Shown here: positions 1 through 64,000 of the stretch, piece by piece
Layout: every line of letters begins with the position of its first letter
How positions within the stretch are numbered: position 1 is the stretch's first letter
DNA from: Gammaproteobacteria bacterium
GTDB taxonomy: Bacteria > Pseudomonadota > Gammaproteobacteria > JABABF01
NCBI GenBank assembly: GCA_965215045.1
Contig: OZ244031.1
Span: 1,066,626 to 1,130,625, forward strand
Length of the DNA: 64,000 bases
Direction of reading: 5' to 3'
The notes under the pieces: model-generated
Seen by the model: only the letters and a program-made list of their open reading frames with translations
Databases searched by the model: none
Told to the model about the DNA's origin: nothing
Position numbers and translations under genes: made by a program

Positions 1-2
1 CC

Positions 3-563
3 GCCGCTGCCGCGGGTTTCCAGCTGCGCATCGCCAGCGGTTTTCGCAGTTTCTCCCGCCAGCGGCAGATCTGGAACGACAAGCTGGCCGGCCGGCGCAC
101 CCTGCTGGATGCCCGGGAAAAACCGCTGCGGGCGGCGGCACTCCCGCCGCGGGAACGGGTCTTCGCCCTGTTGTACTGGTCGGCCCTGCCGGGTGCCTCG
201 CGCCACCACTGGGGCACCGACCTGGATGTCTATGACGGTGCGGTGCTGCCGCGGGGCCACCAGCTGCGCCTGACCCGCCTGGAAGCGGACACGGTGTTTG
301 CCGGTCTGCACCGCTGGCTGGACCAGCGCATCGCCAGCGATCGGGCCTTCGGTTTCTACCGCCCGTACCGCGGCCAGGGCGGGGTGTCGGCGGAGCCGTG
401 GCACCTGAGCTACCGGCCCCTGGCCCGGCTCTGCGAGCCGCGCATCACTCCCGGTTTCGTCCGCCGGGTACTGGGCGAGCGGAAAATTGCCCTGAAGCGG
501 GTGGTGTTGGACAATCTGCCACAGATCCACGAACGGTTTATCGCTCCTTATCACGAGGCCTAA
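3..563 (+). CDS. D-alanyl-D-alanine carboxypeptidase family protein (peptidase M15, VanY-like); 5' end outside window
   Basis: Frame-3 translation from the window edge reads ...FQLRIASGFRSFSRQRQIWNDK...SRHHWGTDLDVYD..., matching the M15/VanY zinc-peptidase SxHxxGxAxD region. Stop TAA at 561-563. Confidence 0.65.
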   Translation, partial: AAAAGFQLRIASGFRSFSRQRQIWNDKLAGRRTLLDAREKPLRAAALPPRERVFALLYWSALPGASRHHWGTDLDVYDGAVLPRGHQLRLTRLEADTVFAGLHRWLDQRIASDRAFGFYRPYRGQGGVSAEPWHLSYRPLARLCEPRITPGFVRRVLGERKIALKRVVLDNLPQIHERFIAPYHEA

Positions 564-565
564 AC

Positions 566-2191
566 ATGAACAAAAAGCGCATTTTTCTTCGTCGCCGCCA
601 GGTATTGGGCGGTGCCGCCGCGACCGCGGCACTGGCCGGCGGCCTGGGTGCCTGCAGTCCCCCCCGCTGGTCAAAGATCCGCTGGGACCTGGAGGCGGAG
701 TTCGTCGTGCTGGGTTCCGGTACCGGCCTGGTCGCCGCCCTGGCGGCGCGGGACGCGGGCCTGGAAGAAGTCGTGGTGCTGGAAAAGCGCGCCGTCCCCG
801 GCGGCAATACCGGCATCTCCGGCGGCGTCGCCTGGGTGCCGAACAATTCCCTGATGCGCGCGGAAGGCATCGCCGATTCGCGCGCCGGTGCCCTGCGCTA
901 CCTGCGGCACAACGCCCAGGAGCAGGCGGAGGAGGAACTGCTGGAGGCCTTTGTCGACCACGGGCCGCAAATGGCCGATTTCGTCCAGGCCCGCACCCCG
1001 GTGCGCTGGCGCCTGTCCAAGATCCTGGGCGCGGTCTCCGATTATCACCCGGAGTGGGATGGCAGCGTGATGCGCGGGCGCAGCATTGAACCCGCCGTGG
1101 ACGGAGCCTACCTGCTGGGCGGGCACCTGGTGAGCGGCCTGCTGCAGGGCCTGGAACGCCTGCAGATTCCGCTGCTCCTGGAGACCCCGGCCCAGCGCCT
1201 GATCAGTCGCCGGACCGCGGACGACGCCCTGGAGGTCATCGGCGTGCGCGCCCTGCGCCAGGGGCGGGAATTCAACGTGCGCGCCCGTCGCGGCGTATTG
1301 CTGGCCACCGGCGGCTTCGAAAACAACCCGGAACTGAAGCGGCATTTTCTGCGCGCGCCCTCGCTCTACACCTACGGCACGCCGGGCAACACCGGGGACG
1401 GCCTGCGCATGGCGATGCTGGTCGGTGCCGACCTGCGCAACCTGAACGAGGCGTGGGCGATCACCGTGTACAAGGCCGAGGGCGAGCGGGCCAAGGCCGG
1501 CGGCGAGGCGATGAGCCTGAACGGCCAGGTGGAAAAAAGAAGCCCCGGCTGCATCGCGGTCAACCGTTACGGCATGCGTTTTTGCAACGAGGCCGGCCCC
1601 TACGACCCCTCCTGGAGTGTCTACGCGGTGCGGGAAAATTCCGGGCTCCTGGACTATCGCAACCTGCCCGCCTTTCATATTTTTGATTACAAGGTGCGGC
1701 GCGATGGCACCATCGCCGGGCGCAGCGCCGGGCAGGCGCTGCCGGACTGGGTGCGCCGTGCGGACAGTGTGCCCGAACTGGCCCGTATCCTGGGCATCGA
1801 CGCCGACCAGCTGCAACAGACGGTGCGGGAATTCAACCACCATGCGCGCCGGGGCCGGGACCCGCTGTTTCACCGCGGCATCGGCAACTACGACCGGCGC
1901 GCCGACCCCGATATACGCGCCACCCTGGCACCGGTGGATACACCGCCGTTTTTTGGTGCCGAAGTGGCACCGGCAGATAGCGGCACCTGCGGCGGTCCCC
2001 GGGTCAACGCCAATGCGCAGGTGTTAAATCCCTTCGGCGAGATCATCGGGCGTCTGTACGCCTCGGGGAATTGCTCTGGCGTCGGCGCCCCGGGCACCGG
2101 CTATGCCGGCGGCGGCGGCACCATCGGCCCGGCGATGAGCTTCGCCTACATCGCCGGCCGCCATGTGAGTACCCTGAAATCCTGGAGCTGA
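566..2191 (+). CDS. FAD-dependent oxidoreductase (fumarate reductase/3-ketosteroid dehydrogenase-like flavoprotein) with Tat signal peptide
   Basis: ATG at 566 (internal M57 of ORF 398..2191). N-terminus MNKKRIFLRRRQVLGGAAATAALAGG is a twin-arginine signal. FAD-binding fingerprint VVLGSGTGLVAALAARDAGLEVVVLEKRAVPGGNTGISGG. Confidence 0.75.
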   Translation: MNKKRIFLRRRQVLGGAAATAALAGGLGACSPPRWSKIRWDLEAEFVVLGSGTGLVAALAARDAGLEEVVVLEKRAVPGGNTGISGGVAWVPNNSLMRAEGIADSRAGALRYLRHNAQEQAEEELLEAFVDHGPQMADFVQARTPVRWRLSKILGAVSDYHPEWDGSVMRGRSIEPAVDGAYLLGGHLVSGLLQGLERLQIPLLLETPAQRLISRRTADDALEVIGVRALRQGREFNVRARRGVLLATGGFENNPELKRHFLRAPSLYTYGTPGNTGDGLRMAMLVGADLRNLNEAWAITVYKAEGERAKAGGEAMSLNGQVEKRSPGCIAVNRYGMRFCNEAGPYDPSWSVYAVRENSGLLDYRNLPAFHIFDYKVRRDGTIAGRSAGQALPDWVRRADSVPELARILGIDADQLQQTVREFNHHARRGRDPLFHRGIGNYDRRADPDIRATLAPVDTPPFFGAEVAPADSGTCGGPRVNANAQVLNPFGEIIGRLYASGNCSGVGAPGTGYAGGGGTIGPAMSFAYIAGRHVSTLKSWS

Positions 2192-2199
2192 ACCGAGCC

Positions 2200-3357
2200 A
2201 TGAACAATCCCATTGCGCCCCTGCTGGGTGCAGATGAACAATTCATTCACCAGCACACCGACACCTTTGCCGTCAGCGCCTCCACGGATCTCTCGTGGAC
2301 CGAGAAGGTCTGCGCGATGGCGATGGCCCGGGACGGCAGCCTGCAGATCGGTTTCGGCCTGGGCAAGTACGTCAATCGCAACGTGATGGACGGCTACGCG
2401 GCCTTGAGCCTGGGCCCACAGCAGTACACCGTGCGTGCCAGCCGCCGCCTGGGCAGTGCCCCGGAGCAGACCGCCGTCGGCCCCCTGCATTACGAAATCG
2501 TCGAACCAATGCGCAAAATACGCTTCCGGCTGGAGAAAAACGAGGTGCAGCCGATCGCTTTCGACTGGTTGTTCGAAGCCGTGCTGCCGCCCTTTGTCGA
2601 AGATCGCACCCACCTGCGCCAGGAGTACCGGCTGGCCTCCGACCTGGTGCGTTATCATCAGATCGGGCTGGCCTCGGGCTGGCTCGAACACGAGGGTCAG
2701 CGGGTGGAGATGGGGTCGCAGGACTGGGTGTCCACCCGCGACCATTCCTGGGGAGTGCGCTACGATGTCGGCCGCCCGCCCGCCGACTTGCAGCCGGGAC
2801 TGGGCCTGCCCGAGGGTTCCAGTTTCATGATGATCTGGTGTCCCGTGCTGATGCACACGGGCGACGGCAGCCCGTACGGCCTGCACCTGCATTTCACCCG
2901 GGTGCAGATGCCGGGTTTTGCGCAGAAGATGGTGACGGCGCGGGTGGAACAGGCCGACGGCAGCGAACAGAAGATCGTCGACATCGAACCCGGGCTGAAT
3001 TTTGATCCGCAGAACCGCCGCCTCCTGGGCGGGGAATTGCACTGCACGATGGAGGATGGCTCAGACCGCCCCCTGCAACTGGAGGTGTTGGGCGACACCG
3101 GCGTGCACCTGGGCGCCGGCCTCTACTTTGGTTTCGACGGGCATTATCACGGCGAGTGGCGCGGCGAATTGCACGTCGACGGAGAGCACATCGACGATTG
3201 CCGCACCCCGGAGGCGGCGCGCCGCCTGCACCAGATCCGCGACACGGCGGTGCGGGTGCTGGACCCCGTCGCCGGCGGAGAGGGCCGGGGCAACTGCCAG
3301 CCGATTGTCTCCGGCCCCTGGCCGGAACTGGGTTTGGGTGCGGAGACCTGGTTTTAG
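2200..3357 (+). CDS. hypothetical protein, apparently co-transcribed with the upstream flavoprotein
   Basis: ATG at 2200 (M44 of ORF 2071..3357), 9 nt after the upstream stop. 385 aa with no family I can name confidently. Confidence 0.5.
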   Translation: MNNPIAPLLGADEQFIHQHTDTFAVSASTDLSWTEKVCAMAMARDGSLQIGFGLGKYVNRNVMDGYAALSLGPQQYTVRASRRLGSAPEQTAVGPLHYEIVEPMRKIRFRLEKNEVQPIAFDWLFEAVLPPFVEDRTHLRQEYRLASDLVRYHQIGLASGWLEHEGQRVEMGSQDWVSTRDHSWGVRYDVGRPPADLQPGLGLPEGSSFMMIWCPVLMHTGDGSPYGLHLHFTRVQMPGFAQKMVTARVEQADGSEQKIVDIEPGLNFDPQNRRLLGGELHCTMEDGSDRPLQLEVLGDTGVHLGAGLYFGFDGHYHGEWRGELHVDGEHIDDCRTPEAARRLHQIRDTAVRVLDPVAGGEGRGNCQPIVSGPWPELGLGAETWF

Positions 3358-3437
3358 CTTTTGCGGCCGGGGAAGTCCGGCCCGCCTGTCACAGCCGCTG
3401 CCACGCCGCCGCCGGCGCCCTGGCCCGGATCATTTCC

Positions 3438-3836
3438 TCAGTCGTACATTCCCAGCGAGGCCATGTACAGGGAGTCCATCGCCTCCCATATCTCGACGAT
3501 CTTGCCGCCCTGCACGCGGAAGCGGAAGAAATACTGGTTTTCATAGTCCTTCCCCTTGCTGGTCACGGCGCGCATCGTGAAATGGGCGAATGCGTGTTCG
3601 CCGTCGGCAACGACCAGGTGCAGCTCCACCTTCATGGTCTCCAAGCGGAACATCGGCAGCCCCCTTTCCAGCATTTTCAGCACCTGGTCCTTGCCGTCGA
3701 AATCGGCACCGAAGGGGTGATGCGGCGGCAGGTGCCAGACGATGGACTCGTCCAGGCAGTCGATAAAATTTCCCTCGAGCTCGCCGCTCAGAAGGCCGAA
3801 GTACTGGTCGATGGTCTCGCGGGTGTTCACTGGCAT
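3438..3836 (-). CDS. NTF2/SnoaL-like (ketosteroid-isomerase fold) small protein
   Basis: 132-aa ORF; ATG (cat) at 3834-3836; size and pattern fit SnoaL-like polyketide-cyclase-fold proteins. Confidence 0.6.
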   Translation of the reverse strand: MPVNTRETIDQYFGLLSGELEGNFIDCLDESIVWHLPPHHPFGADFDGKDQVLKMLERGLPMFRLETMKVELHLVVADGEHAFAHFTMRAVTSKGKDYENQYFFRFRVQGGKIVEIWEAMDSLYMASLGMYD

Positions 3837-3959
3837 TTCCCCCAGGCGTCAGTCTTGTTTGCAACGTGCCCCGCCGGCACCGGTCGGGCACACTCCTACT
3901 ATAAACAGCACCGCTGCAAAGCGCAAAACCTGGCCGTTAGCCATTGAGTGGTTGCGCAT

Positions 3960-4151
3960 CTGCCGTCTCTGCTACCGTCTTTTCTGCCGTCTCTGCTATC
4001 GTCTCTTCTGCCGTCTCTTCTGCCGTCTCTTCTGCCGTCTCTGCTACCGTCTTTTCTGCCGTCTCTGCTGCCGTCTTTTCTGCCGTCTCTTCTGCCGTCT
4101 CTTCTGCCGTCTCTGCTACCGTCTTTTCTACCGTCTCTGCTACCGCCCCTG
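3960..4151. repeat. 16 tandem copies of a 12-bp unit CTGCCGTCTCTK with a 72-bp (6-unit) higher-order periodicity
   Basis: Read directly: ctgccgtctctg ctaccgtctttt ctgccgtctctg ctatcgtctctt ctgccgtctctt ctgccgtctctt, repeated. Intergenic between the SnoaL-like gene promoter side and the pyrF 3' end. Confidence 0.9.
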
Positions 4152-4197
4152 GGGAGTGCCGTGGCCCCCCTGTGGTGCGCGAGTGGTTTCTCGGCGT

Positions 4198-4905
4198 TTA
4201 GCCGTGTTTTTCCAGGGCGCGCGCAATATCCTGCTGCAGGGCTTCGGCAGCCGCCCGGGGCTCCGGGGCCTCGCGGATGGGACGGCCGACAACGATGTAG
4301 TCCGCACCGTCTTCCACGGCACGCGCGGCTGTCAGCACCCGTTTCTGGTCATCGCCGCCCGCACCCTGGCGGATGCCCGGGGTGACGGCGAGCAGCGCAT
4401 CGCCGAAGTTGCGCCGCAGCCCGGGCAGCTCCGGCCCCGGGAGCACCACGCCGTCGCAACCGGCTTCCAGGGCGCGCGCGGCGCGTTGCATGACCAGCTC
4501 TTCCAGGGGTGCGGAAAATCCGAGCCGCCGCAGGTCCTGGGGGCTGTGACTGGTCAGCGAAGTCACCACGAGTATCTTCATCGCGCCCTTGTGAGAGACC
4601 GCGGCCTCCAGCATCTCCGGGCCGCCGTCGTGCACGGTGCAGAAAAATGCACCGCGCTGTGCCAGTTGCCGCACCGCCTGGGCCACGCTGCGCGGTATAT
4701 CGAGCAGCTTGAGGTCGATGAACACTTTCTTGTCCCGCTCCTGCAGCCAATCGGCCAGGCGCAGACCCTCCTCGTGGGTGCAGATTTCCATGCCCAGCTT
4801 GTAAAAATGCACCGCCTCTCCCAGTTGCTCCACGAGATGACGCCCGCCCTCCGGGTCCGGGAGGTCCAGGGCGCAGATCAGACGTTCCCGGTCGGGGATG
4901 CTCAT
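4198..4905 (-). CDS. pyrF: orotidine 5'-phosphate decarboxylase
   Basis: 235 aa; ...ICALDLP...FIDLKLLDIP...VTPGIR... are typical OMP decarboxylase motifs. Confidence 0.9.
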   Translation of the reverse strand: MSIPDRERLICALDLPDPEGGRHLVEQLGEAVHFYKLGMEICTHEEGLRLADWLQERDKKVFIDLKLLDIPRSVAQAVRQLAQRGAFFCTVHDGGPEMLEAAVSHKGAMKILVVTSLTSHSPQDLRRLGFSAPLEELVMQRAARALEAGCDGVVLPGPELPGLRRNFGDALLAVTPGIRQGAGGDDQKRVLTAARAVEDGADYIVVGRPIREAPEPRAAAEALQQDIARALEKHG

Positions 4906-4984
4906 ACCATCACGGGGCAGCGGTGCGTGTGCGGACGAAGCTGCCCGTGCAGCGGGCCGGGGCCGTCTGCGGGCCCGCTGCCGG

Positions 4985-6322
4985 TTACCAGTTCAGGGCA
5001 CCGCCGGTCTGGTATTCCGTGACCCGGGTTTCAAAGAAGTTCTTTTCCTTGCGCAGGTCCATGATTTCACTCATCCACGGGAAGGGGCTCTCGGTGACGC
5101 GGAACTCCGGCTGCAAACCCAGCTGCACCAGGCGTCGGTCGGCGATGTAGTGCAGGTATTTCTCCATGGTCGGGGCGTTCATGCCCAGCACGCCGTGCGG
5201 CATGGTGTCGCGCGCGTATTCCACTTCCAGGGTGGTGCCCTCCAGGATCATGTCGGCGCACTCGCGGCAGAATTCCGGCGTCCACAGCTGCGGGTTCTCC
5301 AGCTTGATCTGGTTGATCATGTCGATGCCGAAATTGAGGTGCATCGACTCATCGCGCAGGATGTACTGGAACTGCTCTGCGGTGCCGGTCATCTTGTTGC
5401 GGCGTCCCATGGACAGGATCTGCGTGAAACCGCAGTAAAAGAAGATGCCCTCCATGACCACGTAAAAAGCGACCAGGTTGCGCAGCAGGTCCTGGTCTTT
5501 TTCCAGGGTGCCGGTCTGGAAAGCCGGGTTGCTGAGTTCGCGGGTATAGCCCAGTGCCCAGGATGCTTTTTTAGCCACGGAAGGCACTTCGCGGTACATG
5601 TTGAACACCTCTCCCTCGTCCATGCTCAGCGTCTCGATGCAGTACTGGTACGCGTGCGTGTGGATCGCCTCCTCGAAGGATTGACGCAACAGGTACTGCC
5701 GGCACTCGGGATTCGTGATATGCCGGTAAATCGCCAGCACCAGGTTGTTGGCGACCAGGGAGTCCGCGGTGGAGAAAAAGCCCAGGCTGCGTTGCACGAT
5801 GCGCCGCTCGTCTTCGGAGAGGCCATCCGTGCGTTTCCACAGGGCGATGTCTGCACTCATGTTGATCTCCTGGGGCATCCAGTGGTTGGCGCAGCCGTCC
5901 AGGTATTTCTGCCAGGCCCAATCGTACTTGAAGGGCACCAGCTGGTTGACATCGGCGCGGCAGTTGATCATGCGCTTGTCGTCGACCATCACGCGCGTGG
6001 CACACATCTCCAGTTCAGCCAGGCCGGGGGCGGGGTCGATTTCCTCCGCCGCCCGCACGGCCCGCGCCCGGGCATCCGTGTGTGCAGCGGGATGCCCGGC
6101 CGCCGGTGCGCCGGCCGGTGCTTCGCTACCGGGTTGCCCCGCCGGTGCGGCCAGGGCCGAGGGCATGCCGGGATGCATCTGCAGCTGCGGGTGCCCATCC
6201 TGCAGGGATGCCGGGTCCGCGGCTGCCGGTTGCAATTGCACGACCCCGGCCGGAGCCTGCGAGCGGACGGGAACAGGAGCCTGTTCTGCGCCCTCGTAAT
6301 AATCTTCTTTCCAATTCAGCAT
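4985..6322 (-). CDS. nrdB: ribonucleoside-diphosphate reductase class Ia beta subunit, Pseudomonas-type with long N-terminal extension
   Basis: Strong identity to NrdB (…[18 protein letters not shown]…[11 protein letters not shown]…[10 protein letters not shown]…[10 protein letters not shown]…). Start placed at the MLNW ATG (6322), which follows an AAGGGGGG ribosome-binding site. The table ORF extends to 6340. Confidence 0.88.
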
Positions 6323-6404
6323 GATCATTCCCCCCTTCACATTGCCTTCAAAGATTTAATCCGCCCGCATCGCACGCGACGCAGAAAAACATGGACTCCC
6401 GGGT

Positions 6405-9317
6405 TTACTGGCAGGCCTCACAATCCGGGTCCTCGATGCTGCAGGCCTGGGCGCCGTTGCTGGGCCGGTCGCTGGGCACGGAGTTCAGGACCCCGGCATT
6501 GAGCGTCGACTTTTCAGTGGCGGTCGCACCCAGGGTGCGCAGGTAATAGGTGGTCTTGAGTCCGGATTGCCAGGCCATCCGGTACACGGTGCTGATCTTG
6601 CGACCGTCGCTGTGCGGCACGTACAGGTTCAGCGATTGCGCCTGGTCCAACCATTTCTGGCGGCGGCTGGCGGCATCGACCAGGAAGGGCAGTTCCACTT
6701 CGAAGGCGGTGGCATACAGTGCCTTGAGTTCCTGCGGCACGCGGTCGATGGCCTGCACGCTGCCCTCGCAGTACTTGATGTCACTGACCATGACCTTGTC
6801 CCAGAGTCCCTGTTCCTTGAGGTCCCGCGCCAGGTACGGGTTGACCACGGTGAACTCCCCGGACATGTTGGACTTGGTGTACAGGTTGCTGTAGGTGGGC
6901 TCAATGGATTGGGAGACGTTGGCGATGTTGCTGATGGTCGCAGTCGGGGCGATCGCCATCACGTTGGAATTGCGCATGCCCTGTTCCTGCACGGTCTTGC
7001 GCAGGCTGTCCCAATCCAGGCTGCGGTCCCGGTTCACCTGCAGGAACTGTTCGCCGCGTTCCGCACCCAGCAGGTCCAGCGAGTCGATGGGCAGAATGCC
7101 GCGGCTCCAGAGGGAACCCTCGTAACTGCCATACTTGCCGCGCGTCGCCGCGAGTTCGGCAGAGGCCTGGATTGCAAAGTAACTGATCGCCTCCATGGAG
7201 CGGTCGGCAAACTCCACCGCCTGCGGGGAGCTGTAGGGAATGCGCTGCTTGAACAGGGCATCCTGGAAACCCATGAGTCCGAGCCCGATCGGGCGATGCA
7301 ACAGGTTGGAATTCCTGGCGGCCTCCACGGAGTAGTAATTGATGTCGATGACGTTGTCCAGCATGCGGACTGCGGTGCGTACCGTTTTTTCCAGTTTTTC
7401 CATGTCCAGGCCCTGTGCGTTGACGTGCGCGGCCAGGTTCACGGACCCCAGGTTGCACACGGCGATTTCCTCGCCGGCGCGGGTGTTCAGGGTGATCTCC
7501 GTGCACAGGTTGGAGGAGTGCACCACGCCGGTATGCTGTTGCGGTGAACGAACATTGCAGGCGTCTTTGAACGTGATCCAGGGATGCCCCGTATCAAACA
7601 GCATGCTGATCATGCGCCGCCACAGGTCCCAGGTTTTGACTTTCTTGAAGTTGCGGAGCTCGCCCTGTGCCGCCTGCTGTTCGTATTCTTCGTAGCGTTT
7701 TTCAAAATCGCGTCCGTACAGTTCGTGCAGGTCCTGGGTTTCGTCCGGGGAAAACAGGGTCCAGTCACTGTCGTCCTGCTCCAGCCGTTTCATGAACAGG
7801 TCGGGCACCCAGTTGGCGGTGTGCATGTCATGCGTGCGCCGACGATCGTCGCCGGTGTTCTTGCGCAGCTCCAGGAATTCCTCGATGTCCAGGTGCCAGG
7901 TCTCCAGGTAACAGCAGGTGGCACCATTGCGCTTGCCTCCCTGGTTGACGGCCAGCGTGGCGTCATTCGCCACTTTCAGAAAAGGCACCACCCCCTGGGA
8001 CTTGCCATTGGTGCCGCGAATATGGGACCCGATGGCGCGCACCGGGGTCCAGTCATTGCCCAGCCCGCCCGACCACTTGGAGAGCATCGCGTTGTCGTGG
8101 ATGGCGTTGAAAATCCCGTCCAGGTCATCGGGCACCGTGACCAGGTAGCAGGAGGACAGCTGCGGCTTGCAGGTGCCGGAGTTGAACAGGGTCGGCGTGG
8201 AACTCAGGTAATCAAAAGCGGACAGCAGCTGGTAGAACTCGATGGCGCGCTCCTCGCGCTGTTCTTCTTCGACGGCCAGGCCCATGGCCACGCGCATGAA
8301 AAAGATCTGCGGCAGTTCCAGGCGCTGGTCCTCCCAGTGCAGGAAATAGCGGTCATACAGTGTTTGCAGCCCCAGGTAACTGAATTGCAGGTCGCGTTCG
8401 GCCTGCAGTGCGGTGCCGATTTTTTGCAAGTCAAATTCCGCCAGCCGCGGGTCCAGCAGCTGCAGTTCCACCGCGCGTTCGATGTAGCGGGGCAGGACCT
8501 GCGGGTAGAGTGCCTGCATCTCCGACTGGCCGGCGGCGGGCAAATCGAAGATCGGCAGCACCTCGCCGCGCAGCTTGTGCAGCAGCAGCCGGGCGGTGAC
8601 GAAACTGTAATCGGTATCCTGTTCGACCAGGGCGCGGCTGGAAATGATGAGCGAGGTCAGCACCTCGCTCTCGGCGACGCCATCGTACAGGCTTTCCAGG
8701 GTTTGCTCGATGATGTGGTCTGCGTCGACATGCTGCAGCCCGGCGCAGGCCTCGTGCACGAGTTCGCGCAGGCCCTGCAAGTCCAGCGGTTTGGACTGTC
8801 CGTCGGCGTCGACGACAGACAGCAGGGTCTCCGCGGTCACCGGTTCCTGTTCCTGTTCCGCCTCGCGCTCCTTGCGCCGCTGCTCGCGGTACAGCACGTA
8901 CGAGCGCGCCACCTGCTGCAATTCCTCGCGCATCAGGGCCAGCTCGACCTGGTCCTGGATCTCTTCGATATGGATCGCACCGCCGGAAGGCAGACGCTGC
9001 AGGAAGGTTTGTGTCACTCTCCGGGTCAGGCTGCGGGTAATTTCCCGCACCCGCACCGACATGGCGGACTCGGTGCCCTCCACATCCAGGAATGCCTTGG
9101 TGATCGCGATACTGATTTTCTCGTCGTTGTAGGGGACCACCGTGCCGTTGCGCTTGATAACGCCCAACTGGCCCGGCGTCGTGGCGCTGATCTCGGGCGG
9201 TGCCTGCGTTTCGGCCCGGGCGGCGGATTGTCCGTTGCCGCCGGGGGCGGGCGTCGGCTCTATGGGAGTGGGGGCGGTTTCAGGCATGGTCTCAATCTCC
9301 TGCCGGTATTCCGGCAC
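6405..9317 (-). CDS. nrdA: ribonucleoside-diphosphate reductase class Ia alpha subunit (970 aa, ATP-cone N-terminus)
   Basis: ATP-cone sequence (LGVIKRNGTVVPYNDEKISIAITKAF), catalytic core, and C-terminal CSIEDPDCEACQ tail. Sits immediately upstream of nrdB on the same strand. Confidence 0.9.
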   Translation of the reverse strand: MPEYRQEIETMPETAPTPIEPTPAPGGNGQSAARAETQAPPEISATTPGQLGVIKRNGTVVPYNDEKISIAITKAFLDVEGTESAMSVRVREITRSLTRRVTQTFLQRLPSGGAIHIEEIQDQVELALMREELQQVARSYVLYREQRRKEREAEQEQEPVTAETLLSVVDADGQSKPLDLQGLRELVHEACAGLQHVDADHIIEQTLESLYDGVAESEVLTSLIISSRALVEQDTDYSFVTARLLLHKLRGEVLPIFDLPAAGQSEMQALYPQVLPRYIERAVELQLLDPRLAEFDLQKIGTALQAERDLQFSYLGLQTLYDRYFLHWEDQRLELPQIFFMRVAMGLAVEEEQREERAIEFYQLLSAFDYLSSTPTLFNSGTCKPQLSSCYLVTVPDDLDGIFNAIHDNAMLSKWSGGLGNDWTPVRAIGSHIRGTNGKSQGVVPFLKVANDATLAVNQGGKRNGATCCYLETWHLDIEEFLELRKNTGDDRRRTHDMHTANWVPDLFMKRLEQDDSDWTLFSPDETQDLHELYGRDFEKRYEEYEQQAAQGELRNFKKVKTWDLWRRMISMLFDTGHPWITFKDACNVRSPQQHTGVVHSSNLCTEITLNTRAGEEIAVCNLGSVNLAAHVNAQGLDMEKLEKTVRTAVRMLDNVIDINYYSVEAARNSNLLHRPIGLGLMGFQDALFKQRIPYSSPQAVEFADRSMEAISYFAIQASAELAATRGKYGSYEGSLWSRGILPIDSLDLLGAERGEQFLQVNRDRSLDWDSLRKTVQEQGMRNSNVMAIAPTATISNIANVSQSIEPTYSNLYTKSNMSGEFTVVNPYLARDLKEQGLWDKVMVSDIKYCEGSVQAIDRVPQELKALYATAFEVELPFLVDAASRRQKWLDQAQSLNLYVPHSDGRKISTVYRMAWQSGLKTTYYLRTLGATATEKSTLNAGVLNSVPSDRPSNGAQACSIEDPDCEACQ

Positions 9318-9545
9318 GCTGCGAGCAGACCGTCCGGGTCATGGATGGCCGTCTCTTTCTCTTTGGCCCGCTCCGCCCGGCTGCGCTCCAAACGGGATCC
9401 TGGTTTAAATCCGCAGCTACCGGTCTGTTTTGACCGGCCCCGGCCGATGGCGGGGGAAGCGGGAACATAAGCAGTCTGCAGCGTGAGGGTCGAGGCGGGC
9501 CAACAAGGGAAAACGCACCCCATAATACTACCAGGAATTCCAATC

Positions 9546-9660
9546 GTCAATATATACTCAGAAGTAGTCTTGCAGAGACTATATGTGGATAATTCTGTGG
9601 AACAGCATATATATTGACTGTCTAAAGTCCGTGGAAAACCCTGGAAAAAACTGTGGATAA
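9546..9660 (-). promoter_or_regulatory. nrdA control region: AT-rich palindromic NrdR-like boxes plus two perfect DnaA boxes (TGTGGATAA)
   Basis: TGTGGATAA at 9584-9592 and 9652-9660 is the reverse complement of the DnaA box TTATCCACA. AT-rich palindromic elements gtcaATATATActc (9546-9560), agACTATATGTgg (9575-9590) and cagcATATATATTGactg (9603-9620) resemble NrdR boxes. DnaA and NrdR regulation of nrdAB is established in E. coli. Confidence 0.4.
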
Positions 9661-9743
9661 ATCCCGCCCCCGGGCCCGGGTACGGCCCGCACCGCAAGGG
9701 TGAAAAATACGCCCTTATAAATCAATAACTTACAGGGTGTCTC

Positions 9744-9975
9744 AAAAAGCAGCCCCGGGAATAGGGCCCGCGGGTTCCCCGGGACCTGATCGGGGCTATG
9801 CCAGGGAGGGGGAAAAAAAGCAGCCCCGGGAATGGCAGCCGCGGGTTCCCCGGGGACTTGCCGGGGCTATGCCAGGGAGGGGGAAAAAAAGCAACCCCGG
9901 GAATGGCAGCCGCGGGTTCCCCGGGGCCTGATCGGGGCCATGCCAGGGAGGGGGAAAAAGCAGCCCCGGGAATAA
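9744..9975. repeat. 3.3 tandem copies of a 70-bp element; on the minus strand each copy reads as a GC-rich hairpin followed by a T7 run (terminator-like)
   Basis: Units begin at 9749, 9820, 9891 and 9960 (periods 71/71/69): aaaaaaagcagccccgggaatggcagccgcgggttccccggggacttgccggggctatgccagggaggggg. The ccccgggaa...ttccccgggg inverted repeat is flanked by a poly-A run on the plus strand, which is poly-U on the minus-strand transcript. Confidence 0.85.
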
Positions 9976-9994
9976 CGCGTCGACCCTGCACGCG

Positions 9995-10023
9995 CTCTTT
10001 CTTATGCGTAGCATAAGAAAGAG
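9995..10023. repeat. perfect 13-bp inverted repeat with 3-bp spacer (ctctttcttatgc gta gcataagaaagag)
   Basis: Read directly. Lies between the ABC ATPase stop (10228) and the 70-bp repeat array. Candidate protein-binding palindrome or hairpin. Confidence 0.6.
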
Positions 10024-10227
10024 TGCATGAGGGCATGCGATTTTGGAAATCCGCCTGCTGAAACAAGGCACGGGGCACCGGAGGGAATGCGTGCTATAAG
10101 CGTTGCGCCGGGCCTTGTAGGACGGCCCCGGGCAACAGGCGGCGAATGTCCGGCGGCTGTCCCGCCCCGTCCGGGAAAGCACGCCGGCAGACGAGATTTC
10201 TGCCCCGCCCGGAAACCCGTCCCGTGC

Positions 10228-11337
10228 TCAGGGTGCGGTGCCGCTTGCCTCCTCCCCGGGTCTTGCGCCAGGCGGTGCGATGGCACCCTGGCTCGGAAAC
10301 AGGATCAAATGTTCCAGGTCCGTGCTCACGCCAATTTCCCGGGCGAGTTCGAAATCCAGGTGGCTGGGCAGCAGTGCCTGGATGGTCTCGCCCAGGGCGG
10401 TACGCAGGGTATACAAGATGCGATCGCCGGCGAAGAGTTTTTCCAGCACCGTGCAGCGGATGGTGCTGTCCCGGTCATAGAGCACATCGTCCGGGCGCAG
10501 CAAAACGTCCACCGGTCCGGGGGCCAGGGACTGGCTGCCCGGTGCCGGCGAATGCGGAAAATCGCCCAGGGCGGTGCGCACCAGGTGATTGTCCAGCAGC
10601 TGGCCCGGGATGAAACAGCCCTGGCCGACGAAGCGGGCGACAAAACGGGATTGTGGGCGGTGATAGAGATTGTAGGGGGTATCCCACTGTTCCAACTGCC
10701 CGTCGTGCAGCAGGCCCATGGAGTCGGCAAAGCCAAAGGCCTCCTCCTGGTCGTGAGTCACCAGCAGGGCACTGATTTTTTTCTTCTTGAGCAGGGCCTT
10801 GAGTTCCAGGTTGAGTTGGCGGCGCAGGGTGGAGTCGAGATTGGAAAAAGGCTCATCCAGCAGCAGCAACTGCGGCTCCAGCACCAGTGCCCGGGCCAGT
10901 GCCACACGCTGTTGCTGGCCGCCGGAGAGTTCCTGCGGGTAGCGCGCGGCCTCCTCTGCGCCCAGGTCCACGGTGGCCAGGGCGGCATCGACCCGGCGCT
11001 GCCGTTGCCGGGTGCTCTCCCGGTGCAGGCCGAAGGCGATATTGTCGCGTGCGCTGAGATGCGGGAACAGCGCGTACTGTTGAAATACCAGGCCGACGCC
11101 GCGACGCTCCGGGGGGACCTGCCGCCGGGGGGTGGAGAGGATGCGGTTGCCCAGGGAGATCTGGCCCGCCGCCAGGGGTTCTAAGCCGGCGATGGCGCGC
11201 AACACGGTGGTTTTGCCGCCGCCGCTGGGACCCAGCAGGCAGCACAACTCGCCGTTTTCCACGGTGAAACTCAGTCCGCGCACCGCCGCCCGCCCGCGGT
11301 AGCGGCATTCGATGCGGCGGACTTCCAGCAGGGACAT
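10228..11337 (-). CDS. ABC transporter ATP-binding protein (PotA/FbpC-like importer ATPase with C-terminal TOBE-like domain); no adjacent permease or binding-protein gene
   Basis: Walker A GPSGGGKTT, signature LSGGQQQRVALARAL, Walker B LLLLDEP, H-loop VTHD. Neighbours are argF and nrdA, so it is an orphan ATPase. Confidence 0.85.
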   Translation of the reverse strand: MSLLEVRRIECRYRGRAAVRGLSFTVENGELCCLLGPSGGGKTTVLRAIAGLEPLAAGQISLGNRILSTPRRQVPPERRGVGLVFQQYALFPHLSARDNIAFGLHRESTRQRQRRVDAALATVDLGAEEAARYPQELSGGQQQRVALARALVLEPQLLLLDEPFSNLDSTLRRQLNLELKALLKKKKISALLVTHDQEEAFGFADSMGLLHDGQLEQWDTPYNLYHRPQSRFVARFVGQGCFIPGQLLDNHLVRTALGDFPHSPAPGSQSLAPGPVDVLLRPDDVLYDRDSTIRCTVLEKLFAGDRILYTLRTALGETIQALLPSHLDFELAREIGVSTDLEHLILFPSQGAIAPPGARPGEEASGTAP

Positions 11338-11500
11338 GGTGTTTTTCAGAGCGGGCGCGGGGCTGGCAACGGGGACATGGTGTTTTTCAGGGTGGGTGCG
11401 GGACTGGCAACGGGGACAGGGTGTTTTTCAGGGCGGGCGCGGGGCTGGCAACGGGGACAGGGTGTTTTTCAGGGCGGATGCGGGACTGGCAACGGGGACA
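11330..11500. repeat. four tandem copies (plus a partial fifth) of a 41-bp unit; the first copy contains the start codon of the ABC ATPase gene
   Basis: ggggacatggtgtttttcagggtgggtgcgggactggcaac with copies at 11330, 11371, 11412, 11453 and a partial at 11494. Copies 1-2 carry CATGG (ATG on the minus strand); copies 3-4 carry CAGGG. The array fills the argF-stop to ABC-start interval. Confidence 0.85.
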
Positions 11501-11513
11501 TCGCGCCCTGTCT

Positions 11514-12419
11514 TCATCCGCAGAGCAGGAATTCCAGCAGCGCTTTCTGCGCGTGCAGGCGGTTCTCCGCCTCGTCCCAGATCACCGTGTCTTCCGCGTC
11601 CAGCAGTTCGGTGCTGATCTCTTCCTCGCGATGCGCCGGCAGGCAGTGCATGTAGAGTGCATCCGGGCGCGCATGTTGCAGTAGTTCACGGTTCAACTGG
11701 TAGGCACCGAAAGCGGCGCGGCGCTGTTCGCGCTCCTGTTCCTGGCCCATGGACGCCCACACGTCGGTGACCAGGAGATCGGCGTCCCGGGCCGCTTCCA
11801 CCGGGTCGCGCACCACGCGCACGGCGTCGCCGCCGGCCCGCAGTGCCGGTTCCGGGGGTTCGTATCCTTCCGGGCAGGCGATGTACAACTGGAAATCAAA
11901 TTGCCGCGCCGCGTTGATGTACGAATAACAGACATTGTTGCCGTCGCCGATCCACGCCACGCGCCGCCCGGCGATGGCACCCCGGTGTTCGGCGAAGGTC
12001 TGCATGTCTGCCAGCAACTGGCAGGGGTGGTTGCGCCCGGTCAGCGCATTGATCACCGGCACGGAAGCATGGGCGGCGAATTGTTCCAACGTCTCGTGGC
12101 GGGCGGTGCGCATGACCACGGCATCGACCATGCGCGAGAGGGTGCGCGCCGTATCCTGCGGCGGCTCCCCGCGTCCCAGCTGCAATTCGGCGGCGGCGAG
12201 AAACAGCACCTGGCCGCCCAACTGCTGCACTCCGACTTCGAAGGAGACCCGGGTGCGCGTCGAGGGTTTTTCAAACAGCAGGGCGACCGAGCGACCGGCG
12301 AGAGCTTGCGGGCAGCGTCCCTCTGCCTGCAGGGTCTTGAGTTCGATACCCCGCTGTACGATCGCCTGCAACTCCTGCGGTGCGCAATCCATCAGGGAGA
12401 GAAAATGCCGGGTGCTCAT
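11514..12419 (-). CDS. argF: ornithine carbamoyltransferase
   Basis: STRTR carbamoyl-phosphate motif, HCLPAHR ornithine motif, 301 aa. Confidence 0.9.
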
Positions 12420-12425
12420 CGGCGT

Positions 12426-13601
12426 TTACATCTCTTCCAGCAATCCGCACAGGGTATCGAGCAGGGTCTGCGCCTCCTCGTCGCCCAGGACCAGGGGCGG
12501 CGTCAGGCGCACCACCCGCCCTGCGGTCACGTTGATCAGCAGGTGCCGTTCCAGGGCCCGGGCCACGAGCTCGCCGCAGGCTTCGGCGAGTTCGATGCCG
12601 ATCATGAGCCCGCGCCCCCGCACCTCGACCAACTGCGGCAGTTTTGCCAGGCGTGCGCGGAACTCACCCATGAGCCGTTCGCCGAGTTGCGCAGCGCGTG
12701 CACACAGCCCCTCCTTGTCGATGGTTTCCAGCACCGCCAGTGCCGCTGCACAGGCCAGCGGATTGCCGCCGAAGGTGGAGGCGTGGTTGCCGGGTTGAAA
12801 CAGTTCCGCGGCGGCACCCCGCGCCATGCAAGCACCGATCGGCACGCCGTTGCCGAGTCCCTTGGCGGTGGTCAGGATATCCGCCTGCACGCCCTCGCCC
12901 AGGGAGGCGAAATAATCGCCGGTGCGACCGTTGCCGGTCTGCACCTCGTCGCAGATCAGCAACAACTCGCGCCGGTCGCACAGTGTGCGCAGTTCCTGCA
13001 GGTACCCGGGCGGCGGCACCCGGATGCCGCCCTCGCCCAGGATCGGTTCCAGCATCACGGCGACCACGTCGGCGTTGCGTTCGACGATCGCCTGCACCGC
13101 AGCGGCATCGCCGAAAGGCGCGCGCACGAAACCGCTGACCAGGGGTTCGAACCCGGCCTGGATTTTGCGGTTTCCAGATGCGCTGAGTGTGGCCAGCGTG
13201 CGCCCGTGAAAAGAGTCCTCCATAACCACGATGCCCGGTTGGCGAATGTTTTTCCTGCGCCCGTGCAGGCGCGCCAGCTTGAATGCCGCCTCGTTCGCCT
13301 CGGCACCGGAATTGCAGAAAAATGCGCGTTCCTGCCCGGCGCAGCGCAAAAGTTTTGCGGCGAGTTGTTCCTGCAGCGGAACCCGGTAGAGGTTGGAAGT
13401 GTGCACCAGGCGACCGGCCTGTTCCTGCACGGCGGCGGCGACCGCCGGGTGCGCATGTCCCAGGCCGCACACGGCGATGCCGCTCAAGGCATCGAGAAAC
13501 GCCTCGCCGTTCTCATCGTACAACCAGGCCCCCTCGCCGCGGACAAAAGCCGTCGGCAGGCGCAGGTACGTCGGCATCAGGCCGCTGTCAGTATGGGACA
13601 T
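12426..13601 (-). CDS. argD: acetylornithine aminotransferase (class III PLP aminotransferase)
   Basis: Start at the internal ATG (M39 of ORF 12426..13715). ...FFCNSGAEANEAAFKLAR... and the PLP-lysine region are typical ArgD. Adjacent to argF. Confidence 0.85.
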   Translation of the reverse strand: MSHTDSGLMPTYLRLPTAFVRGEGAWLYDENGEAFLDALSGIAVCGLGHAHPAVAAAVQEQAGRLVHTSNLYRVPLQEQLAAKLLRCAGQERAFFCNSGAEANEAAFKLARLHGRRKNIRQPGIVVMEDSFHGRTLATLSASGNRKIQAGFEPLVSGFVRAPFGDAAAVQAIVERNADVVAVMLEPILGEGGIRVPPPGYLQELRTLCDRRELLLICDEVQTGNGRTGDYFASLGEGVQADILTTAKGLGNGVPIGACMARGAAAELFQPGNHASTFGGNPLACAAALAVLETIDKEGLCARAAQLGERLMGEFRARLAKLPQLVEVRGRGLMIGIELAEACGELVARALERHLLINVTAGRVVRLTPPLVLGDEEAQTLLDTLCGLLEEM

Positions 13602-13756
13602 GAATTCTTCCCGGGGCCGTAAAAACAAAAACGGGCGATGCGTTGCCGCGGCGCCCGTTGTGAAAATTATAACATTGTCGGACCCGGGACTTTTATGCTG
13701 TAATACAACAACCATGCGCCCCTGAAGGGGGCGGAAGACACGATGGAAAAAAGCGA

Positions 13757-14095
13757 ATGGAAGAGACCCTGGAACGAATCAAGTGCCAGATTGCAGAGCA
13801 CCCGGTACTGCTCTACATGAAGGGTGCGCCGATGGCCCCGCAATGCGGTTTTTCCGCCCGGGTTGTGGAGGCGCTCATGAGTTGCGGCGAGCGTTTTTCC
13901 TACGTCGATATTTTGCAGCACCCGGACATCCGCGGTGTCCTGCCGGAATACGCCGACTGGCCCACCTTCCCGCAATTGTGGGTGAACGGGGAATTGGTCG
14001 GCGGCTGCGATATTGTCACCGCCATGCATGAACGCGGCGAGCTCAAACCCCTGGTGGCGTCCGCCGCACAACCGGCGGCACAAGACGCGCGCTGA
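13757..14095 (+). CDS. grxD: Grx4-family monothiol glutaredoxin
   Basis: CGFS active-site motif. N-terminus ...IAEHPVLLYMKGAP... matches GrxD. Confidence 0.85.
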   Translation: MEETLERIKCQIAEHPVLLYMKGAPMAPQCGFSARVVEALMSCGERFSYVDILQHPDIRGVLPEYADWPTFPQLWVNGELVGGCDIVTAMHERGELKPLVASAAQPAAQDAR

Positions 14096-14169
14096 TCGGC
14101 GGTTGACGCCGCCGGCTCGCGGGATGTTGGGCGCGCCTGGGATTGCAGCTGCCTTTCCCGGGCTTGGAT

Positions 14170-14649
14170 TTATTCCTGGTCGACTTCGCCGGCAGCGGAT
14201 TGCAGGTAGTTTTCCAGGCCCAGCGTCTTAACCAGGTCCAGCTGCGTCTCCAGCCAATCCATGTGTTTTTCCTCGGTTTCGAGAATCCCGTGCAGCAGTT
14301 CGCGGCTGACGAAGTCGGCTTTTTTTTCGCACAGTTGAATCCCCGCGCACAAATCCTTGTGGCCGGATTTCTCCAGTTTTAAATCGGCACGGAAAATGCT
14401 CGTCGGCGTCTTGCCGATGGTGGGCTTGGGCACTTTCATCTCGGGCATGCCCGAAAGCATCAGGATGCGCTGCATCAGGGCGTCGGCGTGTTTCATTTCA
14501 TCGACCGCTTCCCGGTACACGAACGCGGAAATCTTGTGCAGGCCCTGATGCTTCAGGATCAGCGCGTGCACCGTGTACTGGTTGATCGATACCAGCTCAT
14601 TGCTGAGCAGGCGGTTCAACATGGCAATGATTTGCGGGTCGCCTTGCAT
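14170..14649 (-). CDS. bfr: bacterioferritin
   Basis: 159 aa with near-colinear similarity to E. coli Bfr (MxGDxxxIxxLNxLLxNELVxINQY...EMKHAD...WLETxLDLxxxxGLxNYLQ). Confidence 0.9.
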   Translation of the reverse strand: MQGDPQIIAMLNRLLSNELVSINQYTVHALILKHQGLHKISAFVYREAVDEMKHADALMQRILMLSGMPEMKVPKPTIGKTPTSIFRADLKLEKSGHKDLCAGIQLCEKKADFVSRELLHGILETEEKHMDWLETQLDLVKTLGLENYLQSAAGEVDQE

Positions 14650-14693
14650 GGAATTCTCCTCGCTTGTTTTCCCACCTCGTTAGCGGGCGGGGC

Positions 14694-14722
14694 AGCATAA
14701 ATTTTTTACCTGTTCTTGTCAA
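14694..14722 (-). promoter_or_regulatory. putative sigma70 promoter of bfr (TTGACA-17-TATGCT on minus strand)
   Basis: Minus-strand reading: TTGACA (14722-14717), 17-nt spacer, TATGCT (14699-14694), about 40 nt upstream of the bfr ATG. It shares the 13-mer ACACCGGTTTGAC with the promoter of the paralog-1 gene at 15316. Confidence 0.45.
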
Positions 14723-14800
14723 ACCGGTGTATGAGTTCTTGACTTGTGAGACGCTACAGGCTCATCCGCAGGCGGGAGAAGCGTCGGCGGTGCGGGCTAA

Positions 14801-14863
14801 GCCACCCCCCCTCTCAAGCCACCCCCCCTCTCAAAGCCACCCCCCCCCTCTCAAAGTCCCCCC
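14801..14863. repeat. three tandem copies of GCCACCCCCCCTCTCAAA (C7-C9 tracts); G7-G9 tracts on the minus-strand transcript
   Basis: Read directly. Lies in the 3' region immediately after the stop of the minus-strand paralog-1 gene (stop at 14851-14853). Four G-tracts in total give potential G-quadruplex or slippage behaviour. Confidence 0.8.
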
Positions 14864-15207
14864 CGGGTAACGATTGCGAGTATGCTCAGCTGGAGGAGGA
14901 CAATAATGCCGAACCCCCACCGTATCCATACGAAGGCCTGTTGGTTGCGTTTTTCAGACTCTTCATGGAGATACAGGCTGTATTTCTTAGACTCTTCATG
15001 GAGTTCCCGGCTGTATTTCTTAGCCTCTTCGTGGAGCTCCAGCATGCGCTGCTCAAGCTTCTCCAAGTCAGCGCGGATGGCCAGGCCCAGTTCTTTCACC
15101 ATGCTCGCCATCACCCGCAGGATACTGCGGATCTGCTGGTCGTCAAAGCCGGCTGCCTTCAGGTGTTCGCTCATGTCTTCGCGGTTTCGAAACGCTGGTT
15201 CAGTCAT
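14851..15207 (-). CDS. small membrane-anchored coiled-coil protein, paralog 1 of a three-member family (DUF1640-like architecture)
   Basis: 118 aa. Conserved N-terminus MTEPAFRNREDMSEHLKAAGFDDQQIRSIL..., 11-residue repeats (ELHEEAKKYSR/ELHEESKKYSL/YLHEESEKRNQ) and a C-terminal hydrophobic helix WIRWGFGIIVLLQLSILAIV. About 95 nt of 5' coding sequence plus the 5' leader are near-identical to the genes at 56679 and 57547. Confidence 0.6.
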   Translation of the reverse strand: MTEPAFRNREDMSEHLKAAGFDDQQIRSILRVMASMVKELGLAIRADLEKLEQRMLELHEEAKKYSRELHEESKKYSLYLHEESEKRNQQAFVWIRWGFGIIVLLQLSILAIVTRGGL

Positions 15208-15292
15208 GGTGACAATCTCCTTTTTGCCTCTTTCCAGAGGGTGGAAATAATACGCGCGTCCTGTGATTGTTCATCCTTGCCCCCTGCCTCAC

Positions 15293-15321
15293 ACTGTATT
15301 CGCTGTCTGCGGGAAAGTCAA
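15293..15321 (-). promoter_or_regulatory. near-consensus sigma70 promoter of paralog 1 (TTGACT-17-TACAGT on minus strand)
   Basis: Plus strand carries agtcaa (15316-15321) and actgta (15293-15298), spaced 17 bp apart. The same hexamers and a conserved 80-nt leader ending AAAAAGGAGATTGTCACC-ATG occur upstream of paralogs 2 and 3. Confidence 0.55.
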
Positions 15322-15372
15322 ACCGGTGTGAGAGTACCGCCATTACTGGCGCAAACGCTGACCGCGCGGGAT

Positions 15373-15981
15373 TTATTTCTTGCGCGAACGCCGCGTTGCG
15401 CGGTTCATCTTGCCGCAGCAGTTTTTATGTTTTTTGCCGCTGCCGCACGGGCACAGCTGGTCGCGGGTGGCGGGAATGACGTGTGTCGCACGCGGCTTGG
15501 ACGCCTGGAGCTTCGCCGTGTGCGGTTGGGCCTGGGCGGCTGCCGCATCCTGGGCGGCGACGAAATCAGTACCGCCCAGGGCCGGTGCCCGAAAGGAGAA
15601 CACGGTCTTGCCGCCCGCATAAGAGAGGGAGAGATCGCCCAGGCTGATGATGTCCAGGCCGACCACGCAGTCCCGCCCCCCGGGCAGGGGTTCCGCTCCC
15701 GCCACGGCCTGCACCCCGGCACAGCGGATATTGTTGGGAAGATGTACATCGGCGACGCAGAAGGAGACGCCCTGTTCATCCTGTTGCAACTCGAGTCCCA
15801 GGGCCTCGATCACCGCCTGTGACAAGCGGGTGCGCGGCTCCGCGGTGCTCCACAGGGATTTGGCCTTGACCGCCGGTTCGCTGCGGTCCGGCCCGGTGAT
15901 GCGCAGTTCCAGTTCGATGGCGTTGAGGCGACCGTTGGCACTCAAGGTGAAGGCGCGCGGCGGGATTCCGGCTTGTGACAT
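15373..15981 (-). CDS. SEC-C motif domain protein (YchJ-like), hypothetical
   Basis: C-terminal CPCGSGKKHKNCCG metal-binding SEC-C motif; 202 aa. Confidence 0.55.
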   Translation of the reverse strand: MSQAGIPPRAFTLSANGRLNAIELELRITGPDRSEPAVKAKSLWSTAEPRTRLSQAVIEALGLELQQDEQGVSFCVADVHLPNNIRCAGVQAVAGAEPLPGGRDCVVGLDIISLGDLSLSYAGGKTVFSFRAPALGGTDFVAAQDAAAAQAQPHTAKLQASKPRATHVIPATRDQLCPCGSGKKHKNCCGKMNRATRRSRKK

Positions 15982-15984
15982 GTT

Positions 15985-17082
15985 TTATTCCAGGGGCCCG
16001 GGGCGGCGGGTTTCGCCCAGGATCGGTGCTTCGAAACGATCGGCACTGACACCGAACTTGCGGCGCGCGGTGGCGAGGTCCCGGATCGGGGCGTCGATAT
16101 CTTCGGCGGAGAGCTGGAAAGTGCCCCAGTGCACGCCGATCGCATAGCGCGCCCCGGTATCGAGAAAAATCTGCACCGCTTCCTCCGGGCTGACATGACT
16201 TTTTTGCATGAACTCCCGCGGCCGGTAGGCACCGATCGGGATCAGCGCCAGGTCGGCGGTGGGCAGATGCAGGCCGATCTCGGTGAACTGGTGCGGGTTA
16301 TACCCGGTGTCGCCGGCAAACCACAGGCTGAAGTCTCCGATTTGCACGTGCCAGGACGCCCACAGGGTCTGGTAACGATCGTTCAAACCGCGTCCCGACC
16401 AGTGCTGACTGGGGGTGGCGGTCACGCGCACGTCACTCCATTGCGCCTGCTGCCACCAGTCGAATTCCTGCACCCGCTGCGGCGAAATGCCGGCCTTTTG
16501 CAGCCACTCGCCGATGCCCAGGGGTGCCAGCCACAGGGGCTCATCGCCCAGGGCGCGCACCGTGGCCCGGTCCAGGTGGTCGTAATGGTTGTGCGAGATC
16601 AGCACGTAGTGCACCCGGGGCAATTCCTCGATTTTCAGTGCCGGCGGTGTCACGCGCCGCGGCCCCAGGAAGGGGACGGGTGAACAGCGCCGGGAGAAAA
16701 TCGGGTCGGTCAACACGTTGATGCCGCGGTACTGCACCAGCACCATGGAGTGTCCCAGCCACGTAAATTGCGGCTCTACCTCGTCCGGTTGCTGGATTCT
16801 CTGACGATTGGCGCGCACCTGCGGCACGCGGCCCGCCCCCTGCTCGTGCCAGTCCGGAAAGTGTTTCCTGAGGCGCCACCAGCGGCCCAGGGTGCGCCAG
16901 CCCTCGCTGGAGGAATCGGTGGTCAGGTGGCGTCCGATGTAGGGATTGCGAAAGAACCCGTCTTCGGCGTGATGTGATGGCGCGGTGTGGACCACGGGCA
17001 GTGTGCGCATGTTCTCAACCGCGAGGCCCGAAAACGGCAGGGCGAGTACAGCCCAGGGCAGTATGGACAGCGTCTGTCTCAT
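15985..17082 (-). CDS. MBL-fold metallo-hydrolase (NAPE-PLD-like) with signal peptide
   Basis: HxHxDH motif (ISHNHYDHLD) and downstream His/Asp ligands. N-terminal MRQTLSILPWAVLALPFSGLA is a signal peptide. Confidence 0.7.
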   Translation of the reverse strand: MRQTLSILPWAVLALPFSGLAVENMRTLPVVHTAPSHHAEDGFFRNPYIGRHLTTDSSSEGWRTLGRWWRLRKHFPDWHEQGAGRVPQVRANRQRIQQPDEVEPQFTWLGHSMVLVQYRGINVLTDPIFSRRCSPVPFLGPRRVTPPALKIEELPRVHYVLISHNHYDHLDRATVRALGDEPLWLAPLGIGEWLQKAGISPQRVQEFDWWQQAQWSDVRVTATPSQHWSGRGLNDRYQTLWASWHVQIGDFSLWFAGDTGYNPHQFTEIGLHLPTADLALIPIGAYRPREFMQKSHVSPEEAVQIFLDTGARYAIGVHWGTFQLSAEDIDAPIRDLATARRKFGVSADRFEAPILGETRRPGPLE

Positions 17083-17750
17083 GGTCCGGATGCGTCACCG
17101 GTGGGACCTTGTGCATATCGATGCCATCGATTGACAATGGTGCAGAACAGTTCTGCAGTTTTTTCCGCGTCGTATTGTGCAGAGTGCGCCGCATCTTTGT
17201 CAAAATCGATGCGCGCCGCCTTACAGGCCTTCGCCAGCACGGTCTGTCCGAAGGCCATCGCCGCCAGGCTCACCGTGTCGAACACCGAGAAGGGGTGGAA
17301 GGGGTTTCTTTTGAGGCCGCAGCGTTTGGCCGCCGCCATCAGGAAACTGTGATCAAAATTGGCGTTGTGTCCCACCAGCACGGCGCGGGTGCAGCCCTGT
17401 TCGGAAACCTGGCGCCGCAACAGCCGGAACATCTCAGACAGCACGTGCTGTTCGCTGCGCGCCCGGCGGCCCGGGTCATGGGGATTGCTGATGCCGGTGA
17501 ATTCCAGGCAGGCGGGGTCCAGCACGGCGCCGGGAAAGGGCATCACCCGGCTGCAGTAGGTCTCAGAAGGGTGCAGAAATCCCTGCCGGGAGATGTCGAG
17601 CGGGATCATGGCGATTTCCAGGATCGCGCAGCTCTGGGGCGCAAAACCGCTGGTTTCCAGGTCGATGACCACGGGCAGAAAGCCGCGAAAGCGGTCCTTG
17701 ATGCGCGGTTTGTCCGCTGCCTTGTCCGCCTTGTCCACCGCCTTGTCCAC
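17079..17750 (-). CDS. rnt: ribonuclease T (DEDDh 3'-5' exoribonuclease); start codon uncertain
   Basis: DRFRGFLPVVIDLETSGF...VGHNANFDHSF...HSAQYDAEKTA aligns with E. coli RNase T. The table ORF starts at GTG 17750, inside a tandem-repeat array; no in-frame ATG was located by hand close to the conserved core. Confidence 0.8.
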   Translation of the reverse strand: MDKAVDKADKAADKPRIKDRFRGFLPVVIDLETSGFAPQSCAILEIAMIPLDISRQGFLHPSETYCSRVMPFPGAVLDPACLEFTGISNPHDPGRRARSEQHVLSEMFRLLRRQVSEQGCTRAVLVGHNANFDHSFLMAAAKRCGLKRNPFHPFSVFDTVSLAAMAFGQTVLAKACKAARIDFDKDAAHSAQYDAEKTAELFCTIVNRWHRYAQGPTGDASGP

Positions 17751-17842
17751 CGCTTGGTCCGCCGCCTTGCCTTGTCCACCGCTTGGTCCGCTGCCTTGTC
17801 CACCGCTTGGTCCGCTGCCTTGTCCACTGCCTTGTCCACCGT
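17709..17842. repeat. about 11 tandem 12-bp units (CTTGTCCACCGC/TTGGTCCGCTGC) spanning the 5' end of rnt, with one 5-bp partial unit
   Basis: Read directly. On the minus strand the units encode (V)DKA(A)DQA... repeats. The partial unit cttgc at 17766-17770 changes frame between an upstream ORF (…STVDKAVDKAADQAVDKAADQAVDKA…) and the rnt frame (…DKAVDKADKAADKPRIKDRFRGF…). Confidence 0.85.
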
Positions 17843-17933
17843 GCTCACGGCCTGGAACCTCCCGCGCCGCCGGCCCGCAGATTTTCCGCGCCGTTCATTG
17901 CCGGCCGCGGGGTGTGCCCCCGCACATCGCGTT

Positions 17934-18971
17934 TCATTGCCAGTCCAGGGTCTCGCCGGCGCACAGCGGTCGCACTTCGGCCGTCCCGCAGGGCAGCGTC
18001 TGTGGCACGCGCCAGGCCTTGTATTGCAACTGCAAGCTGCCACGGTTGCGCGGCAGGCCGTAAAAATCCGCCCCATGGAAAGCGGCAAAGGCTTCGAGCC
18101 GGTGCAGGGCGTCCGCCTGGGCGAAGACCTGGGCATACAGCGGCATGGCGGCGTGCGCCGTGTAACAGCCGGCACAGCCGCAGGCGCTCTCTTTTTCCGT
18201 GCGCAGGTGCGGTGCCGAGTCTGTGCCGAGGAAAAACCGGGGATCTCCGCCGGTCGCCGCCGCCAGCACTGCCCGGCGGTGTTCCTCGCGCTTGAGTACC
18301 GGCAGGCAATAATGGTGGGGGCGGAGGCCCCCCTGCAGCAGATGATTGCGGTTGTAGAGCAGGTGATGGGCGGTGATGGTCGCCGCCACCCCGGGGCGGG
18401 CGGCGCGGACGAAGTCCACGGCCTCGCGGGTGGAGATGTGTTCCAGGATGATTTTCAGTTCCGGGAAACGCGCGACGATCTCCGTGGAAAAACGTTCCAG
18501 GAACAGGCGCTCGCGATCAAAAATATCCACTTCCTCCTCGTGGACTTCGCCGTGCACCGACAGCGGCAGTCCGAGTTTTTGCATGGTCTCGAACACCGGG
18601 TACAGGGGCACCCAGTCGCTGACTCCCTGTTCGGAGTGCGTGGTCACCCCGGCGGGATAGAGTTTGACCACCAGGATCGCCTCGCTGTCGCAGGCGCGGT
18701 GAATTTCCTGCGGACTGAGACCCTCGTGCAGGAACAGGCTCATCTGCGGTTCGAATTCCATCCCCGGCGGCAGGGCGTCCAGGATGCGGCGGCGGTAGTC
18801 CAGGGCCTGCGCGGTCGTAGTTACGGGCGGCTCCAGGTTGGGCATCACCAGGGCGCGGGCAAAGTAGCGCGCGGCATCCGCCACCGTGCGCTCCAGCATG
18901 GGGCCGTCTCGCAGGTGAATATGCCAGTCGTCGGGGCGGGTGAGCGTGAGGCGGTCGGGCGATTGGGGCAT
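17934..18971 (-). CDS. pyrC: dihydroorotase (class II, E. coli type)
   Basis: Start at the internal ATG (M23 of ORF 17934..19037). ...[16 protein letters not shown]... carboxylated-Lys/His metal-site pattern typical of PyrC. Confidence 0.85.
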
Positions 18972-19143
18972 GGGCAAATCCGGGCGCAATATAGCACGGC
19001 TGCGCCCGCCACCGCCTGTTCTGCGGCCCCCGATCATGGCGTCCCCGGTGCGGACGGCGCATTTCCCGCGCGCCTTGTCGAGCCGCGACGCCGCGGCGCA
19101 TTGCTATAATCTGCCGCCCTTTTCACACGGAAAAAAGCCGGCG

Positions 19144-20355
19144 ATGAGCGAGATCGACAAAGTGGTGCTGGCCTATTCCGGCGGCCTGGACACCTCGGTG
19201 ATTCTCAAGTGGCTGCAGGAGCAATATCACTGCGAAGTAGCGACTTTCACCGCCGACCTGGGCCAGGGCGAGGACCTGGCACCGGTGCGCGCCAAGGCGC
19301 AGGCCCTGGGTGTCCGGGAAATTCATATCGAGGACCTGCGCGAGGAGTTCGTGCGCGATTTCGTGTTCCCGATGTTTCGCGCCAACGCGCTGTACGAGGG
19401 GGAATACCTGCTGGGCACCGCCATCGCCCGGCCGTTGATCGCCCAGCGGCTGGCCGCACTCGCCCTGGCTGGCGGTGCGGACGCCGTCGCTCACGGTGCC
19501 ACCGGCAAGGGCAACGACCAGTTGCGTTTTGAATTTGGCATCGCCGCCCTGGCACCGCAGCTGCGTTGCATCGCCCCGTGGCGGGAGTGGGCGCTGCATT
19601 CGCGCACCGAACTTTTGCAGTATTGCGCCCAACACGGCATCGAGGTCGAGCACCAACGCGAGGGCGGTGCCCCGTACTCGATGGATGCGAACCTGTTGCA
19701 TATCTCCTACGAGGGCGGCCCCCTGGAAGACCCGGCCACTGCGCCCCCCCAGGATCTGTGGCGTTGGACCGTGGACCCGGCGTCGGCACCGGACCGGGCG
19801 GCGGAGGTGGAGATCGGCTTCCGCGCCGGGGACCCGGTGGCGGTGGACGGCCGGGAGTTGTCCCCGGCGACGCTGCTGGCGCATCTCAATGAACTGGGGG
19901 GTGCCCACGGCATCGGCCGGGCGGACCTCGTCGAGAACCGGTACATCGGTATCAAGTCGCGCGGCTGTTATGAAACCCCGGGTGGCACATTGCTGCTCTG
20001 CGCGCGCCGGGCACTGGAGTCGATCACCCTGGACCGCGAGGTCGCACACCTGAAGGAGAGCCTGATGCCGCGCTACGCCGGGTTGATCTACAACGGCTAC
20101 TGGTGGTCGCCGGAGCGGCGCATGCTGCAGGCGGCCATCGATGAATCCCAGGCGCCGGTCAACGGCCGGGTGCGCCTGTCTCTCTACAAGGGCAATGTGA
20201 GTATCCTGCAACGCCGTTCCGAAGACTCGCTGTTCGATGAACGTATCGCCACCTTCGAAGACGATGCGGGCACCTGGAACCAGGAGGATGCCGCGGGCTT
20301 TATCCGCCTCAATGCCCTGCGCCTGCGCCTGGATGCCCGCCGCCGGAAGCACTGA
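19144..20355 (+). CDS. argG: argininosuccinate synthase
   Basis: Start ATG 19144 (M69 of ORF 18940..20355). [10 protein letters not shown]-loop-like motif; 403 aa. Confidence 0.9.
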
Positions 20356-20422
20356 GCATTGCGCCTTGCCGTGACGCGCACTCTGCGATGTCAGTGTGCG
20401 CGGCGGTCTGCGGGCGGATGCC

Positions 20423-22900
20423 TCAGCGATCGTGCCACAGGCTGTGTCCGTAGCGTTTGCCGCCCCGGCGGCTGGTGTTGTTGCGCCCTGAGGTCGCGCC
20501 CTCGTAACGGTCGCGGTCGCCGCCGGTATCCAGGAACAGCCCCAGGTTGATCTTCTCCTCGCTCCCGGCGTCCCAGACATTATTGATGCCGTCGACATAA
20601 TAAACATCGCGCCCCCCGCGATCGCTGAACAGGGCGAAGCCGGTGTGGGCGGCACTGCCCACGGAAAAACGCAGTGGCTGGCGTCCGTAGCGATCGTCGC
20701 CGGCGCGGTCTTCGAAAATCGCCGCGGCCAGGTCCCAGGCGGCCCCCAGGATCACGCCGCCAAAGGTGGAGAGATAGCGGTCATCGCCGCCGTCCTCCAG
20801 CATGATGCCCAGGGCGGAATGCGCGGCGCTGCCCTGGCCGTAACGCGCGCCGCGGTAGAGATCGTTGTCATTCCCGAAACTGCGCAGCACGCCCAGACCG
20901 AAAAAATACCCCGTGCCCTGGGCGAAGTTGCCCGCCTCGAGCTGGTCTTCGCCGCCGCCCTCCAGCAGGATGCCGACGCCGCCGGATGCGCGGTGGCGAA
21001 AGCCGATGCCGAGCCCCTGCCCGGAGCCCCGGAACACACCGGGGGTGCGGTAGGAACTCTGGTAGCGTCCGCCGCAGCGATAGTAGTCGTCTCCGCCCAG
21101 GTCCGCCAGCGCGCCGACGCCTTGCGTGAGTCCCACCCCCTGGCCGAAGAGTGCGGCCGCGTACTCGTCATCGCCGGCGAAATCCGCCAGCAGTGCCACG
21201 CCGAACAGGGCACTGCCCTGGACAAAGCGGCCGCCGCTGTAGCGATCGTCTCCCGCCAGGTCGAACAATACGCCGCCGCCGAAGACCGCACTGGCTTGCC
21301 CCAGGTCGCGGCTGCGGTACACATCATCGCCCGCCAGGTCGATCAGCACGCTGTTGCCCAGGATGCTGCCCGCCTGGTGAAAATCATCGGTCGCGCTGTA
21401 TTCATCGTCGCCACGGATGTCGATCACCAGGCTGAGCCCGCGCGCTGCGCCCCCGGCCCGGCCGCGGTACAGATCATCGCCTCCCAGGTCGAGGATCAGG
21501 GCGAAATCGCCGCTGTAGCGGTTGTCGCCGGCACCGCCGATCACGATCCGCCCGGCGGTGCTGTCGCCGGAGTACAGCACCGGCCCCTGCACGCCCGGGG
21601 GGTTCTTCTCCAGCACCGGCCGGGCGTTCCACTCTGCGGCCAGTGCCCGCAGTGACTCCGGTGCTGCCGCCAGGCTCAGCCACAACAGGCTTTGCAGCAG
21701 CAGTTCCCGGTCGACCGCCTCGCCCAGCTCCAGCAGCCTGCGGTGCCGTCTCTGCACGGCGGCCCCCTGGCCGTGGTCGACGTCGTAACTGTGCGCCAGG
21801 CGGTCCAGGAGCTGCGGTGCTTCGCGCCGGACAAAATCTCTCTGTTCTTCATCCAGGGCGGCGAGTGCCTGCTCCCGGGTCTGCTGCGCCCGGTTGAGCA
21901 GCAGGCGCAGCGTGTCCAGGGAAAACTCCCCGTCCGGCAGTTCGGGCACTGCGGGTGGTGCTTGGCCGCGCCAGTGCCGGGCCAGTCCCGCCAGTGCCGG
22001 TGTCAGTGCGCCGTCCTGCAATTGGGCGCGCAAACGCTCGCTGTGCTGTTCGACCACGGGCAGCATTTTCAGCGGGTCGCGGCGCAGGTAGCGCACCAGT
22101 GGCAGGCGCCGCCCGTCATCCCAGCGCTCATCCCGGTCCTGCTGTTCGCTCCACAGCTGGTAGGCTTCTTCCAGCTCGTGTTCGGCGAACAGCGTCTGGC
22201 CCAGTCCTTGGGTCGGGTGGCGCAGTTCCTGGTAGCGGGGAAACAGGGTTTCGTTGTCGGGAATCGACGCCAGCGTGCTGCGCCGCCCCAGGCGCACCGC
22301 CAGGGACAGGGAGCGCAGTCGGCGTTGCACCCGGAAGGACAGGTTCTGCTGGGGCCCCTGCTGGTCCAGCAGTTGCAGCATCTGCTGCCGGTTCTGTACT
22401 TCCAGGGCGCGAGAACCCCGGCGTCCCTTCCACAGCGTCTCATCGCGCAGCAGTTGCAGTTGCAGGGGGTCGCCCTCGCGCTTGTATTCCCGCAGGTATT
22501 CCTGGAAGGCCCGGGTTCCCGTTTCCCTGCGCACCCCGCGACCGTCGTAGCGCAGGATCAGGTCGCCTTCGCGCAGCCCGGCTTCCAGGGCGGCACTGTC
22601 GGGGACCACGCGGTCCACCCGGTAGGCGTGTTCCGCCTCCCGCCCGTACTCTGCCAGCGAGACCACGCGATAGGCCACGCCCAGGAAGGCGGGTTCCCCG
22701 CTGCCGCCGGGGGCGGAGACCGGGACCGGGGCGTGGCAGGCGGTGGCCAGCACCAGCGGCAAGAGTGTCGCCAGCAGACCCGGTCGCCTCGCTCCCCGCG
22801 CGCCGCCCGCTCCCCGCGTGCTGCCCGCTCCCCGCGTGCCACCCGCCCTGCGCGTGCCGCCCGCCCCCTGCGCGCTGCCCGTTCCCCGTGCTCTTTGCAT
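20423..22900 (-). CDS. PDZ-domain lipoprotein with about 12 GDD-containing beta-solenoid-like repeats and an N-terminal Gly/Arg hexapeptide-repeat region; function unknown
   Basis: Start at the MQRARG ATG (22900). Lipoprotein-like signal ...LLATLLPLVLATAC. PDZ-like segment (...GLREGDLILRYDGRGV...). Periodic DLGGDDLYRG / DIRGDDEYSA / DLAGDDVYRS / DLAGDDRYSG / DFAGDDEYAA / DLGGDDYYRC... repeats every 20-22 aa. Confidence 0.55.
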   Translation of the reverse strand: MQRARGTGSAQGAGGTRRAGGTRGAGSTRGAGGARGARRPGLLATLLPLVLATACHAPVPVSAPGGSGEPAFLGVAYRVVSLAEYGREAEHAYRVDRVVPDSAALEAGLREGDLILRYDGRGVRRETGTRAFQEYLREYKREGDPLQLQLLRDETLWKGRRGSRALEVQNRQQMLQLLDQQGPQQNLSFRVQRRLRSLSLAVRLGRRSTLASIPDNETLFPRYQELRHPTQGLGQTLFAEHELEEAYQLWSEQQDRDERWDDGRRLPLVRYLRRDPLKMLPVVEQHSERLRAQLQDGALTPALAGLARHWRGQAPPAVPELPDGEFSLDTLRLLLNRAQQTREQALAALDEEQRDFVRREAPQLLDRLAHSYDVDHGQGAAVQRRHRRLLELGEAVDRELLLQSLLWLSLAAAPESLRALAAEWNARPVLEKNPPGVQGPVLYSGDSTAGRIVIGGAGDNRYSGDFALILDLGGDDLYRGRAGGAARGLSLVIDIRGDDEYSATDDFHQAGSILGNSVLIDLAGDDVYRSRDLGQASAVFGGGVLFDLAGDDRYSGGRFVQGSALFGVALLADFAGDDEYAAALFGQGVGLTQGVGALADLGGDDYYRCGGRYQSSYRTPGVFRGSGQGLGIGFRHRASGGVGILLEGGGEDQLEAGNFAQGTGYFFGLGVLRSFGNDNDLYRGARYGQGSAAHSALGIMLEDGGDDRYLSTFGGVILGAAWDLAAAIFEDRAGDDRYGRQPLRFSVGSAAHTGFALFSDRGGRDVYYVDGINNVWDAGSEEKINLGLFLDTGGDRDRYEGATSGRNNTSRRGGKRYGHSLWHDR
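22791..22893. repeat. about 5.5 tandem 18-bp units (CGCTCCCCGCGTGCTGCC) encoding the Gly/Arg hexapeptide repeats at the N-terminus of the PDZ/beta-solenoid protein
   Basis: Read directly. Translation on the minus strand gives AGGTRR AGGTRG AGSTRG AGGARG. Confidence 0.75.
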
Positions 22901-22972
22901 TTTTCTATCCACGCCCGGCGTTTTTTTGTTATTATCGGCGGGATTTTAAAACACCTTTCCGGGAGACACGAG

Positions 22973-23728
22973 ATGCAAAGACTTAAAGACAAGGTGGCGT
23001 TGATCACTGGCGGTGCCCGCGGACAGGGGGCCGCCGAGAGCCGGTTGTTCGCTGCCGAGGGCGCCCGGGTGGTGGTCGCCGATGTGCTGCAGGACGAGGG
23101 CGAGAAACTGGCGGAGGAATTGGGCGGCGAGGCCTGCTTCATGCCGCTGGACGTCTGCTCAGAAGACAACTGGAACACGGTGGTCGGCGCGCTAGAGGAG
23201 CGTTACGGCCGCCTCGATGTGCTGGTCAACAACGCCGGCATTCTGCGTGTCACTCCCCTGTTGGAAACCTCGCTGGAGGAATACCGGCAGGTGATCGACA
23301 TCAACCAGGTCGGCTGTTTTCTCGGCCTGAAAATCGGCGGTGCCGCCCTCGTCCGCACCGGCGGCGGGGCGATCGTCAACATCTCCTCGGTCGCCGGCTT
23401 GTGGGGGGTGCCCCGTGCGGTGGCCTACACGGCGAGCAAGTTTGCGATCACCGGTATGACCAAGACGGCGGCGATGGAACTGGGCCCCCTGGGGGTGCGG
23501 GTGAATTCGATTCATCCCGGGGCTATCGACACGGTGATGACGCGCGGCGGTCCCTTCGACAACGATGTGGACCTGGACGCCGCCTGTAGCCAGCAGCCGC
23601 TGCCCAGGGTCGGCCAGCCGGAGGACGTCGCGCGCCTGGCACTGTTCCTGGCCTCGGACGAATGCAGTTACAGCACCGGCAGCGAGTTCGTCATCGACGG
23701 CGGGGTGATGGCCGGGGACATGTTCTGA
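22973..23728 (+). CDS. SDR-family oxidoreductase (hydroxysteroid dehydrogenase-like)
   Basis: TGGARGQG cofactor motif, NNAG, and catalytic S...YxxxK (SVAG...YTASK). 251 aa; ATG 22973 preceded by GGGAGA. Confidence 0.8.
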   Translation: MQRLKDKVALITGGARGQGAAESRLFAAEGARVVVADVLQDEGEKLAEELGGEACFMPLDVCSEDNWNTVVGALEERYGRLDVLVNNAGILRVTPLLETSLEEYRQVIDINQVGCFLGLKIGGAALVRTGGGAIVNISSVAGLWGVPRAVAYTASKFAITGMTKTAAMELGPLGVRVNSIHPGAIDTVMTRGGPFDNDVDLDAACSQQPLPRVGQPEDVARLALFLASDECSYSTGSEFVIDGGVMAGDMF

Positions 23729-23745
23729 CCCGCACCGGCGCGGTG

Positions 23746-24441
23746 ATGCGACTGGTTTTGCTGGGGCCGCCCGGCGTCGGCAAGGGCACGCAGGCGCAGG
23801 TGATTTCTGCGCGTTTCAAGCTGCCGAAGATCGCCACCGGCGATATGCTGCGCGAGGCGATCCGCGCCGGGGATGCGCTGGGACGAGAGGCGGCCGCGCA
23901 TGTCGAAGCGGGGCGCCTGGTGCCCGATGATCTGATGATCTCCCTGGTGCATCAACGGCTGCAGCGCGAAGATTGCCGGGCGGGCTTCCTGCTCGACGGC
24001 TTCCCGCGCACCCTGGGGCAGGCAGAGGCCCTGGAGGAAGTCCTGGAGGAGCTGGACATGATGCTGGAGCGCGTGCTGTTGTTCTACATCGGGGACGAGG
24101 AAAAATTGGTGCAGCGGCTCAGCGGGCGCCGGGTGCATCCCGGCTCGGGCCGCAGCTACCACGTGGTTTTCAATCCGCCGCAGCGCGAGGGCCTGGACGA
24201 TGTCACCGGCGAGCCGCTGGTGCAGCGCGAGGACGATGCGGAGGCGACGGTGCGCGAGCGTCTGCGCGTCTACCATGAGCAGACCGAGCCGCTGGTCGAT
24301 TTTTACCGCGAACGCGCGGCCCGGGACGCCGGCATCGAATGCAACACCATCGACAGCGACGCCCCGGTGCAGGAGGTCGAAAGCCGTGTGCGCCGGGCCC
24401 TGGAAGGCGGCGCCGCGGAGCGGGCGCATGGTGCCAGCTGA
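23746..24441 (+). CDS. adk: adenylate kinase
   Basis: MRLVLLGPPGVGKGTQA P-loop; LID and NMP-binding regions; 231 aa. Confidence 0.9.
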   Translation: MRLVLLGPPGVGKGTQAQVISARFKLPKIATGDMLREAIRAGDALGREAAAHVEAGRLVPDDLMISLVHQRLQREDCRAGFLLDGFPRTLGQAEALEEVLEELDMMLERVLLFYIGDEEKLVQRLSGRRVHPGSGRSYHVVFNPPQREGLDDVTGEPLVQREDDAEATVRERLRVYHEQTEPLVDFYRERAARDAGIECNTIDSDAPVQEVESRVRRALEGGAAERAHGAS

Positions 24442-24477
24442 AGCGTCGGCAGCCGTCCCCGCGAGGCCCGACGCATA

Positions 24478-25494
24478 GTGCCGGAGCGGGTGCCGGCGTC
24501 CGCCCCGGCGGAGAAGGCGGCGGTCATCCTGGTCAACCTGGGCACGCCCACTGCCCCGACCCCGGCCGCGGTGCGCGCTTTCCTGCGCCCCTTTCTCAGT
24601 GACCGCCGGGTCATCGACCTGCCGCGCTGGTTCTGGCTGCCGCTGTTGCAGCTGCTGATCCTGCCGCTGCGACCGCAGCGCACGGCGCGCAATTACGCGG
24701 CGATCTGGGAGAAGCAGGGAGCGCCGTTGCGCACCATCAGCGTGCGCCAGGCGCGCGCCCTGGACAAACTGCTGCGCGCAGAAGACATCGCCCTGTGCGC
24801 GCGTCCGGCCGCCACCTACGGCAGACCCTCGCTGGAGGAGGCGGTGTGGGAGGCGGCCTCGCTGGGTGCCGGGCGTTTCCTGGTGATACCGATGTATCCC
24901 CAGTACGCGGGTGCCACGACCGGGGCGATCGTGGACCAGCTGCGGGCACTGCGCTGCAAGAACCCGGAACTGCAGCTGCAACTGCTGCCGGATCATTACG
25001 CGCACCCGCTGTACATAGAGGCCCTGGCACTGCAGCTGCAGAACTACTGGCAGCAGCATGGACGCGCCCGGCGGCTGTTGTTCTCCTTTCACGGCCTGCC
25101 GCAAAAGCGTGTAACCCGGGACGGTGACCCGTACGCCTACCAGTGCCGGCATACCGCGATGCTGCTGGCCGAGGTGCTGGACCTGGGGGAGGACGAGTAC
25201 AGGCTGTGTTTCCAGTCCCGTTTCGGTTTCGCCCCGTGGCTCGCGCCTTATACCGATGTAACACTGCGCGCATGGGGTGCCGGCGGCCTGGAGTCCGTGG
25301 ACGTGTTCTGCCCGGGATTTTCCGCCGACTGCCTGGAGACCCTGGAGGAAATCGCAATCCGCGGCCGCCAGACTTTTGCGGCTGCCGGCGGCGGTGAGTA
25401 CCGCTTTGTACCCTGTCTGAATGACCAGCCCGAGTACATTCGCTGCCTGGCGGCCCTGGTGCGCCGGGCCCTGTTCGCCGCCGACCGCGGTTGA
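24478..25494 (+). CDS. hemH: ferrochelatase
   Basis: ...AVILVNLGTP... N-terminal motif and conserved core; GTG start at 24478 as in the ORF table (exact start uncertain). Confidence 0.8.
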   Translation: MPERVPASAPAEKAAVILVNLGTPTAPTPAAVRAFLRPFLSDRRVIDLPRWFWLPLLQLLILPLRPQRTARNYAAIWEKQGAPLRTISVRQARALDKLLRAEDIALCARPAATYGRPSLEEAVWEAASLGAGRFLVIPMYPQYAGATTGAIVDQLRALRCKNPELQLQLLPDHYAHPLYIEALALQLQNYWQQHGRARRLLFSFHGLPQKRVTRDGDPYAYQCRHTAMLLAEVLDLGEDEYRLCFQSRFGFAPWLAPYTDVTLRAWGAGGLESVDVFCPGFSADCLETLEEIAIRGRQTFAAAGGGEYRFVPCLNDQPEYIRCLAALVRRALFAADRG

Positions 25495-25586
25495 GCAGGG
25501 GACGGGAGATTCCATTCCGCTCGCACGGGTCTTGTGTCGCGCCCCGCCGCCGGTTGTGAGAGCGCGGTGCCCGCCCCCGGGGTGTT

Positions 25587-27050
25587 CTACGATGAACAGC
25601 TGACTTGCAGTTCCCGCCCCCACTCCGGTGGCACCTCGGCGTATTCCTGTGCCCCGGGCTGTTCTGCAAACGGTGCTTGCACCAGGCCCAGCAGGCGGTC
25701 CACCTCCGAGTAATCGCGGTCTTCGACCGCGCGCCGGATCGCCGTGTGCGCCAGGTGATTGCGCAGCACGTAGAGCGGGTTGCAGGCCTGCATCTGCCGG
25801 CACCTGGCCGCCGGGTCCGCCGGCTCGGCGCGCAGCCGGCGGGCGTAGCGTTGCGCCCAGTCGTCGAAAGCGGCGCGGTCGATGAATGCATCGCGCAGTG
25901 CACACCACGGGGACGCCGGCGTGAATTCACACAGTGCGCGCAGGCTGCGATGATAGTCCTGCTTCTCGCGTTCCAGCAGTTTCAGCAGCGCGTCGATTAA
26001 CCCGGCGTCATCGGGGTCTGCGGTCTGCAGACCCAGGCGTTGGCGCATGATCCCCAGCCAGCCGTGATACAAGCGCTCGCCGTACTCGCCCAGGATCTCC
26101 TTCAGGGCTTTTTCTTCGACCAGCGGACTCAGGGCCTGCGCCAGGGCGGCGCAGTTCCACAAGCCGATCGAAGGCTGGCACTTGTAGGCGTAACGCCCGC
26201 CGTGATCGGAGTGGTTGCAGATGAACTCCGGGTCGTATTCATTGAGGAAGCCGAAGGGCCCGTAGTCGATGGTCTCGCCCAGGATGGACATGTTGTCGGT
26301 GTTCATCACCCCGTGAGCGAAGCCCCAGGCCTGCCATTGCCCGATCAGTTCCGCGGTGGCGTGCACCGCGCGCTGAAACAGCAGCCGATGGCGGTCCGCC
26401 TCCGCGCACAGTTCGGGATGGTACTGTTCCAGCGTGTAATCGGCCAGGCGTCGGAGCAGGTCTTCGCGGCGGGTGTAATAAAAGAATTCGAAGTGTCCGA
26501 AACGCACGTGGGTGCGCGCCAGTCGCAGCAGGGTCGCTCCCTGCTCGACTTCTTCGCGGTACACGGGCTCCGTGCTGCCGATGATGCACAGGGCGCGGGT
26601 GCTGGGAATCCCGAGGGCGTGCAGTGCCTCGCTGCAGAGGTATTCGCGGATCGTCGAACGCAGCACCGCGCGGCCATCGCCGAAGCGTGAATAGGGCGTT
26701 TTGCCCGCCCCCTTCAGATGCAGGTCCAGCCGTTCGCCGCTGTCGTTCAGGGTCTCGCCCAGCAACAGGCCGCGGCCGTCGCCCAGGCGCGGCACGTAGA
26801 CACCGAACTGGTGACCGGCGTAGACCTGCGCCACCGGTTCCGCCCCGGGCAGCGGGCGATGCCCGCCGAAGTACAGGGCGAGTTCCGGGCGCTGCAATTC
26901 CCGGTCTTCCAGGCCCAGCAGCGGGGCGGCCGCGGGATTGACGCTGACCGTGTGCGCTCCCAGCAGCGGGGCGGGCGGCTGCGCCGAGTAAAACTCTGCC
27001 GGCAGTCGCGCAAAACTGTTGTCGAAATGCAGGTTTTCAAGACTGTGCAT
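25587..27050 (-). CDS. selO: protein adenylyltransferase SelO (YdiU/UPF0061 family)
   Basis: Start at the internal ATG (MHSLENLHFDNSFARLP, 27050). Kinase-like core with ...DGRAVLRSTIREYLCSEA...GVMNTDNMSILGETIDYGPFGF... Confidence 0.85.
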   Translation of the reverse strand: MHSLENLHFDNSFARLPAEFYSAQPPAPLLGAHTVSVNPAAAPLLGLEDRELQRPELALYFGGHRPLPGAEPVAQVYAGHQFGVYVPRLGDGRGLLLGETLNDSGERLDLHLKGAGKTPYSRFGDGRAVLRSTIREYLCSEALHALGIPSTRALCIIGSTEPVYREEVEQGATLLRLARTHVRFGHFEFFYYTRREDLLRRLADYTLEQYHPELCAEADRHRLLFQRAVHATAELIGQWQAWGFAHGVMNTDNMSILGETIDYGPFGFLNEYDPEFICNHSDHGGRYAYKCQPSIGLWNCAALAQALSPLVEEKALKEILGEYGERLYHGWLGIMRQRLGLQTADPDDAGLIDALLKLLEREKQDYHRSLRALCEFTPASPWCALRDAFIDRAAFDDWAQRYARRLRAEPADPAARCRQMQACNPLYVLRNHLAHTAIRRAVEDRDYSEVDRLLGLVQAPFAEQPGAQEYAEVPPEWGRELQVSCSS

Positions 27051-28773
27051 GGGCGTGTTGCAGGCGTCGGGCCAGCTGTTCTGCGGCCTGGTCCAGCGGC
27101 AGCTTCTCCGGCTGTTCAGCGGCGCGCGCACGGTATTCCACGGTGGGCGGGGACTCCTTGAGACCGCGGGTGCCGATCACCAGGCGGTGCGGAATGCCGA
27201 TCAGCTCGGCGTCGTTGAGCTTGACGCCGGCGCGCTCGGCCCGGTCGTCGTACAGGGTCTCGATGCCGAGTTCCAGGCAGCGGCGGTACAAACTTTCGGC
27301 GGCGTCGCGCACCGCGGGGGCGTCATCCGCCGGGTTCAATGCCACCAGGCTCAACTGGAAGGGTGCCAGTGCCTCCGGCCAGAGAATGCCGGACTGGTCA
27401 TGGTTCTGTTCGATGACGGCGGCGACCGACCGTCCGACACCGATGCCGTAACAGCCCATGTACAGGTTTTGGCGTCCGCCTTTCTCGGCGTCGACGGCAG
27501 CACCCAGGGCGGTGCTGTATTTTTGTCCCAACTGGAAAATGTGTCCGACTTCGATGCCGCGGCGAAGCTGCAACCGTCCGCGCCCATCCGGGCTGGGGTC
27601 GCCCTGCAGGACATTGCGCAGGTCCGCGATTTTCTGCGGCGTGCAATCGCGCCCCCAGTTGACGCCGGCATAATGCCGCCCGGGGACGTTGGCACCGCAG
27701 ACAAAATCGGCCAGCTGCGCGGCATCCCGGTCGACGATCAGCTGCGCCCCCTCCAGTTGCACCGGGCCCAGCACACCGGGGGCGACGCCCAGCAGTTCCC
27801 GCACCCGCTCTTCGCCCAGGAACTGCAGCGGTGCGCGCACTTCCGCAAGGCGCCCCGCCTTGAGCTCGTTGAGACTGTGGTCGCCGCGCAACACCAGGGC
27901 CACCGGCTGTGCATCCGTCCCCTCGACCAGCAGCGTCTTGAGCAGCTGTTCCGGGCGCAGCTGCAGCAGTTCAACCAGTTCCCCGATGCTGGCCGCCGTG
28001 CCGGTCTCTATCTCGCGCAGCGACTCCGTGGCCGGCGGCGGCTCGCCGTCCGGGGCTGCGGCTGCGGCGAGTTCCAGGTTGGAGGCGTAGTCGCCCTCAT
28101 CGCTGAACACGATCGAGTCTTCGCCGGCGTCCGCCAGCGCGTGAAACTCGTGCGACAACTGGCCGCCGATGCTGCCGGAATCTGCGGCGACCATGCGAAA
28201 TTGCAGACCCATGCGCGTGAAGATTTTTTCGTACGCCGCGCGCATGGTCTCGTAACCGCGCTGCAGGCACTCCTCGTCCGCGTGAAAAGAGTAGGCGTCT
28301 TTCATGAGGAACTCGCGGGCGCGCATGACCCCGAAACGGGGCCGCAGCTCGTCCCGGAACTTGGCCTGGACCTGGTACAGGTTCAGGGGCAGGCTGCGGT
28401 AGCTGTCGATTTCGTCTCGCACCAGGGCGGTGACCAGTTCCTCGTGCGTGGGCCCCAGGCAGAAATCGCGCTGCCGACGATCCTTCAGGCGCAGCAATTC
28501 GGGGCCGTACTCTTCCCAGCGCCCGGATTCCCGCCACAGTTCCGCGGGCTGCACCATCGGCATCTGCACTTCCAGGGCACCGGCGCGGTCCATTTCCTCG
28601 CGCACGATCTGCGCCGCCTTGTGCAATACCCGCAGTCCCAGGGGCATCCAGGTGTAGAGGCCGGAGGCCAGGTGGCGCACCATTCCAGAGCGCAGCATCA
28701 GGCGGTGGCTCGCGAGCTCGGCGTCGGCCGGGTCCTCGCGTGCGGTGCGGAGCAGGTACTGGGTGGCGCGCAT
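27037..28773 (-). CDS. proS: proline--tRNA ligase
   Basis: Near-colinear similarity to E. coli ProS from MRxSQYLLxTxxExPADAE... through class II motifs; 578 aa. Confidence 0.9.
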   Translation of the reverse strand: MRATQYLLRTAREDPADAELASHRLMLRSGMVRHLASGLYTWMPLGLRVLHKAAQIVREEMDRAGALEVQMPMVQPAELWRESGRWEEYGPELLRLKDRRQRDFCLGPTHEELVTALVRDEIDSYRSLPLNLYQVQAKFRDELRPRFGVMRAREFLMKDAYSFHADEECLQRGYETMRAAYEKIFTRMGLQFRMVAADSGSIGGQLSHEFHALADAGEDSIVFSDEGDYASNLELAAAAAPDGEPPPATESLREIETGTAASIGELVELLQLRPEQLLKTLLVEGTDAQPVALVLRGDHSLNELKAGRLAEVRAPLQFLGEERVRELLGVAPGVLGPVQLEGAQLIVDRDAAQLADFVCGANVPGRHYAGVNWGRDCTPQKIADLRNVLQGDPSPDGRGRLQLRRGIEVGHIFQLGQKYSTALGAAVDAEKGGRQNLYMGCYGIGVGRSVAAVIEQNHDQSGILWPEALAPFQLSLVALNPADDAPAVRDAAESLYRRCLELGIETLYDDRAERAGVKLNDAELIGIPHRLVIGTRGLKESPPTVEYRARAAEQPEKLPLDQAAEQLARRLQHAHAQS

Positions 28774-28801
28774 CAGATCCTCGAGTCTGGTCGGGCGGCA
28801 A

Positions 28802-37497: not shown

Positions 37498-38472
37498 GTG
37501 AGAAGCCTGCGCATCGCCACCCGCGCCAGCGAACTCGCCCTGTGCCAGGCGCGCCAGGTGTGCGAGATGCTGCGCCGTGTTCCGACTTCCGCCGGGCGTC
37601 CCGCCGGAACGCGGGACTTGCAACTGCTGGAGATGAACACCACCGGGGACCGCCTGTCTGCCGCCGGCGCATCCAGGGCGCAGCTGCGCGCGGAGGGCGG
37701 CAAGGCCCTGTTCGTCAAGGAATTGCAGCGCGCCCTGCTGGACGGGGAGGCCGACCTGGCCGTGCATTCGCTCAAAGACCTGCCGGCAACCCTGCCCGAG
37801 GGCCTGGAGATTCTCGCCGTGCCCGCGCGTGCCGAGGTGCGGGACGTCCTGTTGGCCCCGGCCGCCGACGCCCTGTCGGCCCTGCCGCCCGGGGCCCGGG
37901 TCGGCACCTCCAGCCTGCGCCGGCGCTGCCAGCTGGGTGCCGCTTTTCCGCGGCTGCGCTGTGTGGCCATGCGCGGCAACCTGGAGACCCGCCTGCAAAA
38001 GCTGGACCGCGGCGAGTGCGAGGCCCTGGTCCTGGCGGCCGCGGGATTGCAGCGCCTGGACTGCACCGGCCGCATCCGCGAATACCTGCCGCTTGCACAG
38101 TTCCTGCCGGCGGCGGGCCAGGGTGCCTTGGCGGTAGAGGCGCGCAGCGACACCCCGTGGCGGGCCTGGCTGCTGGCGATCGACGATGCCGGCAGCACCG
38201 CCTGTACCCGCGCCGAGCGCGCCCTGTGCCGGGCCCTGGACGCCGATTGTGACACTCCGCTGGGTGCCCTGGCACAGCCGGCGGACGGTGGAGAATTGCA
38301 GCTGCGGGCGATGTTGGGCGGCGGTGCGGGCCGGCCGCCGCTGTGCGCTGCGGCCCGCGGCCGGTACGGCACCGAGGAGGCGCTGGGCCTTGCGGTCGCC
38401 GAGAGGCTGCTGGCACAGGGCGCCGAGCAAATGCTGGCCGAACTGCGCGCCGGGGCTGCGGGACATGCCTAA
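37498..38472 (+). CDS. hemC: porphobilinogen deaminase (hydroxymethylbilane synthase)
   Basis: MRSLRIATRxSxLAL... N-terminus and ...GTSSLRRxCQL... match HemC. GTG start preceded by GAGG. Confidence 0.85.
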   Translation: MRSLRIATRASELALCQARQVCEMLRRVPTSAGRPAGTRDLQLLEMNTTGDRLSAAGASRAQLRAEGGKALFVKELQRALLDGEADLAVHSLKDLPATLPEGLEILAVPARAEVRDVLLAPAADALSALPPGARVGTSSLRRRCQLGAAFPRLRCVAMRGNLETRLQKLDRGECEALVLAAAGLQRLDCTGRIREYLPLAQFLPAAGQGALAVEARSDTPWRAWLLAIDDAGSTACTRAERALCRALDADCDTPLGALAQPADGGELQLRAMLGGGAGRPPLCAAARGRYGTEEALGLAVAERLLAQGAEQMLAELRAGAAGHA

Positions 38473-39277
38473 GTCCAAGACGCACCTGCGCCGCTGCCGC
38501 GTGCTGATCACGCGGCCGCAACACAGTGCCCGGGGCCTGGTCGATGCCATCACTGCACGCGGCGGCACCCCCGTGCATATTCCGGCACTGGCGATCGCCC
38601 CGCTGCAGGAGGATGAGCGGGGGCCGGTGCTCGCCATGCTCAAGCAGCTGCCCCTGTTTGAGCACATCATTTTTACCAGTGCCAACGCGGTGCGCTGCAG
38701 CTTTGCCCTGCTCGATGAATTGGGATGGGAATTTCCGCGCACCGCGCGCTGTTACGCGGTGGGCCCGGTCACCCGCCAGGCATTGTCACAGCACGGCGTC
38801 AAGAAGGCACTGGTGCACGGGGTGAGCAGTGAATCCATGGCGCAAATGCCCGAGTTGGGCTATGTCTACAAGCAGCGGGTGTTGATCGTCTGCGGCGTCG
38901 ACACCCGTCCCTGGCTCGGCGAGCACCTGCGCGGCCGCGGCGCAGAAGTGCACTATTGCGCGGTCTACCGCCGCCTGTGCCCGGGGCGCAGCGGGCCGCC
39001 GCTGCGAAAAGCCCTGCGCGGCGGTGCGGTGGACGCCACGCTGGCCGCCAGCGCGGAAACCCTGCAGAACCTGGTCATGCTGGCGGGCAGCACCCTGCCC
39101 CTGTTGCGCGAACTGCCCCTGTGCGTGCCGGGGGAGCGTGTCGCCGAACAGGCGCGCGCGCGGAATTTCCGCGTGGTATTAAGCACGGAGGATGCCCGCG
39201 ATGAACAGATGGTCAAGGAACTGGCGGGATACTGGACGTACTGGATGGAACGCAGCGCGGAAAACGGGACCCGCTGA
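38465..39277 (+). CDS. hemD: uroporphyrinogen-III synthase
   Basis: ATG 38465 (M94 of ORF 38186..39277) overlaps the hemC end. ...RVLITRPQ... N-terminus and the hemC-hemD order are typical. Confidence 0.75.
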   Translation: MPKSKTHLRRCRVLITRPQHSARGLVDAITARGGTPVHIPALAIAPLQEDERGPVLAMLKQLPLFEHIIFTSANAVRCSFALLDELGWEFPRTARCYAVGPVTRQALSQHGVKKALVHGVSSESMAQMPELGYVYKQRVLIVCGVDTRPWLGEHLRGRGAEVHYCAVYRRLCPGRSGPPLRKALRGGAVDATLAASAETLQNLVMLAGSTLPLLRELPLCVPGERVAEQARARNFRVVLSTEDARDEQMVKELAGYWTYWMERSAENGTR

Positions 39278-39292
39278 TCGTTTCAGGGTGTA

Positions 39293-40027
39293 TCAGGGTG
39301 TCGCACCGCCGTCTCCCCAGCGGTGCTGCAGCACTGCGAGCGCCGCCAGGGGCGCGGTTTCGCTGCGCAGGACCCTGGGCCCCAGGGAAAAGGGCGCAAA
39401 GCCCGCATCCCGGGCGGCCTGCAGTTCCGCCGCGCTGAAACCGCCCTCGGCACCCGCCAGCAGGCTGATGGCGGCCGGTGCGCCGGTGAGTGCTGGCCCG
39501 GCTTCCGGGTGCAGCACCAGGCGGCACGGAGTGTCGACCCGGGGCAGCCACTCCTGCAGGGGCAGCGGTGCGCACACCCGGGTGAGCACGGTGCGCCCGC
39601 TCTGTTCTGCGGCACCGATGGCCACCCGGTTCCAGTGGCGCAAGCGCTTTTCGCGCCACTGGGCCCCGCCGTCCTGTAATTCACTGTGCTCGCTAAACAG
39701 TGGCTGGAAAACATTGAGCCCCAGCTCCACGGCCTTTTGCAGTGCCCAATCCGTGCGTTTGCCGCGCGCCAGTGCCAGGCCCAGTACCGTGTGCAGGGGC
39801 GACTCCCGGGTTCCGGGAACAAAATCGCCGACCCGGATGCGCGCCTGTTCACGCCCCAGGTCCTGCAAGCGGGCGTTCCACTCCCCGCCCCGGCCATCGA
39901 ATACCCGCAGCCGGGCACCCACCGGCAGGCGCAGCACCCGTCCCAGGCGATGGGCGAGCGCCGGCGGCAGTTGCAGCTCCGTCTCCGGGCCCAGTTCCCG
40001 GGCAATGTAAATCCTGGGGACGCGCAT
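39293..40027 (-). CDS. rsmE: 16S rRNA (uracil1498-N3)-methyltransferase
   Basis: MRVPRIY... N-terminus, ...LIGPEGGFS...LGPRVLRSETA... SPOUT knot motifs as in E. coli RsmE. Confidence 0.8.
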   Translation of the reverse strand: MRVPRIYIARELGPETELQLPPALAHRLGRVLRLPVGARLRVFDGRGGEWNARLQDLGREQARIRVGDFVPGTRESPLHTVLGLALARGKRTDWALQKAVELGLNVFQPLFSEHSELQDGGAQWREKRLRHWNRVAIGAAEQSGRTVLTRVCAPLPLQEWLPRVDTPCRLVLHPEAGPALTGAPAAISLLAGAEGGFSAAELQAARDAGFAPFSLGPRVLRSETAPLAALAVLQHRWGDGGATP

Positions 40028-40061
40028 ACTTTGCCGGGCCCGGGTGCGGGCAGTGCCCGCT

Positions 40062-40913
40062 TCAGCGCCGCAATCGCCGCCAGATGGAGGCGCTGGGTTG
40101 CGCCTGGTTCAGGGTATAAAAATGCAGGCCCGGGGCACCGCCGTCCAGCAGGCGCGCGCCCAGCCCGCACAGAAGATCGATGCCGAAGTCCCGCAGACCG
40201 GCGGGGTCTTCCGCGTACAGCACCAGCCGCTGCCGCAACCAGCGCGGCACCTCCGCACCGCACTTGTCTGCGAACACCAGCAGCCGTTCGGCGTCGATGA
40301 TCGGCATCAGCCCGGGGCGCAGCGGTTGCTCGATACCGGCCCGGACGCAGGCGTCGCGAAAATAAAACCAGGCGTCGGCATTGTAGAAAAACTGGGTGAT
40401 GGCACTGTCGGCACCGGCGGCGAATTTCTGCTTGAGAAAATCGATATCCTGCCGCCAGTTCTCCGCTTCCGGGTGCACTTCCGGGTAGGCCGCCACCTCG
40501 ATATGAAAATGATCGCCGCTGTGTTCGCGCACCAGGCGCACCATGTCGACGGCGTGGCGCCGGCCGCTGATGTTCGCCGTCTCCCCCGGGTCGGGGACGC
40601 CCAGCGGCGCATCGCCGCGCAGGGCGACGATGCATCGCACCCCCGCCTGGCGGTAGCAATCCAACAATTCCAGGGCCCGTTCCCGCTCGGCATCGCTGAA
40701 GGACAGGTGTGCCGCCGCCGGAATGCCGCTGTTCTGCAATGCGAGCACGGTGTCCCGGGTTCCCTGCAGGGTGCTGCCGCCGGCGCCGTACGTCACCGAG
40801 CAGAACGCGGGTTCGAATTCGCGCAGCTGTTCCCAGGTCTCTCGCAGCTTGCGCCGTCCGTCCCCGGTCCTGGGCGGGAAAAATTCAAAACTGAGACGGG
40901 TGCGCTCGGGCAT
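40062..40913 (-). CDS. metF: 5,10-methylenetetrahydrofolate reductase
   Basis: ...SFEFFPPRT...SVTYGAGGST... MetF signature; 283 aa; adjacent to ahcY as in Pseudomonas. Confidence 0.9.
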   Translation of the reverse strand: MPERTRLSFEFFPPRTGDGRRKLRETWEQLREFEPAFCSVTYGAGGSTLQGTRDTVLALQNSGIPAAAHLSFSDAERERALELLDCYRQAGVRCIVALRGDAPLGVPDPGETANISGRRHAVDMVRLVREHSGDHFHIEVAAYPEVHPEAENWRQDIDFLKQKFAAGADSAITQFFYNADAWFYFRDACVRAGIEQPLRPGLMPIIDAERLLVFADKCGAEVPRWLRQRLVLYAEDPAGLRDFGIDLLCGLGARLLDGGAPGLHFYTLNQAQPSASIWRRLRR

Positions 40914-40924
40914 GCCCCGGTCTC

Positions 40925-42325
40925 TCAGTAGGTGTAGTGGCCGGGTTTAAAAGGACCTCGGGCCGGCAGGTTCAGGTACTCCGCCTGGGCGTCGGTCATC
41001 CGGGTCAGCACGCCGCCAAATCCCTCGACCATGTAACGCGCCACCTCCTCGTCGAGTTCCCGCGGCAGGATTTCCACGCGCAGCAGCTCTTTCTTGCGCC
41101 CCGGTGCCTGGTCGGCGAAGGCCTGCTGGAACAGGTGCAATTGCGCCAGCACCTGGTTGGCGAAGGAGCCGTCCATGATCCGCGAGGGGTGCCCCATGGC
41201 ATTGCCCAGGTTGACCAGGCGGCCCTCGGAGAGCAGCAGCAGGAAGTCCCGCGGGTCCTCGCTGCGGTAAATCTTGTGCACCTGCGGCTTGACTTCCTCC
41301 CAGCGCCAGTTTTTGCGCATGAAGAGGATGTCGATCTCATCGTCGAAATGGCCGATGTTGCACACCACGGCGCCGGGTTTCAAGGCCGCCAGCATACTGC
41401 GATCGCAGACATGCATGGCACCGCTGGCCGTGACCACCAGGTCGATGCTTTGCAGCAGCCGGCGGTCGATGCACTCCGCCGCCCCGCTGTTCATCCCATC
41501 GTGATAGGGGGAGACCACCTCGAAGCCGTCCAGGCAGGCCTGCATGGCGCAGATCGGGTCCACCTCGCTGACACGCACGATCATACCCTCGCCGGCCAGC
41601 GACTGCACCGAACCCTTGCCCACGTGCCCGTAGCCGATCACCAGTGCACGCTTGCCCGCCAGCAGGTGATCGGTGGCGCGCTTGATCGCATCATTCAAAC
41701 CGTGCCGGCAGCCGTAGCAGTTGTCGTTTTTCGACTTGGTGATCGAGTCGTTGACATTGATGGCCGGCACCTTTAATGCACCGCGCTCCAGCATCTCCTG
41801 CAGCCGGCGCACGCCGGTGGTGGTCTCCTCGCTGATGCCGTGCACCCGCTCCAGCACCTGGGGATACTGTTCGTGCAGACGCCGCGTCAGGTCGCCGCCG
41901 TCATCCAGCACCAGGTTGGCATCCCAGGGCTCGCCGGCGCAGAGAATGGTCTGGTTGATGCACCACCAGTACTCCTCCTCGCTCTCTCCTTTCCAGGCGT
42001 ACACGGGAATGCCCTGCGCGGCGATCGCCGCCGCCGCATGATCCTGGGTGGAGAAGACATTGCAGGAGGACCAGCGCACCTGGGCACCCAGGGCGATCAG
42101 GGTTTCGATCAGGACCGCGGTCTGGATGGTCATGTGAATGCAGCCCAGGATGCGCGCCCCCTCCAGGGGCTGTTCCGCCCGATAGCGTTCGCGGATTTTC
42201 ATCAGGGCCGGCATTTCGGTCGCGGCGATCTCGATTTCACGGCGTCCCCAATCCGCCAGCGAGAGATCGGCGACGCGAAAATCCCCGCTGCCGGCGTCGG
42301 CAGTCGCCCGGGTTTTGCCCTTCAC
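40925..42325 (-). CDS. ahcY: adenosylhomocysteinase
   Basis: NAD-binding GYGHVGKG and ...ADxxLAxWGRxEIxIAExEMPALM... N-terminus. Start assigned to GTG 42325-42323, which overlaps the metK TGA (GTGA), by alignment with Pseudomonas AhcY. Confidence 0.85.
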
Positions 42326-43512
42326 TGCTGCACGGCCTCCGCCGGTGCCACTCCCGCGCAATCCTGCAGCTCCTGGACGCGGTCGCAGTGCTCCCAGGGA
42401 AAGCCCTCGCGCCCGAAATGACCGTGCGCGGCGGTCGGCAGGTAGATGGGACGCAACAGGTCCAGGGCCTCGATGATCGCACCGGGGCGCAGGTCGAAGA
42501 CTTCCCGGATGCATGCCTCCAGCACCTCGTCGGTCAGTACGCCGCTGCCGAAGGTGTTGACATTGACCGAGGTCGGCACCGCCACGCCGATGGCGTAGGA
42601 GACTTGCACCTCGCAACGGCGGGCCAAACCCGCGGCGACAATATTCTTGGCGACGTGGCGTGCGGCGTAGGCCCCGCTGCGGTCCACCTTGGAGGGATCC
42701 TTGCCCGAGAAGGCACCGCCGCCGTGCCGCGCCATGCCGCCGTAGGTATCGACGATGATCTTGCGCCCGGTCAGGCCGCAGTCGCCCAGCGGGCCGCCGA
42801 TGATGAACTGGCCGGTGGGATTGATGTGATAGACGGTGTCGCCGTGATTGAGCCAATCGGTGGGCAGCACCGGCTGCAGAATTTCCTCGATGACCGCTGA
42901 ACGCAATTCCTCCTGGGCGATGTCCGGGTCGTGCTGGGTGGAGAACACCACCGCCTCGACGGCGCAGGGCCTGCCGTCTGCGTAGCGGATGCTGAGTTGG
43001 CTCTTGGCGTCGGGGCGCAGCCATGGCAGCTTGCCGGTGCTGCGCAGCCGGGCATGTTGTTCCATGAGGCGGTGGGCGAAATAAATCGGTGCCGGCATCA
43101 GCGAGGGCGTCTCATCGCTGGCATAGCCGAACATCATGCCCTGGTCGCCGGCACCCTGCGCCAGCGGCACGCCCCGGTCCACGCCCATGGCGATATCGGG
43201 TGACTGCTGCCCCAGCGCATTCAGCACGGCGCAGGAGTTGCCGTCAAAACCGAGTGCGCTGCTGTCGTAGCCGATGTCCAGGATCGTGTTGCGCACCACT
43301 TCTTCCAGCTGGCCGGTATCGACTGGAGCACTGCTGCGAATCTCGCCGGCGAGCGTTACCATGCCGGTTTTCACCAGTGTTTCCACGCCGGTGCGCACCT
43401 GCGGGTCCCGGGTCAGCAGGGCGTCCAGCACGGCATCGGAAACCTGGTCTGCGATCTTGTCAGGGTGTCCCCGGGAGACCGACTCGGAAGTAAAAACGGA
43501 ATACCCGCTCAC
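42322..43512 (-). CDS. metK: S-adenosylmethionine synthetase
   Basis: ...[17 protein letters not shown]... and [16 protein letters not shown] motifs. Start assigned to GTG 43512 ([10 protein letters not shown] aligns with the MetK N-terminus MSEYSLFTSE); the table ORF extends further upstream. Confidence 0.85.
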
Positions 43513-43709
43513 GACATCCAGTCCCCGCCCCGCTCCTGCACCGTGTTCGCGGTGGTTTTTATACCCCGGGAATAAAGGGGACGTCGACACACCCGGTGGT
43601 CATCGCTGTCGCCAGGAGTACCAGCACCAGTCGGAAGATCGGTCTGTTCACGGCTGCTGCAAGTCCGGGCGTATTGGCCATATCAAATCCCGGGTGCATC
43701 CTTTTATGC

Positions 43710-44357
43710 TCAGCGGGTGGGTGGCGGCCGCAGGGCTTTGACCAGCCGGTTATGCGCCTCCATGAAGGCAAAGCTGACAATTTTCCCGGTCTCGGTCTGG
43801 GTGTACGCACCGCCCTGGGCCTCGAACTCCGGGTCCAGGCCGGTAAACCCGAACAGGCTCAGGCTGGCTCTCTTGGCATTGCCGTCCGTCTGGGATACCC
43901 GGCGGCCGGTGCGGCCATCGGCGGCCGTGAGCGATGCCTGCGCCTCCAGGAAGGCGGCCTCTTCACCGCCCAACAGGCCGCGCGCCCGGTTCACGACTCC
44001 GCCCAAAAGCGGCACGGTCTCCAAGCGGGAGGCGGCTTCCGCGCTGAAATTTTGAATCACCAGGGCGGGGGTGATGATCCAGGTGGCCTCACCTCGCGCC
44101 TGGGGACGGGGCCCCAGGCTGCCCGCCTGCCGGAAGCAGCCGCTCTGCTGCATGATGTTCCTGATGATGAGTGCCGGGCTCGGCAGTCCGTACTGCTGGA
44201 GGTCGGCATCGGCCACGACGACGGTTCCCAGGGGCTCCGGGCAGCGGCTCAAGGGCGCCGGCAGTTGCAGGTTCAGGGAACTGCAGGCACTGAGTGCCAT
44301 GGAGAACGGGATGATAAAAAGAATTGAGTGCTTGGTGTTAATGGCGTTAATGATCAT
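43710..44357 (-). CDS. lipoprotein, CsgG/LpoB-like fold suggested; function unknown
   Basis: Signal peptide with lipobox (…ILFIIPFSMALSAC). Start chosen at the internal ATG 44357; the table ORF starts at 44396. Confidence 0.45.
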   Translation of the reverse strand: MIINAINTKHSILFIIPFSMALSACSSLNLQLPAPLSRCPEPLGTVVVADADLQQYGLPSPALIIRNIMQQSGCFRQAGSLGPRPQARGEATWIITPALVIQNFSAEAASRLETVPLLGGVVNRARGLLGGEEAAFLEAQASLTAADGRTGRRVSQTDGNAKRASLSLFGFTGLDPEFEAQGGAYTQTETGKIVSFAFMEAHNRLVKALRPPPTR

Positions 44358-44659
44358 GTCCCCTTGAGCGATTATGATGTGCGCGACTGGTCTCATGCCG
44401 GCCGCTGTCGCCGGTATTCGGCAATGCCTTATTCTTATAAAAACTCCGCCGACTTGTCAAGGCGTTGTAAAAGTTCTTGAACGGTATGAGACCCGGAGGA
44501 GTCATCGTCCGGGGGGGCTGCTCCCGGACCGGGAACTCCAACGGGCCGGGATCGCCCGGGGGGTGATGGGGTCGCCCGATGTTGTAGAGCGAGCACACGC
44601 CGTTTAGCAGTAGTCGCGGCAGCGGGGTTTCGCCCGCCGCCGGTAAACGGCGTCCGGGT

Positions 44660-45205
44660 TCAGTTGTCGTCCTGCCCTGCAGACACGGTGCAACTGTTGT
44701 TGAAAAAGCCCGGCAGCACGATGAAGTCAGCACCGTGAATGCCGTGTCTATGGAGCAGGCCGCCGCGAATTTCGAGGACCGCGCTCACCGGGACCGCGGA
44801 CGTGGTCAGCGCATCGGAATGGGGCCGGCGCCGATGATTAATCTGCGTGATGCTGCCGTCCGGATTGATGAACATCATATCGAGGGCGATCGGCGTATCG
44901 CGCATCCACATGCTGCGGATGGCCCGGTCCGGCCAGACGAACAGCATGCCGCGGCCTGCTGGCAGGTACTCGCGGTGTTGCAGTCCGGCGGCGCGTGCCT
45001 GTGGGGTGTCGGCGATCTCCACCGTGAATTCCGCGCGTTCCTCGCGACAGTCCCGGGAGACGATGCGCAGGGTCCGGGTGCTCAATTCCGAATCAAAAGG
45101 CGACAGCGTGTGGCGTATCCAGGGCAGTTGGAACCAGGCCAGTCCGGCGATCAACAGGCTGCCGAGCACCGAGAAAAATATTGCCTGTGCCAGAGATATT
45201 TTCAT
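44660..45205 (-). CDS. DUF192-family protein (COG1430) with N-terminal TM/signal segment
   Basis: 181 aa; ...[28 protein letters not shown]... matches the DUF192 conserved core. Confidence 0.6.
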
Positions 45206-46422
45206 TCCCGGAAACGTTCAAAGACCAGGCAGGCGTTGGTGCCGCCGAAACCAAAACTGTTGGACATGACGCGCTCCAGGTTTGCATTGTCGACGCGTTC
45301 CCGGACGATGGGGAAGCGGGCGGCCTGGGGTTCCAGCTCCTCGATATTGCTGGAGGCGGAGATAAAGTGGTTTTCCATCATCAGCAGGCAGTAAATCGCC
45401 TCCTGCACCCCGGCGGCACCCAGGGAATGTCCCGACAGCGACTTGGTGGAGCTGATCGGCGGGATGCTTTCCTCCGGGAACACCTGGGTGATCGCTTCCA
45501 GTTCGCGCAGGTCGCCCACCGGCGTGCTGGTGCCGTGGGCGTTGATGTAGTCGATCTTCCCGCCCGTGTTTTGCAATGCCTGTTGCATGCACAGGATGGC
45601 GCCGGCACCGGAGGGGGCGACCATGTCTTCGCCGTCGGAAGTGACGCCGTAGCCGGTCAGTTCCGCGTAGATTTTTGCTCCCCGCGCGCGCGCATGTTCC
45701 AGTTCCTCCAGCACCAGCATACCGCCGCCGCCGGCGATGATGAAGCCGTCGCGCCCGGTGTCGTAAGGGCGCGAAGCGCATTCCGGGCGGTCGTTGTAAT
45801 GGGTGGACAGCGCACCCATTGCATCGAACAGGCAGCTGAGGGTCCAGTGCTCCTCCTCGCCGCCGCCGGCCAGCATGAGGTCCTGCTTGTCCATCTGGAT
45901 TTGTTCCATCGCGTTGCCGATGCAGTGGGCACTGGTGGCGCAGGCGGAGGAAATCGAATAGTTGACGCCGCGAATTCCCAGCGGCGTGGCGATACAGGCG
46001 GAGACGGTGCTGCCCATGGTCTGCGTCACCCGGTACGGGCCGATGCGCCGCAGCCCGCGCTGGCGCAGGGTGTCCGCCGCCTCCACCTGGCTCGAAGGCG
46101 TGCCGCCACCGGAGCCGGCGATCACGCCGGTGCGGGGATGAGACACCTCTCGGGGACTGAGGCCGGCATCCTCGATGGCCTGTTGGGCGGAGAGAAAGGC
46201 AAAGCCGGCCGCCTGGCCCATGAAGCGGTACAGCTTGCGGTCGATATGTTCCCCCAGGTCGATGTCCGGGGCCCCGGCGATATGACTGCGCAAACCGAGC
46301 TCCCGGTATTCCTCGCGGAAACGGATGCCGGAGCGGCCTTCGCGCAGGGCGTCGGTGACGCTGTCCTGGTCGGAGCCCAGGCAGGAAGTGATGCCGATGC
46401 CCGTGACAACCACGCGTCTCAT
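45202..46422 (-). CDS. fabB: beta-ketoacyl-ACP synthase I
   Basis: Start at internal ATG 46422 ([19 protein letters not shown] ribosome-binding site). Colinear with E. coli FabB, including active-site Cys region [17 protein letters not shown] and the His/His region. Confidence 0.9.
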
Positions 46423-46943
46423 GAAGATTTTTCCTGTCCCCTGATCAAGCCGACGCGGATGTCCCTGGCGGTGTAAATCTGCTTGCCGTCCACCGCCATG
46501 ACGCCGTCGGCCAGGCCGACGATCAGGGTGCGTTTGAAAATGCGCCGGATATGCAAATGGTAGCGCAACAGCCGGGCGTCCGGCAGCACCTCGCCGCTGA
46601 AGCGCACTTCCCCGGCACCCAGTGCCCGTCCATGTCCCGGGTGTCCCAGCCAGCCGAGAAAAAAACCGACCAGCTGCCACATCGCATCGAGGCCCAGGCA
46701 ACCGGGCATCACCGGGTCGTTGGGGAAATGGCAGGCGAAGAACCACATCTCCGGGTGAATATCGAGTTCGGCGATGACTTCGCCGCGCTGGTACTTGCCG
46801 CCCTGTTCATTAATTTCCAGGATGCGGTCGACCATCAGCATCTGGCCCATCGGCAGCTGGGCGTTGCCCTGGCCGAACAGCAGGCCCTGGGCGCAGGCGT
46901 TGAGCTCCTCCTTGTTGTAGGCACTTTGCCGGGCGGCGGTCAT
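46419..46943 (-). CDS. fabA: 3-hydroxydecanoyl-ACP dehydratase/isomerase
   Basis: ...[11 protein letters not shown]...[28 protein letters not shown]... colinear with E. coli FabA. fabA-fabB operon, Pseudomonas-like. Confidence 0.9.
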
Positions 46944-47093
46944 GGTCGGGCACATCGATCGGTACGCAGCGTGAAAAAATTAGAATTCTTTAGTGTAACA
47001 AATTCACGGGAGGCTTCTTTAAATGCAGTGAGAGCTGTTTTATACATGCTACAATCGGCGCGCCTTTCACAGCTGTATTTTTATTGTTTTTTG

Positions 47094-48500
47094 ATGCTGA
47101 TACCCGTCATTCTTGCCGGGGGCAGCGGTTCCCGCCTGTGGCCCCTGTCCCGGCGCCTGCACCCCAAGCAATTTCTACCCTTGAGCGGCGACAAGAGCAT
47201 GTTGCGCCAGACCCTGGAACGTTTGGATGTGCTGCCGGGGTGTGATGCGCCGATCGTGGTCTGTCACCGGGAGCACCGTTTCCTGGTCGCCGAGCAATTG
47301 CGCAGTGCCGGGTGTGCGGGGCCCGACGTGCTGCTGGAACCGGAGGGCAGGAACACGGCGCCCGCCATTGCGGTAGGCGCCTTGCGCGCCTTGCAACGCG
47401 CCGAAGATGCCGTCCTGCTGGTGCTGCCGGCAGACCATATTCTGGATGAACCCGCGGCCCTGGGCGTCGCGGTGCAGGCGGCGGAAACCCTGGCCGCACA
47501 GGAGTACCTGGTCACTTTCGGCGTTCCCGCCCGGGCGCCGAAAACCGGCTACGGTTATATCCGTTGCGGCGATGCGCTGGGTGAAGCCGGTTTCAAGGTG
47601 CGCAGCTTCGTGGAAAAACCTTCACGGGAACTGGCGCAACAGTACCTGGATGCGGGCGACTACCTGTGGAACAGCGGCATGTTTTTATTTGGCGCCGCGG
47701 AATACCTGCGGGAATTGGAACGCCTGGCACCGGAAATCTCCGCCGCCTGTCGTGCGGCGGTGCAGGCGGCGGAGAAGGACCTGGATTTCCTGCGCCTGCC
47801 GGAGGAGGAATACGCGCGTTGCCCGGCGGATTCCATCGATTACGCGGTGATGGAAAAAACCGCGCGCGCGGCGGTGACGCCATTGTCCTGCGGCTGGAGA
47901 GATGCGGGTGCCTGGTCGGAATTGTGGGCCGAGGAGGAACAGGATGCGGAGGGCAACGTGGTACTGGGAGACGTGGCGACCCTGGATGCGCGGGATTGCT
48001 ACCTGCGCAGTGAATCCCGCCTGCTCGCCGCCCTGGGGGTGCGGGACCTGGTGGTAGTGGAGACCGCGGATGCGGTGCTGGTCGCAGATCGCGAGCGGGC
48101 ACAACAGACCAGGGAACTGGTGCAGCTGCTGGAGTCCGGGGCGCGCCCGGAAGTCGAAGCCCACACCCGCGTCTACCGTCCCTGGGGGTATTACCAGACC
48201 CTGGAAAGCGGTGAGCGTTTCCAGGTCAAGCTGATCAACGTGACCCCCGGCCAGCGCCTGTCCCTGCAGATGCACCAGCAGCGCGCCGAGCACTGGGTGG
48301 TGGTGCGAGGCACGGCCACCGTGGTCTGCGAAGACAAGGAATTTACCCTGGAGACCGACCAGTCCACCTATATTCCGCTGGGCAGCCGGCACCGGCTGGC
48401 CAACGATACCGAGGATCCCCTGGAAATTATCGAAGTGCAGTCCGGTGCCTACCTGGGAGAGGATGATATCGTGCGTTTTGATGATGTCTATGGCCGCTGA
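47094..48500 (+). CDS. manC: bifunctional mannose-1-phosphate guanylyltransferase / mannose-6-phosphate isomerase (AlgA/ManC/XanB family)
   Basis: MLIPVILAGGSGSRLWPLSR nucleotidyltransferase N-terminus and C-terminal cupin (…GQRLSLQMHQQRAEHWVVVRG…). Confidence 0.85.
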   Translation: MLIPVILAGGSGSRLWPLSRRLHPKQFLPLSGDKSMLRQTLERLDVLPGCDAPIVVCHREHRFLVAEQLRSAGCAGPDVLLEPEGRNTAPAIAVGALRALQRAEDAVLLVLPADHILDEPAALGVAVQAAETLAAQEYLVTFGVPARAPKTGYGYIRCGDALGEAGFKVRSFVEKPSRELAQQYLDAGDYLWNSGMFLFGAAEYLRELERLAPEISAACRAAVQAAEKDLDFLRLPEEEYARCPADSIDYAVMEKTARAAVTPLSCGWRDAGAWSELWAEEEQDAEGNVVLGDVATLDARDCYLRSESRLLAALGVRDLVVVETADAVLVADRERAQQTRELVQLLESGARPEVEAHTRVYRPWGYYQTLESGERFQVKLINVTPGQRLSLQMHQQRAEHWVVVRGTATVVCEDKEFTLETDQSTYIPLGSRHRLANDTEDPLEIIEVQSGAYLGEDDIVRFDDVYGR

Positions 48501-48560
48501 GCGTCGGCCATGAGCGGGGAGCGGGAGCGGGGCGATGGGCAGGGCCCCGGTGCGTCGGCC

Positions 48561-49406
48561 ATGAGCGGCTCCCCGGTGCGCAAGTGCCTGTTCCCGGTGG
48601 CGGGCTACGGCACGCGCTTTCTGCCGGCGACCAAGTCGATGCCCAAGGAGATGCTGCCGATCGTCGACAAGCCGCTGGTGCACTTTGGCGTCGAGGAGGC
48701 CTTGCGAGCGGGCATGACCGAGATCGCCTTTGTCACCGGGCGCGGCAAACAGGCGATCACCGACTATTTCGACATCAGCTACGAACTGGAGGAGGAGATT
48801 CGCGGCACCCCCAAGGAGGAGCGCCTGGGCACGGTGCGCGACCTGTTGCAGGAGGGGCGTTTTACCTTTACCCGGCAGCGGAAAATCCAGGGCCTGGGAC
48901 ACGCGGTGCTGGCCGGCGGCGTATTGATCGGCGAGGAGCCTTTTGGCGTGGTGCTCTCCGATGACCTGTGCCTCAACGAGGGGGCGGGAGTGATGGCGCA
49001 ACTGGCGCGGGTGTTTGACGAACACCGCTGCTGCGTGGTGGCGGTCGAAGAGATCAACGACCCCGAAGTCCTGCAACGTTTCGGCGTGGTCGATGGCCGG
49101 GAGATCGCCCCGGGCCTGCTGGAAGTGAACGCCATGGTCGAAAAACCCGCCCCGGGCACGGCACCGAGCAAGCTGGCAATCCTGGGGCGCTACCTGTTGA
49201 CGCCGGACATTTTCGCGCGCCTGGAAAAACTGTCGCCGGGCAAAAACAACGAGATTCAACTGACCGACGCCCTGGAGCAGCAGGCGCGGGAGGAGCGGGT
49301 GCTGGCGTGGCGCATTCATGGCCGGCGCTTCGATTGCGGCGATGTCGCCGGTTACGTGGAAGCAACCAATTTCTATTACCGGAAATTTTATCTTGGGCGG
49401 GACTGA
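48561..49406 (+). CDS. galU: UTP--glucose-1-phosphate uridylyltransferase
   Basis: ...FPVAGYGTRFLPATKSMPKEMLPIVDKP... matches GalU. Two in-frame ATGs (48510 and 48561) lie in a duplicated 17-mer gcgtcggccatgagcgg; the downstream one is chosen. Confidence 0.8.
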   Translation: MSGSPVRKCLFPVAGYGTRFLPATKSMPKEMLPIVDKPLVHFGVEEALRAGMTEIAFVTGRGKQAITDYFDISYELEEEIRGTPKEERLGTVRDLLQEGRFTFTRQRKIQGLGHAVLAGGVLIGEEPFGVVLSDDLCLNEGAGVMAQLARVFDEHRCCVVAVEEINDPEVLQRFGVVDGREIAPGLLEVNAMVEKPAPGTAPSKLAILGRYLLTPDIFARLEKLSPGKNNEIQLTDALEQQAREERVLAWRIHGRRFDCGDVAGYVEATNFYYRKFYLGRD

Positions 49407-49478
49407 GCGCCCGGCGGCGGAGTGCAGCCGGGCAGGCGGCGCACGGCGGGGTGCGCACCCGGTGGCGGAGTGCGGCCG

Positions 49479-50834
49479 ATGAGTACGCTGCCCGGTTGTT
49501 TCAAGGCCTATGATGTGCGCGGCCGCGTGCCGCAGGAGTTGGACCCGGAACTGGCCCGGCGCATCGGCCGCGTGCTGGTGGATTTCCTGGGCGCGCGCCG
49601 CATCGCGGTCGGCTGGGATGTGCGGCACAGTTCCCCGGCCCTGGTGGAGGCCTTGTGCGAGGGTATCTGCAGTGCCGGTGCAGACGCCTGTACGATCGGC
49701 CTGTGCGGCACCGAAGAAATGTATTTCACCGTGTTTGACCGCGGGCTGGACGGCGGCGTCATGGTCACGGCCAGTCACAATCCCCCGGAATACAACGGCA
49801 TGAAAATCGTGCGCGAGGATGCCCGGCCGCTCAGTGCGGACACCGGCTTGTGGGAGCTGGGCACCCGGGTGGCGAACGGGGCCTGCGCGCGACCCGCGCG
49901 CGCCCCCCGGGGCCGGGTCCGGCACCTGCGACCGCGCGCCGCGTACGTGCGCAAACTGCTGTCTTTCGTGGAGACGGAGCGCTTGCGTCCGTTTCGCATC
50001 GTCTCCAACCCGGGCAATGGCGGCGCCGGTGAAATTATCGATCGCCTGGAACCGTGCCTGCCCTTTGAATTCATTCGCCTGCAGCATCGGCCCGACGGCG
50101 ATTTTCCGCACGGCGTGCCGAACCCGATGCTGGAGCAGAACCGCAGTCGCACCGCCCGGGCGGTGCGCCGACATCGGGCGGATTTCGGCCTCGCCTGGGA
50201 CGGGGATTTCGATCGCTGTTTTTTCTTCGATGAAAGCGGCGGCTTCATCGAGAGTTACTACTTGATCGGCCTGCTGGCAAAGAGTTTCCTGCACCGCAGT
50301 CCCGGGGCGGCGGTGGTCTACGAGCCGCGCCTGGTCTGGAACACCCTGGAGGCGGTCACAGGGAGCGGCGGCCGGGCGGTGCAGAGCAAGGCCGGGCATG
50401 CGTTTATCAAGGAAATCATGCGGCGGGAGGATGCGGTCTACGGCGGGGAGATGAGCGCACACCACTATTTTCGCGACTTCCGCTACTGCGACAGCGGCAT
50501 GATTCCCTGGTTGCTGGTCGCAGAATTGATGAGCGATGCCGGCGTTCCGCTCTCCCGCCTGCTGGATTGCCGACGCTTTCCGTGCAGTGGCGAGATCAAT
50601 CGTCCGGTGCAGAATGCCGCCCGGGTGATGGAGCGGGTGAAGGCGCACTACCGGGCATCGGCGCAATCGGTGGAGCACGTAGACGGTCTCAGTCTCGCTT
50701 TTGCCGACTGGCGTTTCAACCTGCGGCCCTCCAACACCGAGCCCCTGCTGCGTCTCAACGTGGAGAGCCGCGCCGACGAGGTGCTGCTGGCGCAGAAGAC
50801 CGCCGAGTTGCTGGAGTTGATCGACGGCAGTTAA
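49479..50834 (+). CDS. algC: phosphomannomutase/phosphoglucomutase
   Basis: ATG 49479 (M20 of ORF 49422..50834). FKAYDVRG N-terminus, TASHNP phosphoserine loop, GGEMSAHHYF sugar-binding motif. Confidence 0.85.
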   Translation: MSTLPGCFKAYDVRGRVPQELDPELARRIGRVLVDFLGARRIAVGWDVRHSSPALVEALCEGICSAGADACTIGLCGTEEMYFTVFDRGLDGGVMVTASHNPPEYNGMKIVREDARPLSADTGLWELGTRVANGACARPARAPRGRVRHLRPRAAYVRKLLSFVETERLRPFRIVSNPGNGGAGEIIDRLEPCLPFEFIRLQHRPDGDFPHGVPNPMLEQNRSRTARAVRRHRADFGLAWDGDFDRCFFFDESGGFIESYYLIGLLAKSFLHRSPGAAVVYEPRLVWNTLEAVTGSGGRAVQSKAGHAFIKEIMRREDAVYGGEMSAHHYFRDFRYCDSGMIPWLLVAELMSDAGVPLSRLLDCRRFPCSGEINRPVQNAARVMERVKAHYRASAQSVEHVDGLSLAFADWRFNLRPSNTEPLLRLNVESRADEVLLAQKTAELLELIDGS

Positions 50835-50841
50835 GCGCGTC

Positions 50842-52443
50842 TCAGTCCCGGTACCAGCTCGCCCACCGTCGCACCGTCGGTGAAACTTCGGCCTCCTTGC
50901 CGGCGAGCACCGCCCGCACCTCCGTCCCGATGGTCTTGCCCAGTTCCACCCCCCACTGGTCAAAGCAGTTGATATCCCACACCGCCGCGGCCGTGTAGAC
51001 GCGGTGTTCCCAGAGTGCCAGCAGTGCGCCCAGGCCCCGCGCATCCAGGGTGTCCAGGGCGAGCAGGCTGACGGGACGCCCGCCGGGAATACTGAGATGC
51101 GGGGCCAGCGTTTGCGCATCGGCCGGCGTCCACCCGCGGCGCACCAGCGCAGCACTCGCCTCCCCCGGGCTGCGCCCGCCGCTGAGTGCCTGTACCTGGG
51201 CCAGGCAGTGGGCCCACAGCTCCCGGTTGCGCGGCTCCTTGCGCCGTTCCCGGCCGCGGCGCACCAGCACGAATTCGACCGCTGCTTCCGGCGTGCCCTG
51301 GTAGAGCAATTGGTGGAAGCTGTGCTGACTTTCAGGGCCCGGCCCGCCCCACAGGACCGGCGCCGTGGCGTATTGCACCGGCTCGCCGCTGTTCTGCACC
51401 GACTTGCCATTGCTCTCCATCAGCAACTGTTGCAGGAATTCCGGCAGCCCGCGCAGGCGGTACGCGTAGGGAACCACGGCCCGCGCCCGGTGCCCGCAGA
51501 AGCTGGCGTGCCAGACGTCGAGCAGGCCCAGCAGCAGCGGCAGGTTCTGTGCCGGTGCGGTGCTGCGAAAATGCGCGTCCATCTGCGCCGCCCCGCGCAA
51601 CAATGCACGCCAGCGGGCATTGCCGTCCCGCAGTGCCAGCGGCAGCGCCATGGCCGACCACAGGGAATAGCGCCCGCCGATGCTGCCGGGAAACGGCAGG
51701 ATCGCCTCTTGTGGCACGCCCAGGCCGTGCACGGTCTCCGGGTTGGCGGTCACGGCCACGAAATGGCCGTCGATCGACGCCTCCCTGCCGGCCGCACCCC
51801 GCAGCCACTTGCGCGCCGCGCGGATATTCTGCAGCACCTCGCGCGTGGCCCCGGACTTGGAAGCCAGGATAAACAGCGTGTTTTGCGCTGCGAGCGTGTG
51901 CATGACCGCATCCCACTCCTCGCCATCGATGCCGCCCAGGAAGTGGCAGCGCAGCCCGCCCTGCCGCGCCGCCAATGCCTGCGTCAGCAAGCGCGGGCCC
52001 AGCAGGGAACCGCCGATGCCCACGTGCACCACATCGCGGAACGGCGCCCCGCTGAAACCGCGCCGACGACCGCTGCGCAACTGCGTGACCAGGGCCTCCG
52101 CCTGCCGCTGCGTTGCGCGCAACTGCCGCTGCGTTGCGCGCAAGCCCGGCGGGGCCGCCCCCGGTGCGGTTCGCAGCAGCGGATGCAGCACCTGGCGTCC
52201 CTCGCTGACATTGACCGGGGCACCCGCAAACAGGGCCTCGATCTTGCGTGCCACCCCGGTCTCCTGCGCCAGTTGCAGCAACAGCTCCAGGCACTGCGAG
52301 CCGGGCAGGGCGTGGCTGAGATCGGCGTGGATGCCCGCCGCTGTAAAGTGCAGCGGCCGTTGTTCCCGCGGCTCACCGCCCGGCGCGCCCTGTCGATATT
52401 TGCGCAGCGCCCGCCAGGCGGGCAGGGTGTCCGGCCCGGGCAT
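50842..52443 (-). CDS. pgi: glucose-6-phosphate isomerase
   Basis: ...TxAWxALxxHxxx... N-terminus and ...NRAVLHVALR...GGRYSLWSA... Pgi signatures; 533 aa. Confidence 0.85.
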   Translation of the reverse strand: MPGPDTLPAWRALRKYRQGAPGGEPREQRPLHFTAAGIHADLSHALPGSQCLELLLQLAQETGVARKIEALFAGAPVNVSEGRQVLHPLLRTAPGAAPPGLRATQRQLRATQRQAEALVTQLRSGRRRGFSGAPFRDVVHVGIGGSLLGPRLLTQALAARQGGLRCHFLGGIDGEEWDAVMHTLAAQNTLFILASKSGATREVLQNIRAARKWLRGAAGREASIDGHFVAVTANPETVHGLGVPQEAILPFPGSIGGRYSLWSAMALPLALRDGNARWRALLRGAAQMDAHFRSTAPAQNLPLLLGLLDVWHASFCGHRARAVVPYAYRLRGLPEFLQQLLMESNGKSVQNSGEPVQYATAPVLWGGPGPESQHSFHQLLYQGTPEAAVEFVLVRRGRERRKEPRNRELWAHCLAQVQALSGGRSPGEASAALVRRGWTPADAQTLAPHLSIPGGRPVSLLALDTLDARGLGALLALWEHRVYTAAAVWDINCFDQWGVELGKTIGTEVRAVLAGKEAEVSPTVRRWASWYRD

Positions 52444-52446
52444 CGT

Positions 52447-53415
52447 CTATTCGCTGCGTTCCACGGCCACGGCTGCCAGCTGCACCAGGCCTTCCCGGTA
52501 ACCGGAATCCGGCAGGGGCGTCAATGCCTCCAGCGCGCGCTCACGATGCTGCCGCGCCTGTTGCAGAGTGTATTCCAGGGCACCGCAATCGCGCACCGCC
52601 TGTTGCACCCCGGCGAACGGCCGGGCCTCCTCCGGTGCGGCGAGTGCCGCACGGACCAGCTGGCGGACGGCATCGTCCGCCGTGCACAGCGCGGCGATCA
52701 GTGGCAGGGTGATTTTCCCTTCCCGCAGGTCCTGGCCCGCCGGTTTGCCCATGACCGCGGCATCGCCGTCGTAGTCCAGCACGTCATCGCGCAACTGGAA
52801 TGCGAGTCCCAACTGCAGGCCGAACTCCCCCAGGGCATCGCAGTGCTCCCGCGTCGCCCCGGACAGCAGCGCACTGCAGCGCGCAGCCGACTGGAACACC
52901 AGCGCGGTCTTGGCCGTGATCAGCGCAAAATATTCCTCCTCCCCGAGCTCCAGGTCCCCGATGCGGGACAGCTGCAACACCTCGCCCTCGGCCAGCCGGT
53001 TGCCGGTATCGGTCATGCAGTTCAGCACCTCGACGTTGTCGGTCCGAAACAGCATTTGAAAGGCGCGCGAATAGAGAAAATCCCCGACCAGCACGCTGGC
53101 GGAGTTGCCCCAGTGGTTGTTGGCACTGGGGCGCCCGCGCCGCTGCATCGCCCCGTCGACCACGTCGTCGTGCAGCAGCGTGGCGGTATGCAGGAACTCC
53201 ACCGCGGCCGCCAGGTGCAGGTGCCGTTCATCGATGTCCCCGCAGCAGCCGGCGGCCAGCAGGGCCAGCAGCGGGCGCAGCCGCTTGCCGCCGGCAAAGG
53301 TGATGTGCCCGCCGACATCATCCGTCAGCCGGGCGCGCGAGCGCAGGTTTTTCTGCAACAGAGTCTCGACTTCCGCGAGTTCTCTCTGCACGGGAAGGTA
53401 CACGGCCTGCATCAT
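52447..53415 (-). CDS. ispB: octaprenyl-diphosphate synthase (trans-polyprenyl synthase)
   Basis: First DDxxD (LLHDDVVDGAMQRRG) and second DDxxD (FQLRDDVLDY) motifs; 322 aa. Confidence 0.85.
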   Translation of the reverse strand: MMQAVYLPVQRELAEVETLLQKNLRSRARLTDDVGGHITFAGGKRLRPLLALLAAGCCGDIDERHLHLAAAVEFLHTATLLHDDVVDGAMQRRGRPSANNHWGNSASVLVGDFLYSRAFQMLFRTDNVEVLNCMTDTGNRLAEGEVLQLSRIGDLELGEEEYFALITAKTALVFQSAARCSALLSGATREHCDALGEFGLQLGLAFQLRDDVLDYDGDAAVMGKPAGQDLREGKITLPLIAALCTADDAVRQLVRAALAAPEEARPFAGVQQAVRDCGALEYTLQQARQHRERALEALTPLPDSGYREGLVQLAAVAVERSE

Positions 53416-53551
53416 TCGGAGACACGAGGGGTTTCGGGGCCGGGTATTATCGCGTATTGCCGGTGGTTTTCGCAGGCCGCCGGCGGGCGATTGCTATAAT
53501 CGCGGCGTATTGCACCGCGATGTAATTTTTGCGACACCGGGACCCTGCACC

Positions 53552-54697
53552 ATGAGTATTCGAGATTTTCCCATCCGGATTTCCGACGAGGAAATCGCCG
53601 ACCTGCACCGACGCCTGGACAACGTCCGCTGGGGCGATGAACTCAACGATGCAGACTGGAGCTACGGTGCCGACATGCACTGGATCAAACGGCTGTGCGA
53701 CTACTGGCGCACGGATTTCGACTGGCGCGCCCAGGAAGCGCAACTGCAGCGTTTCGAACACTTCATTGCCGATACCGCGGGCGGCCAGGAAATTCACTTC
53801 ATTCATCATCGCTCCCGACACGAGAAAGCGCGCCCCCTGGTGATCACCCACGGCTGGCCCGGTTCGGTGTTCGAGTTCATGAAAATCATCGAACCGCTGG
53901 CAGATCCCGCCGCGCACGGGGGCCGCACAGAAGACGCCTTTCACGTGGTCTGTCCCTCGCTGCCGGGCTTCGGTTTTTCGCCACCGCCGACCGAACCCGG
54001 CATGGACCCCCGACGCGCCGCCGCCTGCCAGGTCGAGTTGATGAAGCAGCTGGGCTACAGCCGCTACATCGCCCAGGGCGGCGACTGGGGTGCCATGATC
54101 AGCACCGAGATGGGACGCCAGGACCCGGAAAACTGCGCCGGCGTGCATCTGAACATGCTGGTGGCGATGCCGCCTGCGGACGGGGATCCGATGGCGGGGC
54201 TGAGCGACGAGGAGAAACTCAACATGCAGACCTCCGAACAGTTCAGCAAGGAGGGGATGGGTTATTTTCATATCCAGAGCACCAAGCCGCAGACCCTGTC
54301 GTACGCGCTCAATGATTCGCCGGTGGGCCTGGCCGCGTGGATTGCCGAAAAGTTCCGCGCCTGGAGCGACTGCGACGGCGATGTGGAAAAGGTTTACACC
54401 CTCGATGAATTGCTGGCCAACATCTCGCTCTACTGGTTCACCCGCACCGCGGGCTCTTCGGCGCGCATGTACTACGAGACCATGCACAACGAGCAGAGCA
54501 CTGCCCGGGTGGAGGTTCCGACCGGTGCCGTGCTGTTTCCCAGGGAGTTGATGAAAGCCCCGCGTAAATGGGCGGAGGCCGCCTACAATATTGTCCACTG
54601 GAGCGTGATGTCCAAGGGGGGACATTTTGCGGCGATGGAACAGCCGGAGCTGCTGGTCGGGGATATCCGCAGCTTTGCCGCCTGCCTCAAAGACTGA
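53552..54697 (+). CDS. epoxide hydrolase (microsomal EH-like alpha/beta hydrolase with N-terminal EH domain)
   Basis: ...PIRISDEEIADLHRRLDNVRW... EH N-domain, HGWPGS oxyanion motif, nucleophile region QGGDWGA; 381 aa. Confidence 0.8.
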   Translation: MSIRDFPIRISDEEIADLHRRLDNVRWGDELNDADWSYGADMHWIKRLCDYWRTDFDWRAQEAQLQRFEHFIADTAGGQEIHFIHHRSRHEKARPLVITHGWPGSVFEFMKIIEPLADPAAHGGRTEDAFHVVCPSLPGFGFSPPPTEPGMDPRRAAACQVELMKQLGYSRYIAQGGDWGAMISTEMGRQDPENCAGVHLNMLVAMPPADGDPMAGLSDEEKLNMQTSEQFSKEGMGYFHIQSTKPQTLSYALNDSPVGLAAWIAEKFRAWSDCDGDVEKVYTLDELLANISLYWFTRTAGSSARMYYETMHNEQSTARVEVPTGAVLFPRELMKAPRKWAEAAYNIVHWSVMSKGGHFAAMEQPELLVGDIRSFAACLKD

Positions 54698-55083
54698 GGG
54701 AGACCCTGTCGGCTCCGCCCACCCGCCCCCGGCTGCCGCACCGGCTGCGGCTTCCTGCTCCTGCACCGCCCGCAGGCCCCTCGGCTGCCGCACCGCCTAC
54801 CCGCCTCTCCCCCGCTGTGCACCCCCGGACCGGGCCGCTTGCATTTTGTGTTGAAGTATGAATAATGCCCACTAAACTCTGTTTCAACCAAGCCGCGTAC
54901 AGTTGTGTATCGATTCATAACTGTTCATAAGGATCTCGATTCACCTGCGTTATCAAAGCGGTCAGTTTCGCTTTCTCTTGCCGGGCTGGCATCCCTTAAC
55001 AACAAGACAATAAAACCTGCGGGACTGGTATCGGCCTGATGCCCGCGCAAATAGAATTAACAAACCTGGCGGCTGGTGCTGCC

Positions 55084-55832
55084 ATGCCAAGGCACGCCAG
55101 GCACCCCAGGTGCGGCCCAGCGCAGACGGGGCCAAAATGCACCATAGAGAAAGCGGACTTCTCGGTGTTTCTCAATCGGCTGCCAGCAGGATCTGTTGAC
55201 TTGGTGCTGACCGACCCGCCTTATACAATCAGCCGCGAGACCGGTTTTGCCAATGTGGGGAAGAACGGGGTACAGCGGTTTGCAGTCTCTATGGACTTCG
55301 GTAAATGGGATAAGGTGCCGATTGACCTTGCCAGACTGTCGACGGATATGTACAGGACATTGCGTAAAGGCGGTACAGCAATCGTGTTTTATGACCTGTG
55401 GAAGTTAACGCATTTAGCGGACGCCCTGAGGACAGCGGGTTTCAAAATGTTGCGCTTGATTGAATGGCAAAAGACGAACCCGGTACCGTTGAACAGCAAG
55501 GCCACCTACCTCTCAAACAGCAGGGAGATCGCGGTCGTCGGTGTGAAGGGCGGCAAGCCACCTTCAATGGAGAGTATGACAACGGCGTTTACCGGTATCC
55601 CATCCCGCGGCACAATGGGCGCCGCATTCACCCGACGCAAAAGCCATTGGAATTGTTTGCCGAACTGGTGGAACGGCATACCAATGCCGGTGATTTTGTC
55701 GTCGACCCTTTCTTGGGCGGCGGCACGACTGCTGTCGCCGCATTATCAAAGGCGCGCCGTTTTGCCGGTTGTGATATTGACCCGGGATATGTCGAGGCGT
55801 CGAAGGAACGGCTCAAGATTGATGTCAAGTAA
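55084..55832 (+). pseudogene. beta-class DNA methyltransferase (DPPY motif IV then FxGxG motif I; N6-adenine type likely) interrupted by a -1 frameshift near 55550-55562
   Basis: Frame 1: ...SVDLVLTDPPYTISRETG...WQKTNPVPLNSKATYLSNSREIAVVGVKGGKP|PSME... Frame 3 continues ...TFNGEYDNGVYRYPIPRHNGRRIHPTQKPLELFAELVERHTNAGDFVVDPFLGGGTTAVAA... to TAA 55830-55832. The shift occurs in the G-rich stretch gaagggcggcaagccacc. Confidence 0.65.
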
Positions 55833-56433
55833 TCCAACTTTCCGGGAGGGCACGAAAGCGGCTGTTTTTATTGAGCTTGCCAGGCCGGACCAGGATGGCT
55901 TTTCCCGGAAAGTAAGCCTCGCAGAACTGGAAGAGCACGGGCTGGGAATGGGCAACGGCGGGAGTTGGTGCAGAAGGGATAGCGCATTGGGCATGCGCTA
56001 CAACATCCATCGGGAACTGCACAAGGGAAAGATAGTGGCAGTGGCATTGCACGGCTTCAACCAACTGCCGGCGAGGCGGGCAATACGGGCGGATATCAAA
56101 AAGGTGATCAAAAAACAGCGCTGTGCCGTACTGGATACCGGTCATCCTGAATGTGACCATAAGGACGGGCGCATTTATGATAAACCGGTTATGGAAATGA
56201 GCCAGCAGAGCGAGGAAGACTTTCAAGCACTGTCCAAGGCGGCAAATATGGCAAAGCGGCAACATTGCCGGAAATGTAAAGAAACCGGCCAGCGGTATGA
56301 TGCCAGGAATTTAGGCTATTCCATACCGCAGTTCAAGGGCAATGGAATTTATAGAGGAAGTTGTGTGGGTTGCTACTGGCATGACCCGAGGGCATTCAAT
56401 CGAGCGGTGAGCGACCGGGCAAGCCGCAAATAA
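55825..56433 (+). CDS. HNH-family endonuclease, putative Type II restriction enzyme partner of the methyltransferase
   Basis: ATG 55825 overlaps the methyltransferase stop by 8 nt. HNH/zinc-finger pattern ...C-AVLDTGHPECDHKDG...N...HCRKCK... and ...CVGCYWHD; 202 aa; no frameshift. Confidence 0.55.
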   Translation, partial: SSNPTFREGTKAAVFIELARPDQDGFSRKVSLAELEEHGLGMGNGGSWCRRDSALGMRYNIHRELHKGKIVAVALHGFNQLPARRAIRADIKKVIKKQRCAVLDTGHPECDHKDGRIYDKPVMEMSQQSEEDFQALSKAANMAKRQHCRKCKETGQRYDARNLGYSIPQFKGNGIYRGSCVGCYWHDPRAFNRAVSDRASRK

Positions 56434-56563
56434 TCCCCATTATTTCCAGGTTTTCCTGTTCCTCCGGGCCAGCCCGCAGGCCTCTCCCCCGCTGTGCACC
56501 CCGGACGATGAGCCTCCAGAATCCCATAAATTATGGACTTATATATTTTCCCGCAGGCGCGGT

Positions 56564-56592
56564 TTGACTTTCCCGCAGGAGGTGAATACAGT
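56564..56592 (+). promoter_or_regulatory. near-consensus sigma70 promoter of paralog 2 (TTGACT-17-TACAGT), flanked by a direct repeat of TTCCCGCAGG
   Basis: TTGACT 56564-56569, 17-nt spacer, TACAGT 56587-56592. TTCCCGCAGG occurs at about -50 and again within the spacer. Followed by an 80-nt conserved leader with a CCTCTggaaAGAGG hairpin, then AGGAGA ribosome-binding site and ATG 56679. Confidence 0.6.
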
Positions 56593-56678
56593 GTGATGCA
56601 GGGGGCCAGGGATTAGCAATCACAGGACGCGCGTATTACTTTCGCCCTCTGGAAAGAGGCAAAAAGGAGATTGTCACC

Positions 56679-57080
56679 ATGACTGAACCAGCGTTTCGAA
56701 ACCGCGAAGACATGAGCGAACACCTGAAGGCAGCCGGCTTTGACGACCAGCAGATCCGCAGTATCCTGCAGGTGGTAGCGGGGCTGATGAAAGAGATGGG
56801 CCTGGCCATCCGCGCCGACTTGGCGAAGAGTGAGCAGCGCAGCGATGAGCGTCATGAACGGGCCCAGAAACTCAGCGATGAGCGTCATGAACGGGCCCAG
56901 AAACTCAGCGATGAGCGTCATGAACGGGCCCAGAAACTCAGCGATGAGCGTCATCAGATCAACCTGGAATTGCATAAACAGGCCTTCTTATGGATACGGT
57001 GGGGGTTCGGCATGATCGGGTCTTTCCTGCTCGCCCTCCTGGGCATACTGATCACAGGTGTTATCAGGGGGTGGTTGTGA
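56679..57080 (+). CDS. small membrane-anchored coiled-coil protein, paralog 2 (DUF1640-like architecture)
   Basis: 133 aa. Same N-terminal 50 aa as paralogs 1 and 3. 3.5 copies of SDERHERAQKL from a perfect 33-bp DNA repeat at 56841-56957. C-terminal helix WIRWGFGMIGSFLLALLGILITGVI. Confidence 0.65.
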   Translation: MTEPAFRNREDMSEHLKAAGFDDQQIRSILQVVAGLMKEMGLAIRADLAKSEQRSDERHERAQKLSDERHERAQKLSDERHERAQKLSDERHQINLELHKQAFLWIRWGFGMIGSFLLALLGILITGVIRGWL

Positions 57081-57097
57081 TCCACTGCATCTGCCCG

Positions 57098-57220
57098 CAT
57101 CGCCCAGGGCGGCGACTGGGGTGCCCTGATCAGCACCGAGATGGGGCACCAGGACCCGGAAAACTGCGCCGGCGTGCACCTGAACATGCTGGTGGCGATG
57201 CCGCCTGCCTCAAAGACTGA
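57098..57220 (+). pseudogene. internally deleted fragment of the epoxide hydrolase gene (remnant of a tandem duplication)
   Basis: 57098-57204 matches hydrolase 54067-54177 (…IAQGGDWGA(M>L)ISTEMG…NMLVAMPP) and is joined at the 9-bp microhomology gccgcctgc to the last 12 nt of the hydrolase (ctcaaagactga; 54686-54697), removing about 508 bp. It carries several substitutions relative to the intact gene. Confidence 0.7.
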
Positions 57221-57431
57221 GGGAGACCCTGTCGGCTCCGCCCACCCGCCCCCCGGCTGCCGCACCGCCCGCGGTTTCCTGCTCCCGCACCGCCTGCCCC
57301 CGGCTGCCGCACCGGCTGCGGTTTCCTGCTCCTGCACCGCCCGCAGGCCTCTCCCCCGCTGTGCACCCCCGGACGATGACCCTCCAGAATCCCATAAATT
57401 ATGGACTTATATATTTTCCCGCGGGCGCGGG

Positions 57432-57460
57432 TTGACATTCCCGCAGGAGGCGAATATAGT
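57432..57460 (+). promoter_or_regulatory. near-consensus sigma70 promoter of paralog 3 (TTGACA-17-TATAGT)
   Basis: TTGACA 57432-57437, 17-nt spacer, TATAGT 57455-57460; the same conserved leader and ribosome-binding site follow. Confidence 0.6.
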
Positions 57461-57546
57461 GTGATGCAGGGGGCCAGGGATTAGCAATCACAGGACGCGC
57501 GTATTACTTTCGCCCTCTGGAAAGAGGCAAAAAGGAGATTGTCACC

Positions 57547-64000: not shown

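What the first reader, a model, noticed from the sequence alone, without database searches (positions are those of the whole stretch)
54766..56506. Restriction-modification cassette inserted with a 34-bp target duplication; the empty site is preserved in the neighbouring paralogous unit
A 1.64-kb segment (54831-56472) with visibly lower GC at its left end carries a methyltransferase gene overlapping a downstream HNH endonuclease gene (ATG 55825, 8 nt before the methyltransferase stop), the typical organisation of a Type II RM operon. It is bracketed by direct repeats of cccgcaggccyctcccccgctgtgcaccccggac. The tandem-duplicated sister unit (57338-57380) contains this sequence once and uninterrupted, an internal empty-site control showing the cassette arrived after the duplication, with a long target-site duplication. 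RM cassettes behaving as mobile units with long flanking duplications have been reported. No transposase or integrase accompanies this one.
Basis: partly seen in the sequence, partly recalled or inferred. Interest (0 to 1): 0.7.

Follow-up and report, generated by a model that had tools for sequence, protein, structure and literature searches.

The report
Restriction-modification gene island flanked by repeats
A foreign 1.6-kb restriction-modification gene pair with no recombinase sits in a repeat-rich chromosomal spacer between two copies of a roughly 30-bp host sequence, which is a known but poorly understood way for such genes to arrive; here the methylase gene is broken.

Summary
A 1.62-1.64 kb, low-GC insert (54831-56472; 53.5% GC against 65.4% for the window) carries a beta-class N6/N4 DNA methyltransferase gene. 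Its stop overlaps the start of an NlaIII/IceA1-family (Pfam ICEA, His-Me/HNH) restriction endonuclease gene.

The insert is bracketed by a host sequence that occurs exactly three times in the window: left of it, right of it, and once uninterrupted in the tandem sister unit. An independent short-read contig confirms both junctions.

- The repeat is 26-27 nt near-perfect. It reaches 34 nt only with a 23-nt interruption in the left copy.
- The endonuclease ATG is at 55822, not 55825.
- The methyltransferase is frameshifted here (CC for CCC at 55558-59) but intact in four related contigs.
- The claim that the cassette arrived after the duplication is not established.

A second lineage (SnoaL gene 94.6% identical) carries the same cassette at about 87% identity. 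Its flanks differ on both sides, and a 39-bp direct repeat made from the SnoaL 3' end brackets it.

Best reading: a horizontally acquired Type II RM island of the known "insertion with long target duplication" kind, now decaying. It is a new member of a known kind and of moderate interest.

The parts
53552..54697 (+). Epoxide hydrolase gene (381 aa). It is the left host neighbour.
   Evidence: Pfam EHN plus Abhydrolase_1. 99% identical to P0121 on L007.
54698..54803 (.). GC-rich, slippage-prone spacer downstream of the hydrolase gene. It holds 47-nt and 27-nt repeat units.
   Evidence: Repeat families D5, D7 and D8, alignment A1, and the 47-nt tandem repeat in the sister copy.
54804..54830 (.). 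Left copy of the flanking direct repeat (27-nt core CCTCTCCCCCGCTGTGCACCCCCGGAC). The extended 34-nt version is split by 23 extra nt at 54783-54805.
54831..56472 (+). Inserted RM cassette as bounded by the repeats. Homology with the second lineage runs from 54838 +/- 3 to 56459.
   Evidence: GC 0.535 against 0.654 for the window. Alignments with L011 and L009.
54899..54929 (+). 31-nt block in the cassette leader that is 100% conserved in window, L001 and L011. It contains the inverted repeat ACAGTT..AACTGT and is a candidate promoter or operator (inferred).
   Evidence: Alignment A3. The fold is not significant.
55039..55832 (+). Beta-class N6A/N4C DNA methyltransferase gene (DPPY before FxGxG). 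It is frameshifted here by loss of one C in the run at 55558-55559.
   Evidence: PADLOC MTase_II 1e-43. PDB M1.HpyAVI 4e-28. The frame break is shown. CCC is present in L001 and L013, and the reading frame is intact in L009 and L011.
55822..56433 (+). NlaIII/IceA1-family (His-Me/HNH) restriction endonuclease gene, 203 aa and apparently intact.
   Evidence: PF05315 E 1e-40. 288 homologues were found. All 29 invariant residues of a 26-sequence alignment are present.
56473..56506 (.). Right copy of the flanking direct repeat (34 nt, one C shorter than the other copies).
56507..57097 (+). Promoter region and small coiled-coil/TM gene S1 (56679-57080), which ends tandem unit 1.
57098..57339 (.). 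Start of tandem unit 2: a hydrolase pseudo-fragment (copy of 54067-54177) fused by the 10-bp microhomology TGCCGCCTGC to a copy of the hydrolase 3' end (from 54676) and the spacer downstream of it.
   Evidence: Repeat families D6 and D8; BLAST.
57340..57374 (.). Single uninterrupted copy of the repeat in unit 2, the paralogous 'empty site'.
57375..58239 (+). Promoter and small gene S2 (57547-58215) of unit 2.
58302..58928 (-). SnoaL-like gene, the right host neighbour. Its last 35-39 nt form the flanking repeat in the second lineage.
   Evidence: Pfam SnoaL_4. L009 and L011 comparisons.

Best explanation
This is a horizontally acquired Type II restriction-modification island. The M gene encodes a beta-class amino-methyltransferase. 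The R gene encodes an NlaIII/IceA1-family His-Me nuclease, translationally coupled to M through the ATGTCAAGTAA overlap. The recognition site is probably CATG or a site containing it (inferred, not tested).

The roughly 1.62-kb cassette carries no recombinase. It entered the GC-rich, repeat-prone spacer between the epoxide hydrolase gene and a small-gene module. A roughly 27-34 bp stretch of the target ended up on both sides. This matches the 'insertion with long target duplication' pattern described for RM units by Nobusato and by Furuta and Kobayashi, thought to depend on double-strand breaks and host repair rather than on a transposase.

Shown:
- Gene identities, foreign composition and junction structure.
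- The single-copy paralogous site.
- Absence of mobility genes.
- Presence of the same cassette with other flanks and another 39-bp flanking repeat in a second lineage.

Inferred:
- The insertion mechanism, the recognition sequence, and the order of insertion relative to the tandem duplication. That order is unresolved: either insertion into unit 1 after the duplication, or insertion first followed by repeat-mediated loss from unit 2.

The system is decaying in this clade. M is frameshifted in this genome and R is frameshifted in the second lineage. Both genes are intact in the one close strain contig that covers them fully (L001), and M is also intact in L013.
For: Gene identities:
- Pfam, PADLOC and PDB identifications.
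- The ICEA family corresponds to NlaIII/IceA1 in the His-Me classification (PMC5714182).
- IceA1 recognises CATG (title of Xu et al. 2002, cited in PMC3261200).
- The M-then-R order is conserved in the 66-68% identical relatives L002-L004, which sit in unrelated contexts without mobility genes.

Foreign origin:
- Insert GC is 0.535 against 0.654 for the window. GC3 is 3.7-5.5 SD below the host genes.

Repeat and junctions:
- The repeat core occurs 3 times against 0.01 expected.
- The three-way alignment shows that unit 2 joins the left flank of the left copy to the right flank of the right copy.
- The junctions are reproduced in L001.

Second lineage:
- L011 and L009 overlap at 98% identity. 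Their cassette is 85.7-86.6% identical to the window's over 54893-56459 (BLAST). The multiple alignment extends the match left to about 54838.
- Both flanks differ from the window's. A 39-bp repeat (37/39 identical) made from the SnoaL 3' end abuts the cassette's left end and recurs about 215 bp after the R stop.

Exclusions and precedent:
- No integrase, transposase, TIR, tRNA or known RNA.
- Published precedent and criteria (PMC2853133).
Against: - No orthologous empty site could be retrieved. The only 'empty site' is a paralogue in the same genome, which can also be produced by deletion.
- The clean repeat (26-27 nt) is shorter than the >30 bp used to define the published class.
- The target lies in a slippage-prone array, so a pre-existing local duplication cannot be excluded.
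- In the second lineage the native upstream flank of SnoaL (GCCGGCTGAAA) adjoins the right copy, and 36 nt of unrelated sequence adjoin the left copy. A simple target-duplication model does not predict this.
- L009 and L011 come from different samples and differ by 2%, so treating them as one locus is an assumption.
- The two relatives examined at 66-68% identity (L002/L003, L004) have no flanking repeats.
- CATG is not depleted in the window (observed/expected 0.93).
- An intact R beside a dead M should be lethal. Either R is inactive, another methylase protects the site, or the frameshift is an assembly error.
Confidence: 0.6

Rival explanations
1. The cassette inserted before the tandem duplication. 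The 3.03-kb unit 54067-57097 was duplicated with the RM inside it, and unit 2 later lost the RM by recombination between the two flanking repeats. On this reading the 'empty site' is an excision scar, not a pre-insertion state.
For: - Unit 2 has demonstrably suffered a deletion: 498 bp of its hydrolase copy were removed through a 10-bp microhomology.
- Unit 1 and unit 2 differ by only about 3-4% (97% over 300 bp, 96% over 111 bp). The lineage that also carries the cassette differs by 5.4% in SnoaL and 12-13% in the RM genes. This suggests the cassette predates the duplication.
- Flanking direct repeats are the classic substrate for precise loss. The literature also reports repeat-mediated amplification of RM units (PMC2853133).
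Against: - Gene conversion between tandem copies can make the duplication look younger than it is.
- The second lineage's cassette has different junctions on both sides, so it may be an independent arrival.
- This rival still needs an original event that created the two repeat copies. It therefore changes the timing, not the nature of the element.
Confidence: 0.35
2. Chance insertion between pre-existing repeats. The GC-rich spacer is a minisatellite-like array. A local tandem duplication of about 47 nt, including the core, already existed, and foreign DNA was joined in between the copies by illegitimate recombination. No duplication was generated by the insertion itself.
For: - The spacer contains 47-nt tandem units and a 27-nt partial duplication immediately left of the insert (54757-54782 against 54784-54809).
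- The 24 nt left of the right copy (56449-56472) resemble the array unit (GGTTTTCCTGTTCCT against GGTTTCCTGCTCCT) but are far more diverged than the core.
- Furuta et al. list this as a recognised third class.
Against: - The core itself (CTCTCCCCCGCTGTGCACCCC) is not part of the repeating unit. It is single in unit 2.
- The insert sits exactly at the end of the left copy, which would be a coincidence if duplication and insertion were unrelated events.
- The second lineage shows a different flanking repeat around the same cassette.
Confidence: 0.15
3. Site-specific integration. The repeat is an att core, and the cassette is the remnant of an integrative element whose integrase acts in trans or has been lost.
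For: Direct repeats of this length are typical of attL/attR. ICEA-family nucleases occur on many viral contigs (46 loci in IMG/VR).
Against: - No integrase lies in the cassette or within about 7 kb.
- The repeat is not a tRNA or any known RNA.
- The same cassette is bracketed by an unrelated 39-bp repeat in the second lineage, whereas an att site should be constant.
- The nearest viral relative is only 48% identical. There is no phage hit and only one weak plasmid hit (38%, Priestia) in the annotated collections.
Confidence: 0.05
4. Ordinary allelic transfer. The cassette with its repeats was formed once in some ancestor and has since spread among related strains by homologous recombination in the flanks (for example by transformation), so nothing 'mobile' happened in this genome.
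For: Against L001 the cassette and left flank differ at 8 positions in about 2.4 kb (7 substitutions and the M indel). Divergence jumps to about 11% immediately right of 56464, which looks like a recombination breakpoint at the cassette edge.
Against: L001 is a 4x-coverage metagenome contig. Its right end resembles the third small-gene paralogue (93% to 15241-15325), so the jump may be an assembly chimera or gene conversion. This rival does not explain the origin of the repeats.
Confidence: 0.1

Closest known systems
RM gene units inserted with long target duplication (Nobusato et al. 2000, Gene 259:99; Furuta, Abe and Kobayashi 2010, PMC2853133)
   Same: The insert contains R and M genes only and is far below 20 kb. 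It has no transposase or integrase. Its GC differs from the host. It is bracketed by direct repeats that are copies of a unique local sequence found once at an uninterrupted site.
   Different: The clean repeat is 26-27 nt (34 with a gap, 47 at 87%), against >30 bp and typically 46-400 bp in the published cases. The uninterrupted site is a paralogue in the same genome rather than an orthologous site in another strain. The target is a slippage-prone repeat array. A second lineage carries the same cassette with a different flanking repeat.
NlaIII (Neisseria lactamica) / IceA1-HpyI (Helicobacter pylori) CATG restriction-modification systems
   Same: R belongs to the same Pfam family (PF05315 ICEA, E 1e-40) and retains the conserved Cys and Asp-His/Asn residues of this His-Me group. 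As with iceA1, inactivating frameshifts are seen among strains.
   Different: The gene order here is M then R with overlapping stop and start. From my own knowledge, iceA1 lies upstream of hpyIM. The M here is a PF01555 beta-class enzyme whose closest solved relative is M1.HpyAVI. Whether it resembles M.NlaIII or M.HpyI was not tested. Specificity was not tested, and identity to characterised enzymes was not measured because REBASE was not available.
Integrase-borne or IS-borne RM islands (genomic islets, composite transposons)
   Same: A small RM island with flanking direct repeats.
   Different: There is no integrase or transposase, no terminal inverted repeats and no tRNA target. The flanking repeat differs between the two lineages.

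Membership tests
[quoted passage not shown] 2010 criteria) | The insert contains both R and M homologues. | tested here: met
   PF01555 and PF05315 hits. The M frame is broken in this genome but intact in L001 and L013.
[quoted passage not shown] 2010 criteria) | Insert shorter than 20 kb with no other mobile-element genes. | tested here: met
   The insert is 1.64 kb. No other ORF in it has a family hit. No TIRs were found. The neighbours are housekeeping genes.
[quoted passage not shown] 2010 criteria) | Flanking direct repeat longer than 30 bp. | tested here: inconclusive
   The repeat is 26-27 nt ungapped with one indel. It reaches 34 nt only if a 23-nt interruption of the left copy is allowed, or 47 nt at 87% against unit 2.
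[quoted passage not shown] 2010 criteria) | An empty site with a single repeat copy in a comparable genome. | tested here: inconclusive
   Only a paralogous site in the same genome was found (57340-57374). Close strains are filled (L001) or break in the repeats (L007). The syntenic relative L008 is too diverged.
[quoted passage not shown] 2010 criteria) | The repeat is unique in the genome and is not a tRNA or att sequence. | tested here: met
   Only the three expected copies occur in 64 kb. No tRNA or Rfam hit was found. The rest of the 2.08-Mb genome could not be searched.
NlaIII/IceA1 restriction endonuclease family (PF05315) | Profile match above the curated threshold over the whole domain. 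| tested here: met
   140 bits against a cut-off of 24, covering profile positions 1-202 of 218.
NlaIII/IceA1 restriction endonuclease family (PF05315) | Conserved catalytic and zinc-binding residues present. | tested here: met
   All 29 invariant columns of a 26-sequence alignment are kept. One near-invariant Pro is Ala here.
NlaIII/IceA1 restriction endonuclease family (PF05315) | Recognition of CATG. | not testable with these tools
   REBASE and biochemical assay were not available. CATG is not depleted in the window (0.93).
Beta-class N6A/N4C DNA methyltransferase (PF01555) | Motif IV (DPPY) precedes motif I (FxGxG), with a full-length profile match. | tested here: met
DPPY is at 55213 and FLGGG at about 55710.
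Beta-class N6A/N4C DNA methyltransferase (PF01555) | Uninterrupted reading frame. | tested here: not met
   One nucleotide is missing in the C run at 55558-59. L001 and L013 have CCC, and L009 and L011 read through in frame.
Integrase-mediated integrative element | A tyrosine or serine recombinase gene in or next to the element, with a constant att core. | tested here: not met
   No such gene was found. The flanking repeat differs between the two lineages.
IS, composite transposon or MITE | Terminal inverted repeats and a short fixed-length target duplication. | tested here: not met
   The best inverted pair involving an end is 13 nt at 85% and is internal. There is no transposase.

The most novel reading that the evidence does not exclude
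The 1.62-kb M-R cassette may be an autonomous mobile unit that needs no recombinase of its own. On this reading it has inserted at least twice in one clade: once at the hydrolase spacer and once at the SnoaL 3' end. Each time it copied about 27-39 bp or more of the target to both sides, with the duplicated copy butting directly against the same cassette left end (TTGCATTTT). That would give two natural before-and-after states of the still unexplained 'insertion with long target duplication' reaction, with a defined cassette terminus. The reciprocal decay (M dead here, R dead there) would record what happens after invasion.
Probability: 0.2. Interest if true: 0.6.

Novelty: new member of a known kind. 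Interest (0 to 1): 0.38.

Why it matters
How RM gene pairs move without transposases or integrases is still unexplained. The published evidence consists of comparative cases, mostly in cultured and naturally competent species.

This locus adds a case from an uncultured, 65% GC environmental bacterium with three useful features:
- A within-genome reference copy of the target site.
- An independent contig confirming both junctions.
- A sister lineage in which the same cassette sits between a different pair of direct repeats.

Together these define the cassette ends to within a few bases (54838 +/- 3 and 56459-56472). The locus also shows the expected afterlife of such selfish units, with a frameshift in M in one lineage and in R in another. 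It does not change the current picture of RM mobility; it is a clean, well-delimited example.

Tried and rejected
- **Orthologous empty site, genome scan.** The genome-contig scan with the hydrolase protein returned only 52-56% identical Acidobacteria genes.
- **Orthologous empty site, protein search.** The big protein search with the hydrolase found nothing between 99% and 71% identity. The 69% hit (L008) is syntenic but has other genes in the interval.
- **Metagenome scan with the repeat core.** No hits.
- **Metagenome scan with the SnoaL 3' end.** Only 72-77% identical SnoaL homologues came back, and the collection does not even hold L009 or L011.
- **Taxonomy.** My last protein search, with PGI, used too strict an E-value and returned only the self hit.
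- **Terminal inverted repeats, tRNA or Rfam RNA at the repeat, secondary structure of the repeat.** All negative.
- **Flanking repeats around the 66-68% identical relatives.** None found.
- **Carriage on known plasmids or phages.** One 38% hit on a Priestia megaplasmid and no phage hit.
- **A shared piece of the hydrolase spacer at the cassette's right end in L009.** The similarity is only at about the 99th percentile of random windows, so it was not relied on.
- **Identity of the 36 nt left of the 39-bp copy in L011.** They match nothing significantly.
- **CATG avoidance as a sign of long residence.** Absent.
- **Programmed frameshift or functional M-R fusion.** Considered and rejected as the default. 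Four related contigs simply have the intact frame, and the open R frame upstream of the ATG is explicable by GC content.
Full report
**1. What is in the sequence**

Downstream of an epoxide hydrolase gene (53552-54697; Pfam EHN and Abhydrolase_1) lies a GC-rich, repeat-laden spacer. At 54830/54831 the composition drops sharply. GC falls from about 0.70 to about 0.50 and stays near 0.50-0.58 until about 56470.

The segment 54831-56472 is 53.5% GC against 65.4% for the window. Its two genes have GC3 of 0.645 and 0.576, against 0.795 +/- 0.04 (minimum 0.714) for 22 host genes.

It contains three parts:
- A 208-nt AT-rich leader.
- A methyltransferase gene starting at ATG 55039 and ending at TAA 55830-55832.
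- An endonuclease gene from ATG 55822 to TAA 56431-56433.

The two genes overlap in ATGTCAAGTAA.

**2. Gene identities**

With one base restored, the methyltransferase matches Pfam N6_N4_Mtase over the whole profile (E 3.7e-32). It also matches PADLOC MTase_II (1.3e-43) and the solved N6-adenine enzyme M1.HpyAVI (3.7e-28). DPPY precedes FxGxG, which is the beta-class motif order.

The endonuclease matches Pfam ICEA (PF05315, E 9.9e-41, profile positions 1-202 of 218). In the published classification of His-Me finger nucleases this family is the group of Type II enzymes NlaIII and IceA1 (PMC5714182). IceA1 is a CATG-recognising enzyme (title of Xu et al. 2002, cited in PMC3261200).

The endonuclease has 288 homologues in the large protein collection. 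The nearest outside its own clade are 66-68% identical. It keeps all 29 invariant residues of a 26-sequence alignment. In the 66-68% identical relatives, a PF01555 methyltransferase gene again lies immediately upstream, in unrelated chromosomal contexts and without mobility genes (L002-L004).

It is therefore a genuine Type II M-R gene pair. Specificity (CATG or a site containing it) is inferred from the family only.

**3. The methyltransferase is broken in this genome**

The frame changes at the C run 55558-55559 (GGCAAGCC-ACC). Two independent ENA metagenome contigs of near-identical strains have GGCAAGCCCACC and an intact gene (L001 and L013). The more distant L009 and L011 are also intact there.

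The deletion joins the N-terminal 173 codons of M to the R frame, which happens to be open. This gives the 464-aa ORF 55039-56433. The source genome's own annotation holds a 410-aa product (P0243).

In about 17 kb of comparison with short-read contigs (L001, L007, L010, L012, L013, L014), this is the only indel outside the variable, non-coding right flank. The assembly is therefore not riddled with indels, and the frameshift is probably real. Only the raw reads can settle it.

R is identical to that of the intact-M strain L001 (P0001). An intact R with a dead M should be lethal, and this remains unexplained.

In L009 the opposite has happened. M is intact, but R has an extra G at the position of window 55907-08 and loses its first 24 or so residues.

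**4. The flanking repeat**

The 22-nt core CCTCTCCCCCGCTGTGCACCCC occurs exactly three times in the window, at 54804, 56481 and 57348, against 0.01 expected.

The right copy (56473-56506) and the unit 2 copy (57340-57374) are colinear over 34-35 nt and continue together into the small-gene promoter region (GATGAGCC/GATGACCC...).

The left copy is identical to the unit 2 copy over the last 27-28 nt. Further left it is either interrupted by 23 nt (54783-54805) or, read without gaps, 87% identical over 47 nt. So the repeat is real and highly non-random, but "34 bp" overstates the clean part.

The 24 nt left of the right copy (56449-56472) faintly resemble the spacer unit but are much more diverged than the core. 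L009 shows that at least TTCCTGT (to 56459) belongs to the cassette.

**5. The sister unit**

The segment 57098-58239 is a tandem copy of 54067-57097.
- The junction lies in the 7-bp microhomology CATCGCC.
- Its hydrolase piece (57098-57208, a copy of 54067-54177, 96% identical) is fused through the 10-bp microhomology TGCCGCCTGC to the hydrolase 3' end. This means 498 bp were deleted.
- Unit 2 has the spacer, one copy of the repeat, then the promoter and a second small gene.

**6. Independent confirmation and relatives**

L001 (ENA ERZ21849000, 2592 bp) spans hydrolase, spacer, left repeat, cassette, right repeat and small-gene promoter at 99% identity. The structure is therefore not an assembly artefact. 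It also means the closest strain is not an empty site.

L007 and L012 (MAG GCA_964348175.1) end inside the spacer and inside the small gene. This is expected if that strain also has the repeats.

L008 (a 2-Mb contig, about 70% nt identity) keeps the synteny hydrolase ... SnoaL-SDR-SDR-UvrA. It has other genes and no RM in the interval.

**7. A second lineage with other junctions**

L009 (JGI 3300007064) and L011 (JGI 3300007151) overlap at 98% identity. Together they cover the cassette at 85.7-86.6% nucleotide identity to the window. M is 87% and R is 87% identical at the protein level. The adjacent SnoaL gene is 94.6% identical at the nucleotide level.

BLAST aligns the cassette from 54893, and the multiple alignment carries the match left to about 54838 (GC.TTGCATTTT). 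On the right it ends at 56459. Both flanks differ from the window's.

On the left, the cassette abuts a 39-bp fragment identical at 37 of 39 positions to the 3' end of SnoaL (stop codon plus 11-12 codons). That fragment is preceded by 36 nt that match nothing. On the right, about 215 bp of GC-rich repeats separate R from the real SnoaL 3' end.

So the same cassette is again bracketed by a direct repeat of local sequence, but a different one.

Caveats:
- The two contigs come from different samples.
- The native upstream flank of SnoaL adjoins the right copy rather than the left. A simple staggered-cut model does not predict this.

**8. What it is not**

- No integrase or transposase lies in the cassette or within about 7 kb.
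- There are no terminal inverted repeats.
- The only tRNA in the window is 26 kb away, and there is no Rfam match.
- The repeat has no notable secondary structure.
- The endonuclease family does occur on 46 IMG/VR viral contigs, but at 48% identity or less.
- There is no phage hit and only one weak plasmid hit in the annotated collections.
- The two 66-68% identical relatives examined have no flanking repeats.

**9. Interpretation**

The anatomy fits the class described by Nobusato et al. (2000) and Furuta et al. (2010, PMC2853133). That class covers R+M units shorter than 20 kb, without mobility genes, flanked by long and variable direct repeats that occur once at the empty site.

Two of their criteria are only partly met here: repeat length above 30 bp, and an empty site in another genome. 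The alternative they name, chance insertion between existing repeats, is a live rival because the target is a slippage-prone array. Against that rival, the core is not part of the repeating unit, and the insert begins exactly at the end of the left copy.

**10. Order of events**

A duplication that included the cassette, followed by recombination between the two repeats in unit 2, gives the same picture, and unit 2 has already lost other DNA.

The units differ by about 3-4%. The lineage that shares the cassette differs by 5.4% in SnoaL. Taken at face value this makes the cassette older than the duplication, but gene conversion or independent acquisition could mislead. I regard the order as unresolved.

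**11. Verdict**

This is a real, well-delimited, horizontally acquired NlaIII/IceA1-family RM island flanked by a duplicated target sequence. It is a new member of a known kind of RM-linked rearrangement, in an uncultured bacterium, with its methyltransferase inactivated in this genome.

It is of moderate interest. The value lies in the precise boundaries, the internal reference site and the second lineage with different flanking repeats, not in a new principle.

Noticed in passing
window 55558-55559 and ORF 55039-56433: The methyltransferase has CC where four related contigs keep the frame intact. The shift runs into the open R frame and creates a 464-aa fusion ORF: M N-half, 89 out-of-frame residues, then the whole of R. 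The source genome annotates a 410-aa product. An intact R with a dead M is paradoxical.
   Followed up: partly
L009 about 880-890 (window 55907-55908 equivalent): In the second lineage the endonuclease gene has an extra G and loses its first 24 or so codons, while M is intact. This is the reciprocal of the decay seen in the window.
   Followed up: partly
window 54899-54929: The 31-nt block ACAGTTGTGTATCGATTCATAACTGTTCATA is 100% conserved between the two cassette lineages, in a leader that is otherwise about 75% identical. It contains the inverted repeat ACAGTT/AACTGT. It is a candidate promoter or operator of the RM operon, and no C-protein gene is present.
   Followed up: partly
window 56679-57080, 57547-58215 and 14851-15207 (-): There are three paralogues of a small protein with a conserved N-terminus (MTEPAFRNREDMSEHLKAAGFDDQQIRSIL), a coiled-coil middle built from in-frame 33-nt or 75/108-nt tandem repeats of variable number, and a C-terminal TM helix. 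The Pfam CCDC90-like match is weak. The module, including its promoter and 51 nt downstream, is shared with the distant third copy.
   Followed up: partly
window 57098-57208 and 57199-57253: A hydrolase pseudo-fragment lies in tandem unit 2. A copy of 54067-54177 is joined to a copy of 54676 onwards through the 10-bp microhomology TGCCGCCTGC. The tandem-duplication junction itself uses CATCGCC. These are clear footprints of illegitimate recombination.
   Followed up: yes
window 57250-57341 and 54719-54809: A 47-nt GC-rich tandem repeat (2 copies in unit 2, 1.5 in unit 1) makes up the spacer downstream of the hydrolase gene. Contigs of related strains break here.
   Followed up: partly
L009 1420-1610: About 190 bp lie between the RM and SnoaL in the second lineage. 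They contain five copies of CCAGACCAGCG, two copies of CCCGCCGGCAGTGNCGTGAACGGCG, and an inverted pair GTTCTATGGGGTGGGC/GCCCACCCCATAGAAC. This may be a small repeat element and is absent from the window.
   Followed up: no
L001 2399-2592 against window 56464-56645 and 15241-15325: Divergence between the near-identical strain contig and the window jumps from about 0.3% to about 11% exactly at the cassette's right edge. The last 85 nt are closest to the third small-gene paralogue. This is either a recombination breakpoint, gene conversion, or a low-coverage assembly chimera.
   Followed up: partly
whole window: CTAG is almost absent (2 observed against 22 expected). TCGA is 1.6-fold over-represented. 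CATG, the presumed RM target, is not depleted (0.93).
   Followed up: no
window 47685-51410 (-): A 1241-aa ORF with no family hit runs antisense to the real NTP-transferase, PGM and PGI genes, which are called on the related contig L007. It is a spurious high-GC antisense ORF, not a gene.
   Followed up: yes
R residue 136 (window about 56227-56229): The window and L001 enzymes have Ala where at least 90% of 26 aligned family members, including L009, have Pro (DFQ-P-LSKAAN motif next to the catalytic Asn). The effect is unknown.
   Followed up: no

What the first reader, a model, noticed from the sequence alone, without database searches (positions are those of the whole stretch)
55500..55600. 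Methyltransferase carries a -1 frameshift in a G-rich run while its cognate HNH nuclease is intact
The methyltransferase reads in frame 1 through motif IV (DPPY) to ...GVKGGKP, then requires frame 3 (TFNGEYDNGVYRYPIPRHNGRRIHPTQKP...DPFLGGGTT, motif I) to finish. The shift lies in gaagggcggcaagccacc. A restriction enzyme without its methylase should be lethal. So the frameshift is a sequencing or assembly error, or the nuclease is inactive or non-restricting (HNH nickase or orphan), or the site is a slippage-based phase-variable switch, or the methyltransferase is made by programmed frameshifting. Each possibility is informative.
Basis: seen in the sequence. Interest (0 to 1): 0.6.

Follow-up and report, generated by a model that had tools for sequence, protein, structure and literature searches.

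The report
One-base deletion breaks restriction-system methylase
A small, horizontally acquired restriction-modification gene pair (NlaIII/IceA1 type) has its protective methylase gene broken by one missing C. The same gene is intact in near-identical DNA from other samples, so this is an ordinary private mutation or an assembly error, not a programmed switch.

Summary
A beta-class N6-adenine DNA methyltransferase (PF01555) runs in frame 1 from 55039 to ...GVKGGK-P, then in frame 3 from 55560 (TFNGEYDNG...) to the stop at 55830-55832. The next gene (55822-56433) is an intact PF05315/ICEA nuclease, the NlaIII/IceA1 family of the His-Me (HNH) superfamily.

The lesion is one missing C in a CCC run, not in the G run. 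The window reads AAGCCACC at 55555-55562. Two independent Illumina metagenome contigs that are 99-100% identical read AAGCCCACC and encode an uninterrupted methylase.

Programmed frameshifting is refuted: there is no slippery heptamer, no downstream structure (z +1.66), and 28 aligned plus 37 surveyed homologues are all single-frame. Phase variation is refuted because the tract is only 2-3 nt long.

What remains is a genuine strain-private null mutation or a consensus error. I lean towards the genuine mutation (about 55:35). At least 30 other genes in the window are intact, and 12.7 kb compared with a short-read genome of the same species shows no indels. Only the reads can settle it.

If the deletion is real, it also reads ribosomes through into the nuclease frame, giving a 464-aa fusion. 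That could blunt toxicity, but the open frame itself is a chance feature. Interest is low.

The parts
54803..54830 (+). Left copy of the direct repeat that brackets the R-M cassette (GCCTCTCCCCCGCTGTGCACCCCCGGAC)
   Evidence: It matches 56480-56506 at 27 of 28 positions, and gapped similarity extends to about 55 bp. An uninterrupted paralogous copy of the site lies at 57322-57398.
54831..55038 (+). 5' non-coding leader of the cassette, low in GC
   Evidence: GC is about 0.54-0.57 here against 0.654 for the window. Homology to L001 and L082 continues through it. No strong sigma-70 consensus was found.
55039..55559 (+). Methyltransferase, N-terminal part in frame 1. It carries motif IV DPPY at 55213-55224 and ends ...GVKGGK + CC of the Pro codon.
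   Evidence: The start MPAQ is shared with the 86%-identical relative L082/P0122.
55558..55559 (+). Site of the lesion: CC where relatives have CCC (Pro159 codon), a 1-nt deletion
   Evidence: The window has AAGCCACC. L001 (ERZ21849000) and L083 (ERZ21848999) have AAGCCCACC, and L082 has AGCCCCACC.
55560..55832 (+). Methyltransferase, C-terminal part in frame 3 (TFNGEYDNG...). Motif I DPFLGGGTT is at 55704-55730 and the stop TAA at 55830-55832.
   Evidence: tblastn finds two HSPs in different frames.
55822..56433 (+). Intact NlaIII/IceA1-family (PF05315) His-Me finger restriction endonuclease, 203 aa. The catalytic D112-H113 codons are at 56155-56160. The ATG overlaps the methylase stop by 11 nt (ATGTCAAGTAA).
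   Evidence: Pfam E 1e-40 over profile positions 1-202 of 218. All invariant residues are kept. The AF2 model has pLDDT 88.7, with a beta-beta-alpha element at residues 110-155. The DNA is 100% identical to L001.
55039..56433 (+). 464-aa read-through ORF created by the deletion: methylase N-half, then about 88 out-of-frame codons, then the whole nuclease
   Evidence: The open alternative frame is unremarkable: it occurs in 12% of codon-order shuffles and in 26% of 88-codon windows of host genes.
56480..56506 (+). Right copy of the direct repeat that brackets the cassette

Best explanation
This is a two-gene Type IIP restriction-modification cassette of the NlaIII/IceA1 kind. It comprises a small beta-class N6-adenine methyltransferase followed by a His-Me finger (HNH) nuclease, and probably recognises CATG. 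The cassette is about 1.65 kb and lower in GC than its host. It was inserted, with a duplicated 28-55 bp target, into a repeat-rich spot downstream of an epoxide-hydrolase gene in an uncultured gammaproteobacterium.

In this assembly the methylase is broken by loss of one C from a CCC run (Pro159 codon, 55558-55559). The break is not programmed. It is private to this sequence, and the ancestral in-frame allele exists in closely related strains.

I take it as most likely a genuine, very recent loss-of-function mutation in this strain.

Shown: the identity of both genes, the exact lesion, its absence from near-identical alleles, the intact nuclease, and purifying selection on both genes in the lineage.

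Inferred: that the deletion is real rather than a consensus error, and how the cell survives it. Two survival routes are plausible. First, the deletion sends ribosomes into the nuclease frame, so the nuclease is made only as a 464-aa fusion and loses its termination-reinitiation coupling. Second, an unlinked methylase of the same specificity may protect the genome.
For: Identity of the genes:
- PF01555 E 3.7e-32, full length on the repaired protein, and PF05315 ICEA E 1e-40.
- ICEA is the family of NlaIII and IceA1 within the His-Me superfamily.
- The methylase-then-nuclease order recurs in L003, L006, L007 and L011 and in 37 metagenome loci.

The lesion:
- A single extra C in L001 and L083 is the only coding indel.
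- L083 is a single adapter-flanked Illumina fragment with 0 mismatches over 795 bp.

Not programmed:
- The junction is gap-free in 28 homologues and no methylase is split in 37 surveyed pairs.
- The RNA downstream folds no better than shuffles (z +1.66).

The system was functional until recently:
- dN/dS is 0.16 for the methylase and 0.14 for the nuclease against the 86%-identical L082.
- The nuclease keeps all invariant residues.

Assembly quality argues against an artefact:
- At least 30 other genes in the window are uninterrupted with full-length Pfam coverage.
- 12.7 kb aligned to a short-read MAG of the same species (GCA_964348175.1) shows 43 substitutions and 0 indels.
- 948 bp of L084 are identical to the window.

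Plausibility of a private mutation:
- At least three strains at 0.1-0.5% divergence exist, so a strain-private mutation is plausible.
- A second case of methylase frameshift with intact nuclease exists in this family: L012, an Illumina MAG at 34x coverage.

Recent acquisition:
- GC is 0.54 against 0.654 for the window.
- The cassette is flanked by a direct repeat, and an uninterrupted paralogous site is present.
Against: A nuclease identical to the one in methylase-plus strains faces 234 CATG sites in 64 kb with no avoidance (O/E 0.93). It should be lethal without methylation (PMC3488263).

No second DNA methylase lies in the window.

The state 'methylase split, nuclease intact' is rare: 1 of 43 other pairs.

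The allele is otherwise identical to an in-frame Illumina fragment, which is exactly what a consensus error would look like.

The reads were not available. The genome, a 2.08-Mb contig that is probably long-read, could not be retrieved.

CATG specificity is inferred from family membership only.
Confidence: 0.55

Rival explanations
1. Consensus or base-calling error. The real genome has CCC and an intact methylase, and the assembly dropped one C in a short homopolymer.
For: Two independent Illumina-derived contigs from the same population show CCC. One is identical to the window at every other base over 795 bp.

The intact, selected nuclease and the unavoided CATG sites make a true null biologically costly.

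The source is a single 2.08-Mb contig. This suggests long reads, whose residual errors are homopolymer indels (general knowledge).
Against: No other indel was seen in about 14.5 kb compared with short-read assemblies outside the repeats.

No other broken gene was found among at least 30 checked.

A 3-nt run is an unusual place for a residual long-read error.

At Q50, the expected chance of an error landing in this 795-bp gene is below 1% (my estimate).
Confidence: 0.35
2. Phase-variable switch. Slipped-strand mispairing at the tract turns the methylase on and off in the population.
For: Tract length differs between the window (CC) and its relatives (CCC). Phase-variable R-M methylases are well known in other bacteria (PMC3874152).
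Against: The tract is only 2-3 nt, and the longest run nearby is GGG. Known contingency tracts are much longer homopolymers or multi-copy short repeats (general knowledge).

Homologues have ordinary codons here with no repeat expansion.

None of the 37 surveyed relatives has a split methylase.
Confidence: 0.03
3. Programmed -1 ribosomal frameshifting, or transcriptional slippage, produces full-length methylase from the shifted gene.
For: The required shift is -1, and the two halves together make a complete enzyme.
Against: There is no X XXY YYZ heptamer at GGC GGC AAG CCA CCT, and the P-site CCA to GCC re-pairing is poor.

The 121-nt downstream RNA is less stable than its shuffles (z +1.66; 198 of 200 shuffles fold at least as well).

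There is no long A or T run for RNA-polymerase slippage.

The frameshift is absent from all homologues and from 99-100% identical alleles.
Confidence: 0.02
4. Split enzyme. The N-terminal fragment (motifs IV-VIII) and a separately translated C-terminal fragment (ATG 55464, frame 3, motifs X and I-III) reassemble into an active methylase.
For: A frame-3 ORF with an ATG at 55464 covers the whole C-terminal half. Naturally split methylases exist, such as M.AquI and M.EcoHK31I (from memory, not checked here).
Against: There is no Shine-Dalgarno sequence before 55464 (sequence).

The N-terminal fragment does not terminate. It runs on into the nuclease as a 464-aa fusion.

The arrangement is derived from an intact gene by a single private deletion. 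No homologue is split this way.
Confidence: 0.03

Closest known systems
NlaIII (Neisseria lactamica) and IceA1-HpyI (Helicobacter pylori) CATG restriction-modification systems
   Same: The nuclease belongs to the same Pfam family (PF05315 ICEA, E 1e-40, near full length). It has the His-Me finger catalytic pattern (D-H ... N ... H) and four cysteines. It is paired with an N6-adenine methylase of the beta (motif IV before motif I) architecture.
   Different: In this cassette the methylase gene comes first and overlaps the nuclease start. In H. pylori iceA1 precedes hpyIM (from memory).

The methylase here is a small enzyme of about 265 aa. Its closest solved relatives are the H. pylori 'DpnA'-annotated enzyme 5hek/5hfj and CcrM. 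Orthology to M.NlaIII or M.HpyI was not tested.

CATG specificity is inferred, not shown.

In H. pylori the nuclease is usually the gene that decays while the methylase is kept (from memory). Here the methylase is the broken one.
Solitary restriction endonucleases (Ershova et al. 2012, PMC3488263)
   Same: An apparently intact Type II nuclease gene without a functional linked methylase gene.
   Different: Here the methylase gene is still present and only one base away from intact, so the state is extremely recent or artefactual. Whether an unlinked methylase exists, as predicted for 57 of 272 cases in that study, cannot be checked in a 64-kb window.
R-M insertion with long target duplication (Furuta et al. 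2010, PMC2853133)
   Same: A methylase and nuclease alone, with no integrase or transposase, lower in GC than the host, and bracketed by a direct repeat of host sequence. A single uninterrupted copy of that sequence exists elsewhere.
   Different: The clean repeat is 28 bp (27 of 28); it reaches about 55 bp only with gaps. That study's threshold was more than 30 bp.

The 'empty site' is a paralogous copy in the same genome, not an orthologous site in another strain.

The region is itself made of short GC-rich repeats, so a chance insertion between repeats is not excluded.
Phase-variable Type II/III methylases (phasevarions)
   Same: A methylase ORF whose reading frame depends on the length of a mononucleotide run.
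   Different: The run is 2-3 nt instead of a long tract. There is no sign of repeated switching, and relatives have ordinary codons at the site.

Membership tests
NlaIII/IceA1-type Type IIP R-M system | The nuclease is a member of PF05315 (ICEA) | tested here: met
   E 9.9e-41, 140 bits against a cut-off of 24, residues 11-197 on profile positions 1-202 of 218. All 120 listed homologues carry PF05315.
NlaIII/IceA1-type Type IIP R-M system | His-Me finger catalytic and zinc-binding residues are intact | tested here: met
   All 27 invariant columns are kept: C101, D112, H113, G116, N142, K145, C149, C152, C181, C184 and the rest. The only departure is P136A at a position that is at least 90% conserved. 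The AF2 model has strands 110-113 and 117-119 plus helix 139-155. Foldseek against the PDB gave no significant hit; the best HNH hits had E above 5. The fold is therefore supported by family and literature, not by structure search.
NlaIII/IceA1-type Type IIP R-M system | An adjacent cognate N6-adenine methyltransferase | tested here: met
Motif IV is DPPY and motif I is DPFLGGGTT. The same methylase-nuclease pairing occurs in 4 genome loci and 37 metagenome loci. In this window the ORF is interrupted.
NlaIII/IceA1-type Type IIP R-M system | Recognition of CATG and methylation of its adenine | not testable with these tools
   This is inferred from family membership only. CATG is not avoided in the window (O/E 0.93).
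Programmed -1 ribosomal frameshift | A slippery heptamer X XXY YYZ at the shift site | tested here: not met
   The sequence is G GGC GGC AAG CCA CCT TCA, with no such heptamer.
Programmed -1 ribosomal frameshift | A downstream stimulatory RNA structure | tested here: not met
   MFE is -31.2 against a shuffle mean of -37.4, z +1.66.
Programmed -1 ribosomal frameshift | Conservation of the two-frame organisation among relatives | tested here: not met
   28 aligned homologues and 37 surveyed loci are single-frame. The 99-100% identical alleles are in frame.
Phase-variable (contingency) methylase | A long homopolymer or multi-copy short repeat inside the ORF | tested here: not met
   The tract is CC against CCC, and the longest neighbouring run is GGG. 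TRF finds no array in the gene.
R-M insertion with long target duplication | An insert under 20 kb holding both R and M and no other mobility genes | tested here: met
   The cassette is 1.65 kb with two genes.
R-M insertion with long target duplication | Flanking direct repeat over 30 bp that is single-copy at the empty site of a related genome | tested here: inconclusive
   The repeat is 27 of 28 bp clean and about 55 bp with gaps. The uninterrupted copy is paralogous (57322-57398), not orthologous. Contigs of the related MAG break at these repeats.

The most novel reading that the evidence does not exclude
The deletion is genuine and survivable because of where it lies. The cassette makes its nuclease by termination-reinitiation at an ATG that overlaps the methylase stop. 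A 1-nt deletion anywhere in the last third of the methylase puts ribosomes into the nuclease frame, which happens to be open. The same mutation that kills the methylase therefore also replaces free nuclease with a 464-aa fusion carrying half a methylase and about 88 junk residues. That would be a 'self-disarming' route by which an addictive R-M system can be lost without killing its host.
Probability: 0.12. Interest if true: 0.45.

Novelty: new member of a known kind. Interest (0 to 1): 0.2.

Why it matters
The finding matters little beyond annotation.

It shows that this methylase should be annotated as a frameshifted or pseudogene copy, or corrected, of an NlaIII/IceA1-type system. It should not be annotated as a recoding or phase-variation site.

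If the deletion is real, the strain would be a natural case of an intact Type II nuclease that has outlived its methylase by one mutation. That case could be used to ask how cells escape post-segregational killing: through a fusion, loss of translational coupling, or a redundant methylase.

The cassette's clean insertion between duplicated host sequence adds one more example of R-M mobility without mobility genes. It lies in a little-known, probably sponge-associated gammaproteobacterial lineage.

Tried and rejected
1. Programmed frameshifting: no slippery site, no structure, not conserved.

2. Phase variation: the tract is too short.

3. Is the 464-aa methylase-nuclease read-through ORF a designed feature? 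No. The open alternative frame occurs in 12% of codon-order shuffles and 26% of host 88-codon windows. None of the 120 best nuclease homologues is a methylase-nuclease fusion; all are 159-258 aa with PF05315 only.

4. CATG avoidance as a sign of long-term restriction pressure: absent (O/E 0.93).

5. A second methylase in the window: none found.

6. A general indel problem in the assembly: not seen.

8. Retrieving the window's own genome or its gene calls failed:
- Exact look-ups of the 464-, 449-, 203-, 133-, 122- and 222-aa products returned nothing.
- ArgG is 100% identical to a protein on a 2.08-Mb contig, but the contig could not be fetched.

9. A JGI metagenome scan with a pattern accepting CC, CCC or CCCC at the site gave 0 hits.

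10. The indels between L001 and the window at 56497, 56606 and 56639 lie in a substitution-rich repeated intergenic region. They say nothing about homopolymer error.

Full report
**What is in the sequence**

Frame 1 starts at ATG 55039 and reads ...LPAGSVDLVLTDPPYTISRETGF...NSREIAVVGVKGGKP, then continues as non-homologous sequence. Frame 3 reads ...ATFNGEYDNGVYRYPIPRHNGRRIHPTQKPLELF...VVDPFLGGGTTAVAAL...RLKIDVK* and stops at 55830-55832.

Joined at K-P|T-F, the protein matches PF01555 (N6_N4_Mtase) over the whole profile (1-221 of 221, E 3.7e-32). Its motif order is the beta-class order, with DPPY before FxGxG.

The next ORF, 55822-56433 (203 aa), matches PF05315 ICEA (E 9.9e-41). Its ATG overlaps the methylase stop by 11 nt (ATGTCAAGTAA). 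PF05315 is the family of the restriction endonucleases NlaIII and IceA1. It is classified in the His-Me finger (HNH) superfamily (PMC5714182; PMC2441816).

**Where exactly the frame breaks**

A search of 5.8 billion proteins with the repaired methylase gave more than 3,400 relatives, and the best has 99% identity. Its contig, L001 (ENA ERZ21849000, 2,592 bp), aligns to window 54055-56643 at 99.0% identity. It carries the same flanking hydrolase gene and encodes an uninterrupted methylase.

- The only indel inside coding sequence is one extra C: AAGCCCACC in L001 against AAGCCACC in the window (55555-55562).
- A second contig from another sample, L083 (ERZ21848999), is identical to the window at all 794 other aligned bases and also has CCC. 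L083 still carries Illumina adapters at both ends, so it is essentially one sequenced fragment.
- A third, more distant relative, L082 (JGI 3300007151, 86% DNA identity), has AGCCCCACC and is in frame.
- In an alignment with 28 homologues the junction GVKGGKP|TF is gap-free, and P159 and T160 are at least 90% conserved.

The lesion is therefore a 1-nt deletion in the CCC of the Pro159 codon, with CC left at 55558-55559.

**Programmed recoding and phase variation are excluded**

- There is no X XXY YYZ heptamer at G GGC GGC AAG CCA CCT.
- The 121 nt from 55540 fold less well than their shuffles (z +1.66; 198 of 200 shuffles fold at least as well).
- There is no long A or T run for transcriptional slippage.
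- All 28 aligned homologues are single-frame, and so are all 37 metagenomic loci where this methylase family sits directly upstream of an ICEA nuclease.
- The tract is 2-3 nt long, far below what slipped-strand switches use, and TRF finds no array in the gene.

**The nuclease looks functional, and the system was under selection**

In an alignment of 30 family members, the window protein keeps all 27 invariant residues. These include C101, D112-H113, N142, K145, C149, C152, C181 and C184. It differs only by P136A at a position that is at least 90% conserved. That substitution is shared with L001, whose nuclease DNA is 100% identical.

An AlphaFold model is confident (pLDDT 88.7). It places H113 at the end of a beta-hairpin followed by helix 139-155, as expected for a beta-beta-alpha-metal site. 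Foldseek against the PDB found nothing significant, and a PDB sequence search was empty. The fold assignment therefore rests on family and literature.

Against the 86%-identical L082, dN/dS is 0.16 for the methylase and 0.14 for the first 110 nuclease codons. Both genes have therefore been maintained by selection in this lineage.

CATG, the family's known site, occurs 234 times in the window and is not avoided (O/E 0.93). An active, unopposed nuclease would therefore have thousands of targets in the genome.

**Is the deletion real or an artefact?**

This cannot be settled without reads, but several facts bear on it.

*Background on the source.* The window comes from a 2,082,957-bp contig present in NCBI and ENA. 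ArgG is 100% identical to a protein on that contig, and the next best hits are only 72-74% identical, from Gammaproteobacteria, Porticoccaceae and Microbulbifer. I could not retrieve the contig.

*Facts against a sloppy assembly:*
- At least 30 other genes in the window are uninterrupted with end-to-end Pfam coverage. They include nrdA, nrdB, argF-like OTCase, proS, aroB, aroK, pilQ-like secretin, PBP1A, metF, metK, uvrA, selO, pyrC, argG, adk, hemH, hemC, hemD, fabA, fabB, pgi and ispB.
- Two contigs of a fragmented, short-read-style MAG of the same species (GCA_964348175.1) align to the window over 7,097 and 5,626 bp at 99.8% and 99.5% identity, with 43 substitutions and no indel.
- L084 matches the window perfectly over 948 bp.
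- Outside the repeats, the methylase site is the only indel in about 16 kb of comparison.

*Strain variation.* L001, GCA_964348175.1 and the window differ from one another at different positions. At least three strains at 0.1-0.5% divergence therefore exist, and a strain-private mutation is plausible.

*Facts favouring an artefact:*
- The allele is otherwise identical to an in-frame Illumina fragment.
- A true null next to an intact nuclease should be strongly counter-selected (PMC3488263).
- Among other methylase-nuclease pairs of this family, only 1 of 43 has a split methylase with an intact nuclease. That case is L012, a Clostridiales MAG at 34x coverage, with a 1-nt loss at AAAAAAGCGG.
- The usual direction of decay is also seen once: in L010 the nuclease is frameshifted and the methylase is intact.

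*Weighing.* I compared a chance below 1% that a high-quality consensus error lands in this 795-bp gene with a roughly 2% observed frequency of this state in the family. On that basis I lean 55:35 towards a genuine, very recent mutation. These are my estimates, not measurements.

**How a real deletion could be tolerated (inference)**

The nuclease has no Shine-Dalgarno sequence at the usual distance; the nearest match, AAGGAA, is 14 nt upstream. Its ATG lies inside the last codons of the methylase gene. In L003 the two genes overlap as ATGA. This layout suggests termination-reinitiation coupling.

After the deletion, ribosomes stay in frame 1, which is the nuclease frame and is open. The product is a 464-aa protein: half a methylase, about 88 junk residues, then the nuclease. 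That might lower or abolish free nuclease.

The open frame is not a designed feature. It occurs in 12% of codon-order shuffles and in 26% of comparable stretches of host genes. None of the 120 best nuclease homologues is a fusion.

The other route is protection by an unlinked methylase. Relatives of this methylase are about ten times more numerous than relatives of the nuclease (over 3,400 against 288), and five of eleven close genomic relatives have no ICEA nuclease nearby. Orphan methylases of this kind are therefore common. None lies in the window.

**Context**

The cassette (54831-56479) has GC of about 0.54 against 0.654 for the window. It carries no mobility gene. It is bracketed by GCCTCTCCCCCGCTGTGCAC(C)CCCGGAC (54803-54830 and 56480-56506, 27 of 28 bp, about 55 bp with gaps). 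An uninterrupted paralogous copy of the site lies at 57322-57398. This resembles the 'insertion with long target duplication' described for R-M systems (PMC2853133), although the clean repeat is just under that study's 30-bp threshold.

Substitution density inside the cassette between the window and L001 is similar to the genomic background. The cassette therefore predates the split of these strains.

The nearest methylase relatives in genomes come from sponge-associated MAGs: a Cycloclasticus symbiont, Poribacteria, Aggregatilineales, Dehalococcoidia and Latescibacterota.

**Verdict**

The element is an ordinary NlaIII/IceA1-type R-M cassette and a new member of a known kind. The interruption is a private single-base deletion. 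It is neither recoding nor a switch. Whether it is biological or a consensus error is open (about 55:35). Interest is low unless reads show it to be real, in which case the strain is a convenient natural test of how an R-M system can be lost from the methylase side.

Noticed in passing
window 54803-54830, 56480-56506, 57322-57398: The 1.65-kb R-M cassette (GC 0.54 against 0.654) is bracketed by a 27/28-bp direct repeat that reaches about 55 bp with gaps. An uninterrupted paralogous copy of the site lies 0.9 kb downstream. This looks like R-M insertion with long target duplication and no mobility genes.
   Followed up: partly
window 56679-57080 (+), 57547-58215 (+), 14851-15207 (-): Three paralogous small genes begin MTEPAFRNREDMSEHLKAAG.... 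They share a conserved N-terminus and upstream region, a C-terminal transmembrane helix, and a central coiled-coil built from tandem repeats of varying number. One has a 33-nt unit x3.5 at 100% identity; another has 75/108-nt units x3.8. There is only a weak sub-threshold Pfam hit to CCDC90-like (E 2e-4). The function is unknown, and this may be a rapidly varying surface or membrane protein family.
   Followed up: partly
window 54067-54177 vs 57098-57208; 54676-54830 vs 57199-57374: An internal 111-bp piece of the epoxide-hydrolase gene (96% identical) is duplicated 3 kb downstream. There it is fused directly to the last 22 nt of that gene plus its GC-rich downstream repeats. This is the scar of a segmental duplication that also copied the repeat-protein gene.
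   Followed up: partly
window 54719-54782, 57250-57344: GC-rich 25/47-nt tandem units (CCGCACCGCCCGCGGTTTCCTGCTCC...) lie downstream of the hydrolase stop. They form the target region into which the cassette inserted.
   Followed up: no
whole window: CTAG is almost absent (2 observed against 22.4 expected, O/E 0.09) and TCGA is over-represented (O/E 1.61). CATG is not avoided (O/E 0.93).
   Followed up: no
L165, L166 (GCA_964348175.1) vs window 47699-54795 and 58184-63809: A fragmented MAG of the same species is 99.5-99.8% identical to the window with zero indels over 12.7 kb. Its contigs end exactly at the repeats flanking the R-M and repeat-gene region, so that region is missing from the MAG. 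At least three strains of this organism are in public data.
   Followed up: yes
L012 4001-5419; L010 4001-5301: In relatives, L012 (a Clostridiales MAG) has the same kind of state: the methylase is frameshifted by 1 nt at AAAAAAGCGG and the nuclease is intact. L010 has the opposite state, with the nuclease frameshifted and the methylase intact.
   Followed up: partly
L085-L164 (metagenome loci): Only 37 of 80 ICEA-family nucleases have a methylase of this small beta-class family directly upstream. The other 43 have none within 2.5 kb, so the nuclease family must pair with at least one other methylase family.
   Followed up: no
L083 1-47 and 843-894: A public metagenome contig (ERZ21848999 NODE_96455) carries Illumina adapter sequence at both ends, so untrimmed adapters are present in that deposited assembly.
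   Followed up: no
window, whole (ArgG 19144-20355): The host is a deep-branching gammaproteobacterium. Its ArgG is only 72-74% identical to the nearest named relatives (Porticoccaceae, Microbulbifer, Thioalkalivibrio). It sits on a 2.08-Mb single contig at 65% GC. The cassette's closest relatives are in sponge-symbiont MAGs, which suggests a sponge-associated lifestyle.
   Followed up: partly
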